Source of the DNA: Escherichia coli
GTDB lineage: Bacteria; Pseudomonadota; Gammaproteobacteria; Enterobacterales; Enterobacteriaceae
Direction: 5' to 3' (one strand)
NCBI RefSeq assembly: GCF_003334385.1
Contig: NZ_QOWN01000093.1
Length of the DNA stretch: 3,484 nt
Part shown: positions 1 through 3,484 of the stretch, one piece after another
How positions within the stretch are numbered: the stretch's first letter is position 1
Layout of the letters: the number at the start of each line of letters is the position of its first letter
Translations under genes and position numbers: made by a program
The notes under the pieces: generated by a model
The model's input: the letters and a program-made list of their open reading frames with translations, nothing else
Database searches by the model: none
What the model was told of the DNA's origin: nothing

Positions 1-1
1 G

Positions 2-940
2 TCAGAAATATACGGCCGGCAAGGTGTGGAGCTGAGCCGTTCACTGCTGTCGGGCTGGGTGGATGCATGCTGCCGGCAGCTGTCTCCGCTGGAAGAGGCG
101 CTTCATGGCTATGTGCTGACTGACGGTAAGCTCCATGCTGATGACACGCCTATCCCGGTGCTGTTGCCAGGCAATAAGAAAACGAAGACCGGGCGGTTAT
201 GGACCTACGTTCGTGACGACCGTAACGCCGGGTCAACGCTGGCGCCGGCGGTGTGGTTCGCTTACAGCCCGGACAGAAAAGGCATCCATCCGCAGACCCA
301 TCTTGCGGGGTTCAGTGGTGTACTGCAGGCGGATGCATACGCCGGGTTCAACGAGCTGTACCGGGATGGCCGGATAACGGAAGCCGCCTGTTGGGCTCAC
401 GCCCGCCGTAAAATCCACGATGTGCACGTTCGCACCCCGTCAGCCCTGACGGAGGAAGCGCTGAAACGGATCGGCGAACTGTACGCCATCGAGGCAGAGA
501 TAAGGGGAATGACGGCGGAGCAGCGCCTTGCCGAACGTCAGTTGAAAACGAAACCGCTGCTGAAATCCCTGGAAAGCTGGCTGCGTGAAAAGATGAAAAC
601 CCTGTCGCGACACTCAGAACTGGCGAAAGCGTTCGCATACGCCCTGAACCAGTGGCCGGCGCTGACGTACTATGCAGATGATGGCTGGGCTGAGACGGAC
701 AATAACATCGCTGAAAATGCGTTGCGGATGGTCAGTCTGGGCCGCAAAAACTACCTGTTCTTCGGTTCGGATCATGGAGGAGAGCGGGGAGCGCTGCTGT
801 ACAGCCTGATCGGGACGTGCAAACTGAACGGAGTGGAGCCAGAAAGCTACCTCCGCTATGTCCTTGACGTCATAGCCGACTGGCCGATAAACCGGGTCGG
901 CGAACTGCTCCCCTGGCGCGTAGCACTGCCGACTGAATAA
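2..940 (+). CDS. IS66-family transposase (TnpC/ORF3-type), C-terminal ~312 codons; 5' end lies upstream of the window
   Basis: The frame is open from the window edge (the track's ATG at 26 is internal; no in-frame stop from nt 2) to TAA at 938-940. The translation carries motifs I recognise from IS66 transposases ([51 protein letters not shown]-terminal LPW). Codon usage is typical enterobacterial. Confidence 0.9.
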
Positions 941-977
941 CACATCCCCGTCAATACGGTTCTTGCTGCACGCTTAC
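941..977. repeat. Candidate right terminal inverted repeat region of the IS66-family element
   Basis: This is the sequence between the transposase stop and the predicted terminus; the complementary strand reads GTAAGCGTGCAGCAAGAACCGTATTGACGGGGATGTG from the end inward. The IR length cannot be confirmed without the left end. Confidence 0.4.
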
Positions 978-1164
978 CCTTCTGTTGCTCACTCAGGGCA
1001 TGTAAATCATGCTCAAACCACGCCCCCTGAGCATCTGTCTGCAGAATCAACCGGCCATGACAGGAAAGGCAGAAACAATGCCGGATATTTCTGCTGAGCG
1101 CAGAGTCGGCACTGATAATGTGCTCACCCGGCGTGATCCCCAGCCCCGTTTTTATACCGTTCAT
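978..1164 (-). pseudogene. 5' fragment (~62 native codons) of a CoiA-N-terminal-like zinc-finger gene, interrupted by the IS66 insertion
   Basis: ATG at 1164-1162 overlaps the TGA stop (1163-1161) of the upstream gene in an ATGA arrangement. The native translation MNGIKTGLGITPGEHIISADSALSRNIRHCFCLSCHGRLILQTDAQGAWFEHDLHALSEQQK repeats the C-x-x-C ... WFEH motif of the upstream paralog. From codon 63 the frame reads into IS terminal sequence, so the track's 102-aa ORF (856..1164) is a chimera. Confidence 0.5.
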
Positions 1165-1544
1165 TCTGCTACCCCCTCCTCACTGAAACGCCCGGTCTGG
1201 CAGTGTGTGCAGTACTGCTCCCCATAATAATCGTGGTGACATTGCCTGCAGTACCAGCTGGCTTTACGTACCACGGGTAAGGCATCCGGGACGAATTGCT
1301 GCAGACGTTTAATCAACCGTATTTCTCTGCGTTCCGGCCTGACATAAGGACATTGCTGCGCGTGCTCCGTCAGCCCGTCGTCAGTGTGTTCAAACCAGGG
1401 CCGTTCGGTGTCGTATTGCGGGTGGTATCTGAGTGCACTGCCGCAAAGGTGGCAGGTGTAGTGGGCATAAGGAGCAGTCTGTGCGGTACGGGCACCGATC
1501 AGACGTCCGTTGCCATCAAGTGCGAGAAAAGATTTTGCGTACAT
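1161..1544 (-). CDS. Zinc-ribbon protein, 127 aa, with CoiA-like N-terminal Cys/His motif and a C-terminal C-x2-C-x10-C-x2-C ribbon
   Basis: Intact ORF from ATG 1544-1542 with an AGGA Shine-Dalgarno-like sequence ~10 nt upstream, ending at TGA 1163-1161. The N-terminus (YTCHLCGSALRYHPQYDTERPWFEH) resembles the Y-x-C-P-x-C-G ... H-F-A-H motif I recall from competence protein CoiA. The C-terminus has CRQCHHDYYGEQYCTHC. Confidence 0.7.
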   Translation of the reverse strand: MYAKSFLALDGNGRLIGARTAQTAPYAHYTCHLCGSALRYHPQYDTERPWFEHTDDGLTEHAQQCPYVRPERREIRLIKRLQQFVPDALPVVRKASWYCRQCHHDYYGEQYCTHCQTGRFSEEGVAE

Positions 1545-1710
1545 AGTATATGTTCCTCTGCGCCAGACGACACGCAGGCAACAGCCGTCCCGGTACGGGC
1601 AGCGTGGTCAGGTGTGAATGGCGGTTTTCAGTTCAGTCTCAGAAGGGAAAATCAGTGTGGTCGCTGTGAACACGTCATCACACTAAGGTCAGATAAGTCG
1701 TCTGTCGGGC

Positions 1711-2280
1711 TCAGCCACGACTGCAGCCAAAATTGCGCTCACCGGTGCCGTAAGCTTTGGTACTCTCCTTCGCCAGATAGTCAGCACGCTCCAGCACCTG
1801 CTGAAAGCCGGTGTCATCATCGCGTTCCAGCCACACCGCCGGCCTGACCGGAAAATGTGCCAGCGTGTCATAACGTCCGGCATCCACTCCCAGGGCACTG
1901 CACCACGCCTGTTTAATCATCCCGGCCAGTGATCCCGGAGCGCGGTAATCGCCGGCACGACACCAGGTATCCCGGTTGACCAGCAGCATCAGGTGATAGT
2001 GTTTTTTACCTTTGCACTCCCCAAACTCCCGGGCCCAGACGTAATGCAGGGTTGTGGGATGCACGCGTTTACCTTCCCGATGCTTACGTTTCTGGTAAGC
2101 GTCGATTCGGGCTTTCAGGGCATTGATGAAGCGGGATATCACAGCTGCGTCCGTTGCTGCCGGTACATCCGGGAGACGCAGGTCAACCCGCAATGCCGTC
2201 AGGCGGGGATGAACATTCAGTGCGTGCCGCACCGTCTCACGAATACGTTGCTGCCAGAAGGGGTTGTATTTGTAGGTCAT
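1711..2280 (-). CDS. YagK/YfjJ-family (inovirus Gp2-like) protein, 189 aa from the ATG at 2280
   Basis: ORF ends at TGA 1713-1711. The ATG at 2280-2278 has GGAG 8 nt upstream, whereas the track's upstream ATG at 2316 has no purine-rich RBS. The translation (MTYKYNPFWQQRIRETVRHALNVHPRLTALRVDLRLPD ... HYHLMLLVNRD ... KAYGTGERNF) matches my recollection of the YagK/YfjJ family of CP4-type prophage-like elements; not verified by search. Confidence 0.75.
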   Translation of the reverse strand: MTYKYNPFWQQRIRETVRHALNVHPRLTALRVDLRLPDVPAATDAAVISRFINALKARIDAYQKRKHREGKRVHPTTLHYVWAREFGECKGKKHYHLMLLVNRDTWCRAGDYRAPGSLAGMIKQAWCSALGVDAGRYDTLAHFPVRPAVWLERDDDTGFQQVLERADYLAKESTKAYGTGERNFGCSRG

Positions 2281-2288
2281 GGTTAAAT

Positions 2289-2308
2289 CTCCGTATGGTT
2301 CATACGGA
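2289..2308 (-). promoter_or_regulatory. Ribosome-binding site overlapped by a perfect 8-bp inverted repeat (TCCGTATG-GTT-CATACGGA) upstream of the Gp2-like gene
   Basis: The arms at 2290-2297 and 2301-2308 are exact reverse complements with a 3-nt loop. The GGAG Shine-Dalgarno (complement of 2289-2292) lies in the 3' arm of the potential mRNA hairpin, 8 nt before the ATG. Confidence 0.3.
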
Positions 2309-2427
2309 ATAACCACGTCGTAAAAAATGCGCAGAACCCCTGAGGTGACCTCCGGCAGGACACTGTCTCAGGCACTCTGTGATAACCCGAACGGTCATCG
2401 CCGGACTGACGATTGAATTCCCGGCGT

Positions 2428-2449
2428 TGTTTTTTTAATGTAAAAAACA
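2428..2449. promoter_or_regulatory. AT-rich dyad (TGTTTTTT-TAATGT-AAAAAACA) in the divergent intergenic region; candidate operator or promoter element
   Basis: Perfect 8-bp inverted repeat with a 6-bp spacer, midway between the divergent Gp2-like gene and the small zinc-ribbon ORF. It overlaps -10-like hexamers (TTTAAT/TAATGT), with a TTGAAT -35-like hexamer at 2412-2417. Confidence 0.25.
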
Positions 2450-2481
2450 GGTTACGGATAAGGCGTGGAGAGGGAGCGATC

Positions 2482-2673
2482 GTGATATGCAAAAAGAAGT
2501 GCAGGGACTGTGGTAACGCAATTACTCATAATACAGTATGTTGCCCGTATTGTGGCGCTGTCGACCCCTTCGGTTATTACCGGAAGACCGATCGTCTGCT
2601 CTGTTTACTGACGTTACTGCTGCTGATTCTGGTTACCGTTTCAGGCGTCAGTGTATTTGTACTGTTGCAGTAG
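2482..2673 (+). CDS. Small zinc-ribbon membrane protein, 63 aa (GTG start): N-terminal C-x2-C-x9-CC-x2-C ribbon and C-terminal hydrophobic helix
   Basis: GTG at 2482 is preceded by GGAGAGGGAG (2467-2476) at 5-nt spacing; the track's TTG start at 2413 has no RBS. Translation: (M)ICKKKCRDCGNAITHNTVCCPYCGAVDPFGYYRKTDRLLCLLTLLLLILVTVSGVSVFVLLQ, with stop TAG at 2671-2673. The run of ~23 hydrophobic residues is consistent with one transmembrane segment. Confidence 0.5.
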   Translation: MICKKKCRDCGNAITHNTVCCPYCGAVDPFGYYRKTDRLLCLLTLLLLILVTVSGVSVFVLLQ

Positions 2674-2701
2674 GTTACAGGGGAGGGATTATCAGGAATC
2701 G

Positions 2702-2730
2702 GCGGGGCAGAGCGACCCGCTGCGTTTGTT
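2702..2730. terminator. Possible intrinsic terminator between convergent genes (GCGGG-9 nt loop-CCCGC followed by a T-rich tract)
   Basis: 5-bp GC stem at 2702-2706 / 2716-2720, followed by TGCGTTTGTTGT, ~30 nt after the small ORF stop. The stem is short and the loop long, so this is weak. Confidence 0.25.
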
Positions 2731-2785
2731 GTGCCAGACAGTAACGCACCGGCTCCCTGCAAAATGGTACCTGAATCAATCACAG

Positions 2786-2986
2786 TCAGGTATTCCGCCA
2801 ATCCGTGATCGAATCGAGCGGAATACTCAGCCCCGACAAATACGAGTCCCCTTCAGAAGATACAGGCCGGTAATGCCTGAACGCCTGCCCCTCTGTACAC
2901 CATTCCCTTTTGATTTCGAATTCTTTGTTGCCGTTATACTGCTTAATGTTCCCGATCTTCCGGTGCACAGATAACACCGGAGTCAT
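2786..2986 (-). CDS. Hypothetical 66-aa protein (low confidence), immediately downstream of the Hha-like gene
   Basis: ATG at 2986-2984 lies 19 nt after the Hha-like stop, with no clear Shine-Dalgarno. The translation MTPVLSVHRKIGNIKQYNGNKEFEIKREWCTEGQAFRHYRPVSSEGDSYLSGLSIPLDSITDWRNT has no recognisable family, and several rare codons (AGG, CGG, GGG) lower confidence. Confidence 0.25.
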   Translation of the reverse strand: MTPVLSVHRKIGNIKQYNGNKEFEIKREWCTEGQAFRHYRPVSSEGDSYLSGLSIPLDSITDWRNT

Positions 2987-3005
2987 CGTAGCGCGGATTC
3001 AAGAT

Positions 3006-3484
<479 letters not shown>

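What the first reader, a model, noticed from the sequence alone, without database searches (positions are those of the whole stretch)
978..2316. Reverse-strand operon: Gp2-like gene plus two tandem, translationally coupled CoiA-like zinc-finger paralogs
Three co-directional genes form one unit: a YagK/YfjJ (inovirus Gp2-like) gene, a 127-aa protein with two Cys4-type zinc ribbons, and a paralog that starts on an ATGA stop/start overlap. Both zinc-finger genes share the signature aromatic-x-C-x-x-C ... WFEH, which resembles the N-terminal zinc finger of competence/recombination protein CoiA but without its nuclease domain in the intact copy. A rolling-circle-initiator-like protein paired with nucleic-acid-binding zinc-finger proteins could act in element replication/maintenance or in defence against incoming DNA. 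I do not know a characterised system with this composition, so it is the best candidate here for an undescribed module; the function is pure inference.
Basis: partly seen in the sequence, partly recalled or inferred. Interest (0 to 1): 0.6.

Follow-up and report, generated by a model that had tools for sequence, protein, structure and literature searches.

The report
Island nickase plus paired zinc proteins
This is a conserved but unstudied gene block from very common E. coli genomic islands: a DNA-nicking (HUH) enzyme followed by two coupled small zinc-binding proteins, one cut short here by an insertion sequence, which probably helps the island copy or move its DNA.

Summary
On the minus strand lie a 189-aa YagK/YfjJ ("inovirus Gp2 family") gene, a 127-aa zinc protein, and a paralog that starts on an ATGA stop/start overlap. 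An IS66-family element cuts the paralog after codon 62, exactly at base 978.

The Gp2-like protein is a bona fide HUH nickase by motifs and predicted fold. Both zinc proteins are Pfam DUF7828 plus Zn_ribbon_11. The intact paralog (141 aa, e.g. E. coli Nissle 1917) has the same two domains and no nuclease. The N-terminal finger is C2HC, not Cys4. It is remotely but significantly similar to the CoiA N-terminal finger.

The arrangement is conserved across Enterobacterales. In 18 of 20 species-level loci a YagK/YfjJ-family gene (fragmentary in four) lies directly upstream on the same strand. Fourteen of 20 have two tandem zinc genes, and seven have a catalytically dead HUH paralog after them.

The block sits in the AlpA/P4-integrase island backbone. 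It is almost absent from phages, rare on plasmids, and matches no PADLOC defence model. No paper mentions these zinc-protein families.

Best reading, by inference: a DNA-processing (rolling-circle replication or mobilisation) module of the island, crippled in this window. It is catalogued by name but functionally uncharacterised, and of moderate interest.

The parts
1..977 (+). Right end of an IS66-family insertion sequence. The transposase (TnpC) C-terminal part ends at 940, and the terminal inverted repeat ends at 977 (GTAAGCGTGCAGCAAGAACCG on the minus strand). This is the element that truncates the downstream zinc-protein gene.
   Evidence: NCBIfam transpos_IS66 E=6.3e-97. RefSeq annotation of identical loci. 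Homology to the intact gene breaks at 978/977.
978..1164 (-). ZnR2: 5' remnant (62 codons) of the second DUF7828/Zn_ribbon_11 paralog. It starts on the ATGA overlap with ZnR1. It has lost the C65-equivalent ligand and the whole C-terminal Cys4 ribbon, so it is a pseudogene here. A chimeric ORF runs on into the IS to base 856.
   Evidence: The intact 141-aa form is at L006:9001-9426 in E. coli Nissle 1917. RefSeq marks it 'putative zinc ribbon protein, incomplete'.
1161..1544 (-). ZnR1: intact 127-aa two-domain zinc protein. The N-terminal domain is DUF7828, a CoiA_N-like C2HC finger (C31, C34, H53, C65; WFEH motif). The C-terminal domain is a Zn_ribbon_11 Cys4 ribbon (C99, C102, C112, C115).
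   Evidence: Pfam. Conservation. AF2 model pLDDT 83.5. dN/dS 0.10-0.35. hhalign against CoiA_N.
1545..1710 (-). Intergenic spacer between the Gp2-like gene's stop codon (1711-1713) and ZnR1, with a GAGGAA Shine-Dalgarno before the ZnR1 ATG. No terminator-like site and no significant RNA structure were found. The last ~85 nt before ZnR1 are conserved in the Nissle-type locus.
1711..2280 (-). Gp2-like / YagK-YfjJ family HUH nickase, 189 aa (stop codon 1711-1713). It carries the HUH motif H94-Y-H96 and the catalytic motif Y168-L-A-K171.
2281..2327 (-). Conserved leader of the Gp2-like gene. It has an invariant TTTTTTAC (2320-2327), then 15 nt, then an invariant TATGAAC. The TATGAAC lies inside an extended hairpin (2281-2314) that also buries the GGAG ribosome-binding site (2289-2292). 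Its role is unknown: promoter/operator, translational control, or nickase substrate.
   Evidence: Alignment of 8 loci. The pattern occurs once per locus in 14 loci and 0 times in 200 shuffles of the window. ssDNA fold z=-3.47.

Best explanation
The window carries a damaged copy of a conserved backbone module of AlpA/P4-type-integrase genomic islands of Enterobacterales.

The full module has four parts:
- an active single-tyrosine HUH nickase of the YagK/YfjJ ('Gp2-like') family;
- a pair of small paralogous zinc proteins, each with a CoiA_N-like C2HC finger plus a Cys4 ribbon; the second gene starts at or near the first gene's stop, behind a Shine-Dalgarno inside its 3' end (a 4-nt ATGA overlap in this window);
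- in many islands, a catalytically dead HUH paralog after the zinc genes.

Proposed mechanism (inferred, not shown). After excision of the island, the HUH enzyme nicks one strand at a specific site. This starts rolling-circle replication and/or single-strand or concatemer production for transfer. The two zinc proteins, probably as a 1:1 heteromer, act as accessory factors that recognise or hold the DNA substrate (hairpin, ssDNA or D-loop-like) or regulate the nickase.

In this window an IS66 insertion removed residues 63-141 of the second zinc protein and everything beyond it. The module is therefore probably non-functional here.
For: Shown:
- Domain composition of both zinc proteins and their paralogy.
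- The ATGA overlap here, and a conserved close stop/start with a GGAG-type SD in 13 of 15 junctions examined.
- Purifying selection on ZnR1.
- Synteny. In 18 of 20 species-representative loci a YagK/YfjJ-family gene (fragmentary in four, and 1.5 kb away in one) lies upstream on the same strand. Fourteen of 20 have two tandem zinc genes and 7 of 20 have a downstream HUH-less paralog. The same order is seen in Edwardsiella, Serratia, Klebsiella, Enterobacter and Salmonella, and on a 343-kb plasmid.
- All 13 aligned upstream HUH genes keep their catalytic residues, even though three or more subfamilies (14-20% identity) have been swapped in. ZnR1 stays at least 59% identical in all but one of those loci.
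- Backbone position. In Klebsiella and Enterobacter the order is alpA, orf197, HUH, ZnR, and then completely different cargo follows.
- Gp2-like proteins are reported as core genes of intY-alpA islands that excise and are transduced (paper 10.1101/2024.08.29.610337).
- int-alpA satellites replicate in rolling-circle fashion after excision (PMC10803314).
- A 5.5-kb plasmid with no typed replicon carries a distant Gp2-type protein with HYH and YLAK motifs.
- The CoiA_N similarity links the finger to a protein that acts on recombination DNA intermediates.
Against: - There is no experimental or expression evidence for any step.
- No origin or nick site has been identified. The conserved leader could simply be a promoter or operator.
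- The zinc proteins are not basic (pI 7.1 and 5.6). That is atypical for avid nucleic-acid binders and fits protein-protein roles equally well.
- The upstream HUH gene is exchangeable between very divergent subfamilies, which argues against a tight, co-evolving HUH-ZnR complex.
- K-12 yagK and yfjJ exist without any zinc gene, so the HUH protein does not need them.
- The module is rare on plasmids: 33 and 72 of 72,556 records, mostly large ones carrying island fragments. That is unexpected for a general replication module.
- Adjacency could partly reflect inherited backbone order rather than functional coupling.
Confidence: 0.4

Rival explanations
1. Regulatory module. The zinc proteins, and perhaps the dead HUH paralog, would be transcription or anti-silencing regulators of island genes. 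They would work alongside the neighbouring Hha/YmoA and AlpA regulators, and the HUH gene would merely be a neighbour.
For: The module lies between an hha-family gene and alpA in many loci. The zinc proteins are small, non-basic two-domain proteins with no enzymatic domain. A conserved hairpin-containing leader precedes the gene block and, in Nissle, directly precedes ZnR1. The HUH partner is interchangeable.
Against: There is no helix-turn-helix or other known regulator domain. The near-obligate presence of a catalytically intact HUH gene immediately upstream would be unexplained. CoiA_N is known from a DNA-processing enzyme, not from a regulator.
Confidence: 0.15
2. Anti-phage or anti-plasmid defence system. 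The zinc proteins would sense incoming DNA and the HUH nickase would cut it.
For: These islands carry defence cargo. In K-12 the paralogous yfjJ sits next to the AbpAB defence genes. A CoiA-domain protein was recovered in a functional defence screen (PMC9519451). In Klebsiella the next genes are SNF2 helicase, AAA and S8 peptidase.
Against: None of the proteins gives a PADLOC hit even at E<=1. The genes are on the conserved backbone side, and variable cargo begins after them. Defence systems are usually patchy, whereas matches to the ZnR region occur in 3801 of 5426 complete E. coli genomes, often several per genome. The CoiA similarity covers only the finger, not the nuclease domain.
Confidence: 0.12
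3. A small HUH-type transposable unit, in the manner of IS200/IS605, IS91 or REP-associated TnpA-REP. The nickase would be a Y1 transposase and the zinc proteins its accessory genes. This would explain tandem and multiple copies.
Against: No flanking subterminal hairpin pair or repeated ends were found. The T6AC...TATGAAC pattern occurs once per locus, not at both ends. Copies always sit in the same backbone position of P4-integrase/AlpA islands, so copy number follows island number.
Confidence: 0.08
4. Remnant of an integrated filamentous phage, as the RefSeq name 'inovirus Gp2 family protein' suggests.
For: Pfam REP_ORF2-G2P gives a weak partial hit (E=4e-5, 57 residues). This is the historical family name.
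Against: No other inovirus genes are nearby. The Gp2-like protein hits 1 of 50,697 phage records, an unverified low-coverage contig, and ZnR1 hits none. Only 5 loci were found in 2.9 million viral contigs. The context is always an AlpA/integrase island.
Confidence: 0.02

Closest known systems
HUH rolling-circle initiators/nickases (filamentous-phage gpII, plasmid pMV158 RepB, parvovirus NS1/AAV Rep nuclease domains, SIRV1 ORF119)
   Different: Sequence identity to the solved structures is only 9-15%, and there is no sequence-level PDB hit. It is not in a phage or a small plasmid but in a chromosomal island backbone. No helicase or oligomerisation domain is attached. It is accompanied by two zinc-finger proteins and often by a dead HUH paralog, which I know of in none of those systems (from memory, not tested). 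Nicking activity and a nick site are unknown.
E. coli K-12 YagK (CP4-6) and YfjJ (CP4-57)
   Same: Same Pfam family (YagK_YfjJ_C), and the same kind of cryptic P4-like island next to alpA/yfjI-type genes.
   Different: The K-12 genes have no DUF7828/Zn_ribbon_11 gene beside them (no HMM hit in either locus). yfjJ is followed by the convergent abpBA defence genes, and yagK by yagJ and IS1. Neither K-12 protein has a known function.
Competence protein CoiA (Firmicutes), N-terminal zinc finger (Pfam CoiA_N, PF25164)
   Same: The N-terminal ~55 residues of DUF7828 align with CoiA_N: a beta-hairpin 'F-x-A-x-D/T-x-x-G', then aromatic-x-C-x-x-C, then P-(W/H)-F-x-H, then a downstream Cys. hhalign gives 79-88% probability with E=1.7e-5 to 3e-6, and 0 of 200 shuffles reach the score. 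Pfam CoiA_N scores E=0.018 for one member.
   Different: The PD-(D/E)XK nuclease domain (PF06054) and CoiA_C (PF25166) are absent. The listed family representatives are at most 238 aa. The ligand set is C2HC rather than the C2H2 described for CoiA. A Cys4 ribbon follows instead. The taxon and context also differ: an enterobacterial island rather than a competence regulon.
Replication modules of integrase-AlpA islands and phage satellites (PICMI; Pseudomonas intY-alpA islands I23/I44/I55)
   Same: The backbone logic matches: tyrosine integrase, AlpA, and a replication-type gene, followed by defence or other cargo. Gp2-like protein is listed as a core gene of the Pseudomonas islands. PICMI replicates after excision in a rolling-circle-like manner and is packaged as concatemers.
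   Different: PICMI is not described as using an HUH protein in the passages read (no occurrence of 'HUH' in the paper). Neither paper mentions zinc-finger partners (no occurrence of 'zinc'). No helper phage or transfer has been shown for the E. coli islands carrying this block.

Membership tests
HUH endonuclease superfamily | HUH motif: two His separated by a hydrophobic residue, on a beta-strand | tested here: met
   H94-Y-H96 (HYHLMLLV). Both His are invariant in 13 homologs at 14-89% identity. They lie in strand E93-102 of the model.
HUH endonuclease superfamily | Catalytic tyrosine motif (Y-x-x-K/H) on a C-terminal helix | tested here: met
   Y168-L-A-K171. Y168 and K171 are invariant. 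They lie in helix H156-170.
HUH endonuclease superfamily | HUH nuclease fold | tested here: met
HUH endonuclease superfamily | Site-specific ssDNA nicking with a covalent 5'-phosphotyrosine intermediate | not testable with these tools
   This needs biochemistry.
Pfam YagK_YfjJ_C (PF11726; RefSeq 'inovirus Gp2 family protein') | Significant full-length match to the family HMM | tested here: met
   E=3.9e-48, model positions 1-170 of 170. PHROG 25019 E=4.5e-41.
Filamentous-phage (inovirus) replication protein gpII | Encoded in an inovirus genome next to ssDNA-binding, coat and assembly genes | tested here: not met
   The neighbours are island genes. It hits 1 unverified record among 50,697 phage records, and the zinc protein hits none. 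The match to REP_ORF2-G2P is weak and partial (E=4e-5).
Pfam DUF7828 + Zn_ribbon_11 ('putative zinc ribbon protein', DUF3279, Ybl85) | Matches to both HMMs in N-to-C order, with conserved C-x2-C...WFEH...C and C-x2-C...C-x2-C | tested here: met
   ZnR1: E=2.3e-31 and 6.3e-8. All 16 of 16 aligned members, including the intact ZnR2, match both HMMs. The ligand columns are conserved in 39-54 of 57 representatives, and the rest are mostly gaps.
Competence protein CoiA family | N-terminal CoiA_N zinc finger | tested here: inconclusive
   The profile-profile match is 79-88% probability and far above the shuffle controls. Pfam CoiA_N reaches only E=0.018, in 1 of 16 members. The ligand pattern also differs (C2HC versus C2H2).
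Competence protein CoiA family | Central PD-(D/E)XK nuclease domain (PF06054) and CoiA_C (PF25166) | tested here: not met
   The proteins end at 127 and 141 aa with no such Pfam hit. The listed representatives among 262 (out of 1.84 billion proteins searched) are at most 238 aa. True CoiA proteins of 373-405 aa carry all three domains.
Known anti-phage defence systems (PADLOC-DB v2) | Match of any component to a defence-system HMM | tested here: not met
   The Gp2-like protein, ZnR1, the ZnR2 fragment and the small divergent ORF matched 0 families at E<=1.
Translationally coupled gene pair | Stop/start overlap with a ribosome-binding site inside the upstream gene | tested here: met
   ATGA lies at 1161-1164 with GAGGAGGGGG upstream. 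A close stop/start and a GGAG-type SD are conserved in 13 of 15 junctions examined. Coupling itself was not measured.

The most novel reading that the evidence does not exclude
The HUH nickase, ZnR-A/ZnR-B pair and dead-HUH block could be the so-far unidentified replication or mobilisation engine of the very common CP4/PAI-type (P4-integrase/AlpA) islands of Enterobacterales. It would be a new kind of rolling-circle initiator complex. A heteromer of CoiA_N-like zinc proteins, relatives of the finger of a D-loop-processing nuclease, would select or present the DNA substrate. An inactive HUH paralog would modulate nicking.
Probability: 0.2. Interest if true: 0.7.

Novelty: new variant of a known kind. 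Interest (0 to 1): 0.45.

Why it matters
Islands of this type (CP4-6, CP4-44, CP4-57 and many pathogenicity and fitness islands with Ag43, YeeP-type GTPases, RadC and CbtA/CbeA) are present in most E. coli genomes. Sequence matching the zinc-gene region occurs in 3801 of 5426 complete E. coli genomes.

These islands have no recognised replication or transfer machinery, so how they persist after excision and spread between strains is poorly understood.

A conserved module built around a catalytically intact HUH nickase is an obvious candidate for that role. It is directly testable by nicking assays, circle copy number after AlpA induction, and transfer with helper phages or plasmids.

The result would also give a first functional handle on two 'domain of unknown function' families. 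In addition, it provides an independent context for the CoiA N-terminal finger, whose role in natural transformation is unknown.

Tried and rejected
- NCBIfam, PADLOC and PHROGs scans of the zinc proteins found nothing.
- A sequence search of the PDB with family profiles gave only chance ribbon hits at E>=0.2.
- Rfam found no RNA family in the window.
- The Gp2-ZnR1 spacer has no significant RNA structure (z=-0.08) and no terminator-like site.
- A repeat search found no terminal or iterated repeats that would mark an origin or transposon ends.
- Literature searches for DUF7828, DUF3279/PF11682/Zn_ribbon_11 and Ybl85 found no relevant paper. YagK and YfjJ appear only in gene lists.
- I rejected the inovirus-remnant reading.
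- I considered treating the conserved T6AC-hairpin leader as the nick site but could not distinguish that from a promoter or operator. The same leader survives in Nissle without the adjacent HUH gene, which leans towards a regulatory role.
- The 197-aa gene between alpA and the HUH gene in Klebsiella and Enterobacter has no Pfam or NCBIfam match.
- A heteromer structure prediction was not attempted, because the tool returns no interface metrics.
Full report
**What is in the window.** The 3.5-kb window is E. coli genomic-island DNA. It is 99.8% identical over 941-3484 to many complete genomes. In those genomes it lies in an island with YfjI-family, GTPase (YeeP/YfjP-type), AlpA-type HTH and Ag43 genes, next to nan genes.

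- Bases 1-977 are the right end of an IS66-family element (transposase match E=6e-97).
- On the minus strand follow a 62-codon gene fragment (978-1164), a 127-aa ORF (1161-1544) and a Gp2-like gene.
- Further right are a divergent 65-aa ORF with two CxxC pairs and a hydrophobic tail (2476-2673, plus strand) and an hha pseudogene (3006-3188, minus strand).

- Aligning the window with an uninterrupted locus shows homology ending exactly at base 978. The IS66 terminal repeat GTAAGCG... begins there.
- The fragment is 60/62 identical to the N-terminus of a 141-aa protein.
- I first reconstructed that gene across an IS21 insertion in another strain. I then found it intact and 100% identical in E. 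coli Nissle 1917. At least 80% of that 500-nt query is covered in 1337 genomes.
- The 127-aa protein (ZnR1) and the 141-aa protein (ZnR2) are true paralogs: 28% identity over 118 residues, E=5e-12.
- ZnR2's ATG overlaps ZnR1's TGA (ATGA, 1161-1164), with a GAGGAGG ribosome-binding site inside ZnR1.

Two corrections are needed:

- The Gp2-like gene most likely starts at ATG 2280 (189 aa), not at the GTG at 2316.
- ZnR1 has only seven cysteines. Conservation across 57 full-length family representatives indicates a C2HC site (C31, C34, H53, C65) plus one Cys4 ribbon (C99, C102, C112, C115), not two Cys4 ribbons.

**The zinc proteins.**

- Both are Pfam DUF7828 followed by Zn_ribbon_11 (formerly DUF3279). 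ZnR1 scores E=2.3e-31 and 6.3e-8, and all 16 aligned family members match both models.
- RefSeq calls them 'putative zinc ribbon protein' or 'DUF7828 domain-containing protein'.
- Some UniProt entries carry the misnomer 'DNA-directed RNA polymerase beta subunit' or the name Ybl85.
- The family is small and compact. It has 303 clusters at 90% identity. Only 262 representatives at 50% identity turn up among 1.84 billion proteins, and the listed ones are at most 238 aa, so no nuclease fusion was seen.
- The gene is under purifying selection (dN/dS 0.10-0.35).
- An AlphaFold model (pLDDT 83.5) shows two small beta-rich modules joined by a helix and a linker. It gave no informative structural neighbour.

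**The CoiA idea.** I tested it directly.

- Real Bacillus CoiA proteins (373-405 aa) carry CoiA_N, the PD-(D/E)XK CoiA domain and CoiA_C.
- A profile of their first ~80 residues aligns with the DUF7828 profile over 52-56 columns. The alignment runs from the N-terminal 'F-x-A-x-D-x-x-G' hairpin through C-x-x-C to P(W/H)F-x-H.
- The probability is 79-88% with E=1.7e-5 to 3e-6. Two hundred column-shuffled controls scored 11.3 +/- 2.2 (maximum 19.9) against 36.8 for the real pair.
- Pfam's CoiA_N model reaches E=0.018 for one member.

The resemblance is therefore real at the level of the finger domain. The nuclease and C-terminal domains that define CoiA are absent, so these proteins are not CoiA family members. 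CoiA's finger is described only as a putative C2H2 motif of unknown role.

**The Gp2-like protein.**

- It matches YagK_YfjJ_C end to end (E=3.9e-48). It matches the phage and CRESS-virus Rep model only weakly.
- Thirteen homologs taken from directly upstream of zinc genes are 14-89% identical to it. They share invariant R31, D33, W82, E85, H94, H96, W126, Y168 and K171, which are the HUH and Y-x-x-K motifs.

It is thus a catalytically competent-looking single-tyrosine HUH enzyme. It is not a filamentous-phage remnant. It hits one unverified record among 50,697 phage genomes, ZnR1 hits none, and only five of 2.9 million viral contigs carry a ZnR relative.

**Conservation of the arrangement.** I scanned every fetched locus with HMMs for both families.

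- Among the 20 loci returned from one-genome-per-species GTDB contigs, 17 are labelled Enterobacterales (one of them a MAG). The other three are short MAG contigs, two of them labelled Collinsella or Bacillota and probably mis-binned.
- In 18 of the 20, a YagK/YfjJ-family gene lies upstream on the same strand. It is fragmentary in four and 1.5 kb away in one. The two exceptions contain only fragments of a zinc gene.
- Fourteen have two tandem zinc genes.
- Seven have a further YagK-like gene directly downstream. It has lost both HUH histidines and the YxxK motif, making it a 'dead' paralog. The same gene is seen in Nissle, Salmonella and a 343-kb Klebsiella plasmid.
- The second zinc gene comes in two alternative paralog types. 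It generally starts at or near the stop of the first, behind a GGAG-type site (13 of 15 junctions examined).
- In Klebsiella and Enterobacter the order is alpA, orf197, HUH, ZnR. Unrelated cargo follows: SNF2/AAA/S8 peptidase in one and an ars operon in the other. That places the block on the conserved backbone at the edge of the cargo region.
- The association is asymmetric. K-12 yagK and yfjJ have no zinc gene.
- The HUH gene upstream of ZnR1 has been swapped among at least three subfamilies that are only 14-20% identical. ZnR1 itself stays at least 59% identical in all but one of these loci.

**Interpretation.** The composition and conservation are shown. The function is inferred.

The best-supported reading is a DNA-processing module of the island, meaning nicking for rolling-circle replication and/or transfer after AlpA/integrase-driven excision. 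The coupled zinc proteins would be accessory factors and the dead HUH paralog a possible modulator.

Literature context supports this. Gp2-like proteins are named as core genes of intY-alpA islands that excise and are transduced. Small int-alpA satellites replicate in a rolling-circle-like way after excision.

Several points count against a strong claim:

- No nick site or origin is identified.
- The zinc proteins are neutral to acidic (pI 7.1 and 5.6).
- The HUH partner is interchangeable.
- The block is rare on plasmids.

Defence is not excluded but has no positive support here. A regulatory role is the most serious rival.

In this particular window the module is broken. IS66 removed the C-terminal 79 residues of ZnR2 and whatever lay beyond it.

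**Novelty and verdict.** The families are catalogued and the genes are annotated in thousands of genomes, so nothing here is a new sequence. I found no paper on the zinc-protein families and no description of their linkage to an HUH nickase. The full-text searches cover open-access papers and bioRxiv only. I rate it a new variant of a known kind, namely an HUH-based DNA-processing module of a mobile element with an unprecedented pair of CoiA_N-like zinc partners. Interest is moderate (0.45). It is a solid and cheaply testable lead into how very common enterobacterial islands handle their DNA, not a demonstrated new system.

Noticed in passing
window 2281-2327 (minus strand); also L006:8325-8375 and L006:8446-8453: A conserved leader lies upstream of the Gp2-like gene: an invariant TTTTTTAC, 15 nt, then an invariant TATGAAC. 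The TATGAAC sits inside a hairpin that buries the ribosome-binding site. It is kept even where flanking sequence has diverged (Superficieibacter, Tenebrionibacter, Siccibacter). In Nissle 1917 the same leader and ATG survive without the gene body: a 27-codon ORF follows, then a second TTTTTTAC, directly upstream of ZnR1. It could be a promoter/operator, a translational switch, or the nickase substrate.
   Followed up: partly
L006:9898-10464, L016:6852-7391, L047:9151-9717, L007:2737-3279: A second YagK/YfjJ-like gene (Pfam UCP030791/YagK_YfjJ_C) directly follows the zinc-gene pair in many loci. It has lost both HUH histidines and the YxxK tyrosine motif, so it appears to be a catalytically dead paralog. 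In the window this position was lost to the IS66 insertion.
   Followed up: partly
window 2476-2673 (plus strand): A 65-aa ORF runs divergent from the Gp2-like gene. It has CxxC...CxxC followed by a hydrophobic, probably transmembrane, tail. RefSeq annotates it as hypothetical, it is conserved in E. coli and Edwardsiella loci, and it gives only weak PHROG hits of unknown function (best E=5e-5).
   Followed up: partly
window 3006-3188 (minus strand): An hha/ymoA-family gene (NCBIfam Hha E=5.6e-28) lacks a start codon and is a pseudogene here. An hha-family gene, intact or pseudogenised, sits at the same position in the related E. coli and Edwardsiella island loci examined.
   Followed up: partly
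L004:4830-6796, L005:5993-6961, window 1-977, L001:3059-8000: The zinc-gene pair is repeatedly hit by different insertion sequences: IS66 here (two tandem IS66 copies in L001), IS21 inside ZnR2 in strain A20, and IS110 between the two genes in another strain. This suggests either an insertion hot spot or relaxed selection on the second gene in E. coli.
   Followed up: no
L009:6609-12387 (Klebsiella): Immediately downstream of the single zinc gene lies a cargo trio: an SNF2/DEAD helicase (949 aa), an AAA ATPase, and a Y4kK-N/S8 peptidase protein. It looks like a defence-type system, but I did not check it.
   Followed up: no
L046 (plasmid NZ_CP056377.1, 5525 bp), gene 3577-4239: A small non-mobilisable Klebsiella plasmid with no typed replicon encodes a distant Gp2-type protein (27% identity). 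It retains HYH and YLAK motifs and is a possible natural example of this family acting as a plasmid Rep.
   Followed up: partly
L024, L025, P0040; UniProt names: Short MAG contigs labelled Collinsella, Bacillota and Veillonella carry genes with up to 86-89% identity to the E. coli ones (the Veillonella protein P0040 is a 197-aa fusion, 50% identical overall), probably through mis-binning. Several UniProt entries for DUF7828 proteins are mis-named 'DNA-directed RNA polymerase, beta subunit/140 kD subunit'.
   Followed up: no

Follow-up and report, generated by a model that had tools for sequence, protein, structure and literature searches.

A conserved non-coding element that most likely folds as an RNA hairpin precedes the DUF7828 zinc-ribbon gene of enterobacterial genomic islands

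The 166-bp spacer between a Gp2-like gene and the zinc-ribbon gene ZR1 was analysed in a 3,484-nucleotide stretch of Escherichia coli DNA (contig NZ_QOWN01000093.1 of assembly GCF_003334385.1; hereafter the window). The half of the spacer that adjoins ZR1 is a non-coding element of defined extent, which keeps a fixed position and orientation, is under purifying selection and contains pairing supported by covariation. The element most likely folds as an RNA hairpin before the zinc-ribbon gene. As for its role, we hold it to be about an even proposition that the conserved half is a cis-acting structured 5′ leader (intercistronic UTR) of the DUF7828 zinc-ribbon operon, probably a protein-binding operator. 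A first-pass annotation made from the sequence had considered the spacer unusual and potentially functional, and it was probably right. Function is indicated for the half adjoining ZR1, which is more conserved than the coding sequences; the Gp2-proximal half is lineage-specific.

The window is a piece of an E. coli P4/CP4-like genomic island and is 99.5–99.9% identical to loci in many complete genomes, that of Nissle 1917 among them. These islands carry AlpA, Gp2/YagK proteins, zinc-ribbon proteins, RadC, Ag43 and toxin–antitoxin pairs. The function of the island core genes is almost entirely unassigned, and no functional name came from NCBIfam, PHROGs or PADLOC. The Gp2-like product matched Pfam PF11726 at 3.9e-48 and REP_ORF2-G2P weakly (4e-5), and the motifs HYHLMLLV (HYH) and YLAKxxxK (YxxK), read from its translation, are those of a HUH Rep-like protein. 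All ZR1 homologues share the start MYAKSF, and a ZR1 profile found nothing among PDB sequences. ZR2 is truncated at ~979 by an IS66 element, which occupies the left end of the window; its Nissle counterpart is a RefSeq pseudogene ('putative zinc ribbon protein, missing C-terminus') beside IS66 tnpC, and intact ZR2 of 136–138 aa occurs in loci L003, L004 and L115.

The ORF coordinates agreed exactly with the 166-bp gap reported in the first-pass annotation, and the tight ATGA coupling that it had described for the two downstream genes was seen as an overlap of ZR1 and ZR2. Its remark that neither strand of the spacer holds a convincing ORF held without reservation for the minus strand, on which no ORF of at least 30 aa lies within the spacer. 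Plus-strand ORFs do exist (1550..1669, 39 aa; 1510..1617, 35 aa), but they are not conserved among relatives. The coordinates of all features are collected in Table 1.

Table 1. Positions of genes, spacer parts and predicted structural features in the window
Feature	Coordinates	Strand	Basis or remark
Gp2-like gene, YagK/YfjJ 'inovirus Gp2 family'	ORF 1711..2316; RefSeq start at 2280 (1711..2280)	-	ORF list
Spacer, Gp2-like stop to ZR1 start	1545..1710 (166 bp)	-	ORF coordinates; RefSeq lists no feature at identical loci
Variable Gp2-proximal half	~1633..1710	-	Alignment A1: indels and replacement; lineage-specific
Perfect palindrome TGTGA-N8-TCACA	1665..1682	.	Variable half; absent in 200/200 shuffles
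Conserved leader block	~1548..1635 (~85 nt), core 1560-1624	-	nhmmer, CM match
Extended irregular hairpin, ~65 nt (predicted)	1560..1624	-	Individual MFE folds; pair counts on alignment A7; flank-duplex test
H1 (predicted)	CCGCCA 1624-1619 with UGGCGC (also given as UGGCGG) 1565-1560	-	MFE folds
H2 (predicted)	CACGC 1606-1602 with GCGUG 1575-1571	-	MFE folds
H3, apical (predicted)	UGCCCG-UAC-CGGGACG 1601-1586; loop 1595-1593; bulged A 1588	-	MFE folds
Near-invariant heptamer GGGACGG, 3′ arm of apical hairpin	1585..1591	-	Single occurrence in window
Shine-Dalgarno (SD) GAGGA of ZR1	1554..1558	-	Read from sequence; surrounding segment is the most variable part of the leader
ZR1, zinc-ribbon gene, DUF7828 and Zn_ribbon_11	1161..1544	-	Pfam PF25165 2.3e-31, PF11682 6.3e-8
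ZR2, second zinc-ribbon gene	979..1164	-	ATGA overlap with ZR1 at 1161-1164; disrupted by IS66

The two-half structure of the spacer emerged from an alignment of eight E. coli copies. The ZR1-proximal ~85 nt (AACTGAAAACCGCCATTCACACCTGACCACGCTGCCCGTACCGGGACGGCTGTTGCCTGCGTGTCGTCTGGCG) are nearly invariant among those eight. Spacers fall into length classes: a short type of 165–167 bp, to which the window belongs, a long type of 258–264 bp, and one copy of 369 bp, which has a divergent YagK gene. The long-type relatives carry 90–200 additional bases within the Gp2-proximal half, and pairwise identity in this half is ~0.27 across genera.

Of the short motifs that the first-pass annotation had picked out in the spacer, the conserved element includes a single one, the small GC stem CCCG-GTA-CGGG. 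It is present and forms the apex of the cross-genus hairpin described below, but it sits at 1589–1599, one base away from the 1588–1598 first reported. GTGTGA (1612–1617) and TCACAC (1678–1683) are both present, but the pair is not conserved in long-type spacers; it is one of 12 6-nt inverted-repeat pairs in 261 bp. The TCAG units occur three times in 1628–1642 but are restricted to the short spacer type. No direct-repeat family or iterons were found. The perfect palindrome of the variable half, which the first-pass annotation does not mention, would not be expected by chance, but it is degraded in L004/L009 and missing from long-type spacers; it is lineage-specific and probably not part of the conserved element. 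It was rejected as a CRP-type site, since its spacing is N8 where TGTGA-N6-TCACA is required and it is unconserved in relatives. A long-range pairing of 1697–1707 with 1561–1571, an inverted repeat of a kind of which ~0.3 would be expected by chance (an estimate), was also rejected, as the L004 variants are not compensatory.

The distribution of the conserved block was determined with an nhmmer profile. A locus gave a single match, always on the strand of the DUF7828 gene and directly before its ATG. Twenty-eight loci were fetched, of which 26 keep the ZR1 gene start; the block was found in all 26 and in the window, and also in later loci. The block ends ~15 nt before the ZR1 ATG (4–8 nt in model coordinates), and both distance and orientation are fixed; the CM match in the window lies at 1534–1635. 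With the ZR1 protein family as query, a search that covered a single genome for each species yielded 21 loci, in Salmonella, Serratia, Mixta, Superficieibacter, Trabulsiella, Tenebrionibacter, Siccibacter, Yersinia, Citrobacter, Budvicia, Yokenella, Enterobacter, Enterobacillus and Erwinia, and the block is present in at least 14 Enterobacterales genera. It also occurs on Klebsiella IncHI1B/FIB plasmids. In complete E. coli genomes, the block was located at 7,488 places in 3,775 of 5,426 genomes (~70%), and the islands are multi-copy, with a median of 2 per E. coli genome. Carrier strains include Nissle 1917, whose locus is NZ_CP022686 1,785.7–1,786.8 kb, and CFT073. The number of blocks is about that of the flanking genes, indicating that the block is not an independently dispersed repeat. 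A metagenome scan returned only copies at least 90% identical, all of them E. coli-like, which gave polymorphism data and little diversity. The block was detected at four loci on viral contigs and had no match in the phage genome collection, indicating that it is not a phage feature.

RefSeq annotates the block in none of the sampled genomes. A cmscan of the whole window against Rfam 15 (4,227 models) at E<=1 gave no match in 1545–1710 and only an irrelevant match at 3225–3299. A literature search found no paper containing the sequence of the element, and no description of the element was found in the literature on DUF7828, YagK/YfjJ and the element sequence.

The gene directly 5′ of the block varies: some loci have YagK/YfjJ there, others a gene for a different HUH-motif protein of 189 aa, one of the AlpA family or a small zinc-ribbon ORF. 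The gene 3′ of the block is ZR1 at every locus. Downstream of yfjJ and of yagK in K-12 there is an intrinsic terminator and no block. These results demonstrate that the block travels with the zinc-ribbon gene and not with Gp2.

The conservation of the spacer was compared with that of the flanking genes, a check proposed in the first-pass annotation that turned out to be decisive: the ZR1-proximal half proved more conserved than the coding sequences. It is the conservation of 1548–1635 across genera that clearly goes beyond chance. Cross-genus pairwise identity was 0.7–0.99 in the core columns and 0.585/0.587/0.37 at ZR1 codon positions 1/2/3. Among 37 distinct short-type E. coli copies, diversity was 0.030 in the core and, at third codon positions, 0.071 in Gp2 and 0.112 in ZR1. 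A universal core, TGCCC-loop-GGGACGG-N5-(C)GCCTGC, is kept even in the divergent, shortened copies L012, L020, L022, L114 and L115; the 3′ flank of the element is partly missing in L114 and L115. Of the 27 sequences in alignment A7, 19 have the heptamer GGGACGG unchanged, and the remaining eight (L019, L020, L026, L029, L033 and L114 among them) deviate from it at one or two bases. The 20 sequences of alignment A3 all share its internal GAC.

The secondary structure prediction showed the same long hairpin in most individual MFE folds, with three helices, H1 to H3. In the divergent copies L012, L020, L022, L024 and L115, the lower stems are formed by different sequences, such as CUGGAAGCAGGCA with UGCCUGCU-AUCCAG in L022 and GCACGAC with GUCGUGC in L012. 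The apical loop varies between 3 and 7 nt (GUAC, AUAC, UCCC, GUAGACA, UUAA and others). The window copy alone is unremarkable, with a folding z of ~0; the mean MFE z over 21 relatives was -1.44 for the sense and -1.25 for the antisense strand, a modest thermodynamic support that differs little between the strands, and values of -2.6 to -4.5 were obtained in the divergent L012, L021 and L022.

Covariation was scored on alignment A7, which was built with a structure-blind, sequence-only model from 27 sequences including divergent copies. The proportion of paired cells was 88.6%, compared with 85.2±0.6 in shuffles, pairs with double changes numbered 6 (2.1±1.1 in shuffles) and further pair types 16 (11.7 in shuffles), each of these values being reached in 0/500 shuffles. 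The covariation score was 0.119 against 0.077 when shuffled (0/500), and slid registers gave at most 0.044. A structure-fitted alignment contained 10 pairs with double changes. In a MAFFT alignment of 36 close copies, covariation was weak, with 3 double-change pairs, a number equalled in 5/500 shuffles. An alignment-free test for flank duplexes around the apical hairpin gave per-lineage p values of 0.004–0.72, and their Fisher combination over nine lineages was p ~3e-4. The comparative sequence data thus suggest that the hairpin is moderately, not strongly, supported by compensatory changes, given that covariation is weaker among close copies. Single-sided pair-breaking variants are frequent, with A-C haplotypes at an H2 pair seen in six different sequences from E. 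coli, and the alternative helices H2a and hp2 are also compatible with the consensus. G-U cells numbered 46 and A-C cells 16, and a conserved U-G pair corresponds to a C-A mismatch on the opposite strand; this excess of G-U over A-C suggests that the structure leans to the sense strand.

The SD of ZR1 had an unpaired probability of 0.34 in native and 0.31 in shuffled leaders (25 sequences), so that a simple sequestering switch is not supported. An SD-sequestering riboswitch or RNA thermometer was rejected for the same reason, the SD being no less accessible than in shuffled leaders. Two GGA motifs lie ~35 nt apart, one in the GGGACGG core and one in the SD. On comparison with CsrA, the consensus fold puts the upstream GGA in a stem, with its A bulged, and only Serratia-type copies have GGAUGU in the loop.

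Taken together, the element shows a fixed position and orientation relative to the coding sequence, conservation above neutral expectation and compensatory changes, as would a leader. Of the four roles that the first-pass annotation had guessed at for the spacer, a processing site or RNA element came nearest, and the sequence comparisons argue for a structured mRNA leader. Beyond this, we infer transcription through the element and its 5′ end, its action as RNA, the binding of a protein and the direction of the effect. In the mechanism proposed here, the leader would be transcribed from the minus strand inside the operon mRNA, no terminator or convincing promoter lying between it and the Gp2-like gene. 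The ~65-nt irregular hairpin would then form with its base a few nt upstream of the SD, and the bulged apical stem would display the near-invariant GGGACGG. Because loops and bulges are conserved besides stems and the ribosome-binding site is unsequestered, the likeliest role of the hairpin would be that of a recognition site for a trans-acting protein. The bound protein might act on ZR1 and on ZR2, which is translationally coupled to it, by setting translation initiation, mRNA stability or both. Candidate binders would be the zinc-ribbon proteins, in which case the control would be autogenous, a different protein of the island, or an RNA-binding protein of the host.

Translational operators that bind a protein in an mRNA leader include those of phage Mu Com-mom, T4 RegA and gene 32, and the coat-protein hairpins of MS2/Qbeta, in which an A is bulged. 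Like these, the element is a conserved hairpin that directly precedes the ribosome-binding site of a gene on a mobile element, with sequence-specific bases in bulge, loop and one arm; as with Com, a small protein of the zinc-finger type is the product that is regulated or encoded nearby. However, it shares no sequence similarity with these operators, its SD and AUG lie outside the hairpin and its binder is a candidate only; it is also longer (~65 nt, three helices) and precedes the zinc-ribbon gene itself and not a separate target. The element also resembles the cis-regulatory motif candidates of Rfam in having been found by comparative conservation upstream of one gene family and in being a compact covarying hairpin, although, unlike catalogued motifs, it matches no Rfam 15 model.

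If the conserved half acts as DNA, it could be a double-stranded operator for an island-encoded regulator, for instance an AlpA-type winged-helix protein or a Q-/AlpA-like antiterminator with its loading site, that controls transcription into the zinc-ribbon genes. We consider this unlikely, but it has several points in its favour. The most conserved stretch of the element is a short primary-sequence motif, GGGACGG, which is retained where stems change, and many single-sided substitutions disrupt the predicted pairs. Its first six bases, GGGACG, are identical to the AlpA-binding element (ABE) of the Pseudomonas aeruginosa alpB promoter, which has been defined experimentally and in which every base pair matters (PMC9371919); the full motif is GGGACG-N5-GGTA (PMC7969949). 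At the P. aeruginosa alpB and PA0807 promoters, the ABE is where a processive, Q-like antiterminator loads (PMC7969949, PMC9371919). An alpA-family gene is the direct 5′ neighbour of the block in L015, L019, L020, L029 and L120, and most islands have one no more than ~2 kb away. The likeness covers both the hexamer, inside the most conserved heptamer, and the setting, a mobile-element-like locus with a gene called alpA.

On the other hand, the P. aeruginosa ABE lies between the -35 and -10 of a sigma-70 promoter and is followed by N5-GGTA, by a pause element and by a terminator downstream. Here, a -35/-10 at the spacing of an AlpA/Q loading site is missing, GGGACG is followed by GCTGT-TGCC in the window and GCTGA-CGCC in relatives in place of N5-GGTA, and there is no downstream terminator to bypass. 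The proteins differ as well. The island AlpA is a ~70-aa PF05930 protein that matches only small proteins of this type (PDB 8c3t, TorI) and is without detectable similarity to the AlpA chain of P. aeruginosa, which has 168 aa. Nor does the 190-aa AlpA-adjacent protein show credible similarity to P. aeruginosa AlpA: Foldseek with a poor model of it (pLDDT 56.6) gave nothing significant, 7xyb_G appearing only at E=7.9, and the 197-aa partner protein had no match among PDB sequences. No link of ZR1 to P. aeruginosa AlpA was found. Moreover, the 6-mer identity may be due to chance, and a DNA operator leaves the compensatory changes and the fixed distance to the ATG unexplained.

The flanking Gp2/YagK proteins, with their HYH and YxxK motifs and weak REP_ORF2-G2P match, raise the question of whether the element serves them as a single-stranded DNA hairpin signal for replication or transfer of the excised island, that is, a nick/origin or an ssi/sso-like priming site. 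A Gp2-type gene lies at most ~1.3 kb upstream at every locus examined, and often there is another 3′ of ZR2. Furthermore, HUH enzymes typically bind hairpins, the stability of the hairpin is about equal on both strands, and a GC-rich hairpin beside HUH-protein genes with a conserved one-strand segment adjoining the stem is reminiscent of rolling-circle/HUH origins and relaxase nic sites. However, the element is locked in distance and orientation to the start codon of ZR1, a non-Rep gene, and not to the Gp2 gene. The upstream gene varies, and K-12 yfjJ/yagK have intrinsic terminators in place of the element, which disfavours the origin-like site for the Gp2-like protein suggested in the first-pass annotation. 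The nick-site-like motif that it had proposed to look for beside YagK/YfjJ genes did not emerge either: the linkage to these genes is not obligate, and the loop, which is the usual place of Rep nick sites, varies in sequence and length (3–7 nt). In addition, the partial loss of the 3′ flank in L114 and L115, the lack of iterons and the excess of G-U over A-C, which suits RNA better, all speak against such a signal, and we regard it as quite improbable.

That the spacer instead contains a promoter of its own, a separate small RNA or both, as the first-pass annotation had also suggested, is very unlikely. The sense strand has a weak match, CCGACA-17-TAGTGT (1708–1680, 7/12), whose TAGTGT recurs in many relatives; however, the matching -35 is unconserved in long-type spacers and a consensus scan of the spacer found no promoter. 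No sigma-70 match of at least 8/12 lies in the spacer except for TATACT abutting the ATG, and no conserved sigma-70 hexamers at 16–18 bp spacing were found in it, the best being relaxed 7/12 matches or the TATACT at the ATG, all unconserved. The zinc-ribbon module follows unrelated DNA in L026 and a ~600-bp gap in L116, implying that some promoter must exist upstream of the leader at these loci. A sigma-54 site noticed by eye (CGGGAC-N5-TTGCC) was rejected, as its -12 GC and TT are unconserved in other genera and no activator gene is present.

With regard to a small RNA, there is no intrinsic terminator 3′ of the block, there is no Rfam match at E<=1, and the block runs at a fixed distance directly into the SD and ATG, as a leader would and a separate gene would not. 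The only terminator-like sites of the window are at 2879–2863 and 1094–1069, none being in the spacer. The hairpin itself was rejected as an intrinsic terminator or attenuator, since it is followed by GGUAAGGA or GCAGAGGA and not by a U-run. Esr41, a known small RNA of OI-43, is a different element: it carries a poly-U terminator and is located between z1181 and z1182.

The last alternative, that the block is an upstream short ORF or an N-terminal extension of ZR1, or else non-functional sequence kept by hitch-hiking or by gene conversion between island copies, is highly improbable. Most copies have one open sense frame, LPVPGRLxPACRLAVR, through which ZR1 is extended by certain gene callers (P0001, P0120). 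However, its phase relative to the ZR1 ATG differs among lineages, 1–2-nt indels occur, a start codon is missing from most copies, L026 has the in-frame stop TAG, and substitutions show no synonymous bias; six-frame translation of the block in 20 relatives gave no frame that is consistently open with a start. The presence of several island copies within a genome would permit gene conversion, but hitch-hiking cannot put a non-coding block above ZR1 codon positions 1+2 across at least 14 genera.

The Gp2-to-zinc-ribbon gap is therefore more than an untidy operon junction. There is a slim chance that the GGGACGG hairpin is a dedicated RNA or single-stranded DNA recognition site of the island's zinc-ribbon and HUH Gp2-like machinery; if so, the AlpA–Gp2 island core cassette, which occurs in ~70% of E. 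coli genomes and many other Enterobacterales, would have at its heart a new signal acting in cis, for control or for mobility. In a variant of this reading, GGGACG may mark an enterobacterial counterpart of AlpA-type antiterminator loading, outside a promoter context. The P4/CP4-like islands that carry it are among the commonest accessory DNA in E. coli, and an unannotated non-coding element more conserved than the neighbouring proteins offers a concrete experimental handle on them. The 65-nt hairpin with its near-invariant GGGACGG is a defined bait for its binding factor, and the element is a candidate new RNA motif for Rfam-type catalogues. Its conservation suggests that the DUF7828 zinc-ribbon pair is under specific, conserved expression control.

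Additional DUF7828-type zinc-ribbon paralogues were found in some islands, none with the leader (the conserved non-coding block just upstream of the ZR1 start codon) in front of it, so the leader is specific to the ZR1–ZR2 pair. Inspection of the yfjJ and yagK loci of E. coli K-12 showed that neither the zinc-ribbon genes nor the leader follows these two Gp2-family genes, indicating that K-12 is without the zinc-ribbon/leader module; a canonical intrinsic terminator lies directly 3′ of both genes.

Features of the window and of related loci (L numbers; L118 and L119 are the K-12 loci)
Feature	Position	Strand or remark
IS66-family tnpC (3′ part) and IS end	window 1-978; ORF 26..940	plus
ZR2 fragment	window 979-1164	
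Heptamer GGGACGG, near-invariant	window 1585-1591	minus
Palindrome TGTGA-N8-TCACA, perfect	window 1665-1682	
Second spacer motif	130-190 nt 5′ of ZR1 ATG	L005-L008, L010, L011, L013, L026, L114, L115
Remnant of second spacer motif	window ~1676-1692	
CTGTTTTTTACAT	window ~2421-2433	minus
HUH/YxxK proteins before leader	window 1711-2280; L013:2255-2824; L114:1788-2360; L022:2252-2824	
63-aa ORF, divergently oriented	window 2482-2673	plus
Hha/YmoA-family gene, truncated	window 3006-3146	minus
Mini zinc-ribbon ORF	L120 ~5728-5865; also L014, L016-L018, L023, L027	upstream of leader
DUF7828-type paralogues	L115:1090-1467; L012:1180-1952	
K-12 terminator regions	L118 ~7175-7235; L119 ~6250-6322	yfjJ; yagK

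Cassettes of the AlpA-adjacent type have, between alpA and the leader, a mini zinc-ribbon ORF of ~44 aa (MEKRRRTQPQAIPVRWTCPRCRRQYCGARPCPVCF...) that carries no annotation; the 3′ end of this ORF (CAACCGTAACC) is similar to AACAGTAACGAC, a motif of the non-coding long-type spacers between the Gp2-like gene and ZR1. The 63-aa ORF of the window encodes a zinc-ribbon motif (CxxC...CxxC) and, after it, a hydrophobic helix; the ORF had no family match and is listed in RefSeq only as a hypothetical protein. ZR2 is interrupted by the IS66-family insertion, which left a fragment of the gene. At the position of the truncated Hha/YmoA-family gene, related islands carry hha-like genes, either intact or partial.

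Within the leader heptamer is the hexamer GGGACG, defined by experiment in P. aeruginosa as the element of the alpB promoter to which AlpA binds (PMC9371919). Both the promoter context and a cognate protein are missing at the window site, and the match may therefore be a coincidence.

The long-type spacers contain a second motif that is conserved and non-coding, TGTTTTTTACGYCA-N5-7-CCATAGTGTGACAACCAC-N-ACAGTAACGAC, part of which is deleted in the short-type spacer of the window; CTGTTTTTTACAT, which resembles it, is located 5′ of the Gp2-like gene. This motif may be promoter-related; a search of it for −35/−10 elements gave no good fit. The palindrome did not occur in 200 shuffles of the window and is not conserved among the relatives; its half-sites are those of CRP, at a spacing that is wrong for CRP.

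ZR2 is often followed by a second Gp2-type gene. The YagK/YfjJ protein and the unrelated-looking proteins of 189-190 aa that stand before the leader in other genera share motifs of the HUH type (HYH or HAH) and YxxK motifs, implying that the cassette repeatedly pairs Rep-like proteins with zinc-ribbon genes.

Follow-up and report, generated by a model that had tools for sequence, protein, structure and literature searches.

A leader hairpin predicted to occlude the translation start of a YagK/YfjJ-family gene in Escherichia coli genomic islands

Gene organization and island setting

The window analyzed here, a stretch of 3,484 bp of E. coli DNA, contains a gene of the YagK/YfjJ family and a small zinc-ribbon ORF in divergent orientation. 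The 201-bp region between them (2281–2481) had been described in the initial annotation as a divergent control region with three dyad-symmetric elements. The divergent setting is confirmed, with the same arrangement in thousands of island copies across E. coli, and the sequence, together with a repeat search, places all three dyads where they had been reported. The genes and dyads are as follows:

1711–2280, minus strand: YagK/YfjJ ("inovirus Gp2") family gene, 189 aa, HUH-type nuclease/Rep-like, downstream of the leader
2290–2308, no strand: dyad 1, TCCGTATG (2290–2297), GTT, CATACGGA (2301–2308); perfect 8-bp arms with a 3-nt loop
2342–2352, no strand: dyad 2, GAGGT-G-ACCTC, with 5-bp arms
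2428–2449, no strand: dyad 3, TGTTTTTT (2428–2435), TAATGT, AAAAAACA (2442–2449), lying over a plus-strand −10 and a minus-strand −35 candidate
2482–2673, plus strand: small ORF with a zinc ribbon and a hydrophobic tail, 63 aa, GTG start at 2482, pointing away from the Gp2-like gene

Matches to the window in E. coli chromosomes reach 99.9% identity, and 541 genomes contain at least 80% of it. In strain G1/2, it lies within a decayed genomic island adjoining the nan genes. The order in this island is IS66 copies, a truncated and a complete zinc-ribbon (DUF7828) gene, the "inovirus Gp2 family" gene, the small divergent hypothetical ORF, an hha pseudogene and IS3, with an AlpA-like HTH gene, a YfjI-family gene, a GTPase and autotransporter fragments farther along. 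A 401-bp query around the region (2181–2581) was found at 7,394 places in 3,657 of 5,426 complete E. coli genomes, with 84–100% identity, and the 65-bp leader alone at 7,288 places in 3,651 of these 5,426 genomes (median of 2 per genome). Strain ATCC 25922 carries 4 matches to the leader, of which the best is 98.5% identical, and ST131 isolates match 2181–2581 at 99.3% identity. AlpA-family and Hha-family genes are located within 1–3 kb of the region in every copy. The 201-bp region may be regarded, as a working proposal, as the common control region of a conserved E. coli island module, which would comprise the YagK/YfjJ HUH-nuclease gene and zinc-ribbon genes on one side and the small zinc-ribbon ORF on the other.

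The same module corresponds to orf38–orf41 of the Shigella SRL pathogenicity island, for which no function is given (PMC6980539). Islands of Pseudomonas, too, are described as recurrently having Gp2-like genes in their backbone, again with no function given (PMC12595487). In these two papers, the gene appears merely as a component of the island backbone (PMC6980539, PMC12595487). A protein scan of genome contigs returned two short contaminant-like loci only, and a metagenome scan with GGTAATGGNTATGAA gave 120 chance matches, none of which adjoins a Gp2-like gene. Scans of viral contigs identified one relevant locus in one set and none in another.

The small ORF carries the motif CxxC...CCPYCG, followed by its hydrophobic tail. 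It is annotated as a hypothetical protein in most copies and is intact in most, with a frameshifted or decayed form in copies L005, L006, L007 and L014.

The YagK/YfjJ-family protein

The product of the gene at 1711–2280 matches the Pfam family YagK_YfjJ_C with an E-value of 3.9e-48, and REP_ORF2-G2P more weakly (E-value of 4e-5) across the HYH region. The protein alignment retains HYH followed by hydrophobic residues, as well as YLAK. The protein has the fold and motifs of an HUH nuclease. NCBIfam gave no match for it, a sequence search of the PDB gave no real match, and the PHROGs matches are to families without known function only.

HUH enzymes typically act on single-stranded DNA hairpins near their own gene, as exemplified by RepB of pMV158, the Rep proteins of geminiviruses and nanoviruses, and TnpA-REP. 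Since a protein of this type usually acts on such stem-loops, a reading at the DNA level of the hairpin described below has to be considered a serious rival, and is weighed after the comparative evidence.

Frequency of inverted repeats in the divergent region

The chance test consisted of 5,000 dinucleotide-preserving shuffles of the 201 bp, in which perfect 8-bp inverted repeats with loops of 0–12 nt were counted. Two such repeats are observed, compared to a shuffle mean of 0.046, with a probability of 0.037 for at least one and 0.006 for at least two. Dyads 1 and 3 are the sole repeats of this kind in the entire 3,484-bp window, for which the shuffle mean is 0.8. Five-bp dyads with loops of 0–3 nt number three in the region, compared to 0.78 expected (P = 0.06). 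The caution that each dyad could have arisen by chance thus holds for dyad 2 (P = 0.06), but two 8-bp repeats within 201 bp are unusual (P of about 0.006). The suggestion that the three clustered dyads constitute a set of regulator sites is not supported, as the arms of dyad 1 are 3, 8 or 22 nt apart across homologues.

Dyad 2 and the long imperfect dyad H4

Conservation was assessed in an alignment of ten E. coli copies chosen across the 84–100% identity range. Dyad 2, whose 1-nt loop cannot fold, failed this check: it reads GAAGT..ACCTC in eight of the nine other copies (with ATCTC in one of them) and has been lost in the ninth, L005, through a 24-nt deletion. The stretch around it is the most variable segment of the region, with a mean pairwise identity of 79%. 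Being broken or deleted in nine of the ten copies, dyad 2 looks like a chance palindrome.

Dyad 2 is contained in a longer element on the strand of the Gp2-like mRNA:

2332–2379, minus strand: long imperfect dyad H4, with arms CAGAACCCCTGAG and CTCAGGCACTCTG and a 22-nt interior containing dyad 2

The predicted fold of H4 has an energy of −23.3 kcal/mol (z of −2.3) on the mRNA strand, compared to −18.7 kcal/mol (z of −0.8) on the antisense strand. H4 is predicted in most E. coli copies, and the AC to GT change of the window retains two of its pairs as wobbles. These predictions hint only weakly at a function for H4. The fold of the whole 210-nt minus-strand leader has a z of −4.3. A structured leader over its whole length was nevertheless rejected, since the hairpins at 2381–2399 and 2400–2427 are specific to the window and broken in other copies.

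Dyad 3 and the candidate promoters

Dyad 3 forms a weak RNA hairpin only (−4.4 to −5.3 kcal/mol). Its perfect 8-bp form is confined to the window among the ten aligned copies: the T-run varies from 6 to 8 T, the right arm ends in C instead of A in all other copies, and L015, L006 and L007 are changed further. Two candidate promoters face each other across it:

2413–2441, plus strand: candidate promoter of the small ORF, −35 TTGAAT (2413–2418), 17-nt spacer, −10 TAATGT (2436–2441); 7/12 to consensus
2417–2444, minus strand: candidate promoter of the Gp2-like gene, −35 TTTACA (2444 to 2439), 16-nt spacer, −10 GGGAAT (2422 to 2417); 8/12 to consensus

A promoter scan of the window called neither of these candidates. 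The plus-strand hexamers are identical in eight of the ten copies, with a spacer that varies in sequence and in length (16–18 nt); they are altered in L006 and L007, both of which have a decayed small ORF. On the minus strand, the scan did call the common variant L004, which reads TTTACA-16-GAAAAT and matches the consensus at 9/12 positions. The minus-strand −35 becomes TTGACA in L015, where the whole site matches at 10/12 positions, and TTGGCA in L007, the very substitutions by which dyad 3 is broken. The reported overlap of dyad 3 with a −10-like sequence is thus correct, but its symmetry occurs in the window only, and the substitutions that break it improve the minus-strand −35. The symmetry therefore looks incidental. 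This pattern points to selection on the promoter hexamers, not on a symmetric operator, and dyad 3 is best read as an AT-rich overlap of the −10 and −35 elements of two face-to-face candidate promoters.

These observations bear on the possibility that the dyads are double-stranded operators for a dimeric regulator, such as an AlpA-like HTH protein or H-NS/Hha, that controls both divergent promoters. The location of the region between divergent genes, the AlpA-family and Hha-family genes 1–3 kb away in every copy, and the AT-rich dyad 3 overlapping candidate promoter hexamers are all in keeping with such an arrangement, which we nonetheless consider very unlikely. An arm spacing of 3, 8 or 22 nt in dyad 1 argues against a dimeric DNA-binding site of fixed geometry, and dyad 1 is about 110–130 bp from the candidate promoters. 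Moreover, dyad 2 is not conserved, and the symmetry of dyad 3 erodes while the hexamers are kept or improved.

The leader stem-loop H5

Dyad 1 is the core of a larger stem-loop in the leader of the Gp2-like gene, which is accompanied by the following features:

2278–2317, minus strand: stem-loop H5 in the leader, built around dyad 1; 17 bp, bulge and loop of 3 nt each
2283–2303, minus strand: possible upstream ORF MNHTEI*, 6 codons, start in the conserved TATGAAC, stop 2 nt before the main AUG
2289–2292, minus strand: Shine-Dalgarno GGAG of the Gp2-like gene, 8 nt upstream of the AUG, paired in the minimum free energy (MFE) structure
2322–2327, minus strand: U-tract UUUUUU, just 5′ of H5, conserved in all orthologues

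On the mRNA strand, H5 reads CGUGGUUAUUCCGUAUG-AAC-CAUACGGAG-(AUU)-UAACCAUG from 2317 to 2278. The initial annotation had noted that dyad 1 overlaps the Shine-Dalgarno (SD) sequence and could occlude the ribosome-binding site. The overlap is real, with GGAG (2292 to 2289) inside the 3′ arm on the mRNA strand, and both GGAG and the AUG (2280 to 2278) are paired in the MFE and centroid structures. The 40-mer has a predicted energy of −18.4 kcal/mol, compared to −5.8 ± 1.9 kcal/mol for its shuffles (z of −6.6), and none of 200 shuffles is as stable. The opposite strand reaches −14.1 kcal/mol (z of −3.95); it is less stable because two G·U pairs become A·C. The predicted unpaired fraction at positions −14 to +3 is 0.19, a value that rises to 0.52 ± 0.14 upon shuffling of the 66 nt upstream, with none of 100 shuffles as low. 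The predicted accessibility of this start region ranks second lowest among 66 genes in the same loci. The occlusion suggested for dyad 1 is thus supported by a predicted fold that pairs the SD and the AUG, is more stable than shuffles and favours the mRNA strand, and by a pairing that is kept across genera (see below).

The upstream ORF has no obvious SD, and its length and frame vary (6 codons, 23 codons, or an in-frame extension). The U-tract is possibly a standby site, an S1-binding site or part of a −35-like element. Simple occlusion leaves the invariance of TATGAA in the loop, the conservation of the T-tract and the complete lack of indels without explanation. TATGAAC was also considered as a standard sigma-70 −10 element. 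It is missing the final T, and just 14 nt separate it from the best match to a −35 hexamer, TTAACA or TTTACG, which leaves the idea of a weak promoter only.

A scan for intrinsic terminators found none in 2281–2481; the U-tract (2327 to 2322) precedes the hairpin, and 4 nt separate it from H4. A reading as terminator or attenuator was dropped as a canonical terminator is absent. The covariance models of Rfam 15 gave no match in 2281–2481 at E ≤ 1, and none at the gathering score in six related loci.

Conservation of H5 within E. coli

The arms of dyad 1 are invariant in the ten aligned copies, save for one G to A change in L016 that yields a G·U pair on the mRNA strand. The L006 and L007 types have an 8-nt loop, GTTTCGTT, in place of the 3-nt GTT. 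The inner stem is kept in 16 distinct E. coli variants, with loops of these same two lengths. The outer stem is perfect in the window and contains a C·A mismatch in most E. coli copies (−14.1 kcal/mol). In copies of the L010 type, a G to A change converts a G·U into an A-U pair. The L010-type loci lack the gene itself: the leader module persists there without it, adjoining another Gp2-type gene.

The E. coli copies are 84–100% identical, so the invariance of the 19-nt element is weak evidence by itself. It could reflect the short divergence of a recently spread, highly similar island segment, in which the dyads have no dedicated function and are present by chance or hitch-hiking. Dyad 2 and the window-specific dyads at 2381–2399 and 2400–2427 are clearly of this kind.

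Orthologues in other genera

A protein search identified orthologues with 64–69% protein identity in Klebsiella, Enterobacter, Salmonella, Serratia, Cedecea, Pectobacterium, Rouxiella and Edwardsiella. A Klebsiella plasmid copy was added to these loci. The leader set consists of 11 distinct sequences from other genera, and an anti-SD/SD helix of different sequence is kept by orthologues in nine such genera. At these loci, alpA and zinc-ribbon genes come after the gene, and the upstream neighbours vary. The upstream sequence cannot be aligned, apart from a 64-nt element without gaps, which extends to the ATG and is laid out as a T-tract, CYCCGGU, GGTAATGGNTATGAAC, 8 nt, ACCGGAG, 8 nt and the ATG. 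CYCCGGU is complementary to the SD region and pairs with ACCGGAG in a 9-bp helix.

Across the 11 sequences, 81.8% of the cells of this helix are paired, compared to 25–42% with slid partners. Five pairs are altered on both sides, a number reached by none of 500 shuffles. The double changes come mostly from one or two lineages. In Edwardsiella, the SD and the anti-SD are altered together (CCCUCA with UGAGAGG); in Enterobacter cloacae, a triplet of pairs changes from GGC/GUC to GUC/GAC; and a flanking pair is G·U, U-A or A-U across genera. The helix is present in the MFE structure of 10 of the 11 orthologues. It is short and closes a 22-nt loop, and the predicted accessibility at −14 to +3 in the orthologues outside E. 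coli is the same as in shuffled controls. Wobble pairs are about evenly divided, nine being possible on the sense strand only and seven on the antisense strand only. A sigma-28-like match is present in the leaders from outside E. coli and absent from those of E. coli.

TATGAA is invariant and lies within the 22-nt loop in all 11 orthologues, compared to the window, in which TATG is in the stem and the loop is AAC. The E. coli element has been rewired: the segment aligned with the old anti-SD pairs with the start-codon region, and a new anti-SD, UUCCGUAUG, adjoins the loop. The L006 type is an intermediate form, and the window type has a further 5-nt deletion. Between E. coli and its orthologues, the predicted occlusion of the SD is retained while the sequence is not.

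Paralogues

Unrelated hairpins that are predicted to pair with the SD are found in three other lineages, paralogous or divergent. The paralogue Gp2B has an unpaired fraction of 0.08 (0 of 100 shuffles as low), an IncI plasmid copy 0.20 (4 of 100), and L037, a more divergent E. coli copy with 83% protein identity, has a weaker hairpin with 0.26 (11 of 100). No such hairpin is predicted for K-12 yfjJ and yagK, L043 or the second gene in L030. Transcription-start maps of K-12 are not transferable to the present locus, since yfjJ and yagK are without a similar leader. The leader hairpin is thus a trait of this subfamily and a few others, not of the family as a whole.

These comparisons speak against the absence of any dedicated function, which we regard as quite unlikely. 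Pairing with the SD is retained across genera despite unalignable upstream sequence, it has been rebuilt from a different sequence in E. coli, and SD-pairing hairpins arise independently in paralogues. The probability of 0.006 for two such repeats in 201 bp points in the same direction.

A possible DNA-level role of the hairpin

The hairpin could instead be a DNA recognition or nick site, similar to an origin of replication or transfer, for the HUH nuclease encoded beside it, which would bind the extruded or single-stranded stem-loop. TATGAAC would be the conserved loop or cleavage motif, and the overlap with the ribosome-binding site would be secondary or autoregulatory. A cognate protein with the HUH fold and motifs is indeed encoded next to the hairpin, and the arrangement resembles the HUH Rep origins (the pMV158 dso and those of geminiviruses, nanoviruses and circoviruses), where a stem-loop with an invariant loop motif and a co-varying stem lies directly upstream of the HUH-fold gene. 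The 11 orthologues have both an invariant loop motif and a co-varying stem, and their wobble counts (9 vs 7) do not favour RNA. The persistence of the leader module beside another Gp2-type gene in the L010-type loci would also be compatible with a DNA site.

We nonetheless judge this reading unlikely. The 3′ arm is the SD of the gene itself in every orthologue, and also in paralogues with unrelated sequence that lack TATGAAC, which a nick site does not predict and which sets the element apart from the Rep origins. The E. coli hairpin buries part of the motif in its stem and leaves a loop of only 3 nt, and it folds clearly better as the mRNA-sense strand. In addition, these islands show no sign of rolling-circle replication or transfer. 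A combination of the two roles, in which the TATGAAC stem-loop is the nick or origin substrate of the HUH nuclease in CP4/SRL-type islands and doubles as its translational operator, seems improbable, somewhat more so than a DNA site as such.

Proposed mechanism of translational occlusion

Our preferred reading, to which we assign a probability of roughly 55%, is that dyad 1 is the core of a leader hairpin that sequesters the SD and AUG and thereby occludes translation of the nickase-like gene. The 40-nt stem-loop at 2278–2317 would be located in the 5′ leader of the nuclease-like mRNA, with GGAG and AUG in its 3′ arm, and the 5′ arm CGUGGUUAUUCCGUAUG would pair with this SD/AUG arm. As the SD and AUG are paired with the 5′ arm, transcripts that contain both arms should be very poorly translated. 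The comparisons above show the structure and how stable it is, as well as its conservation and its repeated emergence in homologues; that both arms are co-transcribed and that translation is repressed is inferred.

Two versions of this occlusion mechanism can be envisaged. In the first, the transcript of the gene would start ~130 nt upstream, at the candidate promoter in dyad 3, and repression would be constitutive until the stem is opened. In the second, transcription would begin weakly within the loop, where the invariant TATGAAC looks like a −10 element, and yield a short translatable mRNA, and the hairpin would silence read-through transcripts only, as in the fold-back inhibition of IS10 and IS50.

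In IS10 and IS50, an upstream segment pairs with the ribosome-binding site and start codon of the transposase mRNA, such that read-through transcripts are not translated. Similarly, the gene studied here belongs to a mobile element and has its ribosome-binding site and start codon paired to a segment just upstream, and the −10-like TATGAAC lies between the arms, as if the gene's own transcript began inside the hairpin. However, this motif is without the final T, and the −35 is T-rich and poorly spaced. The protein is an HUH nuclease instead of a DDE transposase, and an antisense RNA partner is not evident.

A second parallel is found in plasmid replication control. In R1 (repA/tap) and ColIb-P9 (repZ/repY), an SD-sequestering stem blocks synthesis of the initiator, and translation of a short upstream ORF is coupled to it and opens the stem. 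The stem of H5 likewise sequesters the SD of a replication-initiator-like gene, and the short upstream ORF (2303 to 2283) ends 2 nt before the AUG. In contrast to these plasmids, this ORF has no recognisable SD and is not conserved in length or frame, no antisense RNA or pseudoknot was found, and there is no Rfam match.

H5 also shares features with RNA thermometers (ROSE, fourU), in that a hairpin occludes the SD and AUG of a horizontally acquired gene in a virulence-associated island, and its stem is interrupted by an internal mismatch and a bulge in the common E. coli variant. It differs from them in having neither a fourU nor a ROSE signature, nor an Rfam match, and its stem, at −14 to −20 kcal/mol, is much more stable. 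The proposed mechanism is thus of a known kind; this very abundant instance of it is previously undescribed.

Biological implications

Few unexplained genes are as common in the backbone of CP4-57/SRL-type genomic islands as those of the YagK/YfjJ family. The comparison presented here indicates which of the three dyads deserves effort, namely dyad 1, and its hairpin offers a direct experimental handle: it may be opened to switch the gene on, and it is a candidate nicking substrate. Should the hairpin prove to be the substrate of the nuclease, a compact module for replication or mobilisation of the rolling-circle type would be present in the widespread CP4/SRL-type islands of Enterobacterales. 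A translation start held in a conserved hairpin suggests that the gene encodes a tightly restrained DNA-processing enzyme.

Inverted repeats and neighbouring genes

Besides dyads 1 to 3 (dyad 3 being the AT-rich inverted repeat at 2428-2449), the window holds three further inverted repeats, and two of its genes are pseudogenes:

856-1164: second zinc-ribbon gene, truncated by the IS66 end and annotated as a pseudogene
2381-2399: dyad GATAACC/GGTCATC
2400-2427: dyad CGCCGG-N16-CCGGCG
2790-2826: perfect 9-bp inverted repeat GTATTCCGC / GCGGAATAC, arms 19 nt apart, in the stretch that separates the small ORF from the hha pseudogene
3006-3204: hha-like gene, a pseudogene without its N-terminus
about 3483: start of IS3

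The dyads at 2381-2399 and 2400-2427 account for the very low folding energy of the leader in the window (z of -4.3 over 210 nt of minus-strand RNA), and both are disrupted in other E. coli copies. Two of the E. coli locus types, L006 and L007, carry a terminator-like hairpin on the plus strand, GCTGA-ATTT-TCAGC, followed by the T-run of dyad 3; it lies at 4234-4257 of L006, which corresponds to about 2410-2436 of the window, where this hairpin is not found.

Variation of the leader among homologous loci

The leader, a predicted stem-loop that pairs the Shine-Dalgarno sequence and AUG of the Gp2-like gene, is retained in four homologous loci (4001-4078 of L010, as well as L011, L044 and L048; equivalent to window 2278-2355) in which an unrelated 23-codon ORF takes the place of the Gp2-like ORF from the start codon on. 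These loci have a different Gp2-type gene 48 nt upstream of the leader and zinc-ribbon genes downstream. In a single E. coli copy (L049, 1501-1531), only the equivalent of window 2281-2311 is retained upstream of an intact Gp2-like gene; an HNH-endonuclease fragment has replaced the sequence beyond this point, and the outer 5' arm of the hairpin is consequently lost.

Judged by eye, the conserved upstream part of the non-E. coli leaders resembles the sigma-28 consensus TAAAGTTT-N11-GCCGATAA, with AAAAGTAT-N11-ACCGGTAA as the version found in one of them (L030, 2925-2975). The E. coli-type leader shows no such resemblance by the same visual comparison.

A possible start codon within the TATGAAC motif

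The invariant TATGAAC motif of the hairpin itself contains an AUG, which is located at -30 from the ATG of the gene in homologous loci L026-L041, L170 and L174. The reading frame that begins at this AUG in the window is a putative short upstream ORF:

2283-2303, minus strand: uORF of 6 codons, ending 2 nt before the main AUG

Among the 11 distinct orthologous leaders from other genera, the frame from this AUG is closed by a stop codon in four; in the other seven it matches the frame of the gene and continues into it without a stop. In these seven, translation from the TATGAAC AUG may add a 10-residue N-terminal extension (MN.N.PES..) to the Gp2-like protein.

What the first reader, a model, noticed from the sequence alone, without database searches (positions are those of the whole stretch)
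2482..2673. Small zinc-ribbon protein with a single C-terminal transmembrane helix, divergent from the operon
The 63-aa ORF has a strong RBS and a clear two-part architecture: an N-terminal Cys4 ribbon followed by one hydrophobic helix. Small membrane-anchored zinc-ribbon proteins in mobile elements are largely uncharacterised. Its position divergent from the Gp2-like operon across a 200-bp control region suggests coordinated or opposed regulation.
Basis: partly seen in the sequence, partly recalled or inferred. Interest (0 to 1): 0.45.

Follow-up and report, generated by a model that had tools for sequence, protein, structure and literature searches.

The report
Small membrane-anchored zinc-ribbon island protein
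This is a real but uncharacterised 63-residue gene of an E. coli genomic island that encodes a four-cysteine zinc-ribbon head held at the inner membrane by one C-terminal helix; its relatives were found almost only on mobile DNA, and its function is still unknown.

Summary
The ORF at 2482-2673 (+) is as described: GTG start, Shine-Dalgarno 5 nt upstream, CxxC-x10-CxxC ribbon, basic juxtamembrane stretch and one C-terminal hydrophobic helix. It is a gene. The ribbon half has dN/dS 0.05-0.3 between lineages. The helix half changes freely but stays hydrophobic. The block Gp2-like gene <- 200 bp -> ORF was present in all 16 related loci where the upstream flank could be read, including Salmonella. 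About 65% of complete E. coli genomes match this region. RefSeq already annotates it as "hypothetical" or "zinc-ribbon domain-containing" protein. No function is known.

In this window the ancestral ATG one codon upstream is ATC, so GTG 2482 is the likely start. Some other copies are frameshifted, deleted or have lost a cysteine.

New here: the protein is homologous (hhalign 98.6%) to small ORFs on conjugative plasmids (IncF tra region, opposite orientation) and on other contigs. Five of the six relatives examined are paired with an uncharacterised "ASCQGHG" protein that is absent from the islands. The 200-bp divergent region is more conserved than synonymous sites.

Best reading, with low mechanistic confidence: a tail-anchored adaptor whose cytoplasmic zinc ribbon binds an element-encoded partner. 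Moderately interesting; new member of a known kind.

The parts
2467..2476 (+). Shine-Dalgarno region (GGAG at 2467-2470 and GGGAG at 2472-2476) of the small ORF
   Evidence: Read directly from the sequence. A purine-rich GAGGAGGGAG or GGAGAGGGAG block is kept upstream of the start in the 15 loci listed.
2479..2481 (+). ATC codon at the position of the ATG start used by most relatives
   Evidence: ten loci have ATG-GTG here; the window, L001, L011, L012 and L015 have ATC-GTG. PGAP still starts the CDS at this codon in L001.
2482..2673 (+). Small ORF, 63 aa plus stop, GTG start: tail-anchored zinc-ribbon protein
   Evidence: Annotated as a hypothetical protein in near-identical genomes. Homologues.
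2482..2595 (+). Zinc-ribbon head and juxtamembrane motif (CRDCG...CCPYCG..DPFGYYRKTDR), residues 1-38
   Evidence: dN/dS 0.05-0.32 between lineages. Fisher p 0.01 to 4e-6 for nine of ten pairs. Variable columns by codon position 10/13/23 of 39. The invariant residues lie here.
2596..2670 (+). C-terminal transmembrane helix, residues 39-63
   Evidence: Kyte-Doolittle 2.71. AlphaFold2 helix 36-62. Three divergent alleles are all hydrophobic. Nucleotide similarity between allele groups drops at about 2595.
2281..2478 (.). Divergent control region between the Gp2-like gene and the small ORF, highly conserved
   Evidence: 84-99% identity between lineages, against 54-82% at ribbon third positions. 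23% variable columns. Inverted repeats at 2290-2308 and 2428-2449. The minus-strand RNA fold has z = -3.0.
1711..2280 (-). Gp2-like (YagK_YfjJ_C, PF11726) gene, first gene of the divergent operon
   Evidence: PGAP name 'inovirus Gp2 family protein'. PF11726. phrog_25019 at 4.5e-41.
1161..1544 (-). 127-aa 'putative zinc ribbon protein' (DUF7828/Zn_ribbon_11), second gene of the operon
3006..3146 (-). Truncated Hha/YmoA-like gene, convergent with the small ORF
   Evidence: NCBIfam Hha at 3.9e-21, matching profile positions 28-71 of 72. Annotated 'missing N-terminus' in L001 and L028.

Best explanation
The ORF is a genuine gene of a CP4-44/CP4-57-like E. coli genomic island.

Shown:
- It encodes a 63-66-residue protein with an N-terminal Cys4 zinc ribbon, a conserved basic juxtamembrane motif (DPFGYYR-x-TDR) and a single C-terminal hydrophobic helix.
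- The ribbon and motif are under purifying selection.
- The helix only has to stay hydrophobic and is exchanged between alleles.
- The gene is fixed in divergent orientation next to the Gp2/YagK-like gene across a hyper-conserved 200-bp spacer.
- It is homologous to small ORFs found mostly on conjugative elements.

Inferred:
- By the positive-inside rule the ribbon faces the cytoplasm and the helix is a tail anchor.
- The helix serves as a tether and the ribbon is the working part.
- The protein therefore most likely acts as a membrane-tethered adaptor or regulator. It would bind an element-encoded partner, protein or nucleic acid, and hold or sequester it at the inner membrane. In the islands the partner would be a product of the divergent Gp2/zinc-ribbon operon or the element's DNA. 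In most relatives elsewhere it would be the co-conserved ASCQGHG protein.
- Its expression would be set by the shared divergent control region.

I put about 0.9 on 'real, translated, tail-anchored zinc-ribbon membrane protein'. I put about 0.35 on the adaptor/sequestration mechanism. The overall score reflects the mechanism.
For: - Coding: ribbon dN/dS 0.05-0.32; Fisher p 0.01 to 4e-6 for nine of ten pairs; codon-position variability 10/13/23.
- Relatives outside the islands are also under selection: dN/dS about 0.1, p as low as 3e-12.
- Architecture.
- Anchor-like helix: three unrelated-looking hydrophobic alleles. Helix dN/dS is about 1.3-3 between alleles, while the second codon position is the least variable.
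- Fixed synteny with Gp2 in all 16 loci with a readable upstream flank, including Salmonella.
- Conserved spacer.
- Homology to the second branch of the family: hhalign probability 98.6%, E 6.7e-16.
- Those relatives lie on 120 plasmids, 116 of them conjugative.
- In five of the six relatives examined the ORF is paired with a conserved partner.
- No match to known defence proteins.
Against: - No experiment or expression data were available. Topology, zinc binding and any partner are all inferred.
- The island copies lack the ASCQGHG partner, so the two branches may not share a mechanism.
- The ribbon is modelled with low confidence, pLDDT 56-64.
- No Pfam zinc-ribbon model reaches significance; the best is 0.032.
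- Some copies are decayed: frameshift in L011, 107-nt deletion in L020, fourth cysteine lost in L014, ATG to ATC here. This shows the gene is dispensable in at least some hosts.
- A small hydrophobic protein on a mobile element is equally the classic profile of a membrane toxin.
Confidence: 0.4

Rival explanations
1. It is a small membrane-active toxin or effector of the type I toxin, holin or abortive-infection kind. The helix would oligomerise and damage or depolarise the inner membrane. The ribbon would be a sensor or regulatory cap. Expression would be kept low by the divergent control region or by antisense transcription.
For: - The protein is small, has a strongly hydrophobic helix and sits on mobile elements.
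- In five of the six relatives examined the ORF is convergent with a partner gene that overlaps its 3' end by 12-120 nt. That is an antisense-prone layout.
- In IncF plasmids the ORF runs against the tra genes.
- One relative sits next to PhD/PIN and another near CcdAB toxin-antitoxin genes.
Against: - Selection is strongest on the soluble ribbon, not on the helix.
- The polar domain is N-terminal and the helix C-terminal, the reverse of Hok, TisB or Ldr-type toxins (my own knowledge).
- Thousands of E. coli genomes carry the ORF without the partner.
- No PADLOC match.
- The only antisense promoter-like site, 2564-2535, is within chance expectation and its -10 element is not conserved.
Confidence: 0.2
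2. It is an establishment, exclusion or anti-defence factor of mobile elements. As a membrane-located protein it would act on incoming DNA or on a host membrane protein, giving entry or superinfection exclusion or countering a host defence, rather than regulating the element's own genes.
For: - Relatives lie inside or beside transfer and leading-region-type genes: traN/trbC, TraG/TraH, DotM, T4CP, SSB, topoisomerase III, AcaB.
- The family was found mostly on mobile DNA.
Against: - The island protein exposes only 1-3 residues beyond the helix. It has almost nothing in the periplasm to block entry.
- It is essentially absent from phage genomes.
- No PADLOC match.
- The tight linkage to the Gp2-like gene points to an element-internal role.
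Confidence: 0.15
3. It is a non-functional relic: the N-terminal stub of a once longer zinc-ribbon/helix/ectodomain protein. It would persist only because it sits next to a conserved regulatory region.
For: - PHROG matches cover only the first ~50 positions of 136-178-residue profiles.
- Sequence downstream of the helix is unrelated between alleles.
- Helix dN/dS is 1 or higher.
- The start codon is mutated here, and frameshift, deletion and cysteine-loss variants exist.
- The island in the window is heavily decayed by IS66 and IS3 insertions.
Against: - Ribbon dN/dS is 0.05-0.3 with third-position excess.
- Length is held at 63-66 aa in E. coli and Salmonella.
- All relatives are also small, 59-83 aa, and under selection.
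- The helix stays hydrophobic in every allele.
Confidence: 0.1
4. The conservation reflects DNA- or RNA-level function, an extension of the control region or origin used by the Gp2-like protein, and not a protein.
For: The adjacent spacer is more conserved than the ORF and is rich in inverted repeats.
Against: - Within the ORF, change is concentrated at third codon positions and is mostly synonymous.
- The ORF mRNA is not unusually structured, z = +0.9.
- Relatives elsewhere keep the protein, not the DNA.
Confidence: 0.03

Closest known systems
RefSeq/PGAP proteins WP_032218841.1, WP_032144956.1, WP_001547002.1 ('hypothetical protein') and WP_001347328.1 ('zinc-ribbon domain-containing protein') of E. 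coli
   Same: Same gene at the same position between the Gp2-like gene and the Hha-like gene. The DNA of this region is 95-99% identical in L001, L028, L015 and L016; the L002 copy carries a different helix allele..
   Different: Nothing of substance. The window copy has ATC at the annotated start, Cys for Arg at residue 3, and one fewer helix codon. None of these records carries a function.
Generic zinc-ribbon families (Pfam UPF0547 PF10571, Zn_ribbon_3 PF13248, zinc_ribbon_2 PF13240) and the many 'zinc ribbon domain-containing proteins' with a helix after the ribbon
   Same: Two CxxC knuckles about 10 residues apart, followed by a transmembrane helix. Foldseek lists dozens of such proteins just below significance. 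PF13240 and PF13248 are recorded for two distant hits.
   Different: No Pfam model reaches significance; the best is 0.032. Most of those proteins are longer and carry an extracytoplasmic domain after the helix. None has a known function.
Unnamed small ORF of IncF and other conjugative plasmids (P0086, P0124, P0090, P0146; for example S. flexneri plasmid NZ_LR213457.1 46,0xx, between trbC and traN)
   Same: Homologous: hhalign probability 98.6%. Shared pattern CxDCG-x9-C-x2-C-x-S-x-DPFG-x2-R-x2-DR followed by a helix. Size 59-83 aa. Found mostly on mobile elements. Under purifying selection.
   Different: 29% identity. These relatives have a longer tail after the helix. Five of the six examined are convergent with, and overlapped by, an ASCQGHG-motif gene that the islands lack. 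They are not linked to a Gp2-like gene.
PHROG families 38187, 14275 and 10292 (phage proteins of unknown function)
   Same: An N-terminal ribbon-plus-helix segment matches at E 4e-5 to 7e-3.
   Different: The profiles are 136-178 residues long and only their first ~50 positions match. Function unknown. The island protein itself is essentially absent from phage genomes.
Type I toxins and other small membrane toxins (Hok, TisB, Ldr, Ibs) - from my own knowledge and review PMC12648545
   Same: Small size, a single hydrophobic helix, and location on mobile elements.
   Different: Those toxins have no zinc ribbon; the word 'zinc' does not occur in the 2025 review of small membrane proteins. Their helix is N-terminal or central. 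They have a defined antisense RNA, and none is evident here.
Phage phi29 p16.7, and zinc-binding membrane anti-sigma factors (my own knowledge) - functional analogies only
   Same: Small proteins anchored by a single helix whose cytoplasmic domain binds DNA or a regulator and holds it at the membrane. In phi29 the gene sits next to replication genes.
   Different: No sequence or fold relation. p16.7 has an N-terminal helix and no zinc. The anti-sigma HxxxCxxC helical domain is not a ribbon. This is an analogy for the mechanism, not membership.

Membership tests
Zinc ribbon (Cys4 two-knuckle fold) | Two CxxC (CPxCG-type) knuckles separated by about 8-20 residues | tested here: met
   C7-x2-C10 and C21-x2-C24 (CPYCG). 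These are kept in nearly all intact relatives and are invariant across both branches of the family.
Zinc ribbon (Cys4 two-knuckle fold) | Significant match to a curated zinc-ribbon profile (Pfam or NCBIfam) | tested here: not met
   Best Pfam matches are UPF0547 at 0.032 and Zn_ribbon_3 at 0.074. None reaches 0.001. No NCBIfam match.
Zinc ribbon (Cys4 two-knuckle fold) | Predicted beta-hairpin ribbon fold, and bound zinc | tested here: inconclusive
   AlphaFold2 gives short beta bridges at pLDDT 56-64 only. Zinc binding cannot be tested with these tools.
Tail-anchored (C-tail) inner-membrane protein | A single hydrophobic helix within the last ~30 residues, no signal peptide, and a soluble N-terminal domain | tested here: met
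   Kyte-Doolittle 2.7-3.0 over residues ~40-62. Only 1-3 residues follow the helix. The helix is modelled at 36-62.
Tail-anchored (C-tail) inner-membrane protein | N-terminal domain in the cytoplasm, and membrane insertion shown | not testable with these tools
   Only the positive-inside rule supports it: net charge +3 or +4 before the helix, with RKTDR/RNTDR at the boundary.
DPFG-motif ribbon-helix family of mobile elements (defined here) | Profile-profile homology to the second branch of the family, and the shared DPFG-x2-R-x2-DR motif | tested here: met
   hhalign probability 98.6%, E 6.7e-16 over 52 columns. Whole-library hmmsearch E 6e-5 to 9e-5 for the full-length relatives P0086 and P0090.
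DPFG-motif ribbon-helix family of mobile elements (defined here) | A convergent, 3'-overlapping ASCQGHG-motif partner gene | tested here: not met
   An hmmsearch with the partner profile over six-frame translations of all island loci found nothing below E = 1.
DUF2116 Zn-ribbon family (the name NCBI gives to relative P0146) | A match to Pfam DUF2116 | tested here: not met
   DUF2116 is not among the Pfam matches even at E <= 10.
Type I toxin-antitoxin toxin | A cis- or trans-encoded antisense RNA that controls translation | tested here: inconclusive
   One antisense promoter-like site, no more than chance and not conserved. No Rfam family matched. No transcript data.
Type I toxin-antitoxin toxin | Toxicity on expression through membrane damage | not testable with these tools
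   This needs an expression experiment.
Known anti-phage defence proteins (PADLOC) | A match to a defence-system profile | tested here: not met
   No family at E <= 0.01 for the island ORF or its neighbours. One chance-level hit (0.014, restriction enzyme) for the plasmid ORF.

The most novel reading that the evidence does not exclude
The island ORF is the partner-less branch of an undescribed two-gene module. The module is a tail-anchored DPFG zinc-ribbon protein plus a ~125-150-residue ASCQGHG protein, convergent with overlapping 3' ends. It has been inserted repeatedly into transfer and leading regions of unrelated conjugative plasmids or ICEs, and it also occurs on two contigs without recognisable transfer genes. 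The module would be a new kind of mobile-element function, for example a membrane-sequestration switch, a new toxin-antitoxin or exclusion pair, or an establishment or anti-defence factor. In E. coli islands the ribbon protein would have been re-wired to the Gp2-like replication module.
Probability: 0.2. Interest if true: 0.6.

Novelty: new member of a known kind. Interest (0 to 1): 0.35.

Why it matters
- About two thirds of complete E. coli genomes, including Nissle 1917-type and ST131-type strains, carry this gene or a remnant of it. It sits next to the presumed replication and regulation module of a very common class of genomic island, and nothing is known about it.
- Zinc-ribbon small membrane proteins are absent from current reviews of bacterial small membrane proteins.
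- The link to a conserved but mostly unannotated ORF inside the tra region of clinically important IncF plasmids of E. coli and Shigella gives two tractable systems for asking what such proteins do for mobile DNA.
- The hyper-conserved divergent spacer is a ready-made target for dissecting how these islands are switched on.
- If the gene turns out to be only an accessory tether, the finding is a routine annotation improvement.

Tried and rejected
- A peptide-pattern scan of one genome per species found no confirmed relative. The family is narrow, and the three K-12 island regions I examined lack it.
- Rfam found nothing relevant in the window.
- NCBIfam, Pfam, PADLOC and PDB sequence searches gave no significant match for the ORF.
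- A Foldseek search with the ORF model found only its own orthologues.
- I tested whether the 127-aa zinc-ribbon protein of the island operon is the counterpart of the plasmid partner. It is not; BLASTP E is 0.02-0.09.
- The partner profile is absent from all island loci.
- The partner's structure (pLDDT 85) has no PDB match. Its AlphaFold-database neighbours are all uncharacterised apart from two uninformative labels, so it gives no functional clue.
- The promoter and terminator scan gave counts equal to shuffles. The antisense promoter-like site is not conserved.
- A covariation test of the spacer RNA fold was uninformative because the region hardly varies; only 1 of 53 pairs shows a compensatory change.
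- Literature searches on YagK/YfjJ, the inovirus Gp2 family, and tail-anchored zinc-ribbon small proteins found no functional study. One search timed out.
- I considered and rejected the overlapping frames 2538-2744 (+) and 2577-2801 (-) as genes. Sequence downstream of 2673 is unrelated between alleles.
Full report
**1. The observation.** The frame at 2482-2673 (+) is open and encodes MICKKKCRDCGNAITHNTVCCPYCGAVDPFGYYRKTDRLLCLLTLLLLILVTVSGVSVFVLLQ.
- GGAG (2467-2470) and GGGAG (2472-2476) precede the GTG.
- The cysteines form C7-x2-C10 and C21-x2-C24.
- The best 19-residue Kyte-Doolittle window is 2.71 (residues 44-62), and the first 38 residues carry net charge +4.
- AlphaFold2 with a 12-sequence alignment gives a helix at 36-62 (pLDDT 83-89) and a poorly defined ribbon (pLDDT 56-64).
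- None of 728 open shuffles out of 20,000 had both features.
- The Gp2-like gene starts at 2280 on the other strand, so the spacer is about 200 bp.

The description is correct.

**2. Where the window comes from.** The region is 99% identical to chromosomes of E. coli G1/2, Nissle 1917 derivatives and O25b:H4 strains.
- It is part of a CP4-44/CP4-57-like genomic island. The order is: IS66; two DUF7828/Zn_ribbon_11 genes (the second cut by the IS); the YagK_YfjJ_C 'inovirus Gp2 family' gene; the small ORF; a convergent Hha-like gene (truncated here; an IS3-family element follows it in the near-identical strain G1/2); then AlpA, a 200-aa protein, YfjI/DUF3987, a YeeP-type GTPase and Ag43.
- 3,532 of 5,426 complete E. 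coli genomes match window 2280-2800, with a median of 2 and up to 6 places per genome. 1,782 of them match over at least 80% of the query.
- The K-12 regions CP4-57, CP4-6 and CP4-44 that I examined lack the ORF.
- PGAP already annotates it as 'hypothetical protein' or 'zinc-ribbon domain-containing protein'.

**3. Is it a gene?** I compared the locus in related E. coli and Salmonella loci spread over the identity range.
- For codons 1-39 (ribbon plus juxtamembrane motif), Nei-Gojobori dN/dS is 0.05-0.32 between lineages. Fisher p for non-synonymous against synonymous change is 0.01 to 4e-6 for nine of ten representative pairs, and 0.2 for the near-identical pair.
- Variable columns fall 10/13/23 on codon positions 1/2/3.
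- The helix half behaves differently. There are three alleles: LLCLLTLLLVLILVTVSGVSVFVLLQ, IVTILLALIIVVLLTTVSVSVYILCSW and IFTALVALLVVVLLVTSALSVYVLW. Between the first two, dN/dS is about 1.3-3. Every allele is strongly hydrophobic (Kyte-Doolittle 2.7-3.0), and the second codon position is the least variable.
- Nucleotide similarity between allele groups collapses at about 2595, the ribbon/helix junction, and the sequence beyond the stop codon is unrelated. The helix and its 3' flank therefore look like a recombining cassette.

I conclude that the ORF is protein-coding. The ribbon and the DPFGYYR-x-TDR motif form the constrained part, and the helix is a generic anchor.

**4. State of this copy and of others.**
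- Ten of the 15 loci compared at the start codon begin ATG-GTG-ATA-CGC (MVIR...). The window, L001, L011, L012 and L015 have ATC in place of ATG. The invariant GTG, 5 nt from GGGAG, is the likely start here.
- The window copy also has Arg to Cys at residue 3 and a one-codon deletion in the helix.
- Decay occurs elsewhere: a frameshift in L011, a 107-nt internal deletion in L020, loss of the fourth cysteine in L014, and several frameshifted database entries.
- The gene is therefore maintained in most copies but not in all.

**5. Linkage to the Gp2-like operon.**
- The gene order Zn_ribbon_11 <- Gp2-like <- | -> ORF was present in all 16 related loci with a readable upstream flank, including Salmonella L006 and L007.
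- An Hha-like gene was convergent in all of those that reach far enough downstream, except L017.
- The 198-bp spacer is 84-99% identical between lineages whose ribbon third positions are only 54-82% identical. E. coli L017 against Salmonella L006 gives 99.0% for the spacer and 88.9% for the ribbon. Only 23% of spacer columns vary, against 39% for the ribbon and 59% for the helix.
- The spacer contains a perfect 8-bp inverted repeat, TCCGTATG-gtt-CATACGGA (2290-2308), that overlaps the Gp2 Shine-Dalgarno. In one lineage it has a 5-nt insertion confined to the loop.
- It also contains an AT-rich palindrome at 2428-2449 and a long imperfect repeat whose loop is the main variable stretch.
- As minus-strand RNA the spacer folds better than shuffles, z = -3.0. 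Covariation cannot be assessed because the region hardly varies.
- Simple promoter scans are uninformative.

The 'shared control region' idea is thus supported by conservation, but the direction of regulation is untested.

**6. Relatives.**
- Word-indexed and exhaustive searches show a narrow family. There are 56 clusters in 5.8 billion proteins, and 25 representatives at E <= 1e-10 in 1.84 billion. Nearly all are E. coli, with Shigella, Salmonella and Klebsiella.
- The island type is rare on plasmids (8 records) and essentially absent from phages.
- The exhaustive search also found weaker full-length hits to other 59-83-residue proteins sharing CxDCG...C-x2-C-x-S-x-DPFG-x2-R-x2-DR plus a helix. 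A profile-profile comparison confirms homology: 98.6%, E 6.7e-16.
- Most of these relatives lie on conjugative elements. On 120 plasmids (116 conjugative, mostly IncF of E. coli and Shigella) the ORF sits between trbC and traN in the orientation opposite to the tra genes, mostly unannotated. Others lie beside TraG/TraH, DotM, a T4CP, or SSB, topoisomerase III and AcaB. Two further relatives (L033 and a Cellvibrio contig, L034) lie on contigs with no recognisable transfer genes.
- They are under purifying selection: dN/dS about 0.1, p as low as 3e-12.
- In five of the six relatives examined, the exception being L024, the ORF is convergent with a 126-198-residue gene that overlaps its 3' end and carries an invariant A-S-C-Q-G-H-G motif.
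- That partner has no Pfam, NCBIfam, PADLOC or PDB relative. It has a confident model (pLDDT 85) whose AlphaFold-database matches are essentially all labelled 'uncharacterized protein'.
- The partner is absent from the island loci and is not related to the island's 127-aa zinc-ribbon protein.

**7. Comparison with known families.**
- No curated profile reaches significance: Pfam best 0.032; NCBIfam none; PADLOC none; PDB best 0.07, which are generic ribbons of reverse gyrase and RNA polymerase subunit P.
- Three PHROGs of unknown function match only with their N-terminal ~50 positions.
- Foldseek lists many 'zinc ribbon domain-containing proteins' with the same ribbon-then-helix layout, all below significance.
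- A 2025 review of bacterial small membrane proteins does not mention zinc at all (PMC12648545).
- A preprint on a widespread class of AlpA-carrying islands lists an inovirus Gp2-like protein among likely core genes, but gives no function and no small neighbour (10.1101/2024.08.29.610337).
- The protein is thus a member of the broad, functionally blank class of ribbon-plus-helix proteins. It also belongs to a specific subfamily, found mostly on mobile DNA, that has not been described.

**8. Mechanism.**
- Shown: coding; the architecture; a constrained head and an exchangeable anchor; fixed divergent linkage to the Gp2-like gene; a constrained spacer; relatives mostly on mobile elements and mostly with a co-conserved partner.
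- Inferred: a cytoplasmic head (positive-inside rule, and cysteine-bound zinc needs the reducing cytoplasm); tail-anchor insertion; and a role as a membrane tether or sequestering adaptor for an element-encoded protein or nucleic acid. This is analogous in principle to phi29 p16.7 or to membrane anti-sigma factors (my own knowledge; no homology).
- I give about 0.9 to the structural statement and about 0.35 to the adaptor mechanism.
- Rivals: membrane toxin or effector (0.2); exclusion, establishment or anti-defence factor (0.15); decaying stub (0.1); DNA-level conservation only (0.03).

**9. Verdict.** The finding is correct and the gene is real, widespread and uncharacterised, but its kind is familiar and databases already list it as hypothetical. 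The interest lies in three things: the plasmid relatives with their unknown partner, the exchangeable anchor, and the hyper-conserved divergent spacer. Interest is 0.35. Novelty: new member of a known kind.

Noticed in passing
window 2281-2478: The spacer between the Gp2-like gene and the small ORF is more conserved (84-99% identity; 23% variable columns) than synonymous sites of the flanking ribbon codons. It contains a perfect inverted repeat at 2290-2308 that overlaps the Gp2 Shine-Dalgarno, with a 5-nt insertion confined to the loop in one lineage, and an AT-rich palindrome at 2428-2449. The minus-strand RNA folds with z = -3.0. It could be an operator set, a structured leader, or an origin for the Gp2-like protein.
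   Followed up: partly
L026 5001-5588; L021 5001-5588; L022 5001-5564; L029 6001-6576; L033 2273-2860; L034 4632-5369: Relatives of the ORF on these plasmids and contigs form a conserved convergent gene pair with a 126-198-aa protein. The two genes overlap at their 3' ends. The partner carries an invariant ASCQGHG motif and has no known domain, no PDB fold match and essentially only uncharacterised AlphaFold-database relatives. On IncF plasmids the pair sits between trbC and traN, and the small ORF, which runs opposite to the tra genes, is mostly unannotated.
   Followed up: partly
window ~2595 (ribbon/helix junction) to 2800: Nucleotide similarity between island lineages breaks at the ribbon/helix junction. 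The helix and everything downstream exist as at least three unrelated-looking alleles, which suggests a recombination breakpoint inside the gene.
   Followed up: partly
window 2479-2481; L001 12200-12202: The ancestral ATG is ATC in this lineage, yet PGAP annotates the CDS from the ATC. The next codon, GTG, is invariant in the 15 loci compared and is the more plausible start.
   Followed up: yes
window 1-960 and 856-1164: An IS66-family transposase gene (the 3' part, ending at 940) abuts and truncates the second DUF7828/Zn_ribbon_11 gene of the Gp2-like operon. The same junction is present in strain G1/2 and in Nissle 1917 derivatives.
   Followed up: partly
window 3006-3146 and 3215-3484: The convergent Hha/YmoA-like gene lacks its N-terminal ~27 codons. 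The last bases of the window appear to enter an IS3-family element, which follows the truncated hha gene in strain G1/2 (L001). The island in this window is therefore a decayed copy.
   Followed up: partly
L008 6233-6802 (Gp2-like gene): The precomputed Pfam list shows a weak REP_ORF2-G2P hit in addition to YagK_YfjJ_C. This hints that the Gp2-like protein may be a replication initiator.
   Followed up: no
L016 1-713: Some islands carry further YagK/YfjJ-domain genes upstream of the zinc-ribbon genes, so the Gp2-like module can be duplicated within one island.
   Followed up: no

Follow-up and report, generated by a model that had tools for sequence, protein, structure and literature searches.

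A perfect 9-bp inverted repeat downstream of an hha paralogue in Escherichia coli is probably a by-product of an IS21-family relic

The window, by which we mean the whole 3,484-nt stretch of E. coli DNA that we analyzed (contig NZ_QOWN01000093.1), matches E. coli genomic islands. Positions 2400-3484 are 99.7% identical to strain G1/2, and positions 2677-3005 have 100% identity with Nissle 1917 as well as with many further strains. RefSeq annotates G1/2 and its relatives with the 3' part of an IS66 transposase gene, zinc-ribbon genes, a gene of the inovirus-Gp2 family, and a convergent pair formed by a small zinc-ribbon ORF (plus strand) and an hha/ymoA-family paralogue (minus strand); an IS3-family element starts near position 3408. 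Relatives carry intact versions of the hha paralogue of 58 to 70 aa. The interval 2677-3005 has no RefSeq annotation in any of the genomes listed, and it is here that the repeat described below is found (Table 1).

Several parts of the island differ between strains. At positions 1-1164, the 3' 940 nt of an IS66-family tnpC gene (plus strand) adjoin a truncated zinc-ribbon pseudogene. In Nissle 1917, the corresponding IS66 is inverted relative to that of the window and one more zinc-ribbon gene is intact, and the island edge has therefore been rearranged between strains. Related strains without the IS3-family element cease to match near position 3408, where that element begins. Past the small zinc-ribbon ORF, we also noted a short hairpin, rich in G+C, that leads into a T-rich run on the plus strand (positions 2701-2733, GCGGGGCAGAGCGACCCGC TGCGTTTGTTGTG). 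The position of this stem is kept in divergent islands with a different sequence (CGGGGCAGAACGCCCCG). The hairpin is a candidate terminator for the plus-strand gene; a simple scan gave no call.

The initial annotation placed the repeat inside the 3' end of a minus-strand ORF of 66 aa, and it does fall in the last 14 codons of that ORF. Only a core of about 18 aa (..NIKxYxxNKEFEIKREWC) is in frame among relatives, which differ in the start and the tail; in some close relatives the frame is closed by a stop after 37 codons. The ORF has no match in Pfam or NCBIfam and no PGAP or RefSeq call in the genomes compared. Judged from these comparisons, the ORF is probably not a gene.

Two further observations concern the same interval. 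At positions 2897-2945, a block of about 50 nt (CACCATTCCCTTTTGATTTCGAATTCTTTGTTG.CG.TATAC.GCTTAA) is invariant or nearly so in 10 of 10 island variants, in surroundings that are 75 to 89% identical and contain indels. Its minus strand keeps one frame (..NKEFEIKREWC), with no conserved start or stop and no Pfam or NCBIfam match, and the block could be what is left of a small gene, or else a conserved element (RNA or DNA) downstream of hha. At about 2950-3005, about 58 nt that lie just downstream of the hha stop in L006-L011 and L075 are missing from the window and from L003-type islands. This deletion point holds the ATG of the 66-aa ORF as well as a CTTCCGGTG/CACCGGAG hairpin.

Table 1. Coordinates of the features discussed, numbered from the first nucleotide of the window
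Feature	Position	Strand	Basis or remark
Small zinc-ribbon and transmembrane ORF	2479..2676	+	PGAP 'hypothetical protein' WP_032218841.1; convergent with hha
Possible left copy of a 4-bp target duplication, TCCC	2754..2757	.	Right counterpart GCCC at 2830-2833, imperfect
72-bp miniature derivative of an IS21-family (ISSso4-like) IS, ends fused, 5'-TG...CA-3'	2758..2829	+	Pairwise alignment; indel
Left-end part: tip and first IstA-binding repeat L1 (about 2773-2793)	2758..2795	+	31/38 identical to TGCAAAATGGCATCTGAATCGATCGCAGTTTGGCATTC
Second short inverted repeat, TACCTGA (2768-2774)/TCAGGTA (2786-2792)	2768..2792	+	Sequence reading; seen in folds
66-aa ORF	2786..2986	-	ORF list; last 14 codons and stop read from the relic
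Arm 1	2790-2798	+	GTATTCCGC; straddles the deletion junction at 2796
Junction base (C) between left-end and right-end parts	2796	+	Aligns to neither IS end
Right-end part: inverted R1 and 14-nt tip ending in CA	2797..2829	+	31/33 identical to GCCAATCCGTGATCGAATAGAGCGGAATACGCA
Inner imperfect dyad CAATCCG-TGAT-CGAATCG	2799..2816	+	7 pairs with 2 G-U on minus-strand RNA; within repeat R1
Arm 2	2818-2826	+	GCGGAATAC; in the right tip, terminal CA 3 nt away
hha/ymoA-family paralogue, N-terminally truncated	about 3006..3188 (to 3230)	-	PGAP annotation of G1/2 (pseudogene)

The two arms had been described as exact reverse complements at 2790-2798 and 2818-2826, separated by a 19-nt spacer, and we found both the pairing and the coordinates to be exact. 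No other perfect 9-bp inverted repeat occurs in the window at a spacer of up to 100 nt. As a chance model, we used 200 dinucleotide-preserving shuffles of the window. These yielded a mean of 0.335 such repeats per window at spacers of up to 20 nt, in agreement with the earlier estimate of about 0.3; 23% of the shuffles contained at least one, and the mean rose to 0.6 per window at spacers of up to 40 nt. By itself, the 9-bp repeat is not significant and is within chance expectation.

We found that the stem is longer than the initial annotation recognized. On the minus-strand RNA it runs further inward, through a 1-nt bulge and 7 pairs (2 of them G-U), to a loop of AUCA. This hairpin has a folding energy of -25.8 kcal/mol (z = -3.9), and none of the 200 shuffles folds as well. 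The plus-strand fold (-16.4 kcal/mol, z = -2.3) is much weaker because of the two G-U pairs. The inner dyad is of a type (AATCG-ATCA-CGATT) found in each transposase-binding repeat of a full-length insertion sequence described below, and the TACCTGA/TCAGGTA repeat shares 3 nt with arm 1. Beyond the stem, the minus strand continues with CUGACUGUG and the plus strand with TCAGCCCCG, neither of which contains a U-tract, and a promoter and terminator scan found nothing at the repeat. We rejected an intrinsic terminator as a candidate: a G+C-rich stem followed by a U-tract was not found, and the scan was negative. An Rfam scan of the whole window with E values up to 10 returned only a spurious match to a eukaryotic lncRNA elsewhere.

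We scored an indel at the repeat in the intergenic alignment of ten island variants, which was later extended. A block of about 76 nt that includes the repeat is present in the window, L003-L005, and L075 and is cleanly absent in L006-L011, in which the gene order is the same. The site thus exists as empty and filled alleles. The sequence of the empty site is CCGGATCCCCGGT; that of the filled site, CCGG(A/C)TCCC[72 nt]GCCCCGAC, is 72 + 4 nt longer. L075 carries ACCC at the right of the block. The inserted DNA lies about 80 nt downstream of the stop of the zinc-ribbon ORF and about 180 nt downstream of the stop of the hha paralogue.

A search with the block alone gave partial matches, up to 45 of them in a single genome. 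The right third of the block matches sites just downstream of istB, at the right end of annotated elements. In full-length copies, the genes are labeled 'IS21 family transposase' and 'IS21-like element ISSso4 family helper ATPase IstB'; the name ISSso4 as we use it comes from these PGAP labels, not from an ISfinder comparison. The tips of the element are defined by the target duplications of full-length copies. The KMi025 copy, which runs from TGCAAAATGGCATCTGAATCGATCGCAGTTTGGCAT to GCCAATCCGTGATCGAATAGAGCGGAATACGCA, is bounded on both sides by gtccac (a 6-bp target duplication, GTCCAC), and the pOkiPb01710_4 copy has CCGTGAT at both flanks (a 7-bp target duplication). The right tip is set by two full-length copies, whose flanks diverge immediately past ...ACGCA. 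The termini of the full-length copies are TGCAAAATGG...GGAATACGCA, and we found five direct repeats of about 20 nt at the left end, spaced by 22 to 24 nt, and at least two at the right end. IS21-family ends have such a multirepeat architecture, the repeats of which are recognized by IstA, and integration of IS5376 in vitro requires two complete repeats per end (PMC10122671).

Pairwise alignment to a full-length copy showed that the left-end part of the block matches the first 38 nt of the element and the right-end part its last 33 nt, with istA, istB, and all else between the two ends absent. The block begins with TGCAAAATGG and ends with GGAATACTCA and thus has TG...CA termini. It keeps L1 and R1 alone rather than two or more repeats per end, and it encodes neither the IstA transposase nor the IstB ATPase, which makes it a relic and not an insertion sequence. 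As a short, noncoding sequence whose ends match those of a parent transposon, it resembles a miniature inverted-repeat transposable element (MITE). Between the left-end part and the full-length element that we found, identity is only 82%, and the exact parent is not among the copies compared; the left-end sequence that would characterize this parent is TGCAAAATGGTACCTGAATCAATCACAG.

This alignment also accounts for the composition of the arms. Arm 1 is composed of the 6 bases GTATTC with which the left-end part finishes (GCATTC in the IS), then the junction C, and finally GC, the first 2 bases of the right-end part. Arm 2 is unchanged in the right ends of the full-length copies. At position 2815, the A of the IS is replaced by C in the window lineage, which improves pairing on the minus strand. 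We found the 72-bp block in about 1585 of 5426 complete E. coli genomes. The full-length element (at least 80% of its length covered) is present in 226 of them and fragments are present in 1777; the block is therefore usually an orphan.

Using a pattern that leaves both arms free, we scanned metagenome contigs and obtained 86 loci. These and the E. coli loci fall into four sites, which we call A to D. Site A, downstream of hha, carries the 72-nt form in 74 copies. Sites B (chromosomal, near a GTPase gene) and C (on a plasmid) carry 65-nt forms in which the ends are fused at another junction (GGTTTGG/CCAA), and their flanks are unrelated, beginning exactly at TG and CA. Site D has a truncated form of 60 nt. 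The 72-nt form was found at one locus only and not as the dispersed copies that mark a MITE. We found no convincing clean target duplication at site A, B, or C; the best candidate is TCCC/GCCC at the block, compared with 6 to 7 bp in the full-length copies. Species-representative genomes gave a single match, a 65-nt copy of the plasmid type on a contig that is labeled Collinsella and is probably enterobacterial DNA. With one match in these genomes, the family is therefore narrow.

We noted additional arrangements around these sites. In many metagenome contigs, the 65-nt element of site B lies about 4.6 kb from the 72-nt element and is inverted, for example, in L027 (2713-2749 on the plus strand and 7371-7414 on the minus strand), and the paired arrangement recurs in L029, L041-L043, L058, L060-L062, L071, L072, L077, L091, and L092. 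The pair brackets hha, a helix-turn-helix gene, a 199-aa ORF, and a 502-aa ORF (probably YfjI-like) and resembles a composite-transposon layout with the two left tips facing outward. Nissle 1917 has the 72-nt copy only. At site B in L016, we noted a direct repeat of 13 nt, CGCACGTAATGAT, with one copy 113 nt upstream of the 65-nt element and the other across the right tip of that element (2437-2450 and 2563-2575); this repeat is too long for chance. In L085, a metagenome contig of 1.9 kb, the left flank of site C (plasmid) is joined to sequence of site B (chromosomal), namely the element and its right flank. This contig is likely a chimeric assembly across the repeat, or else a recombinant between the two mini-elements, and we left it out of the analysis.

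The initial annotation had proposed that a functional dyad or stem would show both arms conserved, with compensatory changes, and would be contradicted by one arm that diverges freely. The latter is what we found. At site A, arm 1 is GTATTCCGC (9/9 pairing) in 70 of 74 copies, GCATTCCTC (7/9) in L075, and GTTTCTGC, with a 1-nt deletion, in L030, L065, and L092; arm 1 is thus altered in 4 of the 74 copies, in two ways, and arm 2 is invariant in all 74. The state in L075 is closer to the left-end consensus of the IS, GGCATTC, and may be ancestral. In an alignment of the six distinct sequences, which come from a small and largely clonal sample and so give weak evidence of low power, no pair changes on both sides, 3 are hit on one side, and 13 of 16 are invariant. 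The altered copies refold into an alternative palindrome of L1 and R1. We also set aside a conserved structured RNA, with 0 compensatory pairs and no Rfam family, a comparison whose power is low with 6 distinct sequences.

The earlier reading of the repeat as a protein-binding dyad or an RNA stem thus survives in part. The DNA does derive from IstA-binding ends, with arm 2 and the inner stem lying in the right terminal repeat. The 9-bp dyad, on the other hand, is not a conserved unit: arm 1 spans a junction and varies without compensation, and the block is absent in syntenic islands.

Taken together, these comparisons suggest that the inverted repeat is an incidental by-product of a 72-bp IS21-family relic, and we consider it likely that it is ordinary mobile-DNA debris and not a dedicated regulatory site. 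The block is an internal-deletion derivative in which the left and right ends of the IS are joined, with one repeat per end (L1 and R1). Arm 1 lies over the fusion point, and arm 2 belongs to the right tip. The ancestral junction was probably GCATTCC.C, as in L075 and as expected from the left-end consensus, and one or two substitutions would then have brought the common lineage to the perfect 9/9 match. As DNA, the block would be an orphaned pair of IstA binding sites with a single repeat per end and is probably no longer mobile; as RNA, it would form a hairpin merely from being built of inverted repeats. A dedicated function of the 9-bp dyad would be unnecessary to explain these features. 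An origin of arm 1 by template switching, in which the right tip was copied across the inner dyad, was set aside: arm 1 can be aligned to GGCATTC, with which the left end naturally continues, and the junction plus point changes suffice.

The strongest competitor of the relic is a domesticated RNA hairpin, in which the 16-pair stem-loop in the 3' part of the minus-strand hha-paralogue transcript would serve in exonuclease protection, processing, or termination. REP, ERIC, and Correia elements can act as such RNA 3' signals. The minus-strand fold, which none of the shuffles equaled, is consistent with this possibility, since the stronger strand is that of the hha transcript, as is the position of the block, past the hha stop and between convergent genes. 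The perfect 9/9 state is also the commonest one, and that state, the stronger fold on the minus strand, and the C at 2815 would fit weak selection for an RNA stem. Against this, no U-tract follows the stem, the terminator scan gave no call, and Rfam gave no match at the repeat; the block is missing from many syntenic islands with intact hha paralogues; arm 1 decays without compensation in two lineages; and the upstream hha gene in the window is itself a pseudogene. We judge a domesticated hairpin to be unlikely. REP/BIME palindromes and intrinsic terminators resemble the block in forming a stable stem-loop downstream of a gene and between convergent genes. The block differs from them in its unrelated sequence, in lacking a U-tract, and in a position that is not conserved among related islands.

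Alternatively, the block might be an active nonautonomous element, a MITE that IstA and IstB mobilize in trans, with the hairpin or dyad serving in synapsis or cleavage. Its termini are exactly TG...CA, its presence is polymorphic, and its 65-nt sisters share one junction at two or more loci with flanks that are unrelated from the tips outward, all of which would be expected of such an element. However, the 72-nt form is confined to a single locus, sites A, B, and C are without a clean target duplication, and most carrier genomes lack a full-length copy. Furthermore, the block has one transposase-binding repeat per end, compared with the two needed by IS5376 in vitro (PMC10122671). Present activity of the block is thus very unlikely in our judgment.

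We regard it as highly improbable that the repeat stems from coding constraint on the 66-aa ORF or arose by pure chance in unique DNA. The shuffle expectation of 0.34 per window and the location of the repeat within the ORF would allow it, but the start and tail of the ORF are not conserved, the tail is IS derived, the ORF has no family match, and the DNA is not unique, being homologous to a repeated mobile element. Finally, an operator bound as a dimer by an island-encoded regulator, such as the nearby helix-turn-helix protein, is extremely improbable: the dyad is perfect, its 19-bp spacer sets the arm centers 28 bp apart, and related islands have a helix-turn-helix gene nearby, but the arms originate from IS ends, arm 1 lacks conservation, related islands retain the regulator without the dyad, and the site lies downstream of both neighboring genes and not in a promoter position.

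The relic of fused IS21-family ends can be compared with described elements of several kinds. With the terminal repeats of the IS21 family (the ISSso4 family here, with IS21, IS100, and IS5376 as studied relatives), the block shares TG...CA termini, homology at both tips, and the repeat of about 20 nt that is iterated at both full-length ends. In contrast to a full-length IS, it has no istA or istB, one repeat per end where the full-length copy has five (left) or at least two (right), and no clean target duplication of 4 to 8 bp, and its left part is 18% diverged.

Bacterial MITEs and internally deleted IS derivatives are, like the block, short, noncoding, and intergenic; they have two transposon ends, show presence/absence polymorphism, and form a hairpin when transcribed. 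Correia elements of Neisseria, ERIC/IRU, and the IS-derived MITEs listed in ISfinder are examples. Unlike MITEs, the 72-nt form occupies one locus and not many, and mobility of the block is only putative. Searching the literature on ISSso4 and IS21-derived MITEs, we found no description of this element or of IS21-family MITEs in E. coli, which does not by itself prove novelty.

A further possibility is that the relic has been co-opted. In this scenario, the stem-perfecting changes (C to T in arm 1 and A to C at 2815) would have been selected for their effect on the minus-strand hairpin, which would set or protect the transcript 3' end of an hha paralogue that was acquired horizontally and encodes a nucleoid-associated modulator; an IS21-family-derived MITE would then act as an RNA 3'-end element, and the 65- to 72-nt mini-elements would perhaps form an undescribed nonautonomous class in Enterobacteria. 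We think that this combination is quite unlikely. If the hairpin does affect the hha-paralogue transcript, it would be a small case of mobile-element co-option, which the present data do not require.

The ordinary explanation, on the sequence comparisons made here, is that the block is an unannotated IS21-family relic. Recognizing it as such is of value mainly for annotation and would explain the hairpin, the indel between variants of the island, and why the 66-aa ORF has a spurious tail. For the IS21 family, the 72-nt and 65-nt forms suggest that these elements can decay to minimal fusions with one repeat per end by at least two independent deletion routes.
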